Positions 1-64,000 of a stretch of DNA of 64,000 nt are shown here, in pieces (within the stretch, counting starts at the first letter, position 1; each line of letters starts with the position of its first letter). Below the pieces are notes generated by a model. It saw only the letters and a list, made by a program, of their open reading frames with translations. It was not told the DNA's origin and searched no databases. A program made the translations under genes and the position numbers. The stretch spans positions 11,806 through 75,805 of the forward strand of contig JBEGTG010000001.1 of NCBI GenBank assembly GCA_041179525.1, read 5' to 3'. Source of the DNA: Bacteroidota bacterium (lineage in GTDB: Bacteria; Bacteroidota; Bacteroidia; Flavobacteriales_D; Crocinitomicaceae).

Positions 1-765
1 GATGCAGGTATTGGCAAAGAATTCACAAAAATACTCAAAAAAGAAGGCTTTAAGTTCCATATGGAGCACAAAGTAATTGGTGTGGTCAATAACGGCAAAC
101 AAGTTGTACTGACCGCCGAAAATAAAAAAGGAGAGCAAGTCACGTTAGAGGCCGATTATTGCCTCGTTGCTGTAGGCCGCAAAGCTTATACAGACGGCTT
201 AGGCCTTGAAAAAGCAGGCTTACAAGTCAATCAACGTGGCCAAGTAGAGGTCAATGACCATTTACAAACAGCGGTTGGGCATATTTATGCCATTGGCGAT
301 GTTGTGCGCGGTGCCATGCTCGCCCACAAAGCCGAAGAAGAAGGTGTTTTTGTTGCAGAACAAATCGCTGGACAAAAACCGCACATCAATTACAACCTGA
401 TTCCTGGTGTTGTTTATACTTGGCCAGAAATTGCTGCAGTAGGGCAAACTGAAGAAGAGCTCAAAGCTGCCGGACGCGCCTACAAAGCAGGTTCTTTCCC
501 TATCAAAGCATTGGGTAGAGCACGCGCTAGCATGGATACCAGTGGTTTTATCAAAATTTTAGCCGACGCCGAAACCGATGAAATTTTAGGTGTACACATG
601 ATCGCACCACGTGCTGCCGACCTCATTATGGAAGCCGTAACTGCCATGGAATACCGTGCTTCTGCTGAAGACATCGCGCGCATTTGTCATGGTCACCCTA
701 CTTATTCTGAAGCGATCAAAGAAGCTGCGCTTGCCGCTACTGCAGACCGCGCCCTACATATCTAA
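1..765 (+). CDS. lpdA: Dihydrolipoyl dehydrogenase (E3), C-terminal part; the 5' end lies upstream of the window
   Basis: Frame 1 is open from base 1 (DAGIGKEFTKILKKEGFKFHM...). Motifs YAIGDVVRGAMLAHKAEEEG and CHGHPTYSEAIKEAA are typical of the pyridine nucleotide-disulfide oxidoreductase dimerisation domain. Confidence 0.9.
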   Translation, partial: DAGIGKEFTKILKKEGFKFHMEHKVIGVVNNGKQVVLTAENKKGEQVTLEADYCLVAVGRKAYTDGLGLEKAGLQVNQRGQVEVNDHLQTAVGHIYAIGDVVRGAMLAHKAEEEGVFVAEQIAGQKPHINYNLIPGVVYTWPEIAAVGQTEEELKAAGRAYKAGSFPIKALGRARASMDTSGFIKILADAETDEILGVHMIAPRAADLIMEAVTAMEYRASAEDIARICHGHPTYSEAIKEAALAATADRALHI

Positions 766-1146
766 TCAAGGCTGAGGACTGAACGCATCTATGATGTGAG
801 TCAGATCGGTATGGTTGCTGTTGTGCACAATAGACAAGACATCAAAACGCACCTCAAAAGGCCATTCAATGGATTTAGCAAAGTAGTTTGCTACCCTAAT
901 CAACTGTTTTTGCTTGGTCAAATTGACGGCGCGCCAAGGCTCCCCGAGCTCCGCACTGTGCCGTGTTTTGACCTCTACGACCACCAACGTTTGCCCATCG
1001 GTCATGATCAGATCGATTTCCATGCGGTTGAATTTGTAGTTTCGGGCTTTTAGGCCGTAACCAAGGCCCAACAAATGCGCCAAAGCATAGGCTTCTCCCC
1101 ATTTGCCGAGCACGTCGTGCTTCATGTCTGAATTTCTTTGTGTCAT
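766..1146 (-). CDS. YraN (UPF0102) family endonuclease-like protein
   Basis: 126 aa. GEAYALAHLL..GY.....NYKFNRMEIDLI......LVVVEVKTR is the YraN pattern. ATG start. Confidence 0.8.
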   Translation of the reverse strand: MTQRNSDMKHDVLGKWGEAYALAHLLGLGYGLKARNYKFNRMEIDLIMTDGQTLVVVEVKTRHSAELGEPWRAVNLTKQKQLIRVANYFAKSIEWPFEVRFDVLSIVHNSNHTDLTHIIDAFSPQP

Positions 1147-1196
1147 CAGAACGAAATTAAGCCGAAATTGCCCTTATCTTTACAGTGAAAATACGT

Positions 1197-2429
1197 ATGC
1201 GCAAACAATTTATCAAGAATATCAAAGGGCTTGTTCAAGCAGGCGAAGACCTTCCAATGGTGCTGCGTGGCACCCAAATGAACCACCTACCCATCATCGA
1301 AAATGCTTACTTGGCCTTGGAAGACAACGAAGTCATTGCCTATGGCCCAATGGACGAATGGCCTGGTATCACCGACTGGCGCGATGTAGAGGTCATTGAC
1401 GCCAGCAATTGCTACGTGCTGCCAGCATTCATCGATTCGCATACCCACACTGTTTTTGCTGCCAGCCGAGAAGAAGAATTTGTCGACCGCATCAACGGCC
1501 TGAGCTACGAAGAAATCGCGGCTAAAGGTGGTGGCATCCTCAATTCTGCCAAAAAACTCAGCGAGTTATCAGAAGAAGCACTCTTCGAAGCTGCGCGAGT
1601 ACGCCTTCAAAAAATACAGGCAGCCGGAACAGGTGCACTTGAAATCAAGTCAGGCTATGGCTTGAGTGTAGAAGGTGAACTCAAAATGTTGCGGGTTATC
1701 AAACAACTGAAAGAAAGCGCGCCCATCGCTATCAAGGCAACATTTCTAGGTGCACACGCCATACCACAAGCATACAAAGACAAGCGCGAAGCCTATATCT
1801 CGCTTTTGATCAACGATATCTTGCCGGTCATTGCAGCGGAGCAACTCGCAGACTACATCGATGTATTTTGTGAGCGCAATTATTTCAGTACTGCCGAAAT
1901 GGAACAAATACTCGACGCTGGTGCGCAGTACGGCCTCAAACCGAAAGTACATGTCAATCAGTTTTCAGTATTGGGTGGCGTACCTGCAGCTATAGCAAAA
2001 GGGGCCATCTCTGTAGACCACCTCGAAGAACTCGACCAAAACGACCTCCACGCCTTAGCCAATAGCAATTGTGTGGCCACGCTTTTACCAGGTTGTTCAC
2101 ATTTCTTATCAATCCCTTTTGGCGCAGCAAAAGAGCTAATGGCTGCCGATGCAATTGTTGCGCTTGCCAGCGATTTCAATCCGGGCTCGTCGCCGAGTTA
2201 TGACCTCATGCACGTCCTATCTTTGGCCTGCATCAAAATGAAAATGACACCAGAAGCCGCCATCAATGCCCTGACCATCAACGCGGCAGCTGCCCTAGAG
2301 CTCGGGCAAACACATGGCCAAATTGCATTGGGCAGAAAATCTCCAATTCTCCTGACAAACGAAGTGCCTTCCTTGGCTTATTTGGCATATGCCTACACAG
2401 AAAAACACATTCAACGTGTTTTTATTTGA
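1197..2429 (+). CDS. hutI: Imidazolonepropionase
   Basis: IDSHTHTVFAASREEEF, KVHVNQFS and ALASDFNPGSSP are amidohydrolase metal-ligand motifs typical of HutI. The track ORF starts at GTG 1185; the first ATG is at 1197. Confidence 0.85.
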   Translation: MRKQFIKNIKGLVQAGEDLPMVLRGTQMNHLPIIENAYLALEDNEVIAYGPMDEWPGITDWRDVEVIDASNCYVLPAFIDSHTHTVFAASREEEFVDRINGLSYEEIAAKGGGILNSAKKLSELSEEALFEAARVRLQKIQAAGTGALEIKSGYGLSVEGELKMLRVIKQLKESAPIAIKATFLGAHAIPQAYKDKREAYISLLINDILPVIAAEQLADYIDVFCERNYFSTAEMEQILDAGAQYGLKPKVHVNQFSVLGGVPAAIAKGAISVDHLEELDQNDLHALANSNCVATLLPGCSHFLSIPFGAAKELMAADAIVALASDFNPGSSPSYDLMHVLSLACIKMKMTPEAAINALTINAAAALELGQTHGQIALGRKSPILLTNEVPSLAYLAYAYTEKHIQRVFI

Positions 2430-2443
2430 TTAACTTTGAATAC

Positions 2444-3664
2444 ATGCGTTCGGTACTCATTTTATTGGCTTTACTCAGCTCCAATTTAGGGCTAGCCCAA
2501 CTCATGGAGCTCAACAAAGAACTCCTCTGGGAAGTCACACACCCTAAGTCCGGCGTAAAATCTTACCTTTTCGGCACACTTCATGCCAACGATCGCGAAC
2601 TTTTCGAACTCTCAGACAGCGTTTATATTGCTTTTGATCAGGCGCAAAAAATAGTACTCGAGACCGACATCTACAGTCTTTTCTCGACCATGGACACCCG
2701 TAAAAATTTACCCGAAACCCGCTTCGACGACAAAGGTAAATCTTACACAAGCCTCATCATGACCTCCCAAACCCTTTACGGAACAGAAGATGGTATGCCG
2801 CAGTTTTTAGATGCCTATTTTCAAGTCTTAGGCCTCCAATTGGGTAAAGAAACCATAGCACTCGAAAAAGTCGAGGAGCAATACGCTTTGTCTAATGAGT
2901 TTAAGCTCAGCGAGCGCCGTATCCTGGACAACCAAATCAATGCGTTCACACAAGAAAAACTGCTCGAACTCTATTTGCGCGGAGACCTCGATGCGCTGCA
3001 GCGCTTCATGAAATCATACCTTTCTGTTCAAGACAAGCTCTACGACGAAGTCATTGTGAAGCGCAACCAACAAATGCTCGACAAACTGCTCGAGCTGCTC
3101 AAGACACCGCAGTCCTTCTTTTGCGCCGTTGGCGCGGGCCATTTAGGTGGCGAAGAAGGTTTGTTGCAACTCTTGCGTGCACGTGGCTACAAAGTACGAG
3201 CAGTACGCTGGACCATCAGCGAGCAAGCGCCACAGAGCAAGCGCTTGATCAAAAAACAAACTGAATCCATTTACGTTGATCAAAAATCTGGTTTAGTGGC
3301 TAAATTTCCTGGCAAACCGCTTGCACAAACCCTCCCCGACGGTTCGCTCAAACTCATTTACCGCGAGCTCGGCCAAGGCAATACCTTTGAAGTCAATATT
3401 CAACTCCTCGACACCACTATTTCTGCTGAGGAAATCGCCAGCATTTACATCAACCCTCCTTCCGGAGCCACCATGACCAAAAAAACTTTAAGCGATGGCT
3501 CAATTGTCTTTCAAGGCCTTTCGGATACCTACCCAGAAGGGCTTAATTATGTGCAGATTCAATTTGGCGCCAACTACTTTGCCATCATCAAATCATACGG
3601 CGGTCATAAATTCATGCATTCCAATCGTCCTTTATCCTTCTTCGATAAGGTTTGGTTTGAGTGA
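2444..3664 (+). CDS. TraB/GumN family protein, secreted
   Basis: LWEVTHPKSGVKSYLFGTLHANDRELF is a GumN-type N-terminal motif. ATG 2444 yields a signal peptide (MRSVLILLALLSSNLGLAQ); the track start at 2426 is TTG. Confidence 0.7.
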   Translation: MRSVLILLALLSSNLGLAQLMELNKELLWEVTHPKSGVKSYLFGTLHANDRELFELSDSVYIAFDQAQKIVLETDIYSLFSTMDTRKNLPETRFDDKGKSYTSLIMTSQTLYGTEDGMPQFLDAYFQVLGLQLGKETIALEKVEEQYALSNEFKLSERRILDNQINAFTQEKLLELYLRGDLDALQRFMKSYLSVQDKLYDEVIVKRNQQMLDKLLELLKTPQSFFCAVGAGHLGGEEGLLQLLRARGYKVRAVRWTISEQAPQSKRLIKKQTESIYVDQKSGLVAKFPGKPLAQTLPDGSLKLIYRELGQGNTFEVNIQLLDTTISAEEIASIYINPPSGATMTKKTLSDGSIVFQGLSDTYPEGLNYVQIQFGANYFAIIKSYGGHKFMHSNRPLSFFDKVWFE

Positions 3665-3681
3665 GTTAACAACATAGGCGC

Positions 3682-6480
3682 ATGAAATTTCTGGATCAAC
3701 TGGCCAAAGACATCCTTCAAAAAGGACACGACCCCAAAAACCTGACCGTTCTACTGCCCTCCGAGCGCGCCAAACGCTATTTGCTCAATGCGCTGTTCAA
3801 CGCCAACAACGGGCCATTGATTTCGCCTCATATCCTCACGATTGACCAATGGGTCGCCGCTTTGTGTCCGCAGCAAATCATGCACCCAACCAAAGCCCTA
3901 CTTGAGCTCTACAAGATTTATCAGAATACCCTCAAAGAAGAAGCACTTTCTTTTGAAGATTACCTCACTTGGGGGCCTATTTTGCTCTCGGACTTCGATG
4001 ACGTAGACCGCTATTTAGTGGATCATCAACAACTTTATAAAAACCTAGCTTCTATCAAGGCTTTGGAAAGTTGGCAAATCGATGAAGAGAACTATTCTGC
4101 TTCTCAAAAGAAATTCATGCTGTTTTGGGAACTCATCCCACAGCTCCACGAAGGGCTGCAGCAAAGATTCAAAGCACTTAAAGGTTGCAGCAAGGCCCAA
4201 GCCTACCGGCAACTCGCCGAGAACCCGACGCAGTATCTCGATGACAACATGCACTATCTTTTCGTCGGCTTCAATGCTTTGTCGGCCGCTGAACAGCGCA
4301 TCATCAAATTTCTTATCGATAAAAAACAGGCTGAATTCATCATCGATTCAGACCAATTTTACCTGAACAATAAATTTCACGAAGCAGGACACTTCCAACG
4401 CAAAAATTTGCAATTTTTTGGTCAAAAAGAACCCGAAAACCTACGCAATGCCTTACAAACGGCTAGCTATAAGGTCAAAGTGATTGAATGCGCCCAACAT
4501 ATCGGCCAAGTAAAGGTATTGGCCACCGAACTGCTTGAAAATCCGGTTGCAGACTGGAGCGAAGTATTGGTGCTCTTGGCAGACGAAGATTTGGTTCATG
4601 CTGCCATTCGCAATATTCCCAAAATAGTGGGGCAAGCCAACATTACACTGGGGCTTCCGCTCGATCAAACACCTGTCAGAACTTGGGTAGACCTCTGCTT
4701 CCAACTCCAAGAAAATCAGCTCAAATTCAAGACCAAATCGCTGTATTACAAAGATTTTCAGCGCTTCTGTCATCATGCCTTTACCACGCTTGCTTTTGAT
4801 CAAAAACAACAAGCACAATTGGCCGCAGCAGAGCACAGAACTGTCAAGAATAACCGCGTTTTTCAAAACGTAGATCAGCTCCAACTAGACCCACAACTTC
4901 TTGAAGTCATTCGGATTCTTGCGGCGTCCTGGGATGCAGATTGGCCTAAAGCACTGCAGCAAATGCGCCAACTCAATCGCATCTTACTGGAATACATCCC
5001 AGAAGCCAACGACTTTGAACGCACTGCATTGCTTTCTTTTGAACTAGCTTGTCGTCAGTTTGAAAATTTCGTAGATGCCGATTTTCCGCAAATGGCCCTG
5101 AGCAGCTTTAAAAAATTATTTTACCAACACTGGACCCGCAGCAACCTCGCTTACCTAGGGAGCCCAACTGCCGGTTTGCAACTCACCGGTTTACTCGAAA
5201 CCCGCTTGCTCGATTTCGAGCGCATTTACGTACTTGGCATGAACGAAGGCAAGTTGCCGCCCACCAACCCCATCCAGAGTATTATTCCAATGGACCTCCG
5301 CGCGGCTTTTGGCATGCCTAATAACCGCGATAAACAAGGACTCTTTGCCCAACACTTTTACAGGTTACTGCATCACGCACGCGAACTAGTGTTTACGTAT
5401 ACCTCGACAAGTGAGGTCTTGGGTAGTCATGAGCGCAGCCGCTACCTTTTGCAGCTCAAAATGGAATGGTTGCAGCAAAATCAACAAGTCAGTTGGCAAG
5501 AATTCTTCTATCAAATTCCGGCAGCAACACAAAATAGCACGCAAACCCTGATCCCCAAGACACCCGCCATCCAAGCGCGCATCCAAGCCTACTTGGCAGG
5601 AAATGTCTCCGCATCAGCTTTGCGCAAATACATCGCTTGCCCTCTTGATTTCTATTATCGCTATGTAGTGGAGTTCGGCGAAGAAGATGAAGTAGAAGAA
5701 GACATCGCAGCGAGCACTTTTGGCTCACTCATACACAATTGCCTAGAGGAGCTCTATACACCATACGCACAACGCGACAAACAAGGTGCTGTCGTACAAC
5801 CCGCACCGGGGCCTTTAACCGAAAAGGCAATTGCAAAAATGCTCACTACATATCCGGCTGTATTGCACAAGTATTTCTTGAACTACTTTGATCAAAACGA
5901 AACGCTCTTTTCACGCGGAAAAAACCTGCTCAGCTTTGAAATGGCGCTCGACCTCACCAAACAAAAGTTGCTCAAAGAACTAGAATTTGTGAAGTCGCTG
6001 CAAGAGCCACTTTATATCATCCAGCTCGAGGCCAAGTTTGAACTTGCTCAGACGGTTCAGCTCGAAAACGAAATCATTCCCATCCATTTTGTAGGCTATA
6101 TTGACCGCATAGATTGCATCGGCCAAGATCATTACCGTGTCATTGACTACAAATCGGGGAAAGTCCAAGAAAGCCAAGTCAAGATCTCGACCAAAGAAGA
6201 TCCATACACCAACCTTAGCAAGCCCAAACATGCACTACAGCTTTGTCTGTATACCATGTTTTTCCAAGAGCGATTTGGCCATCTGCCGACAGAAGCGCGC
6301 ATTGAATCGCTGATCAACCGCGACGACAACTTTGCGCTCAGTATCGACAAGCAAACGCAACTCAATCAAGTGCCTGAGCTATTTAAAAGTGGGATTCAAA
6401 CACTCGTCAAGGAATTACTCAATGCTGAGCTTCCATTTACGCATCTAGAAGAGGCTAAATACTGCCAATTTTGCGCATAA
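3682..6480 (+). CDS. PD-(D/E)XK nuclease superfamily protein, AddB/RexB-like
   Basis: 932 aa. C-terminal RecB-type nuclease motif GYIDRIDCIG...RVIDYKSGK...QLCLYT. Upstream Cys in YIACPLDFYYRYV and terminal CQFCA. Confidence 0.7.
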   Translation: MKFLDQLAKDILQKGHDPKNLTVLLPSERAKRYLLNALFNANNGPLISPHILTIDQWVAALCPQQIMHPTKALLELYKIYQNTLKEEALSFEDYLTWGPILLSDFDDVDRYLVDHQQLYKNLASIKALESWQIDEENYSASQKKFMLFWELIPQLHEGLQQRFKALKGCSKAQAYRQLAENPTQYLDDNMHYLFVGFNALSAAEQRIIKFLIDKKQAEFIIDSDQFYLNNKFHEAGHFQRKNLQFFGQKEPENLRNALQTASYKVKVIECAQHIGQVKVLATELLENPVADWSEVLVLLADEDLVHAAIRNIPKIVGQANITLGLPLDQTPVRTWVDLCFQLQENQLKFKTKSLYYKDFQRFCHHAFTTLAFDQKQQAQLAAAEHRTVKNNRVFQNVDQLQLDPQLLEVIRILAASWDADWPKALQQMRQLNRILLEYIPEANDFERTALLSFELACRQFENFVDADFPQMALSSFKKLFYQHWTRSNLAYLGSPTAGLQLTGLLETRLLDFERIYVLGMNEGKLPPTNPIQSIIPMDLRAAFGMPNNRDKQGLFAQHFYRLLHHARELVFTYTSTSEVLGSHERSRYLLQLKMEWLQQNQQVSWQEFFYQIPAATQNSTQTLIPKTPAIQARIQAYLAGNVSASALRKYIACPLDFYYRYVVEFGEEDEVEEDIAASTFGSLIHNCLEELYTPYAQRDKQGAVVQPAPGPLTEKAIAKMLTTYPAVLHKYFLNYFDQNETLFSRGKNLLSFEMALDLTKQKLLKELEFVKSLQEPLYIIQLEAKFELAQTVQLENEIIPIHFVGYIDRIDCIGQDHYRVIDYKSGKVQESQVKISTKEDPYTNLSKPKHALQLCLYTMFFQERFGHLPTEARIESLINRDDNFALSIDKQTQLNQVPELFKSGIQTLVKELLNAELPFTHLEEAKYCQFCA

Positions 6481-6483
6481 AAA

Positions 6484-6510
6484 AACCTGGAAGGCTATTC
6501 CAGGTTTTTC
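6484..6510 (+). terminator. Rho-independent terminator after the AddB-like gene
   Basis: Stem aacctgg (6484-6490) pairs with ccaggtt (6500-6506). 9-nt loop, followed by a T run. Confidence 0.6.
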
Positions 6511-6585
6511 TGCAAGATAATTAAAACCAAAATGAACAATGACTTGCTCTTTTCTTACAGACGAGCGTCCGTGCGATTTGGTTGC

Positions 6586-6993
6586 TTAGTATAATTCTAA
6601 TTTGAGCGCTGAACGGTAATCTTTGATTTCTTCGCGGTTGATTTTGTGCTCTGCGTTCTTGAGAAGGTTCAAGAAATAAAGTAAATTTTCTTTGTCGTCG
6701 ATTTCAATTGGATATTCGTTGCCTTCTTCATCTTCTTCGTATTGCGCCTCTACATCAAAACATTCGTTTTCTTGAAGAAACTCATAAGTAAGACGCAAAG
6801 ATTTCACGACCAAAGGATCTTGTTCAAGCAAAGCCATTTCTCTGAGTTCTTTGAGTTCGTCGATCAATTTGGGAGCCTCTAGGCCCTTCTTTTCGACGTT
6901 GGCAATGATTTGTTCAAGTTTTTGATTGGCGCGCAATGTTTTCATATTCTCTAAATTGAGCAACAAATTTAGTGCATTTCCCGAAATAAACAT
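6586..6993 (-). CDS. Hypothetical acidic helical protein
   Basis: 135-aa ORF with no recognised motif. Alternative ATG at 6945 (MKTLRANQ...). Confidence 0.45.
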   Translation of the reverse strand: MFISGNALNLLLNLENMKTLRANQKLEQIIANVEKKGLEAPKLIDELKELREMALLEQDPLVVKSLRLTYEFLQENECFDVEAQYEEDEEGNEYPIEIDDKENLLYFLNLLKNAEHKINREEIKDYRSALKLELY

Positions 6994-7057
6994 CGCGCTG
7001 TCCGTAACATTAGTCCACTTGAAGCATTTCTAGCACATTAAAAGCTATTTTTGTTAC

Positions 7058-7720
7058 ATGGATATGGTCTTCCACGCGTTTTCTATTGGCCTGATATTAT
7101 CATTGATTCCCGGCCCTGTCTTTTTTGTGCTGCTCGAAAACAGCATTACAAAAGGGATCAGGAGCGCATTGGCAATTGATTTTGGCGTCATGCTCAGCGA
7201 CGTCGTTTACATCCTTTTATCGGTGCTATTTGTCGAACAGATCAATTCTTTACTGACTGGCAAAAACAAAGAACTTTTTGACCTACTCGGCGGGCTCATT
7301 TTCATCGTTTTCGGGATTGTCAATTTATTCAAGAAGTCCAAAATGCACAATGGCGATCAAGAATTGGAGGAAGTTACAGAGAAATACCACCTCGGGGAAA
7401 GCGCCAATCCGCAAAAGAATTTCGGCCTCATGATTGCCAAAGGGTTTTTACTCAATTTTGCCAATCCACTCGTCATCTTTTACTGGCTGAGTGTCGCCTC
7501 TGTCGCCAAACGCGAAAGCCCCGACGACAGCAACGGTTTCTTGTTTTTGTTTTTAGGCATCATCCTCACGACCTTCATCTCTTTTGATATTGTCAAAATC
7601 ATCACCGCCAAAAAAATCAGGAATTTAGTGACTTACAAATTGCTCAATTTACTCAACAAATTCATCGGCAGCGTTTTTATAGCCTTTGGGTTATTTTTCA
7701 TTTTTCGCGTCATTTTCTAA
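7058..7720 (+). CDS. LysE/RhtB family amino-acid translocator
   Basis: 220 aa, about 6 TM segments. The N-terminal F..G..LSLIPGPV motif is typical of LysE. Confidence 0.75.
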   Translation: MDMVFHAFSIGLILSLIPGPVFFVLLENSITKGIRSALAIDFGVMLSDVVYILLSVLFVEQINSLLTGKNKELFDLLGGLIFIVFGIVNLFKKSKMHNGDQELEEVTEKYHLGESANPQKNFGLMIAKGFLLNFANPLVIFYWLSVASVAKRESPDDSNGFLFLFLGIILTTFISFDIVKIITAKKIRNLVTYKLLNLLNKFIGSVFIAFGLFFIFRVIF

Positions 7721-7727
7721 GCCTCTT

Positions 7728-9437
7728 ATGCGCAGCAAAATCCTTGTCATATTTATTTGTCTCATTGGTGGCGCTTTGGGTCAGGAAGTCAAGGTGCTCA
7801 AAGAAAACCTGAGTCCTAAAGTGCGTATTTTCTGGGATGCTCAAAACAAACATATGCAGGGCTATGGCGCTTACTTTACTAGTGTAGCCACTCCTCAAAC
7901 CACTGAGAAGCATGGCAAATGGCTCTTCTACTCCTATGACGGTATTTTAGAGGAAGAAGCAAATTACTATCGCAATCGGCTTTATGGCAAGCGCAACTTT
8001 TATTACCCAAACAAACAATTGAAACAAGAATCCTATTTCAAATTCAATGTTCCAGATTCCATTTACCGCGAATATGCTGAAGATGGCAAAATACAAGTCC
8101 GCGGACAATTCGAATTAGGCAGCCCTATCGGTATTTGGGAGTATTTCTATGCCGACGGACATCCAAAATCAATAGAATTGGTGCAAAATGACACCGTTTA
8201 CCTTCAAGCGTATTGGAAGGAAGACAGCACGCACCAACAAACTATCAAAGACGGTAACGGACAAATCATCAACTATTTTGTAGATGGTACAGTCAAAGAA
8301 TTGTACACTTTTCGTGATGGCTTAAAAACAGGTCCTTTCGAAGAGCGCACTGCAAATGGCGTATTATCTGTTGGCGGCGCTTTTCAAAAAGGCAAGAAGG
8401 ATGGTACTTGGGAATTTTATCGCTTTGACGGCATGCTTGAAAAGAGAGTTGCCTACCGTGCAGACTCCTTAGATGGTGAATATTTAGTCATGGCCAACCA
8501 AACCGACACCCTGACCTCCGGGACCTATGAAATGGGCTTGAAAACCAAGCAATGGAAATGGTTTACAGAAGAGGGAAAACTGGATATGGAAGGCTATTTT
8601 GACAAAGGCAAACAAGATAGCGTCTGGCATTATTACTTCTCCAACGGACAACTCTCTTATGTTGCGCATTTCAAATCCGACTTGCGCACTGGCAATTGGA
8701 CCTACTACTATCCAAATGGCGCTTTGTATCGCACCGGGGCTTACCTCAATGACTTGCGCAATGGAACTTGGCAAACTTGGTACGAAGATTCTACACTCTT
8801 GATGAGTGGAAAATACCTCAACGGGAAGGAAGAAGGCGAATGGCTCAATTACTGGGAAAGCGGGCGCCTCAAAGACAAAACAACTTTTCACGAAGGTCTT
8901 CTCGATGGCGCATGGGAATCTTACGCGCCCGATGGCGTGCTCAAACTAAAGGGTACTTACAAAGCGGATCACAAAGTTGGTGAATGGATCAGCTATTTCA
9001 ATAATGGCCGCATCAAGGAGAAGCAACACTACAAAGTTTTTGTCCAAAAAAATGTAGCCGACGGCATGGCCATTATGGGTCTCAAAGAAACGGTAAGTGA
9101 CTTTCATGGATCATATGAAGCGTATTCACAGGTAGATTATCAAATCAAGGAGGCTGGCAAATATTACCACGGGCTCAAACATGGCACTTGGATCAACTAT
9201 TACCCTGGCGGGGTGGTGCCTACAATTGTTTCGCAGTACAAATACGGCAGGCTACACGGTGTGTTCAAGCAATACGACCGCTACGGCAGACTCGTCTATG
9301 AAATCCATTACAAAAACGGACTCAAAGACGGCCCTTTCTTTGCCTACAATGAAAACGGACAGCTCATCAGTAAAAAGATGTTCAGACAAGGCAAAGAACT
9401 TGGCGCAAATGGCCAAGATAGTTTTAGTCCATATTAG
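7728..9437 (+). CDS. Secreted MORN-variant (YwqK-type) repeat protein
   Basis: Many repeats of the form G.W..YY.NG.L..EG.Y..G...G.W. ATG 7728 gives a signal peptide (MRSKILVIFICLIGGALGQ); the track start at 7686 is TTG. Confidence 0.75.
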   Translation: MRSKILVIFICLIGGALGQEVKVLKENLSPKVRIFWDAQNKHMQGYGAYFTSVATPQTTEKHGKWLFYSYDGILEEEANYYRNRLYGKRNFYYPNKQLKQESYFKFNVPDSIYREYAEDGKIQVRGQFELGSPIGIWEYFYADGHPKSIELVQNDTVYLQAYWKEDSTHQQTIKDGNGQIINYFVDGTVKELYTFRDGLKTGPFEERTANGVLSVGGAFQKGKKDGTWEFYRFDGMLEKRVAYRADSLDGEYLVMANQTDTLTSGTYEMGLKTKQWKWFTEEGKLDMEGYFDKGKQDSVWHYYFSNGQLSYVAHFKSDLRTGNWTYYYPNGALYRTGAYLNDLRNGTWQTWYEDSTLLMSGKYLNGKEEGEWLNYWESGRLKDKTTFHEGLLDGAWESYAPDGVLKLKGTYKADHKVGEWISYFNNGRIKEKQHYKVFVQKNVADGMAIMGLKETVSDFHGSYEAYSQVDYQIKEAGKYYHGLKHGTWINYYPGGVVPTIVSQYKYGRLHGVFKQYDRYGRLVYEIHYKNGLKDGPFFAYNENGQLISKKMFRQGKELGANGQDSFSPY

Positions 9438-10212
9438 CAGTTAACTGCTCGATAAAACAGGTCAGTTCAATAAAATCCTCAACACTCAGACGCTCTGGAC
9501 GCTGCTGTTCAAATTTAGCTGGCAGCGGGGCATCTTTTAGCAAGACCCGCAAGGAATTGCGCAAAGTTTTGCGTCTTTGGTTGAACGCTACTTTCACAAC
9601 TTGGAAATATAACTTTTCATCACATGGTAATGCATCGCGCTCGTTGCGCACACAGCGAATGACCCCACTCTTCACTTTTGGCGGCGGGATAAAAACATGT
9701 TCGTCTACAGTGAAACAGTAATGAATGTCATAAAAAGTCTGCAAGAGAACACTAATGATACCGTATTCTTTTGAGCCCGGCTTTTGGGCCACTCTTACAG
9801 CCACTTCTTTTTGAAACATGCCCATAATTTGCGGCACTTGATTGCGGTGCTCAAGGCATTTGAATAAAATCTGAGAGGAAATATTGTACGGGAAATTGCC
9901 GACCACAATAAAAGCATCGTCTCCGAATAGTTCTGCTGGATTCAAGCGCAGAAAATCGCCAAAAAGGATGCGCTCTGCCTGTGCGGGATAGGCCGCGCGC
10001 AAATAATCAATGGACTCTATATCTACATCTAACAACCATAAGTCAATTTCTGGTATTTCCCAGAGGTATTTACTCAAGGCGCCCATTCCTGGGCCAATTT
10101 CTAGTACTTTTCGGGTTTGGTCTGTCCAGATCACTTGATTGGCAATCTTCTGACAAGTACCCGCATCTTTTAGAAAATGCTGACCAAGTTGTTTTTTAGG
10201 CTTTACAATCAT
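9424..10212 (-). CDS. rsmA: 16S rRNA (adenine1518/1519-N6)-dimethyltransferase
   Basis: LGQHFLKD, VLEIGPGMGALS and VVGNFPYNISS. Confidence 0.9.
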   Translation of the reverse strand: MIVKPKKQLGQHFLKDAGTCQKIANQVIWTDQTRKVLEIGPGMGALSKYLWEIPEIDLWLLDVDIESIDYLRAAYPAQAERILFGDFLRLNPAELFGDDAFIVVGNFPYNISSQILFKCLEHRNQVPQIMGMFQKEVAVRVAQKPGSKEYGIISVLLQTFYDIHYCFTVDEHVFIPPPKVKSGVIRCVRNERDALPCDEKLYFQVVKVAFNQRRKTLRNSLRVLLKDAPLPAKFEQQRPERLSVEDFIELTCFIEQLTANMD

Positions 10213-10523
10213 GGCTTGAATTCTTCGATGAGCGTAAGGGTCGTGCGAAAAGCGGCGAACTTTCCTTGAAAATGCAAAGCATGATCTTGTTGCAGCGCAG
10301 GAGCAAATTCAGATTGGTATTGATCAAGTGTCTGTTGGTCTTTGGCTAAATACATTACAGAATAGGTACAACCGCCGTCTTCTTCTCCGTTTACCCGCGA
10401 AAGACGGCATTCTAAAAAGCAACCCGTTTGAAGTACATCTTGAATATGTGTGCCTCTCATGTAGGCTAACCACTCGTGTTCTACTGCTTGGTCAATACTG
10501 ACCGTTACATTGTATAATACCAT
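10209..10523 (-). CDS. DUF4286 family protein
   Basis: 104 aa. MVLYNVTVSIDQAVEHEWLAYMRGTHIQDVLQTGCF matches my memory of the DUF4286 N-terminus. 4-nt overlap with rsmA. Confidence 0.6.
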   Translation of the reverse strand: MVLYNVTVSIDQAVEHEWLAYMRGTHIQDVLQTGCFLECRLSRVNGEEDGGCTYSVMYLAKDQQTLDQYQSEFAPALQQDHALHFQGKFAAFRTTLTLIEEFKP

Positions 10524-10640
10524 GGTGCAAAGGTAGCCAAAGCAGCGGATTGCAGAAAATTGCAGCGGCTTAAGTAAATATACGGTAGATTTTATATAAA
10601 AAATATAGTACTTTTAGCATAGAATCTTTAAACTCATACC

Positions 10641-11387
10641 ATGAAAAAACTCTTACTTTCTGCTTTATTTGCAATGACTTACGCCCTTTCTTGGGGTCAA
10701 TCTTGTACGCCGGGCATCAACTTCGTAGATTCCACCTACGGTATTTGGCCAGACACCACTCAAAACCTTCCCCCTGCCGATCCCAACGTGGCTTATTCCA
10801 CAGATATCAACTTCAAAGTACCTTCAACGGTAACAGCCGAAATTGATCCAAGTGGTCAGTTTGTGGGATCTGTAATCCAACAATTCACCATTGACGCTGT
10901 TCAGGGCTTACCTCCAGGATTCGATTTTGCTTGTAATATTTCAAACTGCACCTACCTAGGAGGTGCAAACGGTTGTGCAAATCTTTACGGCACTACAGAT
11001 TCTGTAGCGGTATTCCCTGTTACCGTAGACATCACTGCCACGGTATTGGTTGTGCTTTTCCCAGGTTTGCCTCCAACGCCAGTTACACAAACAGTTTCTT
11101 TTGACGGCTATAAAATTGTAGTTGGTTCGGGTGGAACAATTGATCAGGTCATCAATCCACTTAGCTTGCAACCTAACCCAGCCACCGCCACTATTGAAGT
11201 AGCTGGTTTATATGCTGGCAGTTCTTCAGTCGTTACGCTACGTGACCTCTCAGGAAAAACAATCGAGGTACTTCAAACCAATGCCAGTTCTGTCACTTTT
11301 GATTTAAGCAAGTTGGCTAGCGGAAGCTACCTTATTGAACTTACCGACACATTTGGCACACAACAACAAAAGTTTGTGAAGCTCTAA
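10641..11387 (+). CDS. Secreted protein with type A T9SS C-terminal sorting domain
   Basis: Signal peptide. The C-terminal about 80 aa (LQPNPATATIEV...LRDLSGKTIEV...LASGSYLIEL...KFVKL) fit the Por secretion tail pattern. Confidence 0.7.
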   Translation: MKKLLLSALFAMTYALSWGQSCTPGINFVDSTYGIWPDTTQNLPPADPNVAYSTDINFKVPSTVTAEIDPSGQFVGSVIQQFTIDAVQGLPPGFDFACNISNCTYLGGANGCANLYGTTDSVAVFPVTVDITATVLVVLFPGLPPTPVTQTVSFDGYKIVVGSGGTIDQVINPLSLQPNPATATIEVAGLYAGSSSVVTLRDLSGKTIEVLQTNASSVTFDLSKLASGSYLIELTDTFGTQQQKFVKL

Positions 11388-11407
11388 ATGCAATAAAAAA
11401 TTGAATG

Positions 11408-11431
11408 AGGGGAGGGCACTCCCCTTTTTTT
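11408..11431 (+). terminator. Rho-independent terminator between convergent genes
   Basis: Stem aggggag (11408-11414) pairs with ctcccct (11419-11425). Loop ggca, then a 7-T run. Confidence 0.6.
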
Positions 11432-11437
11432 GTGCCC

Positions 11438-12034
11438 TTATTTTTGATACAAGCCTCTATCAGCGATGTACTTTGCTACTGGTTCTGTCAGTAAAAAAGA
11501 GCAGTCTTTACCTGTTGCCAAGCGCTTGCGAACGAAACTTGCACTGATTCCTAAGATAGGCACATCCCTGACCATTTCAATATTTGGATGCTGTTCAAGC
11601 GCAGTATGTGGAGCTTGTTCGGTATCCTCCTCTCTTCGGCGCGGGTATACATAGATCCGATGTTTTGCTAGAATCTGCTCCCAATTATACCATTTGTGAA
11701 AAGAGCGCAGGTTGTCTTCTCCGAGCAGCAAACTGAACTCATCTTGCGGATACTTTTCCTGCAAATGTGTGAGTGTAGAGATGGTATAGTTCGGCTTTGG
11801 CAAATGAAATTCGATGTCGCTAGCTTTCAGCTGCGGTGCATTAAAAATCGCATCTCGAACCATGTCTAGGCGCAGGTGATCTGCGAGTAGAGTCGCTTTT
11901 TCTTTGTGTGGGTTATGTGGCGTTACCACCAACCATACTTGATCGATTTGGGCGTGTTGCGCCATGTGATTGGCAATGATCAAATGCCCCACATGTATGG
12001 GATTAAATGTTCCGAAAAATAGGCCTATTTTCAT
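11438..12034 (-). CDS. nadD: Nicotinate-nucleotide adenylyltransferase
   Basis: GLFFGTFNPIHVGHL is the (H/T)xGH nucleotidyltransferase motif. 198 aa. Confidence 0.9.
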   Translation of the reverse strand: MKIGLFFGTFNPIHVGHLIIANHMAQHAQIDQVWLVVTPHNPHKEKATLLADHLRLDMVRDAIFNAPQLKASDIEFHLPKPNYTISTLTHLQEKYPQDEFSLLLGEDNLRSFHKWYNWEQILAKHRIYVYPRRREEDTEQAPHTALEQHPNIEMVRDVPILGISASFVRKRLATGKDCSFLLTEPVAKYIADRGLYQK

Positions 12035-12600
12035 GAACTGATCAATTGTTGTACAATGCGTTCGACTTCTTCTATAGCCGTTGAAAGCTCATCATTGACC
12101 ACTACATAATCAAATTCTGGGGCATGGCTGATTTCTTCCGCAGCTTTGGCCAAGCGCAGCTGAATTTTGTCTTCGGTGTCGGTTTGGCGCTTGCGCAGTC
12201 TTTCTTCGAGCACTTGGATACTTGGGGGTTGGATAAAAATAGAAACGGCTGCTGTTTGCAGTTTCTCCTTGATTTTTAATCCGCCAATGACGTCTACATC
12301 AAAAACAACGACCTTTCCTGCAGACCAAATGCGCTCAAGTTCTGCTTGAAGTGTGCCGTAATACATGCCGGCATACACTTCTTCCCATTCAAAAAAGGCG
12401 CCTTGCTCAATTTGTAATTTGAAAGAGTCTGGGGTCAAAAAGTAGTAATCTACGCCATTTTGCTCTTGGCCGCGAGGTGCTCTTGAACAAGCAGAAATCG
12501 AAAATTCTAATTGCGGATACTTGCGCAACAATGCGCCAACAATTGTTGATTTACCTGCGCCAGAAGGGGCTGAAATGACAATACTGCGTTTGCTAAGCAT
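12031..12600 (-). CDS. gmk: Guanylate kinase
   Basis: P-loop SAPSGAGKSTIV, plus SRAPRGQEQNGVDYYF. Confidence 0.92.
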   Translation of the reverse strand: MLSKRSIVISAPSGAGKSTIVGALLRKYPQLEFSISACSRAPRGQEQNGVDYYFLTPDSFKLQIEQGAFFEWEEVYAGMYYGTLQAELERIWSAGKVVVFDVDVIGGLKIKEKLQTAAVSIFIQPPSIQVLEERLRKRQTDTEDKIQLRLAKAAEEISHAPEFDYVVVNDELSTAIEEVERIVQQLISS

Positions 12601-12601
12601 T

Positions 12602-13480
12602 TTAGAGTGCGTTGAGAACCTGTTCTTTGATTTTTTCGAGGTGGTCTTTCATGATCACCACCCTGCGTTGGATTTCAGAATGATTACACTTGCTGCCCAA
12701 AGTATTGATTTCACGACCCATTTCTTGGGCAATGAAACCTAGTTTTTTGCCAGATGCCTGTTGGTTGAGGGTTTCTGTAAAATAATTGAGGTGCTGCTGC
12801 AAGCGCTGCTTTTCTTCAGAAATATCGAGTTTCTCGACATAATAAATCATTTCCTGCTCCAAACGATTGGCATCTATGCGGCTCTCATCTATGGAGGCCA
12901 AGCCTTTCTGGATGCGTTCCTTGACTTGTGCCACGCGCTCTTGTTCGAAAGGAACAATTGCCTTGAGTTCAGACTGGATATGAGCTAGGTTGTCTAGTAG
13001 GTCTGTAGCCAAACTGAGCCCTTCTTGCTTGCGGAACTTTTGAAGCTGCGCACAGGCTTGGTTCACTAAGTCTAGTATAAAGGTAGACTCAGGTTCTGAA
13101 AGTTCTTCATGCTGGCTGGTGAGTACGTCGGGCAGTCGCAAAACGAGGGAGAGGTAATCTTCGGTGTTCGTACCCCAACTAGCGTTCATGGCTTTGAGTT
13201 TTTCAAAATATGCCGTAGCAACTTGTTCATTAATAAGACCTGCAACTTGGTGTTGTTGGCTCTCGATATAAATACCGAGGTCCATTTTGCCGCGCAATAA
13301 GTTTTCGGTTACGAGTTTGCGAATAGGTGACTCGAGGTCACGGTAACTCGAAGGAATTTTAAGGTTGAGGTCGAGGCCTTTAGAATTGAGCGAGCGCACT
13401 TCAACTGAGATTTTTTTATCCTGATAATGGCCGTTGGCCTTGCCAAATCCGGTCATTGATTGCAACAATACATGGTTCAT
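12602..13480 (-). CDS. YicC family stress-induced protein
   Basis: N-terminal SMTGFGKA and C-terminal QEMGREINTLGSK are YicC signatures. Confidence 0.85.
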   Translation of the reverse strand: MNHVLLQSMTGFGKANGHYQDKKISVEVRSLNSKGLDLNLKIPSSYRDLESPIRKLVTENLLRGKMDLGIYIESQQHQVAGLINEQVATAYFEKLKAMNASWGTNTEDYLSLVLRLPDVLTSQHEELSEPESTFILDLVNQACAQLQKFRKQEGLSLATDLLDNLAHIQSELKAIVPFEQERVAQVKERIQKGLASIDESRIDANRLEQEMIYYVEKLDISEEKQRLQQHLNYFTETLNQQASGKKLGFIAQEMGREINTLGSKCNHSEIQRRVVIMKDHLEKIKEQVLNAL

Positions 13481-13484
13481 GTGC

Positions 13485-14054
13485 TTAGTCGTTGTCTATT
13501 AGTAAGTCGGCATCAATGCCATCGTTTTGTTCTTTCACAAACCAAGCAATTTCACTCATGATTTGGGCTTTTTGGTCGGTTTGCGGGGCCCGTTCTTCTA
13601 CGTATTCTTTGAGCAAAAGCTGAGATTCAAGCAGTTGAGACTCATCGAAAGGGCCAGACATATTCTCGATGATGGTCAGGCAATCTAAAGCCTCCAGAAA
13701 ATCGCCTTGTGAAGCCAACATGACAAAAAACGGTAAATGTTCGTCAAAAGGCAGTTTTGAATTCCAAATTGCAGACAAAACGAGCTTGCGGTTGGCAGGG
13801 TTGGTTTCTTCTTGGAGGTAGGTGATAAAGGCTTCAACGGCGTCGGTGTCCTGAATATCAGCTAAAAAGCCTAAAACAAGTTGTTGTTCAGCGCGCTCAA
13901 GGCCCTCCAAACTATTGAATACTTCTGAAAGGACCGTTGGGTGACCGTGATCCTTTAAAATGTTTAGCGCTGCGTTGATAGAAGAAGTGTCTTTTTTTTG
14001 TAGAAAGCCAACAGCTTCTTGCAACTTCTTTTGATTTTTCCTGACAATACTCAT
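13485..14054 (-). CDS. Hypothetical protein, helical-repeat-like
   Basis: 189-aa ORF, 4 nt upstream of yicC in the same operon direction. No motif recognised. Confidence 0.5.
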   Translation of the reverse strand: MSIVRKNQKKLQEAVGFLQKKDTSSINAALNILKDHGHPTVLSEVFNSLEGLERAEQQLVLGFLADIQDTDAVEAFITYLQEETNPANRKLVLSAIWNSKLPFDEHLPFFVMLASQGDFLEALDCLTIIENMSGPFDESQLLESQLLLKEYVEERAPQTDQKAQIMSEIAWFVKEQNDGIDADLLIDND

Positions 14055-14198
14055 GATGCAAAGGTAAGGAATTCGACCTCGCTGCGCATCAAATTGCCCT
14101 AATGTGTTACTTTATACAATATTTGGTGTTTATAAAAACAGAAAAAAATCAATTTCAATAGCTGATAAAAAATCAACTTTGTAAAAAAAGCTGCATCC

Positions 14199-15167
14199 AT
14201 GAAAAATTTCTTTTTCCTTTCCTTCATCGCCTCTTTGTTGTTTACGGCCTGTGTACCGTCTAAAAAATACAACGAACTACTCGAACGCGAAAAGTCGTGT
14301 AGTGAAGAACTAGCAAAATATAAAAAGAGCAGCAGCGACTACGAAGTGCTTTCCAAAGACCTTCAAACTAAATACGATTTAGCAGCCAAAGAAGTGAGTC
14401 GCTTGCGCGGAGACACCAACAATTTAGGAAATCAAATGCGCCTTTTACAACGCGAAACTGAAACGCTCGAGGCTCAGTACCAAACCTTAGAAACGTCGTT
14501 TGACAAACTCAAAAACCTCAGCGCCAAAGAAACAGCTACCCTCCAGACAGAACTCGAACAAAAAACCAAAGAACTCCAACGCAAAGAGGATGCGCTATTG
14601 AAATTAGAGCAAGAACTCAAAACCAAACAAGCCCTACTAGAGGAGCGCGAAAAACGCGTAAATGAACTCGAGGAAGCCATCCGTAAAAAAGATGCAAAAA
14701 TCCAATTGCTCAAAGCGCGTGTGGCCAATGCCCTCCGCAACTTTGAAAATCAAGGTTTAACGGTGGTTCAAAAGAACGGCAAAATTTACGTGAGTTTAGA
14801 AGCCAAACTCCTCTTCAATTCGGGCTCAACAAAAGTAGAAGATGAAGGTAAAGAGGCCTTGGTTGAACTAGCCCGCGTACTCGAAACCGAACGCGACCTC
14901 GAAATTGTAGTAGAAGGCCACACCGATACCGACAAACTCAATAGCAGTGTTTCACCGAGAAACAATTGGGAATTGTCCGTATTGCGCGCCACAGCAGTAG
15001 TAGAGTTGATGCTGGCCAATTCCAATATGGCACCTACGCAAATGATGGCTGCGGGTCGTGGTGAGTTTCATCCAGTTGACCCTGCAGACAAATCGAAAAA
15101 CCGCCGCATCGAGATCATTATTTCTCCGAACCTCAACGAGCTCTTTGAAATCATTTCAAACGAGTAA
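14199..15167 (+). CDS. OmpA-family lipoprotein with long coiled-coil linker
   Basis: Lipobox LLFTAC. A heptad-rich 150-aa segment. C-terminal OmpA_C motifs (VEGHTDTD...NWELSVLRA...GRGEF.P....K..NRRIEI). Confidence 0.8.
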   Translation: MKNFFFLSFIASLLFTACVPSKKYNELLEREKSCSEELAKYKKSSSDYEVLSKDLQTKYDLAAKEVSRLRGDTNNLGNQMRLLQRETETLEAQYQTLETSFDKLKNLSAKETATLQTELEQKTKELQRKEDALLKLEQELKTKQALLEEREKRVNELEEAIRKKDAKIQLLKARVANALRNFENQGLTVVQKNGKIYVSLEAKLLFNSGSTKVEDEGKEALVELARVLETERDLEIVVEGHTDTDKLNSSVSPRNNWELSVLRATAVVELMLANSNMAPTQMMAAGRGEFHPVDPADKSKNRRIEIIISPNLNELFEIISNE

Positions 15168-15195
15168 GCACTTGTAAATGCGGGCTTCCAGCGGA

Positions 15196-17574
15196 TCAAC
15201 GGATCACATTAACGTGTCCGTGTAGGTCCTCGTAAATGCCTTTTTCGATTTCATAGATCAAATACCATGTATAGGTGCCATCTTGTACAGGAACACCCTC
15301 ATAACTGGCATCCCAAACAAAATTGAGCTGATCGGAAAAGAAGACTTCTTCACCCCAACGGTTATAGATATAGAATCGTGCACTCATGAGCCCAATAAAA
15401 CGGCCATAAAAATATTCATTGAGTCCATCGCCATCGGGGGTGAATGAATTGGGTAAGTAGATGTAGCGCTCTGGTGCAATTTGAATCCATTTTGAAATGC
15501 TGTCGATACAACCTTTCTGATCAGTGGCTATAAGCGTGATTTCGTATGGACCTGGCTGCGCATAGGCATGTGTAGGATTGACTAAAAAAGAACCGTTTCC
15601 ATCGCCAAAAGACCACGTATAAGACCACGCATTCATGGAAGCGTTTTCGAGCTGTACGGGCAAACCTTGCATCGGGGCTTGGGTAAGGATATAAAAATTG
15701 GCAAGCGGTTTCACGACCTGAACTGTAGCCACAGCAGTGGTACTAAAGGTTTGGCACTCGTCACTCACCTGGACAAAATAAGAAGTGGAAACTTGTGGGG
15801 CTACAGAGATTTGTGCGGTAGTAGCGGTAGTAGACCAATTGTAGTAATAGGTGCCGTAACCCCCACTGGCGCTCACTAATAAATCTACAGTATCGCCAGG
15901 GCAAATTTCAAAAGGGCCATTCATTTGTAAAACAAGTGGGGGGCTCAGGATGGTGTAGGTGATGGAGTCTTGGATGCTGTTGCCGCAATTATCGCTAAGT
16001 GAAATGACATACGTACTGGTGCTCCCAGGATTCACTAGCAGCGAATCGGTTGTGCCGCTCACCACATTATTGGTGGTCCAGAGATACGAATATTGACCTG
16101 ATCCACCGCTGGCTTGAACGCCGATAGTGGCTGGAATATACGGGCAAATTTCAGTGATGTCTGGGCTGGTGATTAGGGCAAGTGGGCTAAAGACCGGCAC
16201 ACTCACAACAATTGTATCAGAGGCTGGTACACCTGTACAGGCATCTGTAACTTCTAGCCAAATAGCTTGTGTAGCAGAAGGCGTGAGTGTAATGCTACCA
16301 GTAGTTTCGCCTGTACTCCAAAGATAAGTATAAGGCTGAACGCCGCCGCTAATTTGCGAGTTGATGACGATTGGATCGCCTGGGCAACTGATATTGGTCG
16401 TGCTGAGGTTAACTTGCAAAGGTTGGTTGTCTTGGATCCAGAGATCGAGCACGAGCGGCGTTATATTTCCGCAGGGATCGGAAATTGGGAAAGTAAGGGT
16501 GAGGGTTTCCAGGCCTTCGAGCAGCGCATCGGTTAAGGATAGAATAGTGAAACTCACGGTGTTCTGACCGGGCTGAAAAGTAATACTGGTTGGGATGCCG
16601 CTGTAGTCTTGGCCGTTGGTGGCTGTGCCGCTAAGCTGCACAGGGATCGTGAGGCTTTGAGAGAGGTTGGCCTGGCGTGAAAGCGTGACATTGGTGCTCA
16701 CACAGCCTTCAGCCATCCAGTCTGGATTGGCAAAAACCTGCTGCGATAAAGTATGATTGATCTCTACGGGTGTTAATGTAGAAAGGCTATTTGCTTCCAA
16801 AAAGATACCTGAATCCCATTGACCATCGCCGACATCAGCAATTGCGATTGTAAGGTGATAGGTTTGGCCACACTGAACTTTAGAAATGGCCTCAAGTACT
16901 TTGGTAAAGCCATCGTATTGAATATACTGCGCACTTTGATTGTACGGAGGTGTGCTCCCATCTCCGTTATTCACAAAGTAAAAAGGATTTGTATTGGTGT
17001 TGACATTATTGATCGAGACTACCGCCCCGTTAGGAAGCTTGGCAATGTTTTCAAAACCGACGATCCCCGGCCCAGAAATGAAAAAACCGAATACATCGTT
17101 GTAGGTCGTGTTATTTGGAGGTGCGAATTCTGGGTATTCATCCGAACCAAAGACATATTTGAAACGAACGGTATCAGCATATGGAATAAAGTCAAACTCT
17201 AAAATGGCGGCGTTATAGGTTTGCGTACCTTGTATCAATTGCGAAAGTAAGGTGAAGCCGCCCATATTGTTGTCTACGCCTGTACCCGGTTCATCGTTAG
17301 GGCCTTGTGGGCCATCGCCGTTGGGCAAAGTAGTGCCGGTGGTGAGGACAATGCCGCTGTTGATGCCGAGGGTGGTGTTGGCTGCAGTAAATTGCGCAAT
17401 GGCCATTGGGCTTCCGTTGTAAGTCACATTAGAAACTGTGACACCATTGCCCAGCAGTACGTTTTGAACCAAACCCTGCGGGTTGAGGGCGTTGTTTGTA
17501 ATCAGTTGGGCATGAAGCTGCAAAAGGAATAAATTCCCGAACAGCAATAAAAATATACCCAAGCGTAAAGACAT
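15196..17574 (-). CDS. Large T9SS cargo: choice-of-anchor L, Calx-beta-like, repeated Ig-like and PKD domains plus type B (gliding-motility) CTD
   Basis: N-terminus LVQNVLLGNGVTVSNVTYNG...FKYVFGSDEYPEF...DVFGFFISGPG. Calx-beta-like LSGTATNGQDYSG. PKD motif WSFGDGN. CTD YLPNSFTPDGDGLNEYF...IYNRWGEEVF...GTYTWYL. Confidence 0.75.
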   Translation of the reverse strand: MSLRLGIFLLLFGNLFLLQLHAQLITNNALNPQGLVQNVLLGNGVTVSNVTYNGSPMAIAQFTAANTTLGINSGIVLTTGTTLPNGDGPQGPNDEPGTGVDNNMGGFTLLSQLIQGTQTYNAAILEFDFIPYADTVRFKYVFGSDEYPEFAPPNNTTYNDVFGFFISGPGIVGFENIAKLPNGAVVSINNVNTNTNPFYFVNNGDGSTPPYNQSAQYIQYDGFTKVLEAISKVQCGQTYHLTIAIADVGDGQWDSGIFLEANSLSTLTPVEINHTLSQQVFANPDWMAEGCVSTNVTLSRQANLSQSLTIPVQLSGTATNGQDYSGIPTSITFQPGQNTVSFTILSLTDALLEGLETLTLTFPISDPCGNITPLVLDLWIQDNQPLQVNLSTTNISCPGDPIVINSQISGGVQPYTYLWSTGETTGSITLTPSATQAIWLEVTDACTGVPASDTIVVSVPVFSPLALITSPDITEICPYIPATIGVQASGGSGQYSYLWTTNNVVSGTTDSLLVNPGSTSTYVISLSDNCGNSIQDSITYTILSPPLVLQMNGPFEICPGDTVDLLVSASGGYGTYYYNWSTTATTAQISVAPQVSTSYFVQVSDECQTFSTTAVATVQVVKPLANFYILTQAPMQGLPVQLENASMNAWSYTWSFGDGNGSFLVNPTHAYAQPGPYEITLIATDQKGCIDSISKWIQIAPERYIYLPNSFTPDGDGLNEYFYGRFIGLMSARFYIYNRWGEEVFFSDQLNFVWDASYEGVPVQDGTYTWYLIYEIEKGIYEDLHGHVNVIR

Positions 17575-17628
17575 CTACTTTATAACGGATTTCAAAAGAT
17601 TTCGTTGTGCTTTTTTGGCCATTTTTTC

Positions 17629-17656
17629 AAAAAAAAAGGATGCCGAAGCATCCTTT
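17629..17656 (-). terminator. Rho-independent terminator of the YceI/membrane operon
   Basis: On the minus strand: aaaggatgc-ttcg-gcatccttt, followed by a T run (A run 17629-17634 on the plus strand). Confidence 0.6.
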
Positions 17657-17678
17657 CAAGTTTTGTGCCAAAAACCGA

Positions 17679-18062
17679 CTACTTTTTGTTGTACATAATT
17701 GGTTGAAAAGACATCCAAATTAGCGGCAAAACAAATAAACACGGTATGGCAACGATCGGTAGAAAAGTGGTGTCGATTTCTGAGTTTGTGTACTTCAATG
17801 GGACTCCCATTAAGGCTACAGCTAGAAAACTAAGCACTGCGTTTAAAGCAAATAAGCCCACATTTTTCCATTTTCTTTCAATGTAAAATGACAAAACAGA
17901 GAAGGTGCAGGCGAGTGAAAAATAGAAAAGAACAACTTTCCAAATTGGAAGGATTTTTATTGTTTCATCAAACTCGAATGAATAAAAATAATTGAGAAAA
18001 AATCCGATTACCGCCGAAGATAAGGTGGCAATAAGGAGTCCGAAAGCGAGTATTCTTAACAT
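17679..18062 (-). CDS. Small integral membrane protein (4 predicted TM)
   Basis: 127 aa, hydrophobic throughout. 4 nt downstream of the yceI-like gene. Confidence 0.5.
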   Translation of the reverse strand: MLRILAFGLLIATLSSAVIGFFLNYFYSFEFDETIKILPIWKVVLFYFSLACTFSVLSFYIERKWKNVGLFALNAVLSFLAVALMGVPLKYTNSEIDTTFLPIVAIPCLFVLPLIWMSFQPIMYNKK

Positions 18063-18066
18063 AATT

Positions 18067-18588
18067 CTACTTTTTTATGACGGGGATGGTTGCTGTAATT
18101 TTAATTGTTTCAGCTACTCCACCATTCTTTTTTCCGATCTGAAAATCAGATCTGTCTACGCTAAATTTAGCAATAAAAGTGCCTTTGTTCCCTTTCTTAG
18201 TAAATGTAAATGGGATCGTGACTTCTTTACTGATGCCATGCATTTGCAATTTACCTGTTGCTTTAAATCCTTCACTCGTCTTTTCTATTTTAGACGAAGT
18301 AAATTCGATCAAAGGATATTTGTCTGCGTTGAACCATTCTTCACCTTTTGCGTGCTTGTTCATGAGGCCGTTGCCGGTATTGATCGACCCTACTTCAATT
18401 TTAAAACTGAGTTTTGAACTTGAAAGTTTGGTCTCGTCAAAAACAAGAGAAGCAGCGGTAAGCTCATCAAACGTACCACTTACATCCGGGTTCGAGAAAG
18501 AAATTTTGTGTCCGTCGGCAAGTTTGTATTGCTGGGCGAGACTCGAAAAAGCAGCAAATAACAGGAATAAAATAGCGTAGCCTTTCAT
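18067..18588 (-). CDS. YceI family periplasmic protein
   Basis: Signal peptide. Y....H.ISF...........G.F......... and the ...LQMHGISKEVTIPF pattern match the YceI lipocalin-like fold. ATG at 18588; the track start at 18591 is TTG. Confidence 0.8.
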   Translation of the reverse strand: MKGYAILFLLFAAFSSLAQQYKLADGHKISFSNPDVSGTFDELTAASLVFDETKLSSSKLSFKIEVGSINTGNGLMNKHAKGEEWFNADKYPLIEFTSSKIEKTSEGFKATGKLQMHGISKEVTIPFTFTKKGNKGTFIAKFSVDRSDFQIGKKNGGVAETIKITATIPVIKK

Positions 18589-18593
18589 CAAAA

Positions 18594-19166
18594 TTAGTTT
18601 TTAGCGATTTCCAAATCTGCTTGTAGTTTAACTTCGTCAGCCAAACCTGGGCTTACTTCACCCATGCCAAACTCAGAGCGTTTTACGGCACCAGTAATTT
18701 GCAAACCTGCAACTTCAGTTCCTTTGTAATTCTTGCCATTACCAGTGTGTACACCGTTGAATACAACTTTCTTGGTGGTGCCATGCATGGTCAATTCACC
18801 TTCAATGATGTATGTTCCTTTTGCTTTAGCAGCTGTTACAGCAGTACTTTTGAAAGTAATTGAAGGGTATTTTTCAGCGTCAAAGCAATCTGCTGTGCGC
18901 AAGTGATTATCGCGGGCTTCGATACCTGTATTTACAGAAGCTGCATCTGCGTTCAAAACGATAGTTGCGCCTGTGAAGTCTGCATTTGGCGTAGTGACTT
19001 CCATGGTGAATTTACCGAAGTTACCGTGAACGTTAGTGATACCGTTATGAAGGATCGTGAAACCCAAACGAGAGTGTGCACCATCAACAGACCAAACACC
19101 TGCTTGAGAAACAACAAAAGAAAATAAGGCGAACGCGCCAACTAAACCAACTAATAAATTTTTCAT
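18594..19166 (-). CDS. YceI family periplasmic protein
   Basis: W.VDGAHSRLGF...H.GITNVHGNF..F, RDNHLRTADCFDAEKYP.ITF and LTMHGTTKKV. Confidence 0.85.
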   Translation of the reverse strand: MKNLLVGLVGAFALFSFVVSQAGVWSVDGAHSRLGFTILHNGITNVHGNFGKFTMEVTTPNADFTGATIVLNADAASVNTGIEARDNHLRTADCFDAEKYPSITFKSTAVTAAKAKGTYIIEGELTMHGTTKKVVFNGVHTGNGKNYKGTEVAGLQITGAVKRSEFGMGEVSPGLADEVKLQADLEIAKN

Positions 19167-19257
19167 GTTTTAAAATTTTAAGATTACTATGTAAACAAAT
19201 TATCGAACACAAAGTTGCGATAAAGTGATTTCTTTTCTCTTGACGTAGGTCAAGGAA

Positions 19258-22200
19258 TCAATTGGTGAGGTCTTGAAGCGCTTGTAATTTCTGAAAAGCA
19301 TCTTTAATATGGCGGATGGGCTCAATAACCAACCTGAGTTTGTCGTCTTTTTGAGCGAGTCTGTAGCCAGCGGGTTGAGCCAAGATGCGGTTGAGCATTT
19401 GCTGAAACTGCTCGGTTTCATAAAATGGCGATTGCGGATTGGAAATAAAATGTCCTACTAATTTTTCTGACTTGAGAACCAAGCGTTCTAGCCCCATAGA
19501 TTCGGCCAACCAACGCAGCTCAAATGAAAACAAGAGTTCTTTGACTTCTTTTGGTAGTGGCCCAAAGCGGTCCTGGAGTTGGGCGCTAAAAGCGGCGAGT
19601 TCTTCTTTGTTCTTTAGGTTGTCCATGGCTTGATACAAACTCAAACGCTCTGCAACTTGGTTCACGTATTGGTCTGGAATTCGTACCTCCATATCGGTTT
19701 CAAAAACGCAATCCTGGACAAATCCGTTGAATTGATCGGTGGTTCGGTCCTCGAAAAGTTCTTTGTACTCGCTTTCTCGGAGCTCTTGCATAGCCTCGTT
19801 GAGAATTTTCTGATACATCTCAAAACCAATTTCTGCAATAAAACCGCTTTGTTCGCCGCCGAGCATATTGCCCGCCCCACGAATATCGAGGTCTTTCATA
19901 GCAATATTGAATCCTGAACCCAAATCTGAGAATTGCACGAGCGCCTCTAAGCGCTTGCGGGCTTCGGAGGTCATGATGCTGAATTTTGGCGCAATGAGGT
20001 AGCAGAATCCTTTTTTGTTGCTGCGCCCTACCCTGCCCCGCAATTGGTGTAGATCGCTGAGCCCAAATTGGTGAGCGTCGTTGATAATGATGGTATTGGC
20101 ATTGGAGATATCGATCCCGGACTCGATGATGGTGGTGGCTAGAAGCACGTCGTAAGCACCTTCGATGAAATCCATCATGATTTTTTCGAGTTGCTTGCCA
20201 TCCATTTGACCGTGGCCGATGCCCACCCGAACACCCGGACACAAGCGCTGGATCATGCCGGAGAGTTCTTTGATATTTGACAAGCGGTTATTGACAAAAA
20301 ACACTTGGCCGCCGCGTCCTACTTCATAGGCAATGGCATCTCGGATTTGTTCTTCGTTAAAAGAAATGATATCGGTTAATACCGGCTGGCGGTTGGGCGG
20401 TGGTGTATTGATGATGCTCAGGTCTCTGGCGCCCATCAATGAAAATTGCAAGGTGCGCGGAATAGGCGTAGCCGTAAGGGTAAGCGTATCGACGGTTGTG
20501 CGCAGGGTTTTGAGCTTGTCTTTGACCGCTACCCCAAATTTTTGTTCTTCATCGATGATCATGAGTCCCAAATCTTTGAACTTTACGCGTTCGGCAACCA
20601 ATGCGTGGGTGCCAATTAAGATATCGATTTGGCCAGCTGCTAATTTTTTGAGTGTTTCGGTGATTTCCTTTGCAGACTTGAAACGATTGATGTAATCTAC
20701 GGTTACCGGGAAGTTCGAAAGTCTGTTTTTAAAACTGCGGAAATGCTGCAAAGACAAAATAGTCGTCGGGACTAAAACTGCAACTTGTTTGGAGTCAGTA
20801 ACCGCTTTGAAAGCTGCGCGAATAGCCACCTCGGTTTTGCCAAAGCCGACATCTCCACACACCAAGCGATCCATTGGCCGCGGCGCTTCCATGTCGCGTT
20901 TGATATCTTGGGTAGCTTTGTACTGATCTGGAGTATCTTCGAACATAAACGAGGCCTCGAGCTCGTTTTGTAAGTAGCTATCTGGCGCAAAAGAAAACCC
21001 TGGTTTGCTGCGGCGCTGCGCATAGAGTTTGATGAGGTCAAACGCAAGCTCCTTGATTTTTTTCTTGGTCTTGTTCTTGAGATTAGACCAGGCTTGAGTG
21101 CCAAGTTTGTTGAGCGTTGGGGCGCTCCCATCTTTGCCAGTAAATTTAGAAATGCGGTGCAAAGAGTGAATACCGACATACAACACGTCGCCATCCTTAT
21201 AAACCAAACGAATGGCTTCTTGTGGTTTGCCATTGACGTCTATGGTCTCAAGACCAGAAAACTGACCTACGCCATGGTCTATGTGTGTCACGTAATCTCC
21301 TTTTTGGAGCTGATAAATTTCTTTTAGCGTCAGGGCTTGCTTGGCTTGCTTGAACCCTTCCTTGAGCCTAAAACGGTGATAGCGCTCAAAAAGCTGGTGA
21401 TCGGTATAGCAAACTAATTTCAGTGAGGGAAAGATAAAACCCTCGTGCAAAGCCAAGGGCAGGGCACTGAACTCACCTTCTTCACCGATATCGCTAAAAA
21501 TTTGGTAGAGTCTTTCTACTTGCCGTGGCTGATTCGAAAAAATAAGGTTTTGAAAACCTTCGGCTTTGCGCGCTTTTAAATCGGCATTGAGCCGCTGAAA
21601 GTCTTTGTTGAAACTAGGTTGCGGAATGCAATCAAAGGTTTCTGAATGCGTAGCCTTGTAGTGGTACGTAGGGCCAAATTCGATGATGCGGTGCGCGTTA
21701 AGCTGATCTTCAAATGTGAGGTGTGAAACGAATTTATCTTGAGGCAGGGCGAATTGAACTGGACCGTCGTGTTTGCTATGGATTTCTACCGCACGTTCGT
21801 ATTCGCGTTTGAGGACGTCAAAAGTTCTTTGTACATCTGCTACCCAACAAATGGTTTGAGTGCCCACAAAACCCAACAAGGTTTCTTGAATTTCTAGGCT
21901 CTCGCCCGATTGGATATTCGGAACAACATTGAAAAATTGATGACTCGCAATTGACAACTGGCTTGCGGCATCAAAAGTGCGGATACTCTCTACCTCATCG
22001 CCAAAAAATTCTATCCGAAAAGGGTGCTCGTTGGCATAAGAAAACACATCTAAGATGCCTCCTCTGATCGAAAACTGACCGGGTTCATATACAAAATCGA
22101 CGCGCTCAAACTGATATTCCAAAAGCAATTCATTGAGAAAATCAGTGGTGTAGCTTTTGGCCACCTCGAGGCGCATGGTGTGCTTAACTAAGTTTTTTTT

Positions 22201-22602
22201 AGTCGGTATTTTTTCAAAAAGCGCCTCAGGGTAGGTCACTACCCAGGTATTTTGTTTGTCGCTGAGTTTTTCGAGCACCTCGGCGCGCGCCACAACATTA
22301 GAGTTGTCTGTTTGCTCTTGCTGATAAGGCACTCGGTAAGATGCCGGATAAAATAAAATGCGCTTGTCATCTGGAAACAAGCCCTCAAAATCATTTAAGA
22401 AATAAGCCGCTTCTTCTTTGTCTGAAAGTATAAATAAATGGGTGCCCGGTACTTGTTGTGCCACCATTAATGAAAGTAAAGATTTTGCAGAACCCACCAT
22501 GCCTTTCCAATGTAATCTGGTATCAGCCGTTTGCAAGGCCGCTGCACTGCGGTCGAGCGCAGGATGTTTGGCAAGGGTTTTGATAAAAGTAGCAAGTTCC
22601 AT
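19258..22602 (-). CDS. mfd: Transcription-repair coupling factor
   Basis: Walker A GDVGFGKTEVAIRAAF, DEEQKFGV, and the helicase C motif QLRGRVGRS. ATG at 22602 (MELATF); the track start at 22614 is TTG. Confidence 0.92.
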   Translation of the reverse strand: MELATFIKTLAKHPALDRSAAALQTADTRLHWKGMVGSAKSLLSLMVAQQVPGTHLFILSDKEEAAYFLNDFEGLFPDDKRILFYPASYRVPYQQEQTDNSNVVARAEVLEKLSDKQNTWVVTYPEALFEKIPTKKNLVKHTMRLEVAKSYTTDFLNELLLEYQFERVDFVYEPGQFSIRGGILDVFSYANEHPFRIEFFGDEVESIRTFDAASQLSIASHQFFNVVPNIQSGESLEIQETLLGFVGTQTICWVADVQRTFDVLKREYERAVEIHSKHDGPVQFALPQDKFVSHLTFEDQLNAHRIIEFGPTYHYKATHSETFDCIPQPSFNKDFQRLNADLKARKAEGFQNLIFSNQPRQVERLYQIFSDIGEEGEFSALPLALHEGFIFPSLKLVCYTDHQLFERYHRFRLKEGFKQAKQALTLKEIYQLQKGDYVTHIDHGVGQFSGLETIDVNGKPQEAIRLVYKDGDVLYVGIHSLHRISKFTGKDGSAPTLNKLGTQAWSNLKNKTKKKIKELAFDLIKLYAQRRSKPGFSFAPDSYLQNELEASFMFEDTPDQYKATQDIKRDMEAPRPMDRLVCGDVGFGKTEVAIRAAFKAVTDSKQVAVLVPTTILSLQHFRSFKNRLSNFPVTVDYINRFKSAKEITETLKKLAAGQIDILIGTHALVAERVKFKDLGLMIIDEEQKFGVAVKDKLKTLRTTVDTLTLTATPIPRTLQFSLMGARDLSIINTPPPNRQPVLTDIISFNEEQIRDAIAYEVGRGGQVFFVNNRLSNIKELSGMIQRLCPGVRVGIGHGQMDGKQLEKIMMDFIEGAYDVLLATTIIESGIDISNANTIIINDAHQFGLSDLHQLRGRVGRSNKKGFCYLIAPKFSIMTSEARKRLEALVQFSDLGSGFNIAMKDLDIRGAGNMLGGEQSGFIAEIGFEMYQKILNEAMQELRESEYKELFEDRTTDQFNGFVQDCVFETDMEVRIPDQYVNQVAERLSLYQAMDNLKNKEELAAFSAQLQDRFGPLPKEVKELLFSFELRWLAESMGLERLVLKSEKLVGHFISNPQSPFYETEQFQQMLNRILAQPAGYRLAQKDDKLRLVIEPIRHIKDAFQKLQALQDLTN

Positions 22603-22766
22603 AGCGGGCTGCAAAATTACGCAAACTATCCGCGGAGCGAAATAATTTGTGACCTTTTCCGGTCATATCGTTACAAATAACAATTCAGTGTGAATATCTC
22701 CAAAGAATTCAATCCGCCCGACCTCACTCAATGACTAATTTTAACGTACCAAATTAGAACCCAATT

Positions 22767-23507
22767 ATGAAGTTTTCAATCAAATACACCTTAGTAGCAG
22801 CGTTCTTGATGAGCGCAGGAGTTTTAAGTGCTCAAGTAGCAGAAGCCGCAACAGAAGAATCTTTCAAAACTGTCGAAGAAATTTCGGCCATTGACTTTCT
22901 GATGAAAGGTGGGGTCTTTTTGATTCCTATTGCACTCTTATTGTTTTATACAACCTATGTAGCAGTTGAACGCTTTTTATATATCCGTCGCATGACCAAG
23001 CAAAACATGCTACTCATCAACGAATTACAAACACAACTCAATGCTGGCAGCATGCAAGGAGCCCTCGATGTTGTGAACCGCGACCAAACAGCTTATGGTT
23101 CAGTCATCAAAGAAGGCGTTCAGTCTATTGGCCAACCCATTGCACAAATTGAAGGCAATATGGAAAAAGTAGCCAACATCGAAATTGGCAAAATGGAGAA
23201 AAACATCAACCACTTAGGTCTGATCGCAGGTATTGCTCCTACCTTAGGATTTATCGGAACCATCTCTGGGGTTATCAAAATCTTTTACAGCATCTCTATC
23301 TCAGAAAATGTCTCTATCGGTAATATCTCAGGTGGTTTGTATGAAAAAATGATTTCATCTGGTTCAGGTTTAGTTGTCGGTATCCTCGCCTTCACAGCCT
23401 ATCACCTACTCAATGGTATTATTGATAACTATGCGTTGGGCATTCAAAAAATGAATTTAGATTTTATCAAATTAATGAACTCAAAAGATGGCCATAAAGC
23501 GAAATAG
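22767..23507 (+). CDS. exbB: MotA/TolQ/ExbB proton-channel protein
   Basis: 246 aa, 3 TM. The LGLIAGIAPTLGFIGTISG motif is characteristic of ExbB/TolQ. Confidence 0.85.
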   Translation: MKFSIKYTLVAAFLMSAGVLSAQVAEAATEESFKTVEEISAIDFLMKGGVFLIPIALLLFYTTYVAVERFLYIRRMTKQNMLLINELQTQLNAGSMQGALDVVNRDQTAYGSVIKEGVQSIGQPIAQIEGNMEKVANIEIGKMEKNINHLGLIAGIAPTLGFIGTISGVIKIFYSISISENVSIGNISGGLYEKMISSGSGLVVGILAFTAYHLLNGIIDNYALGIQKMNLDFIKLMNSKDGHKAK

Positions 23508-23895
23508 AAGGTTCCATGCGGAGGTGGCTACTTCTGCATTGAGCGACATCATGTTCTTTTTATTATTGTTCTTTTTGATCATCTCTACCCTGGCCAACCC
23601 GAACGTCATCAAAGTTCCGTTGCCTAAATCAGATGCCAACGAAAAGACGCAAAAACAACACGTCACACTCACCATTAAATTTGACGAGAACCAACAGCGC
23701 CATTTTTATGTCAACAACGATGAAATCGCCTTGGATCAGTTAGAAGGCGTCTTGATCGGAGAAACCAAAAAAATTGGCGACAACACCGTCATTTTACGCT
23801 TGCCATTTGATGCGCAAGTGCAAGAACTCGTAGACTTACTCAAAATTGGCATGCTCAATGACCTCAAAATGATCATTGCCACCAAAGAAGGGTAA
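23488..23895 (+). CDS. exbD: ExbD/TolR biopolymer transport protein
   Basis: 135 aa. N-terminal TM with DIMFFLLLFFLI. Overlaps exbB by 20 nt. Confidence 0.8.
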   Translation: MAIKRNRRFHAEVATSALSDIMFFLLLFFLIISTLANPNVIKVPLPKSDANEKTQKQHVTLTIKFDENQQRHFYVNNDEIALDQLEGVLIGETKKIGDNTVILRLPFDAQVQELVDLLKIGMLNDLKMIIATKEG

Positions 23896-23931
23896 ATCTA
23901 TTTATTGACAAATTAGCAAGAGCTCCTTATC

Positions 23932-24702
23932 ATGGAACAATTTCAATTAGAATATATCGGCGCGCGCGAAGATTCCAAAAAATCTTTGATCTACACTTCT
24001 GTGTGGTTGCTCTCCATGTTGCTGTTGGCTTTCATCATTAAATTTGATGCCCGACCAGATCAATTGGTGGATACACCCCCACTCCGCTCAGATGAAGTCA
24101 TTGAAGAATTTCAGATAGATAATGTAGAACTCGAAGAAGTTTCAGGAGGATCTCGAGGTGGTGGCACCCCTGGTTCTGGCCGCATTGCGCCACCAGCCGA
24201 CCAAACCGAAAGAGTGGCTACCTCTAGCCAAAGTGATTTCAGCCATAACAGCGGCAATTCAAATAACCACAATTCTCAGAACGGCACCAATACTTCCTCC
24301 ACTACAACACAAAGAACCAACCTCTTTAACGGGAACGGCGGCAGTGGAAACGGAAATGGCTCTGGAAACGGGCCTTTCGGCGGGAATGGAAACGGCAGCG
24401 GGGAAGGCGATGATGGCATCGGATCAGGTAGAGGTTCTGGTAAAGGACGTGTTCGCCTCAATAGTGTCAGCTTACCGAGCTATGAAAGTGATTTTGACTG
24501 CCGTATCGGATTTATGGTACAAGTGAATAGTGAAGGACAAGTGATTAACGTACGGTCAGTCAGGTCAATCACTACTTGCGCAGATGACCGCATCATTAGC
24601 GACATCAAAGAGCGCATCAAGCGCGAAGTGAAATACAATAAATCTCCAGGTGCTGTAGTTGTCGAGATGAATTATACAATCGATCTAAAAGCTAGGAATT
24701 AA
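23932..24702 (+). CDS. TonB-like energy transducer candidate with Gly/Asn/Ser-rich linker
   Basis: Sits immediately after exbBD. N-terminal TM ([18 protein letters not shown]). Low-complexity GNGSGNG linker. The C-terminal about 80 aa look like a beta-alpha-beta domain. Assigned by context, not by motif. Confidence 0.45.
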
Positions 24703-25694
24703 ATCCCCATTGCTTTTTCAACCATTTTCTTAGAGCCAATATAAAAACCGACCCGTTGGTGTAATTCTGTCGGTTTGATGTCTAAGATGCGATCTGTACC
24801 ATTGGTAGCCAGGCCACCTGCTTGTTCGGCGATAAAAGCCAGCGGATTGCACTCATATAACAAGCGCAAACGTCCTTTAGGAGCCGATGGAACAGTCGGG
24901 TAAATGTAAATACCTCCTTTGATCAGGTTGCGATGAAAATCGGCTACTAAAGAACCAATATAACGCCCTGAATAAGGCTTCCCTGTTTGATTTTCATTTG
25001 ATTGGCAGTAAGCTAAATAGGCACGAAGTTGTGGGTCGAAATCATTGAGATTGCCTTCGTTGACCGAATAGAGCCTACCATTTTCTGGCATTTTCATGTC
25101 GGGGTGCGACAAAAAGAATTCACCAATTGATGGGTCTAATGTAAATCCATTAACACCATTTCCGGTGGTATAAACTAAGATAGTAGAAGAGCCGTAAAGC
25201 ACGTAGCCAGCAGCCACTTGTTGGGTACCTGGCTGCAGCATATCTGCCAAAGTTGCTTTGGAACCTTGAGGTGAAACCCTGCGGTAAATTGAAAAAATGG
25301 TGCCGATAGATACGTTGACGTCTATATTAGAAGAGCCGTCTAGCGGATCAAATAAAATGACGTAATTGGCATTTTGGGCTTGTTCAGATTCAAATGCGAG
25401 GTAGTCGTCGTTTTCTTCGGAGGCAATGCCGCAGACTTCGCCGCCGTTTTCAAAAGCGCGAATAAACGCTTCATCTGCAACAACATCTAATTTTTGCTGT
25501 TCTTCACCTTGCACATTTTGAGCGCCTTGAGCGCCTAGGATGTGGTCAACTAATCCGGCTTTGCGGACATCATTGCTGACTATTTTAGAAGCTAACGCGA
25601 TGTCGCTCAGTAAGCGAGAGAGCTCACCGGTAGCAAATGGAAAATCTTTTTGCTTGCTGACAATAAACTCGTGAAGGGTAGTGAGTTTAGACAT
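24699..25694 (-). CDS. fbp: Fructose-1,6-bisphosphatase class 1
   Basis: [29 protein letters not shown] and [13 protein letters not shown]. Confidence 0.92.
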
Positions 25695-25696
25695 GC

Positions 25697-26521
25697 TTAC
25701 ATAGAGAACATATTGCTGTAGTCGGAACCTAAGTGAATAGGATTGACGATTAGCGTTGGAATGAGTGCATCATTGGTGATGATGTACTGCTCATGATTAG
25801 AAGTGAGGGCCGTAAAGAGGTTGTTGCGTTGGAGGTTCATGATGGCGATAAGATCGGCATCTACGCTCACGGCGTATTTGACAACTTCTTTGTCGAAACC
25901 AGAACTTGGTACCACTGCGCTGGTCATTTCAATGCCGCGGTCTTTGAAGAAACCTTCTGAAAAAGTGATGTTGGAACGCACTTGATGACGCAAAAACTCA
26001 TCGGTTTCGTCTGGTGTAACGACGTGAACTTTAGACTTGAAGTATTGTGCCAAATTGGCAACTATTGAAAGTTTTTGTTTGGTTTCTTTGTGGAGGTCCA
26101 TCGGGACAACAATGGAGTCGTAACCACTTGCTTTAACGGCCTTTTCTTGGACGATAATGAAGGGTACTTGAGAACTTGTAACCACTTTTAACGCGTGGCT
26201 TCCGGTGATGTGCTGCCATCCGTGCGCACCATGGGTGCCCATGACGATAAGCTCAGCTTGGTGCTCGGCCGCAAAAGCGCCGATGTCTTCAAAAATGCTA
26301 CCAATGCGCACATTGGGCTTGAGTGCTACGCCTTCTTGTTCAAACTGTCCAATAATATTTTCTAGCTGCGCAAGTGCTTCAGGAATTTGGGTGTCTTTGG
26401 AAACCACATGAAGTACTTGAATTTGAGCACCTAAAGGCTTGGCTGTAGCAATGGCGTGTTGAAGGGCGATATCGGCCACTGCGGTAAAGTCGTGAGGAAC
26501 AATGAAGGTTTTAGTTTGCAT
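25697..26521 (-). CDS. Universal stress protein, tandem Usp domains
   Basis: Two Usp-like halves (..LIVMGTHG..G...... and ..ADLIAIM...). ATG at 26521; the track start at 26527 is TTG. Confidence 0.8.
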
Positions 26522-26579
26522 AGTCAAGTTTTTTACAAATTTAAAACAAAGTGCAGTAAGAACGCACTAGTTTTCTCTT

Positions 26580-26587
26580 TATTTTTG
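26580..26587 (+). promoter_or_regulatory. Candidate Bacteroidota sigma-A -7 box (TAnnTTTG)
   Basis: Exact TATTTTTG, 34 nt upstream of ATG 26621. No clear -33 TTTG seen. Confidence 0.3.
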
Positions 26588-26620
26588 TGTGAAGCCTCTG
26601 CTAAAAAAGCTTCTTTTCAA

Positions 26621-28147
26621 ATGCCCATAATTGGTAAGCTCATACAGCGTAGTACAGCAATAAGTTTCAAGCGCATCTCCCGCATCAGCGCAGGCTACAA
26701 ACAACAACTCGAGGTCTTGCGTCAAAACATTGACCACTCCAAAAAAACAGCTTTCGGACAGCGCTATCAATTCGCTGCCTTGCTTCAAAAAACGGACCTC
26801 GTTTCGCGCTACCAACAAATCGTTCCCATTACCGAATACGATGAATTCTATACCGAGTGGCTCGAAGACACCATTAAAGGTAAAAAAGATGCCATCTGGC
26901 CTGGCCGCATCAAATACTTTGCGCTGTCCTCCGGTACAACAGGCGCACCGAGTAAAAGAATTCCAGTGAGCACCGAAATGATTCGGTCTTTTCAGCGGGT
27001 CTCGTTAAGACAATTCTCCATCTTACACGAATTGAACCTACCTGATTCCTTTTACAGTGCTAAAGTACTTGCTGTTGGTGGCTCCACTAAGCTCAAAAAA
27101 ATCGACCAACATTACGAAGGCGACCTCAGCGGCATCTTAAAAAAACACACATCGCTCATTGCTGCTCCGTTTACAAAACCGACCAAAAAAATTACCCATC
27201 TCAAAGACTGGAAAGCCAAACTACCTTTAATGGTACAAGAAGCCCCTAAGTGGGATATCGGCATTATGGCGGGGATCCCGAGCTGGTGTGTGCTCTTGCT
27301 AGAAGAAATTGTAAAGCACTACAAGCTCAACAACATCCACGAAATCTGGCCAAATTTTCAAGTATATGTTCATGGCGGTGTCTACATGGACCCTTTTGTG
27401 GAACGCTTGCAAAAAATTTCAGGAAAACCGGTTGTGTTGCTCGATACCTATTTAGCGAGCGAAGGCTATTTTGCGTACCAAACTAGCCCGAAAAAAAGAG
27501 CCATGACCCTGCTGATGAACAACAGCATCTTTTTTGAGTTTGTGCCGTTTAACGCCGAGTATTTTACGGAGTCTGGCGAACTCAAAAATAAATTCAAAGC
27601 ATATTCTATTAGTGAGGTCAAGCCCGGGATAGACTACGCGTTGGTCATCAGCACCAATGCGGGGCTCTGGCGCTACATGCTCGGAGATCTCGTGCGCTTC
27701 ACCGACACCACTACCCATGAAATCATTATCTCGGGACGCATCAAGCAATTTTTAAGTCTGTGCGGAGAGCATTTGTCTTTGGATAACATCAATCAGGCCC
27801 TGAAAACCGTGAGCACACAATTCAAGTATTCATTTTCAGAATACACCATTCATGCCGACGAAGAGGGGCTGCAACACTGCTGGTATATAGGTTGCGACGA
27901 GCAAGAAGCCTCGTCGAATATCATCGCTGATATTGACCAAGCGCTGCAACTCATCAACGACGACTACGCTTATGTGCGCAAGCACAGCATGCCTATGCCC
28001 AAGCTCAAATTATTGCCTACTTCAGTATTTTATGCCTATTTGGAAAGTATCGGAAAGCTCGGCGCACAAAACAAAATTCCACGCGTTATGAACAAAGCCC
28101 AAGCCGCACAATGGACCGCATTTCTTAACGCAAACGGCTACCTTTAA
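26621..28147 (+). CDS. GH3 (auxin-responsive promoter) family acyl-adenylate-forming protein
   Basis: FALSSGTTGAPSKRIPVS and YLASEGYFAYQ are GH3-type motifs. Start moved to ATG 26621 (MPIIGKL), because the track ORF extension overlaps the divergent usp gene. Confidence 0.75.
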   Translation: MPIIGKLIQRSTAISFKRISRISAGYKQQLEVLRQNIDHSKKTAFGQRYQFAALLQKTDLVSRYQQIVPITEYDEFYTEWLEDTIKGKKDAIWPGRIKYFALSSGTTGAPSKRIPVSTEMIRSFQRVSLRQFSILHELNLPDSFYSAKVLAVGGSTKLKKIDQHYEGDLSGILKKHTSLIAAPFTKPTKKITHLKDWKAKLPLMVQEAPKWDIGIMAGIPSWCVLLLEEIVKHYKLNNIHEIWPNFQVYVHGGVYMDPFVERLQKISGKPVVLLDTYLASEGYFAYQTSPKKRAMTLLMNNSIFFEFVPFNAEYFTESGELKNKFKAYSISEVKPGIDYALVISTNAGLWRYMLGDLVRFTDTTTHEIIISGRIKQFLSLCGEHLSLDNINQALKTVSTQFKYSFSEYTIHADEEGLQHCWYIGCDEQEASSNIIADIDQALQLINDDYAYVRKHSMPMPKLKLLPTSVFYAYLESIGKLGAQNKIPRVMNKAQAAQWTAFLNANGYL

Positions 28148-29174
28148 AGGCCGATTTTTTCAGGAAGGTATAAGCGAGGTTGAGCTCAACAGAATGTCTG
28201 AAAACAGATGAAGTTGCTCCTAAATCTGCATCGTAAGAAATCCCAAAGTCAAAAGCGCCCAAATCGAGTGCGATATAAGGTGCTACAGCAGCTGTAGAAC
28301 GAAAATAAAGCCCTGCGCTCAGGTATCTTGTGCTCACCTCATTGGTGACCTGAGAACTGCCGCGGAGCTTCATGCGGTATATGGCGCCAAGCATGCTTTC
28401 CGAGTGGCCTCCTTGACGCAAATGCGTGAGCGAAAACTGCAAGGTAGAAACTTCATTGAGTCCAAGCGAAAAACAGGCGTAAGCAACAGCTTTGCGATAC
28501 AAGCGATCGGCAGATAGGGTGTTGTATTGTAAGCGAGGACGGTTGACGTGCTGAAAAGACAGACCTGTTTGCAAAGACCATTGGCCATCGCGCAACTCAC
28601 CGCGTTGATTCGGTTCAAAACGATACGCCAGCCCTAAGCCTGCATCTACAAAAGCAAAATTGACAAAATCGTTTTCTTCGCCCGAAAAAACGCTCGGGTC
28701 TAAGGCACTGCCATTCCATTGCGAGTAATACAATAGGCTGCTGAAGTCAGCACTGCGTTGCTGAATAGCCGTTTGAAGACCCGCGTCTAGCCAGTGGCCT
28801 TTTGCCAGCGGAATATGACCACTTGCGGTAAGCCCGAAAGATTTTTGAGTCATGCGGGAATCGCCGCCAACGTCGTTGCTAAAAGAAGCACCGATACCGG
28901 CATAAGCACGTTCGGATTGACGCGTTCTGCCAGGCGTGAATTCAGCCATGCCGTAAGTCGTCAAAAATTGGGTGCCTGAGCCAATCCATTGGTTGCGATT
29001 GAGCAGCGTAATTCTTTCAAAGCCCTTGTAAGCACCCACAAAAGCAGGATTTAGAAAAGGCATGCTGCGGTCTGCTTGTGTCAGGTGAAAATCTTGGGCG
29101 AGGCCGGCATTCGGAAAAACACCGAGCACAAACAAAGCGATTGTAAGTGAAAATAAACAACTTTTGAAGCGCAT
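28125..29174 (-). CDS. PorP/SprF family type IX secretion membrane protein
   Basis: Signal peptide, then QDFHLTQADRSMPFLNPAFVGA, which is the PorP/SprF N-terminal pattern. Barrel-like Gly/aromatic strands. 3 nt downstream of the type B CTD cargo. Confidence 0.8.
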   Translation of the reverse strand: MRFKSCLFSLTIALFVLGVFPNAGLAQDFHLTQADRSMPFLNPAFVGAYKGFERITLLNRNQWIGSGTQFLTTYGMAEFTPGRTRQSERAYAGIGASFSNDVGGDSRMTQKSFGLTASGHIPLAKGHWLDAGLQTAIQQRSADFSSLLYYSQWNGSALDPSVFSGEENDFVNFAFVDAGLGLAYRFEPNQRGELRDGQWSLQTGLSFQHVNRPRLQYNTLSADRLYRKAVAYACFSLGLNEVSTLQFSLTHLRQGGHSESMLGAIYRMKLRGSSQVTNEVSTRYLSAGLYFRSTAAVAPYIALDLGAFDFGISYDADLGATSSVFRHSVELNLAYTFLKKSAFKGSRLR

Positions 29175-29177
29175 CGC

Positions 29178-32100
29178 TTATCGAATTAAAGTGATGTTAC
29201 CTGTAAATTTCTTAGTGCTGCCGTTTTCATAAGTGACATCACAAACATATGCATACACGCCGCTATTGCAAGGTTTATCCTTGTGGTTGCCATCCCATTT
29301 GAATTGTTTATTCGTAGAAGCAAACATCAGGTTGCCCCAGCGGTCCACAATTTTGAAGTTAATAGCAGCGATATCCTTACCGGCAATAATTTGATATACT
29401 TCATTGAGTCCATTGCCCACACCATTTGGTGAAAATGCAGTTGGGAAGAAGATTCCGGTGGCGCATTCAGGACTGCTGCCATCTGGGTCACATGGGTCTA
29501 GTGGATTAGAACCGTTTGTGACTTCTGTGCCATCGTTGATGCCATCGCCGTCGGAATCGGGATTGAGTGGGTTGGTGCCAAGCACGCCTTCTTGCGCATC
29601 GGTAAGACCGTCAAAGTCGGTGTCTATTTGACAACCAGGGAGGGTGTCGTCGGGGTCGCAAGGGTTGAGCGGATCAGAGCCGTTAGTGACCTCTGCGCCA
29701 TCGGTGAGGCCATCGCCATCGGTATCGGGATTGGTAGGGCTTGTGCCGGCGGCATTCTCCTGACTATTGGTAAGGCCATCGCCGTCTTGGTCACAAGGGC
29801 CTGCGTTTGCATTCGGAATACACGGATTGGTGTTGTCTGGGTCGAGCTCATCCATAACGCCGTCGCCGTCGGTGTCGATGATAGATGACTCTAGTGCGTC
29901 AATGATGCCATCGCCGTCGGTATCGGTTGGAGCGCCAACATTGCCAATTTCGGCGCAGTCGTTCTCGCCGTCGCCATCGGTGTCTGGGTTAGATGGGTCT
30001 GTACCCACTAAGTTTTCATCGACGTTCAAACATCCGTCGCCATCCACATCTGGAACGTCTGGAATAAAGACAGCTACAATGGTCTCGGGGCCGTTGATGT
30101 TAATGAAATTATTGGCTGTAGTGCTTGGCAAGCCAAGCGGGCCTGTAGTAACGGTCCAGTGGCTAAACACAAAGCCAGGATTGGCATTTGGTTCAATTAA
30201 AGTTTGAATTCCACCGAAATAACTAGTGGTCCAAGGATATGAAGGTGGGTTGATGGAGTTGACCTGAATGGTACCTGCACCTGCCGGACTCACATCAAAA
30301 GTAGTAGCAAAAGGACCGGAAAGTTGGTAACAGTCAATTAGGCCTTGCTCTAGTGCCAAGCAGCGCTGATTGATGAAATTGCGCAGTTGGGTCACGCGCG
30401 ACTGCCATCCGTTGTAGGTTCCACCCCATTTGGCGCAATGCGCCGTCATTTCGGGTCCTATTTCGGCGACCATGCTGTCGAGGAGCGCAATCATGGTGGC
30501 ACAACTAAATGAAGTATTGATTAAGTCGATGTATCGAGTGATGTAATACTGTTCAACAATTGGGTTTTCATTGATCAGTTTTTCTAAGATATCTGTGTGG
30601 CCTTGACCGCCCGGATTGGGTAGGTTTTCTGCGTTACAAGGGTCGGCATTGGCGCTGGGATCAGGGATACCGGTATAGTTGATATAGTGCCCAAAAGTAG
30701 CATCCATGTCCCAGAGGGCATAACCCCATTTTTTATGGTCTCCGGTGGTATCTAGACCTCTCCACCACGAGGTATTCCAGTTGAGCCAGTCTTGGTTGAC
30801 TGTATAAGAATTGATCATGAAGTAATCGGCCAGTGATTTCCAACTGAGCAAGGAGTCTACATAGTTGAAGTTTGCAGGATTACCCATGTTGTTGGTGAGA
30901 ATATAGTTGCGTAAGGCATTCCAACTAGGCTGCGCGTTTGGCGCACCGTATTCTTGCCAGGTACCACCCCAAGTTTTGAGGTAGTGCATATTGTATTTGT
31001 CTTGGCCGTAGTATTCATCGGCGTAGTCGTGGTCATCGGCTTTTTCTCGGATTTCATATACACCCCAAAAATTGCCATTCAAATAAACAACTGCCGGACG
31101 CCAGGTACGCTCGTCGAGTTTCATGTCGGCGCGGATCGAGAGTGTATGAATCAAGGCATCGCGGATATGGGCACCTTGTTCAAATGGGTAGTTGTCGCTG
31201 GCTCCTGGTTTTAGGATCACGCGCTGAAATTCGTCTCGACTTTTTTCAGGGAAAATTTGGTGATCGAGGTCGCCATTTTGACCGTATTGGTCTCTGCATA
31301 TAAAGTCAAAACCGCGCTGCGCATAAGCCCAAGAGTCATTGCCATGCTTGTTGAAGTCTCCTTCAGATTCGTCGATAAATGAGCCATCTTGTTCAAATAG
31401 CTCAAATGAACCAATTCGATTCTGAGGATTTTGGCTGCCGTTTGCTACTAAAGAATAAACCCCTTGGCTACAAACCGAAACTACTGGAACAGTATGGGTT
31501 ACATTGATAAAATAGGTGTTGGTCTCTGTGAAAGAAGACAGGGTGGTGCCAAAAGCGGTGGCGCGCAATACTTTGGTAGTGGTGATATTGATGGGGGCTG
31601 TGTATGTTGGAGAGGTGGCTATAGGATCTGAACCGTCTAGGGTGTAGCGGATGGTAGCCGTTGGGTCAGCACAGGTAATGGTGATGGTTTGTGCGCCCGG
31701 ATAGAACCCTGGAGCTAAACTAAAAACAGGTTTGGGTGGGTAAAAATTCACGCCACCAGCGTTGTTCGCATTGGGCGTTGGAGTGGTAAACAATTTGAAG
31801 TCGATGGCACCATTGCTGGAGCGACCTACCGAATGATTTGACTTGGTGAGGTGTACAATTTTAAAGGAGTCTATGACTACAGCTGATGGATTGGATAAGA
31901 TAATCCAGTCGCCATCGGTTTGAGAAAGATTAAAGTTGGGATGGTATTCATTGCCAGAAACCAAATTTCGCTTGGAGCAAAAAACCATTTTAAAGCCATT
32001 GGCGTTGATATTACCACTCGGAATTTGCCACTTAGTGAGGTTAGATGCCTTGTCTGAAAGATACCAGCCTGTTAAATCAACGGCTGCTGCTGTTGAGTTG

Positions 32101-32240
32101 TAGAGCTCCACCCAGTCTTCTCTCTCTCCAAATGCATCGGTAGGACCTGTCATGTTTGAACAGGAATATTCGTTGATTACAACCTGCGAAAAAACAAGAG
32201 AAGGAAGGCAAAAAAGGAAGGAGAGTAGTAAGTGTTTCAT
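29178..32240 (-). CDS. CotH kinase-family protein with lamin-tail domain, chitobiase-C-like domain, thrombospondin type 3 repeats and type B T9SS CTD
   Basis: LTD: VINEYSC....DWVELYN....[10 protein letters not shown]. CotH core: [20 protein letters not shown]...[23 protein letters not shown]3: repeated DTDGDG. CTD: [15 protein letters not shown]...[10 protein letters not shown]...GVYAYV. Confidence 0.8.
29465..30062 (-). repeat. Coding tandem array of thrombospondin type 3 (Ca-binding D.D.DG..D) repeats
   Basis: At least 8 copies of DxDGDG/DTDGDG-type units within the CotH gene. They generate long spurious ORFs in other frames. Confidence 0.7.
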
Positions 32241-32352
32241 TTAGCTTGGTTTAGCGGTACCAATATTACTGAAATATCGATTTTTATCCAAACAATCAGA
32301 CGCAAGAAGCAGAGAAAAGTTGTTTTTTTCTTAACATTGTCAAAAAAAAGAA

Positions 32353-32784
32353 ATGAAAAGACTTTCCATTATTTTGTCAATCGCAATTCTCGCGCTTAGT
32401 TTTTCAGGCTGTAAAAAATATGAAGGCGAAGGTGGTCGCAGTGAAATCAAAGGAAAACTGACGATAAATGAAAAGCTATACATCAATGGTGCATTGGCAC
32501 AAACCGTGAGTTACGCAGGGGCAACCGAAGATGTTTACATCGTTTACGGCACCCAAGACAGCATCTTCGATGACAAAGTTGAATGCAACCACGATGGCTC
32601 ATTTAGTTTCAATTATTTATTCCCAGGTACTTACACCGTTTTTGCCTACAATGAGGTTTTTCATACCGGCAATTCTGTCACCAATAACGACGACGATTAC
32701 TACACCAAAGAACCTGTCAAATATACCATCGAAATTGGTAAAAATGAGGTCAAAGATTTAGGTGAAATCACCGTTATTCGTTAA
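32353..32784 (+). CDS. Small lipoprotein, carboxypeptidase-regulatory-like beta-sandwich candidate
   Basis: Lipobox LSFSGC. DGSFSFNYLFPGTYTVFAY resembles CarboxypepD_reg-type strands. Confidence 0.45.
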   Translation: MKRLSIILSIAILALSFSGCKKYEGEGGRSEIKGKLTINEKLYINGALAQTVSYAGATEDVYIVYGTQDSIFDDKVECNHDGSFSFNYLFPGTYTVFAYNEVFHTGNSVTNNDDDYYTKEPVKYTIEIGKNEVKDLGEITVIR

Positions 32785-32786
32785 GA

Positions 32787-33503
32787 ATGCGCAATCTAGT
32801 CCTTAGTTTACTGTTATTTCCAATTGTGGTCTTGGGCCAAAACAGTACTGTGTTCCAAGTATGGAACGAAATTGGCGTAGGTTATAAACTAGATAAAAAG
32901 CAAAGCCTCGCTTTTGACCTTACCACTCGCCATGGCGCTGGAGGTGTGCAAACCTTCTTCCCACAAATTTCTTACAAGTATAAACTCAATAAATACATTC
33001 GTCCTTCTTTAGATTACCGCTACATCGGCAGCCGTACAGAGGAGGGGAACTTTACTTATCAGCACCGATTAAATGTCAATGTGCAAACCAATTATGACCT
33101 CGATCGCTTACAACTAGGCTTAAGGGCTCGTTATCAATTTACAACAAATCGACTCGCAGCGAATTATGAACCTGAATTTGGCGAGGCTTTTCGCATCAAG
33201 CCAAGTATCGTTTACGACATCAAAAAATCTGTGCTTCTGCCGCAAGCATCCATGGAATTTTTTACCGGCCCCATGGATGGCCAGCAAGGATATCACCTTA
33301 ACCGCATTCGTTGGAGCATAGGTCTAGGATTTGACTGGGATGGGCCACATTCATTAGAACTCGCGTATTTGTACGACCAACGCATCAATAGTCCAGGGTC
33401 TTTGAATCGGGCCATTCTTAATTTTTCTTATGGATACAGTATTAGAGAAGTGAAATCTTCCAAAAATCAAAGTCCTAGAAAAGCACCTGGCCGTTATCTT
33501 TAA
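32787..33503 (+). CDS. DUF2490-like outer-membrane barrel protein
   Basis: Signal peptide. Alternating-pattern strands (RHGAGGVQTFFPQISYKYKLNKYIRPSLDYRYIG...YQHRLNVNV). 3 nt after the lipoprotein gene. Confidence 0.55.
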   Translation: MRNLVLSLLLFPIVVLGQNSTVFQVWNEIGVGYKLDKKQSLAFDLTTRHGAGGVQTFFPQISYKYKLNKYIRPSLDYRYIGSRTEEGNFTYQHRLNVNVQTNYDLDRLQLGLRARYQFTTNRLAANYEPEFGEAFRIKPSIVYDIKKSVLLPQASMEFFTGPMDGQQGYHLNRIRWSIGLGFDWDGPHSLELAYLYDQRINSPGSLNRAILNFSYGYSIREVKSSKNQSPRKAPGRYL

Positions 33504-33504
33504 T

Positions 33505-35079
33505 TTAATCCAAATAACTATTGGCGGCCAAGCGGTCCATGACTACTTGTAGATTCTCTTGTTTCTTTTTTTGACGCGACTCAATAGCTGTTGTGGTAAA
33601 ATACTGGTGCTGCTTGAGAAAGTTCACTTGAATGGAGTCCCATTCTTTGCGCGACTTGATTTTGCCCATTTCAGTGAGCTCTTTTCTGAGGTTATCGGCA
33701 ATTTGCTCAAAGTCTGAACGCCCCAAATAATCGAGATCGGCATCGCAAATGATTTCTTGAAGTTTGTTGATGGGTTTGTGCGGAATTTCAGTGGCATGAA
33801 TCAGCTCGACGATGGTTTTGACGTGCTGCTCAGTGTAACCATATTTAGGCAATATTTCTTGTGCCATACGTGCGCCAATTGCCTCATTGTGGTCGTATTG
33901 ATTAATGAAACCGGCATCGTGAAAAATAGCTGCGGTCTTTAGCAAGAACAGTCCTTCGTCGGTAACACCTTCTAGCAAGGCGATGCGCTCGACAGATTTA
34001 ACAACATCTTTGGTGTGGTTGATCGAATGGTAATAAAGCGTTGGGGAGAGGTTTTTCTGAAGGATACCCATGACGTGGTGCTCGGTCTTGTAGTATTTGA
34101 TGGAGCTGTAGTGGTGTAATTTTTTAATCTCTTCAAAACGAGAATTCGGAATGAGGCCTTCCCCATTGACCGACAGCTCGGGCTTGATCCGTTGGACCAC
34201 ATACATATCTACTTTGGTACGCGATTTTGTCAGGGCTTTGCCCTTGTAATCACATTCAAAATACGGCTCAATTTGCTGAAAGGTATTGCCTGTTATGGTT
34301 ACTTTTCCGGGCTCTCCGAGCATCTCCATGCGCTGCGCAAGGTTCACAGATGAACCCCAAACGTCGTAGGCCAAACGAATATTCCCGATGATTCCGGCAA
34401 TGACGGGCCCGGTATTGATCCCCAAACGGATTTCCCAGTAGTCTTCGTGGTCAGCAATGGCCTCGTACTTCAACTTATCCATGAAAGCTTGAATTTGCAA
34501 AGCGGCACAGCATGCGTCTATTGGATTGGTTGAGTTTTCTACCGGTACTCCTCCAGCACACATGTAGGCATCTCCAATTGTCTTGATTTTCTCGAGGTTG
34601 TTGGCCTGAATGATTTCGTCGAACTTCTGAAATAAGATGTCGAGTTTAGAAACAATGCGGCTCGGCGCCATTGATTCTGAAATCCGGGTAAAGCCCACTA
34701 CATCTGTAAACATAATGGAAACTTGCTTGAACGCCTGTGCTTTTACTTTTCCATTGCGCTTGAGTTCAATTACGACCTGTGAGGGCAAGGTATTGAGCAG
34801 CCACTGTTCGGTTCGGTCTTTTTCGCGCTGCAAGAGTGCTTGCTGCTCCTCTACCTTGTTTTTTTCTTCTTCAAGTAGGCGTTTTTGCTCCTCAATTTTG
34901 GTCTTTTGTAGGCGAATTTCTTTGGTGCGTTCGGCAATTTTGACCTCGAGCCTTACCTGATTTCTGCGCGATGTTTCTATGCGGCTGCGGATAAAAACAA
35001 AAATCAACAAAAACAAAAGTGTGGCCACCAAAATAGATAGCCACCACGATTGAAAAATAAAGAGCCCTATGAACAGCAC
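33505..35079 (-). CDS. Membrane-anchored class III adenylate cyclase fused to an HD-domain phosphohydrolase
   Basis: Hydrophobic N-terminus, then a 60-aa coiled coil. CHD has metal Asp in IMFTDVVGF and KTIGDAYM, and substrate Lys (KTIGD) and Asp (AYDVWG), giving an ATP-type pair. The C-terminal HD domain carries H..H......AAIFHDAGF. GTG start 3 nt after the upstream stop. Confidence 0.8.
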   Translation of the reverse strand: MLFIGLFIFQSWWLSILVATLLFLLIFVFIRSRIETSRRNQVRLEVKIAERTKEIRLQKTKIEEQKRLLEEEKNKVEEQQALLQREKDRTEQWLLNTLPSQVVIELKRNGKVKAQAFKQVSIMFTDVVGFTRISESMAPSRIVSKLDILFQKFDEIIQANNLEKIKTIGDAYMCAGGVPVENSTNPIDACCAALQIQAFMDKLKYEAIADHEDYWEIRLGINTGPVIAGIIGNIRLAYDVWGSSVNLAQRMEMLGEPGKVTITGNTFQQIEPYFECDYKGKALTKSRTKVDMYVVQRIKPELSVNGEGLIPNSRFEEIKKLHHYSSIKYYKTEHHVMGILQKNLSPTLYYHSINHTKDVVKSVERIALLEGVTDEGLFLLKTAAIFHDAGFINQYDHNEAIGARMAQEILPKYGYTEQHVKTIVELIHATEIPHKPINKLQEIICDADLDYLGRSDFEQIADNLRKELTEMGKIKSRKEWDSIQVNFLKQHQYFTTTAIESRQKKKQENLQVVMDRLAANSYLD

Positions 35080-35082
35080 TGA

Positions 35083-36213
35083 TTAGGAGAATCTATAAAA
35101 CCAACTGACCATCGGCAATGGAAAAGACATACTTTTGGTAAGCACACCTGCCAAACTGATCTGAAAGGCCTTGTTTTCTGATCTTTGAAAGCGCATGCCG
35201 GGCATAATCACCATTACATTTTGACGCGAGGTGCCAGCAGTAACTGTTTCTTGAAAATTATAAACTTCTACTTGGCTAAGTAAACCGTTTGCGTCATATT
35301 GTTCTGTCCTGGGCTGACCTCCTGTAACCGACTTGTAACTATTGCTTGCCATGATATACATGCAATCGTAAATAAAGCTGGCCTTTTTACCCACTTTTGC
35401 TTGCCCTGCAAGCCCAATGATTGGCGCTTTGTAGTTAGATTGATCGCTTGCATAAAAATAGCCATCAATAGGAAGTTCTGGATACATCCCATTTGGGGCG
35501 GCATAAACACCAGGCGTATAAATAGGCTGGCCAAAATTTGTGTTAGACATTCGTGGATTGAAATAGCCGTAGCCTACAGATAAAGTTGCGTTGTTGCGGC
35601 GGTCTCCGTAGGTAATCATGCCCCAGTGTAAGCCTCCATAACCCTTACCTAAATTGAAGTAACCTGAGGTGCCTAAGAGCGTGCCCACACCATAATTAAT
35701 TTTTGGATTGGCAGTACCTCGAGTGTATTTTAATGCCAAGGCAATTGGCGAACCAACCCAGGTAGCCATCACGCCAACTGAAAAATCTTTGTGGACCGCA
35801 AAATGGACTTCCGGACCGTATAGATTGACCATGGCGTAATTCTCCCCTTTTTTAATCGGAAAACAATTGGTTGTAAATTGGTAACGCGTTGTAAAAACAT
35901 CTGCTGAACTCACCACTCCATTGACCATATCCTCGGCATAATCAATAGGACGAATCAATTTGATATCGCTTTTAGGAATATAAATTTTACCCAATGATTT
36001 GGTCTCAATCAAGACTTCTCGGCCGTCGTCAGAAAGGATGAGCCCCACATACTCATTGCCGTCGTATTTGACAACCAAATATTTGGTGGTATCGGAACTT
36101 GGTACGCTCGTATTTGGTGCGCTCGTATTTGGTGCTTGCGCATGTACTTGAAGACTTCCAAGTAAGCAAATCAAAATGGGAAGAAGCGTTGAAAAACTGA
36201 GTCGTATTTTCAT
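35083..36213 (-). CDS. Predicted outer-membrane beta-barrel protein, paralog A (unrecognised family)
   Basis: Signal peptide. Small N-terminal domain (YLVVKYDGNEYVGLILSDDGREVLIETKSLGKIYIPKSDIK). Gly/aromatic strand region. C-terminal PMVSWFYRFS. About half of the residues are identical to 38765-39871 over long blocks. Confidence 0.6.
   Translation of the reverse strand: MKIRLSFSTLLPILICLLGSLQVHAQAPNTSAPNTSVPSSDTTKYLVVKYDGNEYVGLILSDDGREVLIETKSLGKIYIPKSDIKLIRPIDYAEDMVNGVVSSADVFTTRYQFTTNCFPIKKGENYAMVNLYGPEVHFAVHKDFSVGVMATWVGSPIALALKYTRGTANPKINYGVGTLLGTSGYFNLGKGYGGLHWGMITYGDRRNNATLSVGYGYFNPRMSNTNFGQPIYTPGVYAAPNGMYPELPIDGYFYASDQSNYKAPIIGLAGQAKVGKKASFIYDCMYIMASNSYKSVTGGQPRTEQYDANGLLSQVEVYNFQETVTAGTSRQNVMVIMPGMRFQRSENKAFQISLAGVLTKSMSFPLPMVSWFYRFS
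36106..36135 (-). repeat. Perfect 15-bp tandem duplication inside paralog A
   Basis: gctcgtatttggtgc occurs twice back to back. It encodes APNTS-APNTS just after the signal peptide. Confidence 0.9.
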
Positions 36214-36281
36214 GGTCTAAAAAATATAGATCGATTAAGCGGTAAATCTAGTTATAACGACACAAAGAGCCAAGAAGCGCG

Positions 36282-36332
36282 AACAAAATTGCTACAATTT
36301 GAAAAACCAACTGGACATAGGCAATTGTATTA
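36282..36332 (-). pseudogene. Relic of the C-terminal strand of a third barrel paralog
   Basis: The minus-strand frame reads ...QLPMSSWFFKL-stop. Compare PLPMVSWFYRFS-stop (A) and PVPMLSWFYKF-stop (B). At DNA level, aaaaccaactg is shared with both paralog 3' ends. The open frame is only 25 codons long. Confidence 0.35.
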
Positions 36333-36427
36333 TTGCACAAACGCCCTGGCTTCCGAAGAAGCAGAGCGTCTATGCGAATCACTAACTAAAAGTTGTTTTT
36401 TGATTTTTATCTAGTTTGCTTGAAGGC

Positions 36428-37651
36428 TTAATAATAACGCTGCGGACTCGTTGTTTTATTAATTGGTTGTTTGCTCTTTTGAACATTAAAGCCCATATTC
36501 ACACCAACATAACCGCCTCCCTTTTGAGAGCTATAAAATATGTTTACAGGAATATTCAAGGCCCCTGCTTGGAACGTTTTTCCAAATGCAATCAAAAAAG
36601 ATGTGGATAATTCTTTGCCCCCTCTTTTATCAAAACATTCAGTAAAATTATATCCGTATTCTGGCGCTGAAACCATACCATTGGCATCAACTAAACCATT
36701 TGCTGTAGCGTAGGCAATCCAATCTTGTCTCGAAAAATATTGACCTTTGTCAGGTCCGGAATAATTTGGATTATATTGCTTTTGCGTATCAAAAAAGCCA
36801 TCTGAAACAGATTTCACGCCAAAGCGCGGGCCAAAAGCGAACTCCCAATTTCCTTTACCGAAACGGAATCCGTTCAATAAAGACACCGATGGCACAAACT
36901 GTCCTTGCTCAAGGCCAGAAACATTTAAAATGCCTTCGACAAGCGCTGAGAAATTTTCCGTCCCTACATACTGACCTTCAAGTTGATAACCTATCATAGA
37001 TGCAATAGGCTGAATACCCAAACCTCCGTACTGTTCATCGCGAATGGCAAATTCATTTAAATCTCCAGTAAGATAAGCAAAACCAATTCTAGGTCCTGAA
37101 TTATTGACTTTTCCAACATTATTAGAAGTAATCACTTCATTTTTGAAGGCCAAGCGATCTGCAGTCACTTTGTCTACGGTAAGCCCATGCATTTCGGCCA
37201 AAACAATTTCTACCATGCGCTGGATTTCTAATTCTTGGTTGTCAAATTCGCGAACAGCCGACTTATAAAGGCTTTGTGCTTTGACATCAATGATTTTAAT
37301 CGTCACGACAATTTTATTGCCCAAACCGTCTATCGAGCCAGACATCACGTAATCAACTTTGAGTTCTTCGCCTAATTTCGACAAGCAATTTTGGCCATAA
37401 CAGCCTACTTTGTACTCCTCTTTGGCCTGGATGATTTCGTTCATGTCAAATTCATCATAGACTTTGTACTTATTGATTTTAATCAACTCTAAGCGCAGCA
37501 TTTTTGCCACAGACTCTGCCTTAATGGCGAGTGCATTGACATTGGGGTTAGCCACAGCAATTGTGCTGCTGGGTTGGGCAAAATAACTTGCCATGCCACT
37601 AAAGAAAATGGCCACTAGTAATAAAACGGATTGTAAATTTTTTGTTTTCAT
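36428..37651 (-). CDS. Secreted protein: LpoB/CsgG/TolB-N-like periplasmic domain plus Gly/aromatic-rich barrel-like C-terminal half
   Basis: Signal peptide without a lipobox Cys. The N-domain pattern IAVANPNV......ESVAKMLRLELIK...YKVYDEFDM.EI......YVMSGSIDGLGNKIVVTIKIIDVKA resembles the small alpha/beta periplasmic module of LpoB/CsgG-type proteins. ATG at 37651. Confidence 0.5.
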   Translation of the reverse strand: MKTKNLQSVLLLVAIFFSGMASYFAQPSSTIAVANPNVNALAIKAESVAKMLRLELIKINKYKVYDEFDMNEIIQAKEEYKVGCYGQNCLSKLGEELKVDYVMSGSIDGLGNKIVVTIKIIDVKAQSLYKSAVREFDNQELEIQRMVEIVLAEMHGLTVDKVTADRLAFKNEVITSNNVGKVNNSGPRIGFAYLTGDLNEFAIRDEQYGGLGIQPIASMIGYQLEGQYVGTENFSALVEGILNVSGLEQGQFVPSVSLLNGFRFGKGNWEFAFGPRFGVKSVSDGFFDTQKQYNPNYSGPDKGQYFSRQDWIAYATANGLVDANGMVSAPEYGYNFTECFDKRGGKELSTSFLIAFGKTFQAGALNIPVNIFYSSQKGGGYVGVNMGFNVQKSKQPINKTTSPQRYY

Positions 37652-37748
37652 AGCATACAATTTAATAGTACAAAGTTTGGCATAAAATAGAGTGCTGCAA
37701 AACTGAATAGCGGAGCTAGTTCATTTCGAGTTGCGAAAAACGCAAGTT

Positions 37749-38762
37749 TCAAGAAAGAAAGTCGAGGTCTGCTTCTATTTTCTTGCGAAACATACCGATT
37801 GTTTTCTCAAAATCGGCAAAGAAGTTATTGCGCTCGCGCTCGTTCACAACGCTTATGAGACTGGAGTTGGCCAATTGCTTATCGATCACTTGCTTGGCGT
37901 CTTGCACATATTGCGCATCGGTTGTTTGCAAGTAATTCATAATATTATGCGAGAGAAACAAGCCCTGTTTGTCTTTGCTCTCGTAATAAAAAGCGGAATC
38001 GGCATTGATGGTTTCATTGAGGTACATCTCAAAACGGTTGCCCGTAGCCGGCGCCTGGGTGCCATAAATGAATTTTTTACCGTAACCCGCTTGTTCGCGA
38101 AGGTGAGCAGAGAACATCAGGAGGCGATCGCACAAAAAGAGCGCGTAGCTTGGGTCTTCAAACTGATTGGATTTGTAGTAATAATGGATCTGACGCAAGA
38201 AACCACGCATGAGTTCAGGGTCGAAGATTTCTACAGATGGGATGGTGTTATAAGACTGCAAGATGGACTTCCCGAGTTCAAAAGCGCGGTCTGAGGTTTT
38301 TTCGTGGCGAAATAATACGTTTTTGTAGTCAGGTATTTGCAAGTGTGTTTTGGCCCAAAAAAACAACTTAAAGCGCACCAATTGCGGAAAATTCAATAAC
38401 TGAAAAAAATGCGTGTTGTTGATGGTGAGCATTATTTTAGGATCTTCAAGATGACGCAAACGCTCAAATGCCTCTAGAATGCCTTCTAGGTAAGATTCCA
38501 AGGAGAAATCATACGCATTGAGGGGCGTATACCGGAAAATTACATTCGTTTTTTGTTGTAAGATCAGGGAGTCAAAAGAAATGTCGAAGGTTTTGCACAA
38601 CCTTTTGAGTTCGTCGATGGTCAGTGCTGTTTCGTTGCGCATGCGGCGATAAGCGGCATCCATGCTAATGTGTAGTGTCTCGCTCAAAACATGACCCAAA
38701 GCGTCACCCGGAGGGAGCTTTGCTTTAATGAGCTGCAATAACTGATCTTGAACAGTTTCCAT
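37749..38762 (-). CDS. BetR-type helix-turn-helix transcriptional regulator with large uncharacterised C-terminal domain
   Basis: N-terminus LGHVLSETLHISMDAAYRRMRNETALTIDELKRLCKTFDISFD is HTH-like. 337 aa. The ATG lies 2 nt after the stop of paralog B. Confidence 0.55.
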   Translation of the reverse strand: METVQDQLLQLIKAKLPPGDALGHVLSETLHISMDAAYRRMRNETALTIDELKRLCKTFDISFDSLILQQKTNVIFRYTPLNAYDFSLESYLEGILEAFERLRHLEDPKIMLTINNTHFFQLLNFPQLVRFKLFFWAKTHLQIPDYKNVLFRHEKTSDRAFELGKSILQSYNTIPSVEIFDPELMRGFLRQIHYYYKSNQFEDPSYALFLCDRLLMFSAHLREQAGYGKKFIYGTQAPATGNRFEMYLNETINADSAFYYESKDKQGLFLSHNIMNYLQTTDAQYVQDAKQVIDKQLANSSLISVVNERERNNFFADFEKTIGMFRKKIEADLDFLS

Positions 38763-38764
38763 GG

Positions 38765-39871
38765 TTAAAACTTATAAAACCAACTGAGCATTGGTACAGG
38801 AAAAGAATAATTATTTACGTTGACCTGATAGTTGACGATTTCTTCACGGCGGCCAATCATACCGGCGAGCGTCACCTGAAAAGCCTTGTTTTCGTCCTTT
38901 TGAAAACGCATACCAGGCATAAAAACGATATTGGTGCTTTTGACCTCAATAAATGGATCATTGTATACTACTGAACTTGGCTGACCTGTATTTGGGTTGT
39001 AATAATAGTCAACTTGTTGGCCATCAAAAACCTTGCGCTTGTTGCCACCGATGATCATGACGTCCCAAATAATGCTCGCTTTTTTACCGACTGCTGCAAT
39101 ACCTGAAATACCAATTATTGGTGATTTAAAGTTTCCTACTTCATTTTCATAAGTGAGCATTTCTGGAATGGGGAAACTATAAGTGCCTTGGTTGAGCACA
39201 GCTGCATAAGTACCCGGTTGGTAATAGAAATCTTGATTGTTAAATGAGAAGCCAGAATTGAAATAACCATAACCCAATGAAAGTGTGGCATTGCTGCGGC
39301 GTGTTCCATACGTAGCCATTCCCCAATGTAGGCCGCCAAACCCTTTTGCCTGGTTGAGGTAACCAGTAGATGCCATGATGGTGCCGACGCCAAAATTGAT
39401 CATTGGGTTTTGTGTAGGGATGGTATATTTCAAAGCTAACGCAATTGGACTGGCTATCCAGGTGGCCATAATCCCGACACTCAGGTTAGGCAGGATCCCA
39501 AAATGAACTTCGGGGCCATATAGATTGATGAGCGCGTAATTCTCGCCTTTTTTGATCGCAAACGCGTTAGTGGTAAATTGGTACCTAGTAGTAAAAACTC
39601 CCTGGCCTAAGTATTCGCCTGACTTGAAGTCTGTCTGCTCATCCACCAAAGTAATGCTTTTCACTTCTGATTTCGGGATGTATATTTTGCCGAGTTGCTG
39701 AGTTAAAATCAAGAGTTCACGGCCGTCATCAGCTAATATTTGTGCAACGTATTCTATTCCATTGTTGCGAATAATTAAGTACTTAAGGGTATCGCCTTCT
39801 GATTTTGCCACTTGCGCATTGGCCGTGAATGAACAATACAAAATCAAAAACAACAGAAAATTTTTCAGCAT
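38765..39871 (-). CDS. Predicted outer-membrane beta-barrel protein, paralog B
   Basis: Signal peptide. Blocks shared with paralog A include GKIYIPKS, VFTTRYQFTTN, IKKGENYA.(I/V)NLYGPEVHF, SPIALALKYT, GGLHWGM.TYG.RR.NATLS.GYGYFN, KAPIIG, VGKKAS, MPGMRFQ..ENKAFQ and SWFY. Terminal Phe. Confidence 0.6.
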   Translation of the reverse strand: MLKNFLLFLILYCSFTANAQVAKSEGDTLKYLIIRNNGIEYVAQILADDGRELLILTQQLGKIYIPKSEVKSITLVDEQTDFKSGEYLGQGVFTTRYQFTTNAFAIKKGENYALINLYGPEVHFGILPNLSVGIMATWIASPIALALKYTIPTQNPMINFGVGTIMASTGYLNQAKGFGGLHWGMATYGTRRSNATLSLGYGYFNSGFSFNNQDFYYQPGTYAAVLNQGTYSFPIPEMLTYENEVGNFKSPIIGISGIAAVGKKASIIWDVMIIGGNKRKVFDGQQVDYYYNPNTGQPSSVVYNDPFIEVKSTNIVFMPGMRFQKDENKAFQVTLAGMIGRREEIVNYQVNVNNYSFPVPMLSWFYKF

Positions 39872-39895
39872 GATGCAGGTTTTATAAGCTCTAAA

Positions 39896-42145
39896 TTAAT
39901 CATTCATATAAGTTCTTTGCACGCGAGGTGAGATACTTGTAAGAATTTCATAAGGAATGGTCTGTGCTTTTTCTGCAAATAGACTGAGCGCTTGCTGTGT
40001 ACCGATGATTTCTACCTCGGCATCTGGCCGAGCGTTGGGCGCTAGAACCATGATCATGTCCATACAAACTCTTCCTATTGTTGGACAAAAGTTGCCGTCG
40101 ATATAAACCCCTCCTCTTCCATTGCTAAGATTTCGTTTGAAACCATCGGCATAGCCCACAGGAATCACTGCAATTTGGCTATCGGCTTCTAGTATTTCTG
40201 AGCAGCCATAACCAACACAAGCGCCTTTCTTGAGTTGCTTTAATTGGGAGATTCGACTGGTCCAAGAAATCACTGGCTTTAATTTTTGCTCAAACTGTGG
40301 GTCGTGATTGACCCCAAAAAGACCAATGCCTAAACGCACCATGTCGAATTGCGCTTGCGGAAAATGAGCCGCGCCTTCAGAGTTCAAGAGGTGCTTGAGA
40401 AAAGGATAAGGAAGCGCGCTTTCAAACTGGTTGCAAATGGCGTTAAAACTGCTAATTTGCTGCGCATTCATGGGATGCTGGGGCTCATCTGCACAAGCCA
40501 TATGGCTGTAAACACTCTTCACACAAACTTCTGGTTGGGCGCGCAAAGTTTGCAACAACTGATCGGTTTGCTCGGGCAAAAAACCTAGGCGATGCATGCC
40601 GGTATCAAACTTCAAATGAATGGGGTAATCTTGAATTTGAGAGGCAATCAGTGTCCGGATAAACGCATCGAGGTGTGTAGGGCTATAAATGGCAGGCTCA
40701 AGTTGGTAAGCAATGCAGCTCTCAAATCCAGCAGGCTCGGCATTCATGACTAAAATTGGCAGTTTTATGCCCGCTTGCCTGAGTAAGACCCCTTCATCCG
40801 CATAAGCAACGCCAAAATAATTGACGCCCCCCGCAAGCAGTTGCTTTGCAATTTGATCTAAGCCTCCGCCATATGCTTGCGCCTTGACCATGGCAAGTAT
40901 TTGAGTTGTTGGAGCCAAACTTTGCTGGTACTGACGCAAGTTGTGCTGGAGTGCAGAAAGATCGTAACGCACCACCGTGCTGTGCGACTTGCGCTTCCAT
41001 TTGGAAAGTAGCGCCTCGGTCAGCAAATGCTGGTTGCCTTTGATCAAGACGACCTGATCCGAAATATCGGGAAGGATGGCGGGCAGCGCTGTCCAAATAT
41101 GGTAGGTATCAATTTGGTTGGCTAACAACAAACGTATGATTTCTTCTTTTAAATGCGCTTGATTCTCGGAAAGTAAACAACAGACCATGTGCTGTTTTCC
41201 TGGAGCCACTGCTTTCAAAAAGGCAAGCGAACCCTCAAAAGCAAGCAGATCTAAGCTGTAAGCATCATTGATGAGCGTGGCGCCATGAATGCCTTCGAAG
41301 GTTTCTAGCCGATTGGCCAATTCAGGAAGCTCAGCAACAGCTTTTGGGCTACATGAACCCAAGCGGAGTGCGCAAGCAATGGCTACGCGTGCATTATGGA
41401 CACGTACGGGATCATTGAAGGGTATTTGATCGAATAAGTTTTTTGAATTTTCGTCGCTAAGCGCCTCTAGGTGGTCGCCATCGATGCGCCAATCGGCGCC
41501 AATCGAAAGAGATTGCAGCGCTACCTTGTAGGCTTGATCAGTATCAAATTCATGGCGAAAACCCGCATTTGTGTTGGTAATCACCACGTAGTTGGGCGCA
41601 ATCATGGCATGGAGCTTCTCCATTTCGCCAGGTTTGCTCACCGCCGCCTCTATGAGGGCTAAATTGCCTTCTAGCGGAAGCTGTAGCAACGAGAGTGCCA
41701 CCCCAAGTTGCGAATTGTAACTTTTGGGGCTGCGCTGTACCTTCAGTTGGTCAGCTAAAAGATGGTAAATCCATTCTTTTACGGTGGTTTTACCAATGGC
41801 GCCAGCAATGGCTAAAATGGGGTAGTTGATTCTTTTGCGGTGAAAGGTCGCAAGTTGTTGGAGTGCTTCTAGCACATCATCAACGATGTAAAAGCAAGCT
41901 TCAGCAAATTCTTTGGCAGGTTGCTGATCCAATACAAAGATGCGAATGCCTTTGTCGTATGCTGCTTGAACATATTCAAAGCCACTGCGCTTGGGGCCGT
42001 TTAGTCCAAAAAAGGCTACGCCTTCACTGCGCGAAATTTTGCGAGAGTCGTAAACTACTTCTTGAACAAGGACAGCACTTGGCGTGCCCACAAAACGTGC
42101 AGCAAAAATTTCGGTCAATTGAGCGTGGGTCAGATTCAGTTTCAT
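39896..42145 (-). CDS. Bifunctional UDP-N-acetylmuramoyl-tripeptide:D-Ala-D-Ala ligase / alanine racemase
   Basis: The N-terminal Mur ligase half has GAIGKTTVKEW. The C-terminal half has the PLP site AMVKAQAYGGG and a racemase C-terminal domain. 749 aa. Confidence 0.85.
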   Translation of the reverse strand: MKLNLTHAQLTEIFAARFVGTPSAVLVQEVVYDSRKISRSEGVAFFGLNGPKRSGFEYVQAAYDKGIRIFVLDQQPAKEFAEACFYIVDDVLEALQQLATFHRKRINYPILAIAGAIGKTTVKEWIYHLLADQLKVQRSPKSYNSQLGVALSLLQLPLEGNLALIEAAVSKPGEMEKLHAMIAPNYVVITNTNAGFRHEFDTDQAYKVALQSLSIGADWRIDGDHLEALSDENSKNLFDQIPFNDPVRVHNARVAIACALRLGSCSPKAVAELPELANRLETFEGIHGATLINDAYSLDLLAFEGSLAFLKAVAPGKQHMVCCLLSENQAHLKEEIIRLLLANQIDTYHIWTALPAILPDISDQVVLIKGNQHLLTEALLSKWKRKSHSTVVRYDLSALQHNLRQYQQSLAPTTQILAMVKAQAYGGGLDQIAKQLLAGGVNYFGVAYADEGVLLRQAGIKLPILVMNAEPAGFESCIAYQLEPAIYSPTHLDAFIRTLIASQIQDYPIHLKFDTGMHRLGFLPEQTDQLLQTLRAQPEVCVKSVYSHMACADEPQHPMNAQQISSFNAICNQFESALPYPFLKHLLNSEGAAHFPQAQFDMVRLGIGLFGVNHDPQFEQKLKPVISWTSRISQLKQLKKGACVGYGCSEILEADSQIAVIPVGYADGFKRNLSNGRGGVYIDGNFCPTIGRVCMDMIMVLAPNARPDAEVEIIGTQQALSLFAEKAQTIPYEILTSISPRVQRTYMND

Positions 42146-42717
42146 GACAACGCTTTTTGATAACAGCTTCTGCAGAGCGGTTGGTATTTTTCTACAGCAC
42201 CGACTAATACTTGCTCGGTTTGGGCGACCGTGCGATGCGAGAATTGCGCTAGTTTACCGCAGTGTACACATACAGCATGTACTTTACTGACATATTCTGC
42301 AATAGCCATTAGTTGTGGCATAGGACCAAAAGGAATCCCTTTGAAATCCATATCTAAACCCGCAACGATGACACGAACTCCTTTGTTTGAAAGTTCATTA
42401 CAAACTTGAACTATTTGGGCATCAAAAAACTGTGCTTCATCTATCGCTACAATTTGTTCACCTTTCCATCCGTCGAACACTTCTTGTGCGGATGCAACGC
42501 GCCTGGCCTCCCAACTTTGCCCTTGATGACTCACCACTGCCTCAGTGGCATAGCGGTCATCGATAAGCGGTTTGAAAAGTAAAATAGACTGTTTGGCAAA
42601 AGCCGCACGACGGAGTCTGCGGATAAGTTCTTCGGTTTTACCAGAAAACATAGAGCCACAAATCACCTCTATCCAACCTTGTTGTCCGTTTTCTTTGGTA
42701 AATTGCTCTAAAAACAT
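42142..42717 (-). CDS. tdk: Thymidine kinase
   Basis: P-loop GSMFSGKTEELIRR, DEAQFF, and Zn ribbon CVHCG...CRSC. Start moved to ATG 42717 (MFLEQF). Confidence 0.9.
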   Translation of the reverse strand: MFLEQFTKENGQQGWIEVICGSMFSGKTEELIRRLRRAAFAKQSILLFKPLIDDRYATEAVVSHQGQSWEARRVASAQEVFDGWKGEQIVAIDEAQFFDAQIVQVCNELSNKGVRVIVAGLDMDFKGIPFGPMPQLMAIAEYVSKVHAVCVHCGKLAQFSHRTVAQTEQVLVGAVEKYQPLCRSCYQKALS

Positions 42718-42749
42718 AGTGCTGTTGAATGAGATTGTGAAATGTTTTC

Positions 42750-42757
42750 TAATTTTG
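42750..42757 (+). promoter_or_regulatory. Candidate -7 box (TAnnTTTG)
   Basis: Exact TAATTTTG, 53 nt upstream of ATG 42810. A 7-bp hairpin (gtgcaat/attgcac) lies between the box and the start codon. Confidence 0.3.
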
Positions 42758-42809
42758 ATTCGGTAGTGCAATATACTGCCGATTGCACGAAATTAATAAG
42801 TTATAAGCA

Positions 42810-43724
42810 ATGTCAGAAAAAAGTCCCTCTCTAATGATCAAAACAATTCTTGGACACCTTCAAAATGGTGTTGAAAAACTAGAATCTGGACACCTTAGCC
42901 CAGAAGACATGGAATTATTAGTCGAGGACGCCAAAGAACTCTATGAGCGCATGGTTATTTTGCGCTACAAAATCTACGAAACCAATGTGTTGGGTGTTAA
43001 AGAACCCGTCATTTCTGCCAGCATTCGCCAAACTGAAATCGAAACGCCTATTGACCTATTTGGCGCAATAGATGAACCCACACCCGAACCAGCATTTGAA
43101 GTCACTTTTGCCAATGGCGAACCAAGCGAAAGTGATTTGAGTGATGATGAAACTACGAATGAAGAAGACCTTTTTGAAGAAGAGGAGGAGCAAGAAGTTG
43201 TAGCAGATGAAGTTCAAGAAGAAACACTTGAAGAAGAAGCAATAGAAGAAGAAACGATTGAAGAAGAACCAATCGAGGAAGAAACGATTGAGCAAGAAAT
43301 GATTGAGGAGCAACCTAGCGTTGTAGAAAATCTATTTGAAGAGGTTGTTGAAGACCAAACAACTGAAGAAGAAGTAACGGAGCCCGCAGCGCCTTCTAGC
43401 TGGGAGCCAGAATTTTCTGGAGATCAGCCTATTTGGATGGCAGAGATGGAGGCCAATATCCGCGACAACCGCAGTATGTTTCCATTGGAAAGCCTTATTG
43501 GTGCTTTTACACTCAACGAAAAACTTCAATTTATCAATGAATTGTTCGACGGCTCATCAGACGATTTCTCAAGCAATATCAAGCAACTCGACCAACTTGC
43601 CTCTATCGACGCAGCACGCAACATGATCGCGGAGCTTGCCGCTACGTTTAACTGGGATACAGAATCTGAAATTGTAGAAGATTTCATCTACAAAATTTGT
43701 CGCCGCCATGCGACTGGCGCTTAG
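42810..43724 (+). CDS. Hypothetical acidic protein with Glu-rich pentapeptide repeat
   Basis: 304 aa. Helical N-terminal and C-terminal regions flank an extremely acidic core. Confidence 0.55.
   Translation: MSEKSPSLMIKTILGHLQNGVEKLESGHLSPEDMELLVEDAKELYERMVILRYKIYETNVLGVKEPVISASIRQTEIETPIDLFGAIDEPTPEPAFEVTFANGEPSESDLSDDETTNEEDLFEEEEEQEVVADEVQEETLEEEAIEEETIEEEPIEEETIEQEMIEEQPSVVENLFEEVVEDQTTEEEVTEPAAPSSWEPEFSGDQPIWMAEMEANIRDNRSMFPLESLIGAFTLNEKLQFINELFDGSSDDFSSNIKQLDQLASIDAARNMIAELAATFNWDTESEIVEDFIYKICRRHATGA
43215..43312 (+). repeat. 15-nt (pentapeptide [I/L]EEE-x) imperfect tandem repeat, coding
   Basis: The region encodes ETLEEEAIEEETIEEEPIEEETIEQEMIEEQ. The DNA period is gaagaagaa-nnn-att/atc. 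Confidence 0.7.
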
Positions 43725-44967
43725 TTTCGTTTTTTGCCTAGCCCTGTCTTTTGTCTATGGGCAGCAATACCCATATCGGCAAACTATTTCTACGCTATGC
43801 TCCCCGGCTTACGCTGGCAGGGGTTATGTCGAGGACGGCAACGCATTGGCCGCTCAATTCATTGCAGCAGAATTCCACAAAATTGGCCTGCAGCCCTTCA
43901 AAAATAAATTCGAACAATCATTTACACTGCCCGTTCAAACTTTTCCGGGGGCCTGTTTATTTGCGGTAGGCTCAGACACCCTCAAGCCGGGCATCGATTA
44001 CCTCGTTCATCCTGGTTCTGCGGGCATTTCTCTTCCTACCAACTATCAATTGGTATATTGCAATGTACGTACGCTCTACCGCAGCGTCAATGCCTTTAAA
44101 CCTTGCCCGAAAGACCGCATGTTGGTAGTTCAGACCTCAGGTTTTGGCGGAGATACCAATAAAGTACTACAAACACGCCTTCAGGAACTCCAACAATTTG
44201 CAGCAACCATAGAACTCACCTCGAGCAAACTCACGTGGTCGGTGAGTCAGCAAGCGAAGCCCTACCCTGCTTTCCAAGTGCTTTTAACTGCCTTTGCAAA
44301 CAAACCCCAAAGTGCCTTGATGCACTTGACAACTTTATTTGAACCAAAATTCACCTCAAGTAATGTCATTGGCTATTTGCCCGCTGCGCAAAAAGCAAAG
44401 AAAAAACCCTATTTAGTCGTTACAGCGCATTACGACCACCTCGGAAAAATGGGAAAAGACACCTACTTTCCAGGGGCTAATGACAACGCATCAGGCGTTG
44501 GCATGTTATTGTATATGGCGCAGCAACTCAGCTTGAAGCGCGACCCCAATTACAATTACGTATTCATTGCTTTTGGTGCTGAAGAAGCTGGGCTCGTTGG
44601 ATCGCACTATTTTGTTGAACATCCGCTATTTGATCTCAAACAGATTCGCTTCTTACTCAATACCGATATCATGGGGAGTGGCGAAGAAGGCATCACGGTG
44701 GTAAATGCCACTTTGTTTAAATCAGAATTTGACCGTTTAATAGAACTCAATACAGAAGGTTCGAACGTAACGCAAATCAAATCCAGAGGACCAGCCGCTA
44801 ATTCAGATCATTATTTCTTTACCGAAAAAGGCGTCCCCGCATTCTTTGTCTATACGATGGGTCCGAACAAACACTATCACGATATCCACGACAAAGCCGA
44901 AGAATTGAGCTACGCGGCATTTGAACCCCTCGCCAATCTTTTGCTTGGGTTTATGCGGTCATTTTAG
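43708..44967 (+). CDS. M28 family metallopeptidase, secreted
   Basis: Signal peptide. Zn ligand motifs AHYDHLG, GANDNASG and GAEEAGLVGS. Confidence 0.8.
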   Translation: MRLALSFVFCLALSFVYGQQYPYRQTISTLCSPAYAGRGYVEDGNALAAQFIAAEFHKIGLQPFKNKFEQSFTLPVQTFPGACLFAVGSDTLKPGIDYLVHPGSAGISLPTNYQLVYCNVRTLYRSVNAFKPCPKDRMLVVQTSGFGGDTNKVLQTRLQELQQFAATIELTSSKLTWSVSQQAKPYPAFQVLLTAFANKPQSALMHLTTLFEPKFTSSNVIGYLPAAQKAKKKPYLVVTAHYDHLGKMGKDTYFPGANDNASGVGMLLYMAQQLSLKRDPNYNYVFIAFGAEEAGLVGSHYFVEHPLFDLKQIRFLLNTDIMGSGEEGITVVNATLFKSEFDRLIELNTEGSNVTQIKSRGPAANSDHYFFTEKGVPAFFVYTMGPNKHYHDIHDKAEELSYAAFEPLANLLLGFMRSF

Positions 44968-45348
44968 TCTCCGGACGAAATAACTTGTCTGAAGAATCAG
45001 GACACTCAAAGAAAGCCCCAACAGATATAAGACGAGCTCCACGCTCTGATCGGTGTAAATCAAGGCCAAACTTGCCGATAAATAACCCAATAATTGGGTC
45101 ACGCTAATGATCAAGAATCGAAAAGTTTGCGCAGCGGCATCACCCTTATTTTGAATGAAAAGAATGCCGGCAGAAATCAAAATTAAGAGCAAGGATGTGA
45201 GTTGAATGCTCAAAATCTGTTTCCATGGCAATGCAAATACACTGAGAAATGCAAGGATCAAAAAGACCAAATGAACGGCCACTAAAGTGGCCAAATAAGA
45301 CCAAAGGGTAAGCTGTTTTTTGGAGTTAGTTTTCACGATTGAGCGCAT
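44959..45348 (-). CDS. Small membrane protein (4 TM), AtpI-like by position
   Basis: 129 aa, hydrophobic. Overlaps the AtpZ-like gene by 23 nt. No motif recognised. Confidence 0.45.
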   Translation of the reverse strand: MRSIVKTNSKKQLTLWSYLATLVAVHLVFLILAFLSVFALPWKQILSIQLTSLLLILISAGILFIQNKGDAAAQTFRFLIISVTQLLGYLSASLALIYTDQSVELVLYLLGLSLSVLILQTSYFVRRLK

Positions 45349-45544
45349 TCACTTCTTTAATGATCAAATACAAACCAATGCCCACACCAAGTAGCGCTAA
45401 AATCACGGTAAAGAGACTGCTTGTATGGAACTGTTGATCGAGCCAAGTGCCTAACCAAGTGAAACCTCCGATGACGGCCGCCATTTGAAATGCAGCAGAA
45501 CTCAGCTTGAGGTAAGCGTTGGTAGACTTATTTTTTTCAGTCAT
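45326..45544 (-). CDS. AtpZ/AtpI family small membrane protein
   Basis: LKLSSAAFQMAAVIGGFTWLGTWLD matches the AtpZ pattern. ATG at 45544 forms an ATGACTGA overlap with the bactofilin stop. Confidence 0.65.
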   Translation of the reverse strand: MTEKNKSTNAYLKLSSAAFQMAAVIGGFTWLGTWLDQQFHTSSLFTVILALLGVGIGLYLIIKEVNALNREN

Positions 45545-45944
45545 TGAAGGAAGCCTCCACATCTAGTTTTTGCGTACTGACGCCAGCGCGCATCACGCAA
45601 GCACCTTCAAAGAAAGCGCCTTCTTCTATGTGGAGTTTCATGGTTTGGATATCGCCTTTGATGCGGGCCGTTGCGCGCAACACCAAGAGGTTTTCTACCA
45701 TCAGTTGGCCGTCCATGGCACCATCTATTTCGGCGTTCACACAAACGAGATTGCCATTGATTTTTCCTGAGGTGCCGATAATGACACGGCCCGCACAAGA
45801 AACGTTGCCATTCACTTGCCCTTCTAAAAGGATGTTGGAATCTGAGGTGAGGTCGCCGTTGATCTCTGTACCGGCTATAATGCGGTTGATGCGGTCGGTG
45901 GTATCAGGTGCTTGCGAACCTCCGAAAATGTCTTTTCTTAGCAT
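45537..45944 (-). CDS. Bactofilin (polymer-forming cytoskeletal protein)
   Basis: Repetitive beta-helix pattern (I.G.I.S...I.IEG.V.GN...). 135 aa. Confidence 0.8.
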   Translation of the reverse strand: MLRKDIFGGSQAPDTTDRINRIIAGTEINGDLTSDSNILLEGQVNGNVSCAGRVIIGTSGKINGNLVCVNAEIDGAMDGQLMVENLLVLRATARIKGDIQTMKLHIEEGAFFEGACVMRAGVSTQKLDVEASFND

Positions 45945-45949
45945 AAAGC

Positions 45950-48574
45950 TTAGTAGTTATCGATGAAAAATCCTTTATATTCATCAAATTTCGACGTTTC
46001 TATCAACTTTTTCAAATTTTCTTGATTGATAATGAAAATTTTATTGTTTTGATAGTCATCTAAATACTCCGCTCCGGCCTTATAGGCATTCAGGTAATCC
46101 CAGGCAATTTTGCTCGTAGGGAAATCAGAAATAAGGATGAAATTCTTTTCATCGAGGGTCGTCTTGACCGTTACTTTTACTTTTGAAGTTTTAAAAGCCT
46201 TGGTTGAGAAATTGGCTACCGTGGTGCGTAGGTCATCGGCTTCTTCGTCTTCATCTAGGAGCACAATAACATACTGGCTGCCATTTGGCGTATACGTAAA
46301 GATAGACTGTTCTTTAGATGCCGGTTTGAGTTCAAATTTAGAATAACCCTTCTTGAGGATCTCTAGCATTTCTTTGGCGCGAACCGCCTGATCAGACTTT
46401 GGTTTCTCATCGATAATGCGCTGCAATAGCGGAACGAGTACTTGTTTGTCGGTCGCTTGCTGCCCAACAGCCAAGGCATTGAGCAATAAATATTCTGCTC
46501 TGTAGGCATTGGATGGGTCGTTGTCTATTACCGTTTGGGTAGCGGCTTGCACCTGCGCATAGTAGGCTTGGTCATATTTCTGAACGAGGGCGAGGTAAGC
46601 TTCTTGGTCTTTTTGAGCGCTTAATTTTTGCTTGACGTAGAAATCGGGGTCTTTGAAATACTTGGCCGCATCGGAGCTCGGGTACTTCTTGAGGATGTAT
46701 TGGCGGTATTTGTCGGCATCTGCTGAATTTTCATAAATCTTAAAGAGCTGAAAAGCAGCTGAGAGGTCGGTGGGATGATCCAGATTTTTATCGAGAATGG
46801 CCAAGAATTGCGCTGCGGCGAGTTCTGTTTCGTTGAGGATTTCTTTGTAGAGCACACCGGAAGTGTAGAGGGCTTCCAACAGGCGTTCTTGCGAGGCTTT
46901 CAGCGCCTCTGCGGTCAGTGGAATGTTCTTGAGCAGGCTCTCTACGGTGAGAGAATCTTTTTGGGCTGGTGAGGTTTGGGCTTGAGTGCTGTCCTGACCT
47001 TGAACGTCGATGTTGGCATTCAAGACGATGCGCTCGCTGCGGCGCCAGTCGTCGGTGTTGTCTCGCTGACCCCAATTTTTGCGGAACTCATTGTAACCTT
47101 CTTCGCGGAGTTTGGGGTTGTTGAAGATGAATTTGTTGGCATTGGCATTCGTATTGGTCGGCTGGCTCTGCTGTAAGGCGAGCAGTTTGGCTGCCTCGAG
47201 TTCTTTACGGCGCTGTTCATCGCGCTTGATTTGTTTGAGGGTTTCTTTGAGGAAGTCTTCGCGGTCTTTTTCGGAGAGTGCTGCAATTTTTTGAACAGAA
47301 TCTTCGAATTGTGCGGTTTCAATGGCCTTGACTAAATCGGCAAGTTTGGTGGCTTTGCTTTTGATTTGCTCGCCATTTGGATAATCTTCGGTAATGAAGC
47401 GAGAACTTGAATCGTAGTATTTCTGAGCGTACACGAAGTTCTTTTCTTGAAAAGAAAGATCGCCGAGTTTTTCGTAGGCCTGTGCGCGTTGACGTTTGTT
47501 GTTATTGGAATAAAACGCCGCTGAGGTAAGGTGAGATTTAGCAAGCGGCTTATTGCCCTTGTTGATCTCCATTAAAGCCATTGCGTAGTAAATTTGGTCT
47601 TTAAAAGTGGCGTTTTTGGCATCGCGCAGCATTTTTTGGAGGTCACCCATGAGGCGCTCGTCTCCGCTCACGATGGCACGGTTGAGGCGGGCATTGAAGG
47701 CGATGTCTGAGGCTGCTGCTGCTTTGTATGCCTTGCCGAAGTGTACTGCGGCATCTGGCAGTTGGTTTTGCAGTTGGTGAACTTGTGCCAAAATATAATG
47801 CAAGCGCGCTTTTTCTTTGGCATTTGAGCACTTGGCAATAGCGAGTTCTAGACCCTCAATGGCGACGTCGTATTCGCGGCGACGCAAAGCGAGGTCGGCA
47901 TAGGCGCGGTGGATCTCGAATTGTAAATTCTTGGACATTTGCGGCCCTGCCTCTGGGTTCTTTTTGCGCAAGAAAGGAATGTAGTCTGTGAGTTGTTTGT
48001 CGTTTTGGATTTCGGCGCGTTCGTTGAGCGCATCTAAAATCAGTTTGGCATCGGCGTATTTGCGCTGCTCGATGTAAATGCGAGCAATCCAAAGACTGGC
48101 GATATAGGCGCTCTGGTCTTTTTCAAAGAAACGCTTGACAAACTGAAAATTATCTAAGGCTTTTTGGTAGTCTCGGCGGTAAAAGTAAGCCTCGCCGACA
48201 GTGAGCCAGTTTTCATCGATCCATTTGTTGTATTCTACCGTTTTGTAGAACATGTTTTCTGCGGTGGGCATGCTGTGATTGAGGATCACTTTGGCACATT
48301 TGACCACAGCGGTGTCTATGGCGGGAAGCATCCCTTTGACTTCTTTTTCTGTAGGTACAGGGAACACCGGCAGTAAAGCGTAGAAATCTTCTTTTCTTGC
48401 GTCTTGGTAGGTTTTCAAGGACACGCGCAATAGTTCTTTGGCATTGAAATGCCCGTTGTACTTGGCGGTGGTTTGATGGTAAAAACGATTGAGTGGCGTA
48501 TTGTTTTCAGTCGAACAAGCCCATGACAAGAAGAGCAAAAGCAGTGTCAGGAAAAAATGTAGACTTATACGCAT
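45950..48574 (-). CDS. Large TPR lipoprotein, candidate T9SS PorW/SprE
   Basis: Lipobox LSWAC. About 870 aa with multiple TPR-like units. Size, lipoprotein nature and a T9SS-rich genome fit SprE, but I cannot confirm without an HMM. ATG at 48574. Confidence 0.55.
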   Translation of the reverse strand: MRISLHFFLTLLLLFLSWACSTENNTPLNRFYHQTTAKYNGHFNAKELLRVSLKTYQDARKEDFYALLPVFPVPTEKEVKGMLPAIDTAVVKCAKVILNHSMPTAENMFYKTVEYNKWIDENWLTVGEAYFYRRDYQKALDNFQFVKRFFEKDQSAYIASLWIARIYIEQRKYADAKLILDALNERAEIQNDKQLTDYIPFLRKKNPEAGPQMSKNLQFEIHRAYADLALRRREYDVAIEGLELAIAKCSNAKEKARLHYILAQVHQLQNQLPDAAVHFGKAYKAAAASDIAFNARLNRAIVSGDERLMGDLQKMLRDAKNATFKDQIYYAMALMEINKGNKPLAKSHLTSAAFYSNNNKRQRAQAYEKLGDLSFQEKNFVYAQKYYDSSSRFITEDYPNGEQIKSKATKLADLVKAIETAQFEDSVQKIAALSEKDREDFLKETLKQIKRDEQRRKELEAAKLLALQQSQPTNTNANANKFIFNNPKLREEGYNEFRKNWGQRDNTDDWRRSERIVLNANIDVQGQDSTQAQTSPAQKDSLTVESLLKNIPLTAEALKASQERLLEALYTSGVLYKEILNETELAAAQFLAILDKNLDHPTDLSAAFQLFKIYENSADADKYRQYILKKYPSSDAAKYFKDPDFYVKQKLSAQKDQEAYLALVQKYDQAYYAQVQAATQTVIDNDPSNAYRAEYLLLNALAVGQQATDKQVLVPLLQRIIDEKPKSDQAVRAKEMLEILKKGYSKFELKPASKEQSIFTYTPNGSQYVIVLLDEDEEADDLRTTVANFSTKAFKTSKVKVTVKTTLDEKNFILISDFPTSKIAWDYLNAYKAGAEYLDDYQNNKIFIINQENLKKLIETSKFDEYKGFFIDNY

Positions 48575-48623
48575 GGACAATGAAAGGCGTTATAACGCAA
48601 AAATTGCGTTTTTAGTATGTAGT

Positions 48624-49334
48624 TTATGCAATATTGGTAAAGACCTGTTGGATGTCGTCGTCGTCTTCAATTTTATCGAGCATTTTTTCGATGTCGATGA
48701 GTTGTTCCTCTGAAAAATCTACCGGGCTTGTTGGAATGCGTTTGAGGCTAGATTTCTGCACTTCTATTTGCATGTCTTCGAGTGCTTTGGCTAGGGTTCC
48801 AAAAGCGGTGTAGTCGCCGTAAACGATAATTTGCTCTTCCTCTATCTCGATTTGCTCACAACCTGCATCGATGAGTTCTAACTCAAGCATTTCTGGATCG
48901 AGTTCTGGCGTTTTGGCGATTTCAAAAATACTTTTGCGCGAGAACATGAATTCCATTGAACCATTAGGTACTACAGCACCTCCTGCTTTGTTAAAGTAAG
49001 ACTTGACATTGGCAACGGTACGCGTTGGGTTGTCGGTGGCACACTCTACGTAAACCAACACGCCATGTGGGCCCTTGCCTTCGTAGTTCACTTCTGTAAA
49101 AGAGGCAATATCTTTTTGAGCCGCACGCTTGATGGCAGACTCGATATTGTCTTTGGGCATATTTTCGGATTTCGCATTTTGAATAGCGGTGCGCAACTTA
49201 GCGTTGGTGGTGGGGTCCATGCCGCCTTCTTTAGCTGCCATGGTGATGGCCTTGCCTAATTTCGGAAACATTTTGGACATTTTGTCCCAACGTTTTTCTT
49301 TGGCTGCTCTGCGGTATTCAAATGCTCTTCCCAT
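48624..49334 (-). CDS. YebC/PmpR family DNA-binding regulator
   Basis: [16 protein letters not shown] is the conserved N-terminus; the track start at 49355 is TTG. Also [13 protein letters not shown]. Confidence 0.9.
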
Positions 49335-49399
49335 AATGCGTATACTTTTGGGCAAAAGTAAGGAATTCGCAAGGAAAATTCAAGTAGGTTTTCAGGCCT

Positions 49400-49990
49400 T
49401 TAGGCCAAAATTTGCTCGATATAGTTGAGTAAGGGCTCTTTTCCGAATCCGGACTCGGCAGATGTGGTGAAGACAGGTGGCAATTCGGCCCAAACCTTCA
49501 GCATTTCTTTTTTGTATTTGGCCAAGTTTTTTTGCAGCGCCGAACTAGATAATTTGTCGATTTTGGTAAAAACCATAGAAAAAGGTAGTCCTTTTTGGCC
49601 GCACCAATTCATGAATTCGAGGTCAATTTTTTGAGGTTCTAGCCTGGCATCTAGCAAGACAAAAATATTATATAGCGTCTCGCGCTTGGTCAGGTAGTCA
49701 GCAATAAAGCGCTCAAATGAACTGCGTTGGGTTCGACTGACTTTCGCGTAGCCATAACCTGGTAAATCGACGAGGTACCAGTGGTCGTTGATAATAAAAT
49801 GATTGATGAGCTGGGTTTTGCCTGGAGTTCCGGAAGTTTTGGCTAGGCCTTTTCTGGAAGTTAACATGTTGATTAACGACGACTTACCTACGTTTGACCT
49901 GCCAATAAAAGCGAATTCAGGCTTGCCGTCTAGCGGACACTTGCTTACTTCAGTATTGGAGATGGTGAATTCTGCGCTTTTGATTTGCAT
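49400..49990 (-). CDS. engB: Ribosome biogenesis GTPase YsxC/EngB
   Basis: G1 motif [13 protein letters not shown]3 motif DLPGYG, and TKIDK. Confidence 0.9.
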
Positions 49991-50015
49991 CTTGCAAAGT
50001 TACACTTTAAACTTT

Positions 50016-50023
50016 TATTTTTG
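50016..50023 (+). promoter_or_regulatory. Candidate -7 box (TAnnTTTG)
   Basis: Exact TATTTTTG, 54 nt upstream of ATG 50077. Confidence 0.3.
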
Positions 50024-50076
50024 CGGCAAAGCGAACAATCTATCTTGAAGGTTGTTAGGGTTTCACTACACAGAAG

Positions 50077-50946
50077 ATGGCAGAATATAAAATCAAGGAT
50101 ATCGAAATACTGACGGGCATCAAAGCCCACACCATTCGCATTTGGGAAAAGCGCTACGGCATGCTGATTCCAGAGCGTACCGATACCAAAATTCGAACCT
50201 ACACAGACGCCGACTTATCTTTTTTGCTCAATGTCAGTTTACTGAACAAAAAAGGACTCAAAATTTCGAAAATTGCCACCATGGGCACCACTGCTATACA
50301 TCACATGGTTTCCGAAATTCGACTCAATTCTTCTATAGACAACGCCGAGGAAAAGCTCATTTTAGCGCTACTCGAACTCGACGAACAGCTTTTTCGCAAC
50401 ACCCTCAATGACCTCATCAAAAACAAAGGTTTAGAGGCTACTTTTGCCGAAAACCTCATTCCGTTTTTAGACCGCATTGGCGTGATGTGGTTGGTCAATA
50501 GCATTTCAGCTGCACAGGAACACTTTATCTCGAACCTCATCCGTCAGAAAGTAATTACTGAAATTGACCGTCTACCGATTCCACCTAAATCAAAAGAAAG
50601 CGTTTTGCTCTTTTTGCCCGAACACGACTGGCATGAAATTGGCCTTCTTTTTTATCAGTATTTGCTCAGATCCAAAGGCCACTATACCTATTATTTAGGC
50701 CAGAGCCTCCCTTACGACTCTTTGGTTGATTGCATTCAAAGGTTAAAGCCAACAGTTGTATTGAGCAGCTGGCTAACGGCCGTTGATCAGCATTTTATTG
50801 TGGGGTATTTCAAGCAACTCCACAACGACGCGCCAGAAGTGCGTTACATTGCAGGTGGTGCACAGATTCATACGCACTCAGCAGCGCTCAAAGACCTCCT
50901 TACTGAGGTCAAAAATTCTGCGAGTCTGCTCTCTCTTTTTGAGTAG
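50077..50946 (+). CDS. MerR-family regulator with CarH/LitR-type cobalamin-binding domain
   Basis: MerR HTH (YKIKDIEILTGIKAHTIRIWEKRYG). W-x9-EH (WLVNSISAAQEH, W at 50488). DxHxxG (DWHEIG, 50626-50643). Followed by SWL and GG motifs. Confidence 0.75.
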   Translation: MAEYKIKDIEILTGIKAHTIRIWEKRYGMLIPERTDTKIRTYTDADLSFLLNVSLLNKKGLKISKIATMGTTAIHHMVSEIRLNSSIDNAEEKLILALLELDEQLFRNTLNDLIKNKGLEATFAENLIPFLDRIGVMWLVNSISAAQEHFISNLIRQKVITEIDRLPIPPKSKESVLLFLPEHDWHEIGLLFYQYLLRSKGHYTYYLGQSLPYDSLVDCIQRLKPTVVLSSWLTAVDQHFIVGYFKQLHNDAPEVRYIAGGAQIHTHSAALKDLLTEVKNSASLLSLFE

Positions 50947-50961
50947 TTAAATCTGCCTTGC

Positions 50962-53739
50962 TTAAAGCACGATATTTACAATCTTGCCGTGCACTACAAT
51001 CACCTTTTTCGGTGTTTTACCCTCCAACCATTTTTGCGTTTCTGGCTTGGCCAAAATCAGGTCTTTGACCTCATCACTGGAAAGCGAGAGCTCTAATGTA
51101 GCTTTGTAGCGCATTTTTCCATTGAAAGAAACCGGGTAGTCAAAAGTAGATTCGGTCAAGTAACTTGGGTCAAAAACCGGATAAGTTGCCGTAAAAATAC
51201 TTGACGACAACGGTTGTAATTGGGCCCAAATTTCTTCACAGATATGCGGAGCATAAGGCGCCATCAAAATAGTGAGTTGTTCTAAAATGTGGCGGTTATT
51301 GCACTTTTGCTCTGTGAGTTCATTGACGCAAATCATGAAGCTCGAAACACCTGTATTGAAAGAGAAGCGCTCGAGGTCGTCGGTGAGTTTTTTGATGGTT
51401 TTGTGCAGCGTTTTAAGTGCAGCAGGATCTGGCTGCGCATCTACTACTTCAAAATGCCCGTTTTGGTGAAACAAACGCCAATATTTTTTGAGGAAGCCGT
51501 GTACCCCGGTAATACCTTTGGTATCCCAAGGTTTACTTTGCTCTAGCGGCCCTAAGAACATCTCGTACATGCGCAAGGTGTCGGCGCCATATTTCTGGCA
51601 AAGATCATCTGGCGTGACCACATTATACCAACGCTTAGACATTTTATCCACTTCTCTTTTGACCAGCACTTTGCCCGCTGCATTGCAGACAAATTCTTGC
51701 TGAGCATATTGGGGTTGCCATGCTTTGAGCGCGTCTAGCTGAATGCTTTCGTCGTCGTTGAGCAGGTCGATCAAAATGCGCACTTCTCTGAAGCCTTCCT
51801 TGGCAGCTGGCAACATGTCTAGTGAATACATTTTTTGATCTGGGCCCATATAGGCAATTGCCGATTTGCCTAAGATCATGCCTTGGTTGATCAGTTTGGC
51901 AAAAGGTTCATCGAATTGAATAAAACCGAGATCATAAAGTACTTTAGTCCAGAAGCGGGCATAAAGTAAGTGACCCGTTGCATGCTCTGAACCGCCAATA
52001 TATAAATCGACCTGATTCCAATAAGCCAGTTTTTCTGGATCTGCAAAGGTTTCTTGGTTGTGTGGATCCATGTAGCGCAGAAAATACCAAGAGCTTCCGG
52101 CCCAACCTGGCATGGTGTTGTATTCCATGCGCTCTCCCAACTGGCAAGACCAAGCCGCTTTGGCCGCTCTTGCTAACGGTGGCTCACCGTCTTCAGTCGG
52201 TAAATAAGCATCTACATCTGGCAGTGTGACAGGCAATAGCGCGTCGTCTACGAGTTGCGGTAAACCATCTTGATAATAGACCGGAAAAGGCTCGCCCCAA
52301 TAGCGTTGGCGCGAAAATACGGCATCTCGAAGGCGGTAATTGGTTTTACCCTGACCGATTCCTTTGGCTTCGATGGCAGCAATTGCTTTTTCCATGGCTG
52401 CTTTGCTATCGAGACCATTCAGGAAGTCAGAGTTGGCAATGACTGCATCTTTTTCGGTATAGGCCGCGTCAGAGAGGTCTTGGTCGGCAAAAATAGATGG
52501 AATCGGTAAGTTGAAATGCTTGGCGAAGTCGTAGTCGCGTTGATCGCCACAAGGTACGGCCATCACGGCGCCGGTGCCATAAGATGCCAGCACGTAATCG
52601 CCAATCCAAATTGGAATTTCTTGACCTGTGAACGGATGCAATGCATAAGCGCCTGTAAACGCACCCGTAATGTTTTTGACATCTGCTTGGCGATCGCGTT
52701 CTGTTTTGAGAGCAGCTTGTTGTTTGTAGGCCTCAACCTCCTCTTTTTGATCTGCCGAGCAGATTTGATTGACGTAGGGGTGCTCGGGTGCCAACACCAT
52801 GAAGCTCACGCCAAAAATAGTATCGGGGCGCGTAGTAAAAACTTCTATTTGCAGCGCATTGTCTTTGACTTCAAAATGCACACTAGAGCCCTTCGATTTG
52901 CCAATCCAGTTGCGCTGTTGCTCTTTAAGGGCGTCTGTCCAGTCTATGCGGTCGAGGCCTTCGAGCAAACGCTCTGCATAAGCTTTGATGCGCATAGACC
53001 ACTGCATCATGCGCTTTTGCTCTACTGGGTGGCCGCCGCGTTCCGAAACGCCATTGACGATTTCGTCGTTGGCCAAAACAGTACCTAGTGCAGGACACCA
53101 ATTGACCCAACTTTCGGCCAAATAAGCCATGCGGTATTGTTGCAGCACCGCTTCTTTTGCAGCGGGTGTAAAACTAGCCCAAGTTGCCGCATCAAAAAGC
53201 TGTTCACAATCGTGCACAGCCTGTACATTCTTGTTTCCTTCTTGCTCAAATGTTTGGATGAGCACAGAAATAGGTGCAGCTTTATCTTTGCTGAGGTCGT
53301 AATAGGCGTTGAAGAGTTGTTTAAAGATCCATTGTGTCCATTTGTAGTAAGATGGATCAGAAGTGCGTACTTCGCGGTCCCAATCAAAACTAAAGCCCAT
53401 GAGGTCTAGCTGTTGGCGATAGCGCGCAATGTTTTCTTTGGTGGTAATTGCCGGATGCTGCCCGGTCTGGATGGCGTATTGTTCTGCAGGCAAACCAAAA
53501 GAGTCGTAACCCATTGGATGCAAGACATTGAACCCTTTCAAACGCTTATAGCGCGCAAAGATATCAGAAGCGATATAACCGAGCGGATGCCCAACATGCA
53601 AGCCTGCTCCTGACGGATACGGAAACATGTCCAAAACGTAAAATTTTGGCTTAGAAGGATCTTCTGTTACTTGATATGTTTTGCGCTCTTGCCAAATTTG
53701 GCGCCATTTGGCTTCGATTGCGTTGAAAGTGTAGTCCAT
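50962..53739 (-). CDS. leuS: Leucine--tRNA ligase
   Basis: HIGH-type PYPSGAGLHVGHPLGY and KMSKS-type VDKMSKR. Start at ATG 53739 (MDYTFNAIEAKW). Confidence 0.93.
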   Translation of the reverse strand: MDYTFNAIEAKWRQIWQERKTYQVTEDPSKPKFYVLDMFPYPSGAGLHVGHPLGYIASDIFARYKRLKGFNVLHPMGYDSFGLPAEQYAIQTGQHPAITTKENIARYRQQLDLMGFSFDWDREVRTSDPSYYKWTQWIFKQLFNAYYDLSKDKAAPISVLIQTFEQEGNKNVQAVHDCEQLFDAATWASFTPAAKEAVLQQYRMAYLAESWVNWCPALGTVLANDEIVNGVSERGGHPVEQKRMMQWSMRIKAYAERLLEGLDRIDWTDALKEQQRNWIGKSKGSSVHFEVKDNALQIEVFTTRPDTIFGVSFMVLAPEHPYVNQICSADQKEEVEAYKQQAALKTERDRQADVKNITGAFTGAYALHPFTGQEIPIWIGDYVLASYGTGAVMAVPCGDQRDYDFAKHFNLPIPSIFADQDLSDAAYTEKDAVIANSDFLNGLDSKAAMEKAIAAIEAKGIGQGKTNYRLRDAVFSRQRYWGEPFPVYYQDGLPQLVDDALLPVTLPDVDAYLPTEDGEPPLARAAKAAWSCQLGERMEYNTMPGWAGSSWYFLRYMDPHNQETFADPEKLAYWNQVDLYIGGSEHATGHLLYARFWTKVLYDLGFIQFDEPFAKLINQGMILGKSAIAYMGPDQKMYSLDMLPAAKEGFREVRILIDLLNDDESIQLDALKAWQPQYAQQEFVCNAAGKVLVKREVDKMSKRWYNVVTPDDLCQKYGADTLRMYEMFLGPLEQSKPWDTKGITGVHGFLKKYWRLFHQNGHFEVVDAQPDPAALKTLHKTIKKLTDDLERFSFNTGVSSFMICVNELTEQKCNNRHILEQLTILMAPYAPHICEEIWAQLQPLSSSIFTATYPVFDPSYLTESTFDYPVSFNGKMRYKATLELSLSSDEVKDLILAKPETQKWLEGKTPKKVIVVHGKIVNIVL

Positions 53740-53777
53740 GTTTGCTTGTAGAAAGCACAAAGATACAAAGCTTGGGC

Positions 53778-54482
53778 TTACTGCAATAGAAAGTAGCAGC
53801 CAAGTGCCAAAAGCAAAGCATCATAGGAGCCCTTTGGCAAACGCAGTTCTCGGCGTACCACTAACAACGCTAGCAGGATCCATACCCAAGGTAAACCCAT
53901 GAAAAAGCAAAACAAAGTCAACAAAAACAAGACGACATAAGCTGCGCTTTCTTTTCCCAAAAAACCCGCTAAGGTCTTGATCTTCCCGGTGTCTTCCTCG
54001 ATATCTTCAATATCCGCCTGTATACTCAAGGCAAGGTAAAAAAGAAAAAATGGGAGGAACAGCAGATGCCAATTGCCCGATAAACCCCCAATCAAATTCA
54101 ATTGTACAAACCACATCACTGGGATCAGGAAGTTCTTTAAAAAAGGAATCTGACGCCATTTGAGGCCTCTTTCGTATTGCGCAGTTAATAAAACCTGGAC
54201 CAACAACAACACCCAAAACCAAACGTAAGGCAATACAGCCTGATGCACCACGAGGTAGAAGATGGCGCTCAATAAGCCAACTACGACTTGCAAACGCTTC
54301 AGCGAAGTGGATTGCATCCAAAAATAAACTTGTCCGATGAGCAAGCCATTCGCAATTGCTTGAAGTGCTTGATTGGTGTTCAGGGCAGCACGGCCATTGC
54401 TATAAGCAAACAAACCCATGCAATATATGGCCACAAATAGTGCCAACAATACATTTCGGAACAAACTACGCTTCAATGGCAT
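53778..54482 (-). CDS. Polytopic membrane protein with a single UbiA-like Asp-rich motif
   Basis: About 7 TM. DIEDIEEDTGKIKTLA resembles the second Asp-rich motif of UbiA prenyltransferases. No first motif found. Confidence 0.4.
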   Translation of the reverse strand: MPLKRSLFRNVLLALFVAIYCMGLFAYSNGRAALNTNQALQAIANGLLIGQVYFWMQSTSLKRLQVVVGLLSAIFYLVVHQAVLPYVWFWVLLLVQVLLTAQYERGLKWRQIPFLKNFLIPVMWFVQLNLIGGLSGNWHLLFLPFFLFYLALSIQADIEDIEEDTGKIKTLAGFLGKESAAYVVLFLLTLFCFFMGLPWVWILLALLVVRRELRLPKGSYDALLLALGCYFLLQ

Positions 54483-55452
54483 CTGCAATCTGGTCTATTG
54501 AAATTTGGGCAACACATGTGCAAGCACGGCCCTCAGCGCAAAGCTGACAATTCGGGTCAAAAACAAGTGCAGTTGCGCCTTTGCCCAAAGCTGCCCAGCG
54601 CCCCGGATGGATCGGCTTGCGACTGGCAAATAATCCAACTGCCCGAATACCGCTGAGCCCTGCTAAATGATATGGACCCGTAGAACAAGCCACCAGTGCT
54701 TTGGCTTTCGAAATGATGTAAATAAAGGTCTGCAAATCCCACTTACCCGTAGCATCTGAAATATTTGAATGAACTGGTATCTGAGCGCGAAAACAAGCAC
54801 CTTCTTTTTCAGTCCCTGTAAAATAAACCTGGTATCCAATCTCCACTAAGTATTTAGATAACTCCACATATTTTTCAATTGGATATTCAACCCCACTGCC
54901 ATTTGACTTTGGATGCAATAGCACAGCCTGGCTCCAATCCTGATTGGAAAGTGCAGCAGACAAAACCGGAACGCGAAAAGGTAAATTGGCATTCAATTCT
55001 TGCAACGATGGAACCTCCGTGATGCCAAGAGGAGCCAATAACTTGAAATTCAGTTGAGCTTCGTGTAGTGCGGAGCGCTTGCGCGAGAAACGCGGACGGT
55101 TATTGCACGTGAAAAGGTGAAAGAAACGATGCGCAGTGCCAATGCGCAATGGAATACGGGCTTGTTTGCACCATTTGGCAACTATTTGATTGGGAAAAAG
55201 GTGCAGCACGACATCGTACTGTCCGAGCACTTTGTTGCGTGTTTGATCGTCTAGTTGCTGGAGCTCATCAAGGAGTAAAACCTGAGCAATAGGCTCAAAA
55301 CACTCCACTACGGCGCTGGTATAACCGCGGCAAAGATAAGTCAGTTCACTATTCGGGAAAGCGCTCTTGAGTGCCTGGCAAACGGGTAGCGTAAGACAGA
55401 CATCGCCAATGGCATCTGTTCTTGAAATCAGTATTTTATTGGGTTCAGGCAT
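54466..55452 (-). CDS. Glycosyltransferase family 9 (heptosyltransferase-like)
   Basis: ILISRTDAIGDV near the N-terminus and GPYHLAG near the C-terminus are GT9 patterns. Confidence 0.75.
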   Translation of the reverse strand: MPEPNKILISRTDAIGDVCLTLPVCQALKSAFPNSELTYLCRGYTSAVVECFEPIAQVLLLDELQQLDDQTRNKVLGQYDVVLHLFPNQIVAKWCKQARIPLRIGTAHRFFHLFTCNNRPRFSRKRSALHEAQLNFKLLAPLGITEVPSLQELNANLPFRVPVLSAALSNQDWSQAVLLHPKSNGSGVEYPIEKYVELSKYLVEIGYQVYFTGTEKEGACFRAQIPVHSNISDATGKWDLQTFIYIISKAKALVACSTGPYHLAGLSGIRAVGLFASRKPIHPGRWAALGKGATALVFDPNCQLCAEGRACTCVAQISIDQIADAIEA

Positions 55453-56200
55453 GGCTCCAAAGTTGTCTGAGAAGGGTGTATTTTTGTTGTGTGGCGTAAG
55501 CGCTACGAACAGCGATGAGCCACCCAGCCTTCCCGTCTAGAAAGCCTTTTTTGATCAAATAAGATTTCATGAATTGGGCACAGACTTTCAAGTATAGTTT
55601 TCCCAAACTACAGCGTACTTTTCGCTCAAATAATTCGTGAGCTGCTATTTTAGAAAAGTAGTCTATTTGTCTGAAATGATCTGCTTTGGTGTAATACGAA
55701 TAATGAAGGAGGTCTCCCTGCAAATGCTGTACTTGAAGGCCCTCATGTGGTAAGAGTTGGTCGTGCGGATTGATTCCACCCCAAATGACGTCAGCTTTGG
55801 AGGCTAGGCGCAATTTGGTATCGGGATACCAACCGCTGTGATGAATCCACTTTCCACAATAATTCGTGAGGCGGTTCATCGTAAAACCTCCTTTTTGTGG
55901 TGACTGCGCTTTGACCTCTAGAATAGCGCTTTGTAACTCAGGAGTTAAAGCTTCATCGGCATCTAGGGATAAAACCCATGGGTGTGTGGCCCGCTTCAGT
56001 GCTTCATTCTTTTGCTGAATATGCCCTTCAAAAGGGTGCTGCTCAAATCGAACGCCATAGGAGCCGCAGATTGCCGCGGTGTTATCTGTGGAAAAGGAAT
56101 CCAGAACAAGAATTTCATCACAGACCCCTTGAAGAGAGGCCAAACACCGACCAATATTTCGGGCTTCGTTAAAGGTGATGATGACGCCTGAAAGTTTCAT
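55445..56200 (-). CDS. Glycosyltransferase family 2
   Basis: VIITFNEARNIGRCLAS and SLDADE, the GT-A DxD region. Confidence 0.8.
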   Translation of the reverse strand: MKLSGVIITFNEARNIGRCLASLQGVCDEILVLDSFSTDNTAAICGSYGVRFEQHPFEGHIQQKNEALKRATHPWVLSLDADEALTPELQSAILEVKAQSPQKGGFTMNRLTNYCGKWIHHSGWYPDTKLRLASKADVIWGGINPHDQLLPHEGLQVQHLQGDLLHYSYYTKADHFRQIDYFSKIAAHELFERKVRCSLGKLYLKVCAQFMKSYLIKKGFLDGKAGWLIAVRSAYATQQKYTLLRQLWSHA

Positions 56201-56206
56201 CGCAAG

Positions 56207-57745
56207 TTATTTAATGCGAATGCGCTGCCCGATGTCGATGCTGTTCACCTTTACGCCCGGATTGAGGCGTTGCAATTGGGCTTGTGTGAGGTTGTTGCGC
56301 TGGGCAATTTTTCCGAAGGTGTCGCCGGCGCGAACGGTGTAATACTTTTTGACTGGAGGCGCTGGAGCTGGTGGAGTTGGCGCAGGGGTTGGTGTCACTT
56401 GAACCTGCGTTTGATTGGTGTAGATGGTCAACTTCTGCCCAACATAAATATTGGTGGTCCGCAGCGCATTCCACTCCATGAGTTGTTCGATAGAAACGTT
56501 GTAGCGCACTGCTATTTGTCGGAGATTTTCTCCACTCTTCACTTTGTGATACAAGAGGCTTGAAGTGGGTGGTGTATTGGTCTGAAGGGTGTCGGCAGGA
56601 GCTAAAAGTACGCCTGTAGAATCTCTTTGCGTGCTGTCTATAGGAGCAATAGGTTGGGCAACTACAATTGGCTTGGGATGATAAATTACGTCTTCGAGCA
56701 AATAAAGTGAATCTTCGTAACTGACCAACAAGCCAATTTTCTCCATTGGGCCCGTTACGCAACGAGCAGGTGTCATTTTTGGAATATAGGTGGTCTTGTA
56801 GACAGGATTGAGGCTCTGTATTTCGGACAGTTCCCAACCGACAAGTTGGGCAATTGTTTGCATGTGTACCCCACTTTTAACGCACATGGTGTCGAGTTGT
56901 GCATTGTGTATTTTAGCCTCCATCGGAATGATGTTGTATTCCGCATGGTAGGTCATCATGTAGGCAGCCGCAATAAAGTTCGGAACGTAACCTTGGGTTT
57001 CTGCAGGTAAAAATGGCCGCACCTCCCAGTAGGTTTTTTTGCCGCCCGATTTACGAATCGCATGATTGACATTACCTGGACCTGCGTTGTAGGCTGCGAG
57101 TGCTAAATTCCAGTCGCCATAGATACCGTAGAGTTGCTTGAGGTAACGGCAAGCTGCATCGGTGGCTTTTTCTGGGTCCATGCGCTCATCTATGTAGGAG
57201 TTTTCCTCCAAACCAAAATAGAGTCCGGTTTTGTACATGAACTGCCACAAGCCGAGCGCGCCTGCCCGAGATTTGACTTGCGGACGCAAACCACTTTCAA
57301 TGACGGATAAAAAACGAAGCTCTAAGGGCAAGCCATATTCTGTGAGTTTTTCCTCAAAGAGATCAAAATACAGCGCTGAGCGGCCGAGTGCTACGCGAAT
57401 AAAACCGCGGCGTTGGGCAGCAAAAAATTTGATGGTCGAGAGTGTGGCCGCATTGCAGTCGAGCTGAAATGGCGTGAGCTCGTTCATTTTGGCCAAACGC
57501 GCACATATTACCGAATCGGAAAAACTTGGGATTTGCCCGGGTGCGTAATTGAGCGCTGTAATAATGGAATCGTAATTGTTAGAATTGGCGTATTCCGTAA
57601 AAAACAATTGAAGACTCTGCTGTACAGTATTGACAAATGGATCTGGGTCAAGGGAATCAGAAGGCCGCACTAAATGCGCTGGTTTTTGTCCAAAAACAGA
57701 TGAAGACAAGCTGAATAGCAACAAAAAGCTCAGCCATTTCATCAT
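56207..57745 (-). CDS. Lytic transglycosylase (SLT domain) with C-terminal LysM repeats
   Basis: ESGLRP...AGALGLWQFM and AYNAGPGNV. LysM units YHKVKSGENLRQIAVRYNV and YTVRAGDTFGKIAQRNNL. Confidence 0.8.
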   Translation of the reverse strand: MMKWLSFLLLFSLSSSVFGQKPAHLVRPSDSLDPDPFVNTVQQSLQLFFTEYANSNNYDSIITALNYAPGQIPSFSDSVICARLAKMNELTPFQLDCNAATLSTIKFFAAQRRGFIRVALGRSALYFDLFEEKLTEYGLPLELRFLSVIESGLRPQVKSRAGALGLWQFMYKTGLYFGLEENSYIDERMDPEKATDAACRYLKQLYGIYGDWNLALAAYNAGPGNVNHAIRKSGGKKTYWEVRPFLPAETQGYVPNFIAAAYMMTYHAEYNIIPMEAKIHNAQLDTMCVKSGVHMQTIAQLVGWELSEIQSLNPVYKTTYIPKMTPARCVTGPMEKIGLLVSYEDSLYLLEDVIYHPKPIVVAQPIAPIDSTQRDSTGVLLAPADTLQTNTPPTSSLLYHKVKSGENLRQIAVRYNVSIEQLMEWNALRTTNIYVGQKLTIYTNQTQVQVTPTPAPTPPAPAPPVKKYYTVRAGDTFGKIAQRNNLTQAQLQRLNPGVKVNSIDIGQRIRIK

Positions 57746-59145
57746 AGGACTTCTTGTGTTTTTTGGGCAGCGTGAAAAAGTAAATCTTCTTCAAAATCAC
57801 GTGCCATTAACTGAATACCGAAAGGCAAGCCATTGCTATGTACGCCAAAAGGCAAGCTGATAGCTGGATTGCCTGTTAGGTTTGCATGAACGGTAAAGAT
57901 ATCCTGCAAGTACATTTGAATCGGGTCTTTGACCGCGTTCATTTCAAAGGCTGTAGTTGGCGTAGTTGGCGACAAGAGTACGTCGCATTCGTTCAATAGC
58001 GCTGAGGTGCGGTCTTTGAGGATGCGGCGAACTTGCTGTCCTTTGGTGTAATAAGCATCGTAGTAGCCGTGTGAGAGCACAAAAGTACCTGTCATGATGC
58101 GGCGTTGCACCTCAGGGCCAAAGCCTTCGCTGCGCGATTTAACGTAAGTTTGCTCCACACCTTTTGCTTCAGCACTTCTGTAACCATAATGCACGCCATC
58201 AAAGCGCGACAAATTAGAGGAAGCTTCTGCGGTGGTAAGGACGTAATAGGTAGGAACCATGTAGTCTAGGAAAGGAAAACTCACCTCGATGATTTCATGT
58301 CCTTTTGCACTCAGGTCGGCAAGTGTTTGTTGTAATTTTTCTTTGATCTCGATGTCCAAACCAGGGTGATGCAGGCATTCTGCCATCACACCAATCTTGA
58401 GCTTTTCAGGTAAATTGGTGCGGGTTTTGTTGTCTAAACTAGAGCTCGTTGCGTCGTAGGGATCTTGACCTACGGTAAGTGACATCAAAAGTTGGGTATC
58501 GGCCAAGCTATTGGTAAAAAACCCAATTTGATCAAACGAGGACGCATAAGCAATTAGACCATAGCGGCTGAGGCGGCCATAAGTTGGCTTGATGCCAAAA
58601 GTGCCCGTCCAGGAAGCTGGTTGGCGCACAGAGCCACCTGTATCAGAACCTAATGTGGCCGTACACAAATGTGCAGAAACTGCAACAGCGCTGCCTCCAG
58701 AGGATCCGCCGGGTACGTAGTTGGGTTTCCAGTTGTTGTGAACTGGGCCAAAAGCAGAGTTTTCATTGGAGCTACCCATTGCGAATTCATCGCAGTTGAG
58801 GCGGCCAATGATAATAGCGTCTTGGTCGATGAGGTGTTGTAAAACGGTTGAGGTATAAATAGACTCAAAGCCCTCAAGGATTTTAGATGCTGCACTTACT
58901 TTGTGGTCTTTGTAACAGATGTTGTCTTTGATGCCGATAATGACACCCGCCAACTGACCTGCTGTGCCGGCTTGAATTTTTTGATCGACTAATTGTGCTT
59001 GAGCACGTGCTGAATCGGTAAAAACTTCGAGAAAAGCATTGAGATGCGCGTGCGCTTCTATACGGACAAGGTGCTCCTCAACGAGGTCCAATGCCGTTTT
59101 GCCAGAATGCAAGGCGTTCTGAATCTCTGCGATTGTACGGTACAT
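57742..59145 (-). CDS. gatA: Glutamyl-tRNA(Gln) amidotransferase subunit A
   Basis: Amidase signature GGSSGGSAVAV...GSDTGGSVRQPA. Confidence 0.92.
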   Translation of the reverse strand: MYRTIAEIQNALHSGKTALDLVEEHLVRIEAHAHLNAFLEVFTDSARAQAQLVDQKIQAGTAGQLAGVIIGIKDNICYKDHKVSAASKILEGFESIYTSTVLQHLIDQDAIIIGRLNCDEFAMGSSNENSAFGPVHNNWKPNYVPGGSSGGSAVAVSAHLCTATLGSDTGGSVRQPASWTGTFGIKPTYGRLSRYGLIAYASSFDQIGFFTNSLADTQLLMSLTVGQDPYDATSSSLDNKTRTNLPEKLKIGVMAECLHHPGLDIEIKEKLQQTLADLSAKGHEIIEVSFPFLDYMVPTYYVLTTAEASSNLSRFDGVHYGYRSAEAKGVEQTYVKSRSEGFGPEVQRRIMTGTFVLSHGYYDAYYTKGQQVRRILKDRTSALLNECDVLLSPTTPTTAFEMNAVKDPIQMYLQDIFTVHANLTGNPAISLPFGVHSNGLPFGIQLMARDFEEDLLFHAAQKTQEVL

Positions 59146-59149
59146 GCAG

Positions 59150-59335
59150 TTATTTTTCTTCTTTAGAAATTTCAGTAGAAGTTTCTGCTGTAGTGCTTTC
59201 GCCCTTAGAAGCGTCTTTGAATTCTTTAACGCCTTTTCCGAGACCTTTCATGAGTTCAGGGATTTTTTTGCCGCCAAAGAATAATAAAACAATTGCAAGG
59301 ATGAGGATGATTTCAGTTGGTCCGAATTTGCCCAT
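59150..59335 (-). CDS. tatA: Twin-arginine translocase TatA/E
   Basis: 61 aa. [33 protein letters not shown]. Confidence 0.85.
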
Positions 59336-59391
59336 AATTTCTTTATTTATTGTCCTACAAAGCTAACTAAAAATAGCTTTGCACTTGGGGT

Positions 59392-62136
59392 TTATAATTT
59401 TCTTGCCACTTCTACTTCTTCATAAGCTTCAATGATATCTCCAATTTTGATATCGTTGAATTTATCGATGTTCAGACCGCATTCATAGTTGTTTTTGACT
59501 TCCTTGACATCGTCTTTGAAACGCTTGAGAGAGCCTAAGACGCCTGAATGAACCACAATTCCGTCGCGAATGAGGCGGATTTTGGAGCTGCGCTTGATGA
59601 TACCGTCGAGGACATAACAACCCGCAATGGTACCGACTTTCGTGATATCAAAAGTTTCGCGTACTTCGGCAGAACCAAGTACTTTCTCTTCGATGTCTGG
59701 TGACAACATGCCTTCCATTGCCGCTTTGATCTCTTCAATAGCCTTGTAGATAATGGAGTACATTCGGATATCGATTTGCTCAGTTTCGGCCAATTTACGC
59801 GCCGATAAAGTCGGACGAACCTGGAAGCCAACAATGATAGCGTCGGATGCGGATGCCAAGTTGACATCGGCCTCAGTAATGGCACCCACTCCTTTGTGAA
59901 CGATATTGATCTGAATTTCTTCAGTAGACAAGTTAAGTAAGGAATCAGAAAGTGCTTCAATAGAGCCATCGACGTCACCTTTAACGATGATATTGAGTTC
60001 TTTGAAGTCTCCGATAGCCAAACGACGTCCGATTTCGTCGAGGGTGATGTGCTTGGTGGTGCGCAAACCTTGCTCGCGGTAAAGTTGCTCGCGTTTTTGT
60101 GCAATAGATTTTGCTTCTTTTTCGTCGTCGAGGACATTGAATTTGTCTCCGGCGCTAGGGGCACCGTTGATCCCTAAAACGGATACAGGTTGTGCAGGAC
60201 CAGCTTCTTTGAGCGGCTGTCCGTGTTCGTCTTGCATGGCGCGAACGCGGCCGTAATAACGACCCACGAGAATGACATCGCCAATGCGCATTGTACCGGC
60301 TTCGACAAGCATGTTGGTGACGTAACCCTTTCCTTTATCCAAAGAAGATTCAATAACGGTACCTACCGCATTTTTCGATGGATTGGCTTTGAGGTCGAGG
60401 AGTTCTGCTTCGAGGAGAACTTTGTCGAGGAGTGCGTCAATGTTGAGGTTCTGTCTTGCAGAAATTTCTTGAACTTGGTATTTACCTCCCCAGTCTTCGA
60501 CGAGGATGTTCATGGCAGAAAGTTGTTCGCGGATGCGGTCTGGGTTAGCTCCTGGTTTGTCGATTTTGTTGATCGCAAAAATCATTGGAACATTTGCAGC
60601 CTGCGCATGCGAAATGGCTTCTTTGGTTTGTGGCATGACGTCGTCGTCAGCGGCTACAATAATGATGGCAACGTCAGTGACCTGCGCACCGCGTGCACGC
60701 ATCGCCGTAAAGGCTTCGTGACCTGGTGTATCGAGGAAGGTCATTTTACGGTTATCCTTGAGCGTAACAGAATACGCACCGATGTGCTGCGTGATTCCTC
60801 CGGCTTCACCCTCTGTGACGTTGGCGTTACGGATGCGGTCAAGTAAGGATGTTTTACCGTGGTCAACGTGACCCATGACAGTAATGATCGGCGGACGCGA
60901 GATGAGGTCTTCGGGTTGGTCTTCGATGACCGTAATGGCATCTTGCAACTCGGCGCTGATGAATTCGGTGTCAAAACCAAATTCGTCGGCCACAATTTGA
61001 ATGGTCTCGGCGTCTAGTCGTTGGTTGATAGAAGCAAAAATACCCAAGGACATACATACAGAGATGACCTGCGTAGGTTGTATGTTCATCATGGATGCCA
61101 ACTCAGAAACGGTAACAAACTCTGTGAGCTTGAGTGTTTTCTCTTCGAGTTCGGCCATAGCCATTTCTTCTTGGCGACGTTGTGCGTAGTTATCGCGCTT
61201 TTGACGGCGATTTTTGGATGCTTTAGACTTACCACCTTGGTTAGATAAGCGCGCAAGGGTGTCTTTGATCTCTTTTTGAATGTCTTGCTCAGAGATTTCG
61301 GCTTTCGCTGCTTTGGGCTTGTTAGCCGTATTTGCCGTGTTGCCTACCTCTACCTTCTTAATGCGCTTGCGCTTGCGCTTATTGTTGGCATCTTCTGAAG
61401 AAGAGGCAACTGGCGTGCGCGGACGCTCTACAGGTAGTTCAATTTTACCCAATACAGTTGGGCCAGAAAGTGTCTGGCGAGCAACGCGAATGGTTTCGAT
61501 TTCAGGTGATTTTGCCTCAGCCGGTTCTTCGACCTTCGGTGCAGGATCCGGTGCTGCAACTGGAGCAGCGACAGGAGCTTTAGGGGCAACTGGTGCAGCC
61601 TCAACTGGCTTTTCTGGTGTTTTATCTTTTTTCTTGTCTGGACGCGTGCGTTGGTTGATGGCATCTAGGTCGATTTTACCAACTACGTTAACTTTATTTT
61701 CTGAAGGCGCGGGAGCTTCTTCTGCGCTAGGCGCGGGAGCTTCTTGAACAGGAGCAGCCTCGACGACTTCTTCGACTTTAGGCTCAGGAGCTTTTTGCGG
61801 GGTTTCGCTCAAGACCTGACGCTTGATTTCTTCGAGATTGATATCTTCTTCATCCTCGTCGTCTACAACTGGAGTCGGATTTACTTCTTCTTGTATTTTG
61901 TCTTTCAAAGATAAAGACTCTCGCTTCTCGCGACGCAAAGCAGACTTAGACTGCTCTTTCATGCTTTGGTCTGCAGCGTATTCTTGGCATAGAATATCAT
62001 AATGCTCCTGCTCCAAACGCGAAGTTGGAGTGGGGTCTATGACAATGCCTTTTGAACCCAAGAACTCGACGATTGTCGGTATTCCTACATTCAATTCTCC
62101 TGCTGCTTTTCCTAAACGAATCGGTTTTCCCGCCAT
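59392..62136 (-). CDS. infB: Translation initiation factor IF-2
   Basis: [25 protein letters not shown]. Ala/Pro-rich N-terminal region. Confidence 0.95.
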
Positions 62137-62169
62137 AATGTACTGTTGCGCTCCTTATTGGTATTAAAG

Positions 62170-63405
62170 TTATTCAAATTCCGCTCTCAAAATACGGAAT
62201 ACTTCTTCGATGGTTTCTTTTTCGAGATCTGTTCTTGATACGAGGTCATCGATACTGATTTCAAGCACTGATTTTGCGGTATCGCAACCAATGGCCTTGA
62301 GCTCATCGATGATCCAGCTATCGATCTCATCTGCAAATTCTTCGAGGTCGACGTCTTCGATATCGACTTCACCATCTCTGTACACATCGATTTCAAAGCC
62401 ACATAATTTGCCAGCAAGCTTGATGTTGTTTCCGCCTTTACCAATGGCCAAGGAAACTTGGTCTGGCTTCAGGAAGACTTTAACGCGTTTTTCATCTTCT
62501 AAGATTTCCATAGAGGTGATCTTAGCCGGCGAAAGCGAACGCTGAATAAGCAATTGTTGATTTGATGTATAGTTGATGACGTCGATGTTTTCATTGCGGA
62601 GCTCGCGGACAATTCCGTGAATTCTCGAGCCTTTCATACCGACACAAGCACCAACTGGGTCAATGCGGTCATCGTAAGACTCCACTGCTACTTTCGCGCG
62701 CTCTCCTGGTTCACGGACGATCTTTTTGATGGTGATCAGACCGTCAAAGACTTCTGGAACTTCTAATTCGAACAAACGCTCTAAGAATTCTGGAGCAGTG
62801 CGTGAAAGGATAATGACAGGGGTGCTGTTGCGCATGTCAACTTTTGCAACAACTGCGCGTACGGATTCTCCTTTTTTGAAGAAATCAGATGGGATTTGCT
62901 CTGATTTTGGCAAAATGAGCTCGTTGTTGTCGTCGTCCATGATGAGGATTTCTTTTTTCCAAACTTGGTAGACTTCGCCGGTAACGATTTCGCCGATGCG
63001 CTCTTTGTACTTGTTGTAAAGTTGGTCTTTTTCAAGCTCCATGATGCGCGAAATGAGGTTTTGACGCAAAGCCAAAACATTGCGACGACCAAAATCGGCA
63101 AATTTGAATTCTTCCGTTACTTCTTCACCGATTTCAAAATCTGGCTCGATTTTGATGGCATCTGAATAAGCAATTTCCGTATTCGGATCTTCAACTTCAC
63201 CGTCATCTACGATTTCTTTATTCAAGAAAATCTGAACGTCTCCCTTATCGATATTGACAACGATATCGATGTGTTCGTCGGTGTTGAACTTCTTTTTGAG
63301 CATGGCACGAAAGACGTCTTCGAGGACGTGCTGCATCGTTTGTTTGTCAATATTTTTTAGTTCCTTAAACTCCGAAAATGAGTCAACAAGTTCCAAACTG
63401 TTCAT
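62170..63405 (-). CDS. nusA: Transcription termination/antitermination factor NusA
   Basis: S1 and KH domains (GACVGMKGSRI, AIGKGGNNIKLA). Position between rimP and infB. Confidence 0.95.
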   Translation of the reverse strand: MNSLELVDSFSEFKELKNIDKQTMQHVLEDVFRAMLKKKFNTDEHIDIVVNIDKGDVQIFLNKEIVDDGEVEDPNTEIAYSDAIKIEPDFEIGEEVTEEFKFADFGRRNVLALRQNLISRIMELEKDQLYNKYKERIGEIVTGEVYQVWKKEILIMDDDNNELILPKSEQIPSDFFKKGESVRAVVAKVDMRNSTPVIILSRTAPEFLERLFELEVPEVFDGLITIKKIVREPGERAKVAVESYDDRIDPVGACVGMKGSRIHGIVRELRNENIDVINYTSNQQLLIQRSLSPAKITSMEILEDEKRVKVFLKPDQVSLAIGKGGNNIKLAGKLCGFEIDVYRDGEVDIEDVDLEEFADEIDSWIIDELKAIGCDTAKSVLEISIDDLVSRTDLEKETIEEVFRILRAEFE

Positions 63406-63410
63406 GGTGC

Positions 63411-63887
63411 TTATTTAAATGAAATTACAATTTTTGCTTCTTTTATTTGGTTGTAGGGCAGTTCGATAAATTCTTCTACCCAAACTTTTTTCTTTTTTGC
63501 TTCGTCTCGCTTTTGAATTCGTTGTTTAAAAACAAGATTTTCATCGGACATTTTCAATAACTCGGCCTCAAACTGTTCGCCAGATTCAGGTGTAACCTTA
63601 AAACTACGGCCTACGTTTTTGGCAAACTGATTGATATGGCGAATTGGTTTGTCTAAACCTGCAGACGAAACATGGAGTTCGAAATCGGCTTGTTCGCGAT
63701 CGAGGTTGTGTTCGATGTTGCGCGAAACGGACATGCAATCGTGGACACTTACGCCGCCTTTGAGCTTGTCTAATTCTACGTGAATGACATTGGTTGGCGA
63801 AATGCGCAAATCGACAACATAGAGGCCGTTATCTAGCTCGGCTATACGTTCGTCAATGAGTGCTTGTATCAACTTTTGGTCTAACAT
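63411..63887 (-). CDS. rimP: Ribosome maturation factor RimP
   Basis: 158 aa, first gene of the rimP-nusA-infB operon. Contains LEL.VSSAGLDKP. Confidence 0.9.
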   Translation of the reverse strand: MLDQKLIQALIDERIAELDNGLYVVDLRISPTNVIHVELDKLKGGVSVHDCMSVSRNIEHNLDREQADFELHVSSAGLDKPIRHINQFAKNVGRSFKVTPESGEQFEAELLKMSDENLVFKQRIQKRDEAKKKKVWVEEFIELPYNQIKEAKIVISFK

Positions 63888-63920
63888 ATTGTTCAGTTCT
63901 TAACTTTGCGGTGCTTAGAG

Positions 63921-63947
63921 AAAAAAAGAGGGGACTTGCGTCCCCTC
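63921..63947 (-). terminator. Rho-independent terminator of an upstream minus-strand gene outside the window
   Basis: On the minus strand: gaggggac-gcaa-gtcccctc, followed by a 7-T run. Confidence 0.55.
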
Positions 63948-64000
63948 GTTCCTATCATCCACAAATGTGATGCAAATATAGGCATTTTAAATTAATCCAC

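Follow-up and report, generated by a model that had tools for sequence, protein, structure and literature searches.

Two paralogous outer-membrane barrel genes, each abutting a gene for a cytoplasmic signalling protein, raise the question of whether five neighbouring genes of an uncultured freshwater Crocinitomicaceae bacterium form one signalling array. A sequence-only reading of the 64,000-nt stretch of DNA analysed here (the window) had proposed an outer-membrane-to-cytoplasm sensing module. Comparison with related loci points, with a probability of roughly 55%, to a DNA-binding regulator and a probable operator controlling neighbouring variable outer-membrane protein genes, beside an unrelated, separately evolving adenylate cyclase-HD gene; the conserved chromosomal neighbourhood would comprise three expression units, not one array. 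The layout itself had been described correctly. All five open reading frames are present on the minus strand where they had been placed, and the gap lengths, read directly from the window sequence, agree throughout: 24 nt from murF-alr to the first barrel gene (barB), 2 nt (TAA-CC-ATG) from barB to the helix-turn-helix regulator (HTH), 97 nt from HTH to an Lpo-like gene, 214 nt from there to the second barrel gene (barA), and 3 nt (TAA-TCA-GTG) from barA to the cyclase. The combination had also been considered undescribed, and the literature searched yielded no account of it.

None of the five genes is spurious, and all are conserved among freshwater Crocinitomicaceae. Across 151 related loci the gene order is fixed as tdk, murF-alr, zero to two barrels, HTH, Lpo-like, zero to three barrels and cyclase. 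The earlier view of this block as the only clearly accessory-looking one in the window is therefore rejected: the family shares it as part of its core, in syntenic position, and no other protein of the neighbourhood is as well conserved as HTH and the cyclase (90-98%, versus 67-88% for the barrels, whose number varies). Since the whole region of ~15 kb from tdk to CotH, housekeeping genes included, keeps its order across the family, adjacency inside Crocinitomicaceae is weak evidence of function. Comparison of the loci identifies HTH and the Lpo-like gene as the stable core; the pair also occurs in unrelated contexts with no barrel or cyclase nearby, and together with a palindrome described below it recurs in differing surroundings, for example beside rpsP, ahcY or gyrB.

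HTH (37749..38762, minus strand, 337 aa) was examined by Pfam, AF2, Foldseek and a transmembrane check. An XRE/BetR-type helix-turn-helix domain (~aa 1-68) precedes an alpha/beta effector-type domain of ~250 aa. The label "BetR-like" suits the family, in which 25 of 26 relatives match BetR (PF08667) and UniRef names one relative 'BetR N-terminal domain-containing protein', but the window protein itself lies below the cut-off (20.4 versus 21.6 bits), as does its match to HTH_3. In Serratia marcescens, BetR/EepR belongs to a two-component system: it is a response regulator, contains a receiver domain and is encoded together with a kinase (PMC7618870). HTH shares the N-terminal XRE-like, BetR-type helix-turn-helix of this protein but has neither receiver domain nor kinase partner, and its C-terminal ~250 aa form a different alpha/beta domain. 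In the AF2 model (pLDDT 77) the fold of the DNA-binding domain matches P22 c2, SinR and ImmR by Foldseek. The best and only full-length match is TrmB (3qph; E 2e-3, probability 0.99), a sugar-sensing regulator of Thermococcales that is similar in length and likewise combines an N-terminal DNA-binding domain with a C-terminal alpha/beta effector domain. The effector domain of HTH is possibly TrmB-like, the match being weak (E 2e-3, TM 0.28), the model of medium confidence and the alignment shallow; TrmB moreover has a winged-helix rather than an XRE-type DNA-binding domain and is without sequence similarity to HTH (9% identity; no Pfam TrmB match). TrmB works as a one-component regulator with a small-molecule ligand, and HTH would by analogy do likewise. 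A scan for hydrophobic or transmembrane segments found none in HTH. This soluble protein is predicted to act as a dimeric one-component regulator whose C-terminal domain would sense a small molecule in the cytoplasm. Within the predicted recognition helix (aa 34-41), D35, A36, Y38, R39 and R40 are invariant, as are S33 and R42 just outside it, and this invariance appears to run parallel to that of the candidate operator.

That candidate is the palindrome TTGCG-N5-CGCAA (37731..37745, unstranded), which starts 94 nt 5' of the Lpo-like ATG, forms a conserved block in an alignment of 47 distinct intergenic sequences and has a single exact copy in the 64-kb window. Of 113 Lpo-like genes, 107 have it 40-160 nt upstream, 76 of them at a distance of exactly 94 nt. 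Where the gap between HTH and the Lpo-like gene reaches 170 or 664 nt it stays with the latter, moving with that gene and not with the HTH 3' end (L068, L069), and in L046 it is duplicated before an inserted barrel. Its centre and flanks vary, but its arms do not; the alignment of 47 sequences shows no covariation between the arms, and as an RNA hairpin the element is weak (-6.4 kcal/mol, z = -1.5), which together suit a protein-binding site. We propose that the adjacent HTH protein binds it as an operator; another factor could bind. About 35 bp downstream lies the -33 element of a predicted Bacteroidetes-type promoter of the Lpo-like gene (37671..37702, minus strand), whose function we infer from conserved alignment blocks (ATTCAGTTTT and CTTTGTA). 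It consists of a -33 TTTG (37698-37701), a 19-nt spacer and a -7 box, AAACTTTG (37671-37678), without the consensus T at -12; the published Bacteroidetes consensus is TTTG/TAnnTTTG (PMC6847099, PMC9723704). With its imperfect -7 box, this promoter would be activated, rather than repressed, by HTH.

A pure neighbourhood effect, with the palindrome bound by an unrelated factor or acting as a 3'-end or RNA element and HTH regulating elsewhere, would agree with the preserved order of the ~15 kb region, with the very large size of the HTH family (2480 clusters at 50% identity) and with family members that have no Lpo-like gene (L126-130, L149-151). We regard this as unlikely, given the recurrence of HTH, Lpo-like gene and palindrome in several contexts, the tracking of the Lpo-like gene by the palindrome where insertions part it from HTH, and the invariant, non-covarying, weakly folding arms. 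The junction between barrel and HTH speaks against it as well, being kept at 1-4 nt in non-syntenic loci (L051, L052, L057, L058, L135, L146).

Under the regulator-operator reading, barB (38765..39871, minus strand, 368 aa) and HTH would form the first unit, a co-transcribed and probably translationally coupled bicistron, because HTH starts 2 nt past the barB stop. The gap is at most 4 nt in 62 of 67 distinct junctions (longest 12 nt) and the tight junction holds at 50% protein identity, a constancy for which a plain local-regulator model does not account. As murF-alr ends only 24 nt before barB, this unit may be read through from murF-alr. A -7-like box overlaps the murF-alr stop and is imperfect in the window genome. 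The suggestion that both barrels are positioned for translational coupling thus stands for HTH but not for the cyclase, where the median gap is 55 nt (range -50 to 573) and only six of 42 junctions measure at most 4 nt. Across loci the two butt joints thus differ: that with HTH is conserved, whereas that with the cyclase is lineage-specific.

The second unit would consist of the Lpo-like gene, driven by its own promoter, and tandem barrel paralogs in variable number, of which the window holds one intact and one deleted copy. The secreted Lpo-like protein (36428..37651, minus strand, 407 aa) has its true start at 37651 (ATG), since the TTG listed at 37660 is not conserved. Its signal peptide is followed by a FlgO/LpoB/DUF3280-like N-terminal domain and a C-terminal module of ~230 aa, which is joined to a different N-domain in L128 and L132. 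It had been described as carrying an LpoB/CsgG-like domain. Consistent but weak matches to the three periplasmic domain families bear this out in part (among 18 relatives, FlgO in 16, DUF3280 in eight and LpoB in five), and PGAP names one homolog 'LpoB'; all scores, however, fall below the gathering thresholds, and a Pfam CsgG match is absent. The FlgO/LpoB/DUF3280 group is linked to CsgG-like lipoprotein folds. LpoB is a lipoprotein, whereas the Lpo-like protein, having no lipobox cysteine, is not, and the C-terminal module is a further difference from all three families. A search of the PDB returned no sequence relative.

The barrels had been presented as an unrecognised secreted family with two paralogs, and both points are borne out: barA (35083..36213, minus strand, 376 aa) and barB share 50% identity (E = 4e-118), and searches of Pfam and NCBIfam gave no match for either. 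AF2 models barA as a beta-barrel (pLDDT 74), and Foldseek matched it solely to outer-membrane barrels (FapF, FadL, OmpT, Pla, CymD), with TM values of at most 0.5, too low for a specific class. Like these, barA has a signal peptide, a barrel of ~12-14 strands and an aromatic residue at its C terminus; it differs in adding a small five-strand N-terminal beta domain (aa 44-89) and an invariant linker (aa 100-135) with the motif TTRYQFTTN...GENY...NLYGPE. Conservation by segment shows a conserved periplasmic part and inner core, and hypervariable loops. The barrels are dispensable at the locus, since HTH directly follows murF-alr in 20 junctions and HTH and Lpo-like pairs occur with no barrel nearby. 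They are outer-membrane proteins in rapid tandem gain and loss. A relic of a third paralog had been noticed in the 214-nt spacer, and blastn and alignment against loci with an intact copy (L001-5 and L026, at exactly the same position) establish it as real (36292..36404, minus strand). Its start, mutated from ATG to ATC, and a signal-peptide remnant together lie at ~36335-36404, ~1 kb was lost at a deletion junction at ~36325-36335, and the last ten codons and stop (LPMSSWFFKL*) persist at 36292-36324. Inside the relic lies a strong hairpin with a UUCG loop (36335..36375, minus strand; -28.4 kcal/mol, z = -6.3), the core of which is present once in 30 loci, always ~70 nt past the Lpo-like stop.

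The Lpo-like protein and barrels could, by analogy with CsgG and FapF, export or assemble a surface polymer or fibre, with HTH regulating this apparatus. The best barA superpositions are on FapF (target-normalised TM ~0.5), the Lpo-like N-domain matches the FlgO/LpoB/DUF3280 group, and the co-oriented Lpo-like and barrel genes are 10-33 nt apart in 15 of 30 distinct junctions (median 31). We nevertheless consider it improbable: a candidate substrate gene (amyloid subunit or repeat protein) was not found in the locus, the Pfam search gave no CsgG, FapF or curli family match, the barA Foldseek matches (E ~1e-4) are generic to many barrel types, and many genomes have no barrel beside the Lpo-like gene.

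The third unit in the regulator-operator reading would be the cyclase-HD gene (33505..35079, minus strand, GTG start), which encodes a membrane-anchored class IIIa adenylate cyclase with an HD phosphohydrolase domain, an architecture that had been recognised correctly: one N-terminal hydrophobic segment (~aa 1-33), a coiled coil (~aa 35-105), a cyclase domain (aa 112-296; 34192-34746) and an HD domain (aa 353-448; 33736-34023), with above-threshold Pfam matches to Guanylate_cyc (1.2e-47) and HD (25.8 bits). The motifs FTDVVGFT, KTIGD and YDVWGSSVNLAQRME, kept in 77 of 77 orthologs, include every canonical residue for metal binding, for adenine specificity (K, D) and for the transition state (N, R). 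The catalytic domain is closest to AC9, AC5 and mycobacterial Cya in the PDB, but class IIIa membrane cyclases (mycobacterial Rv1625c/Cya, mammalian tmACs) have six transmembrane helices, where the window protein has a single anchor, and it adds the HD domain. The cyclase had been thought to have no periplasmic sensor; this is true of the window form, which lost or never had one, but long-form orthologs of deeper lineages carry their own periplasmic Reg_prop/Y_Y_Y propeller, a sensor typical of Bacteroidetes hybrid two-component systems, so the input of the cyclase family does not depend on barrels.

A relay in which the barrels and the Lpo-like protein act as outer-membrane or periplasmic sensors for HTH and the cyclase, with translational coupling between every barrel and its own output, would accord with both tight junctions of the window genome, the strongly conserved barrel-HTH joint, the periplasmic, envelope-associated class of the Lpo-like N-domain and the sensorless window cyclase, but is very improbable, because HTH has no hydrophobic segment and the cyclase only an anchor, so that no component could carry a signal over the inner membrane, because barrels are missing before HTH in 20 junctions and before the cyclase, which then directly follows the Lpo-like gene, in 23, because long-form cyclases own a sensor, because a terminator and promoter or a ferritin gene splits the cyclase from the upstream genes in several relatives, and because highly conserved HTH and cyclase beside drifting barrels are the opposite of co-evolving partners. 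FecA-FecR-FecI likewise sets an outer-membrane barrel gene beside a transcription-factor gene, but the window locus has no inner-membrane transducer, TonB-dependent receptor domains or ECF sigma/anti-sigma pair, its regulator being a soluble HTH protein.

In most relatives the cyclase would be expressed from its own terminator-bounded promoter. Among the loci read, several in which it follows the Lpo-like gene have an intrinsic terminator and then the cyclase's own TAnnTTTG promoter; loci without barA run from the Lpo-like gene through GGGGCTTCGGCCCC-T7 and a TAnnTTTG box to the cyclase. In the window lineage the cyclase would merely have come to abut barA. In the window, as in its nearest relatives, the cyclase begins 3-18 nt past barA, too close for a promoter to fit between them; here it may well be co-transcribed with the Lpo-like gene and barA and thereby come under the same regulation.

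The five genes examined here all lie on the minus strand and, when the sequence was read directly, their order and each junction were as the sequence-only reading had given them. The first gene, barB (38765–39871), encodes one of two secreted barrel paralogs and starts 24 nt past a Mur-ligase/alanine-racemase fusion gene (murF-alr), with 2 nt (TAA CC ATG) between its stop codon and the start of the gene for a BetR-like helix-turn-helix regulator (HTH, 37749–38762). A secreted protein with an LpoB/FlgO-like N-terminal domain (Lpo-like) is encoded 97 nt downstream of the HTH gene from a conserved ATG at 37651, followed by a 214-nt spacer, the second paralog barA (35083–36213) and, 3 nt past the barA stop, a cyclase-HD reading frame starting with GTG. 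Upstream of the block, murF-alr (39896–42145) is a single 749-aa ORF combining a Mur-ligase domain with a complete alanine racemase, a fusion confirmed by Pfam, and overlaps the thymidine kinase gene tdk (42142–42771) by 4 nt; both the fusion and the overlap are kept across the family. Downstream, a predicted DUF2490 barrel and a small lipoprotein (32353–33503, plus strand) are convergent with the cyclase gene and lie 1 nt from its stop, next to a protein with a CotH domain, TSP3 repeats and a CHU_C signal for type IX secretion (29178–32240, minus strand). Synteny is conserved for these three genes, and the lipoprotein has a weak, sub-threshold CarboxypepD_reg-like match.

Scanning GTDB species genomes with the barrel family as seed yielded 71 loci, and scanning metagenomes with the HTH family as seed yielded 80 more; among these, L072 and L073 belong to the organism from which the window comes. 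In nearly all loci found with the barrel seed, the order is tdk, murF-alr, zero to two barrels, HTH, Lpo-like, zero to three barrels and cyclase-HD, with DUF2490 and the small lipoprotein past the cyclase on the opposite strand, and then the CotH type IX secretion protein. Because this order recurs across loci, the block, previously described as accessory-looking, instead belongs to the core of Crocinitomicaceae-like freshwater lineages, where its synteny is conserved. The HTH and cyclase proteins are the most conserved of the neighbourhood: where murF-alr is ~60% identical to that of the window, HTH and cyclase are each 90% identical, followed by Lpo-like (75%), barB (71%) and barA (67%). The variable part of the neighbourhood is barrel copy number. 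At greater distance (HTH 63–69% identical), HTH and Lpo-like recur together as a unit in different genomic settings, with neither a barrel nor a cyclase close by.

The sequence-only reading had also positioned each barrel for translational coupling to its own signalling gene, which stands for the HTH partner but not for the cyclase. Counted as distinct junction sequences, 62 of 67 barrel–HTH junctions span ≤4 nt (median 2 nt, maximum 12 nt). The short spacing persists where barrels are 50% identical and also outside the murF-alr context (L051, L052, L057, L058, L135, L146), and such a conserved stop–start of a few nucleotides is what coupling would predict. At the barrel–cyclase junction, only 6 of 42 span ≤4 nt (median 55 nt, maximum 573 nt), a spread that argues against predicted coupling of this pair. 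Across genomes the neighbourhood recurs, but HTH and cyclase both also occur without a barrel. At 20 junctions murF-alr leads to HTH with no barrel at all, and at 23 the Lpo-like gene leads directly to the cyclase. In several of the loci lacking barA the Lpo-like gene is closed by a canonical terminator (GGGGCTTCGGCCCC with a run of T), and a TAnnTTTG −7 box lies after it, ahead of the cyclase. Elsewhere a ferritin gene, its identity Pfam-confirmed in L015 only, sits directly 5′ of cyclase-HD or in the equivalent position (L015, 11160–11678; L017, L018, L037, L128, L132, L150), and in L015 and L037 the ferritin gene end and cyclase start have one nucleotide in common.

In ~60 loci a −7-like TAnnTTTG box, such as TAAATTTG or TATTTTTG, either overlaps the murF-alr stop or lies just past it, 15–25 nt ahead of the barB or HTH start; the copy in the window (39872–39900) is imperfect (TAATTTAG). 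This box may be the promoter of the barB–HTH unit.

Alignment of 47 distinct HTH–Lpo intergenic regions indicated three conserved blocks in otherwise randomised sequence, namely a palindrome, TTGCG-N5-CGCAA, followed by ATTCAGTTTT(G) and CTTTGTA. The latter two fit a Bacteroidetes sigma-A-type promoter (−33 TTTG, −7 TAnnTTTG; PMC6847099, PMC9723704), predicted here with a 19-nt spacer and a −7 box without the usual T at −12. Of 113 Lpo-like genes, 107 have the palindrome (≤1 mismatch) 40–160 nt upstream, and for 76 the distance is exactly 94 nt; no other exact copy occurs in the 64-kb window, and loci with an exact palindrome almost always have one copy. Its position is ~81–95 nt from the Lpo-like start even where the HTH–Lpo gap grows to 170 nt (L069) or 664 nt (L068), and it stays by the Lpo-like gene despite an inserted gene (L136, L139). 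Two palindromes occur in L046, which has a barrel gene between HTH and Lpo-like. Since the arms never covary and RNA folding is weak (−6.4 kcal/mol, z = −1.5), the palindrome carries the signature of a protein-binding site, predicted to be centred at about position −70 of the promoter that serves Lpo-like. With a predicted recognition helix as invariant as the palindrome, the neighbouring HTH protein is the obvious candidate for binding it. An HTH terminator was discounted on account of the weak hairpin, the lack of a U-tract, and the movement of the palindrome with Lpo-like when the genes are parted. A sigma-70/terminator consensus scan gave chance-level counts with a consensus unsuited to Bacteroidetes, and no Rfam match was found.

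Taken together, the data fit three expression units, not one signalling module. The first would be a barB–HTH bicistron, the second a palindrome-controlled promoter driving Lpo-like and a variable run of barrels, and the third the cyclase-HD gene, which would evolve separately and abut barA in this lineage only. If correct, this gives a Bacteroidota regulator family of at least 2480 clusters an operator (TTGCG-N5-CGCAA), together with a promoter as its target and a candidate fold for the effector domain.

The HTH protein of the window scores below threshold against BetR (20.4 bits versus a gathering cut-off of 21.6) and against HTH_3. Its relatives match BetR (PF08667) down to E = 1.2e-5, so the HTH type is one shared with BetR, albeit with the window protein itself still sub-threshold. 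In the Serratia BetR-Reg2 system (PMC7618870), BetR is a response regulator that carries a receiver domain and has a cognate kinase, and therefore only the DNA-binding domain is common to the two; Pfam returned no Response_reg match for the window protein, and there is no kinase gene at the locus. An AlphaFold2 model (pLDDT 77) comprises an XRE-type HTH followed by a mixed alpha/beta domain of ~250 aa. The modelled N-terminal domain has the five-helix XRE/Cro-C1 fold and superposes on P22 c2, SinR and ImmR (target TM 0.62–0.73, rmsd 2.3–3.0), and a profile search of the family against PDB sequences recovered only the XRE domain, 3op9. Over its full length the model is matched in Foldseek only by TrmB, a regulator that senses sugars (3qph; E = 2e-3, probability 0.99, TM 0.28, 9% identity), which has a winged-helix DNA-binding domain instead of an XRE-type one. 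An RNPP (Rgg/PlcR/PrgX) peptide receptor was rejected, as the model has 8 strands past residue 100 and is not all-helical and TPR-like, and RNPP matches reached a Foldseek probability of ≤0.3. Neither a transmembrane nor a hydrophobic segment was detected in the protein (maximum 19-residue hydropathy 0.87). An exhaustive profile search of 1.84 billion representative proteins yielded 2480 clusters at 50% identity, mostly full-length at ~335 aa, compared with 401 relatives from a word-indexed search. The few named members, from Taishania and Fluviicola, are labelled 'hypothetical' or 'BetR N-terminal domain-containing', and no characterised member was found; the regulator family is large and essentially unnamed.

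The cyclase domain matches PF00211 at 162.3 bits (cut-off 21.9), and its PDB relatives are AC9, AC5, AC8 and mycobacterial Cya, placing it closest to class IIIa enzymes. The motifs FTDVVGFT, KTIGD and YDVWGSSVNLAQRME, which we take, after Rv1625c-type enzymes, to hold two metal-binding Asp, the adenine-specifying Lys and Asp, and the transition-state Asn and Arg, are kept in 77 of 77 orthologs, so the protein is very likely an adenylate cyclase. All catalytic residue classes are present in the single chain, as in a homodimeric active enzyme. The HD domain (PF01966, 25.8 bits versus a cut-off of 22) has the H...HD...D ligands, with the HD dipeptide kept in 75 of 77 orthologs. A PADLOC match to the Pycsar defence cyclase PycC (41 bits, against 162 for PF00211) reflects class III homology, and the gene is core and 84–100% conserved across the family; a Pycsar role was thus dismissed. 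The single N-terminal hydrophobic stretch, beginning at residue 1, is a membrane anchor with essentially no periplasmic part, and the earlier observation that the cyclase has no periplasmic sensor of its own holds for the window form. Orthologs from deeper lineages are longer, at 1127–1299 aa (L068, 14565–17948; L069, 13832–17446; L128, 10306–14205), and the two that were scanned (L069 and L128) have an N-terminal Reg_prop beta-propeller and Y_Y_Y domain ahead of the same TM–cyclase–HD core. This long form resembles the periplasmic sensor of hybrid two-component systems, joined to an adenylate cyclase rather than a kinase, and the architecture is recorded here both with and without the propeller/Y_Y_Y sensor.

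The Lpo-like protein has sub-threshold Pfam matches to LpoB (PF13036; 13.8 bits versus 22.3), FlgO (15.2 versus 22.6) and DUF3280, which are weak but consistent among its relatives. LpoB, the PBP1B activator, is a lipobox lipoprotein, whereas the Lpo-like N-terminus (MKTKNLQSVLLLVAIFFSGMASYFAQ) contains no cysteine and hence no lipobox. No CsgG domain (PF03783) was matched at E ≤ 1, and the family profile retrieved nothing from PDB sequences. A diverged barrel copy in the C-terminal module was rejected, since hhalign against the barrel family aligned the signal peptides alone; a home-made amphipathic beta-strand score for a C-terminal 'barrel' missed the positive control barA and was dropped. 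In L128 (8117–8914) and L132 (9115–9912) the position is taken by a 265-aa protein with a different small N-terminal beta-type domain and the Lpo-like C-terminal module (E = 6e-13). As this substitute keeps the module, and in L132 also has the palindrome 95 nt upstream, the C-terminal module is the constant part of the regulated protein. A literature search gave no relevant description of a cyclase-HD or LpoB/CsgG/FlgO combination.

An alternative to the three units is a new envelope homeostasis circuit, suggested by the tight barrel–HTH junction, the Lpo-like protein and the place of the block behind murF-alr, which we regard as quite improbable. Under such a scheme, Lpo-like and the barrels might form an outer-membrane complex touching peptidoglycan via the LpoB/FlgO-like and small N-terminal domains, and the HTH protein might sense a cytoplasmic cell-wall precursor or sugar via its TrmB-like domain. 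Translational coupling might then link regulator dosage to barrel synthesis, and the adenylate cyclase-HD gene might have been pulled into the same transcript in this lineage. If true, this would give a regulatory role to a very large uncharacterised Bacteroidota regulator family (2480 clusters). The outer-membrane-to-cytoplasm sensing module of the sequence-only reading finds no support, because the barrels are dispensable for both HTH and cyclase, cyclases of this family in other lineages bring a sensor of their own, and hydropathy of the HTH and cyclase proteins reveals no inner-membrane-spanning component with a periplasmic input domain that could act as a relay. The claim of a new device of this kind is not upheld, and current ideas are not overturned by any of these findings.

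Flagged alongside the three-unit arrangement is an unannotated outer-membrane barrel family in abundant freshwater Crocinitomicaceae, whose loops vary and whose tandem copies are gained and lost rapidly, a pattern relevant to phage and grazer interactions. The paralogs barA and barB are 50% identical (E = 4e-118), and scans against Pfam, NCBIfam and PADLOC produced no match, so that the barrels cannot be assigned to PorP/SprF, FadL, OmpA-like or any other named family. AlphaFold2, given 26 family members, models barA (pLDDT 74) with a signal helix, a small N-terminal domain of five strands (aa 44–89), a linker (aa 100–135) that is of low confidence yet has many invariant positions, and ~12–14 long antiparallel strands. 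Every Foldseek match in the PDB with E ≤ 1e-3 is an outer-membrane barrel (FapF, FadL, OmpT/Pla, CymD, BamA), bearing out the earlier assignment of the paralogs as barrels; because the matches have E ~1e-4 with low TM, this confirms the fold class and not a specific barrel family. With its signal peptide, closed antiparallel barrel and C-terminal aromatic residue (the C-termini are aromatic-rich, ...SWFYRFS and ...SWFYKF), modelled barA has the generic features of an outer-membrane beta-barrel. The N-terminal half of the barrels is well conserved (top-residue frequency 0.76–0.82), and loops 221–255 and 300–320 are variable (0.45–0.50) with indels.

Lone barrel paralogs were also found beside unrelated genes. 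Barrel-family genes are otherwise seen in Crocinitomicaceae-type loci only, apart from MAG contigs labelled Chryseobacterium gleum, Sphingomonadales, Polynucleobacter meluiroseus and Chitinophaga pinensis (L010, L018, L044, L055, L057); in L010, L018 and L044 the syntenic neighbourhood is present as well. Errors of taxonomy or binning in public records probably account for these labels.

The spacer between Lpo-like and barA had been described as the relic of a third paralog, and comparison with the nearest relatives having that paralog intact (L001–5, L026), which align to it on both sides of a ~1-kb gap, bears this out. The relic start codon is changed from ATG to ATC, with an additional 4-nt deletion, and a signal-peptide coding remnant and the final ten codons (LPMSSWFFKL*) are kept. 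Within the relic lies a strong hairpin with a UUCG loop (36335–36375, minus strand; −28.4 kcal/mol, z = −6.3), the core of which (CTGCTTCTTCGGAAG) is present as a single copy in each of 30 loci (L001, 2610–2650, and 29 others), always ~70 nt past the Lpo-like stop. Where the middle paralog is intact, the core falls within the stretch coding for its signal peptide; where that paralog is absent, it falls in the spacer, and it has been kept by deletions that seem independent, as judged without a tree. The hairpin could serve the Lpo-like transcript as a 3′ element, or mark a hot spot for deletion.
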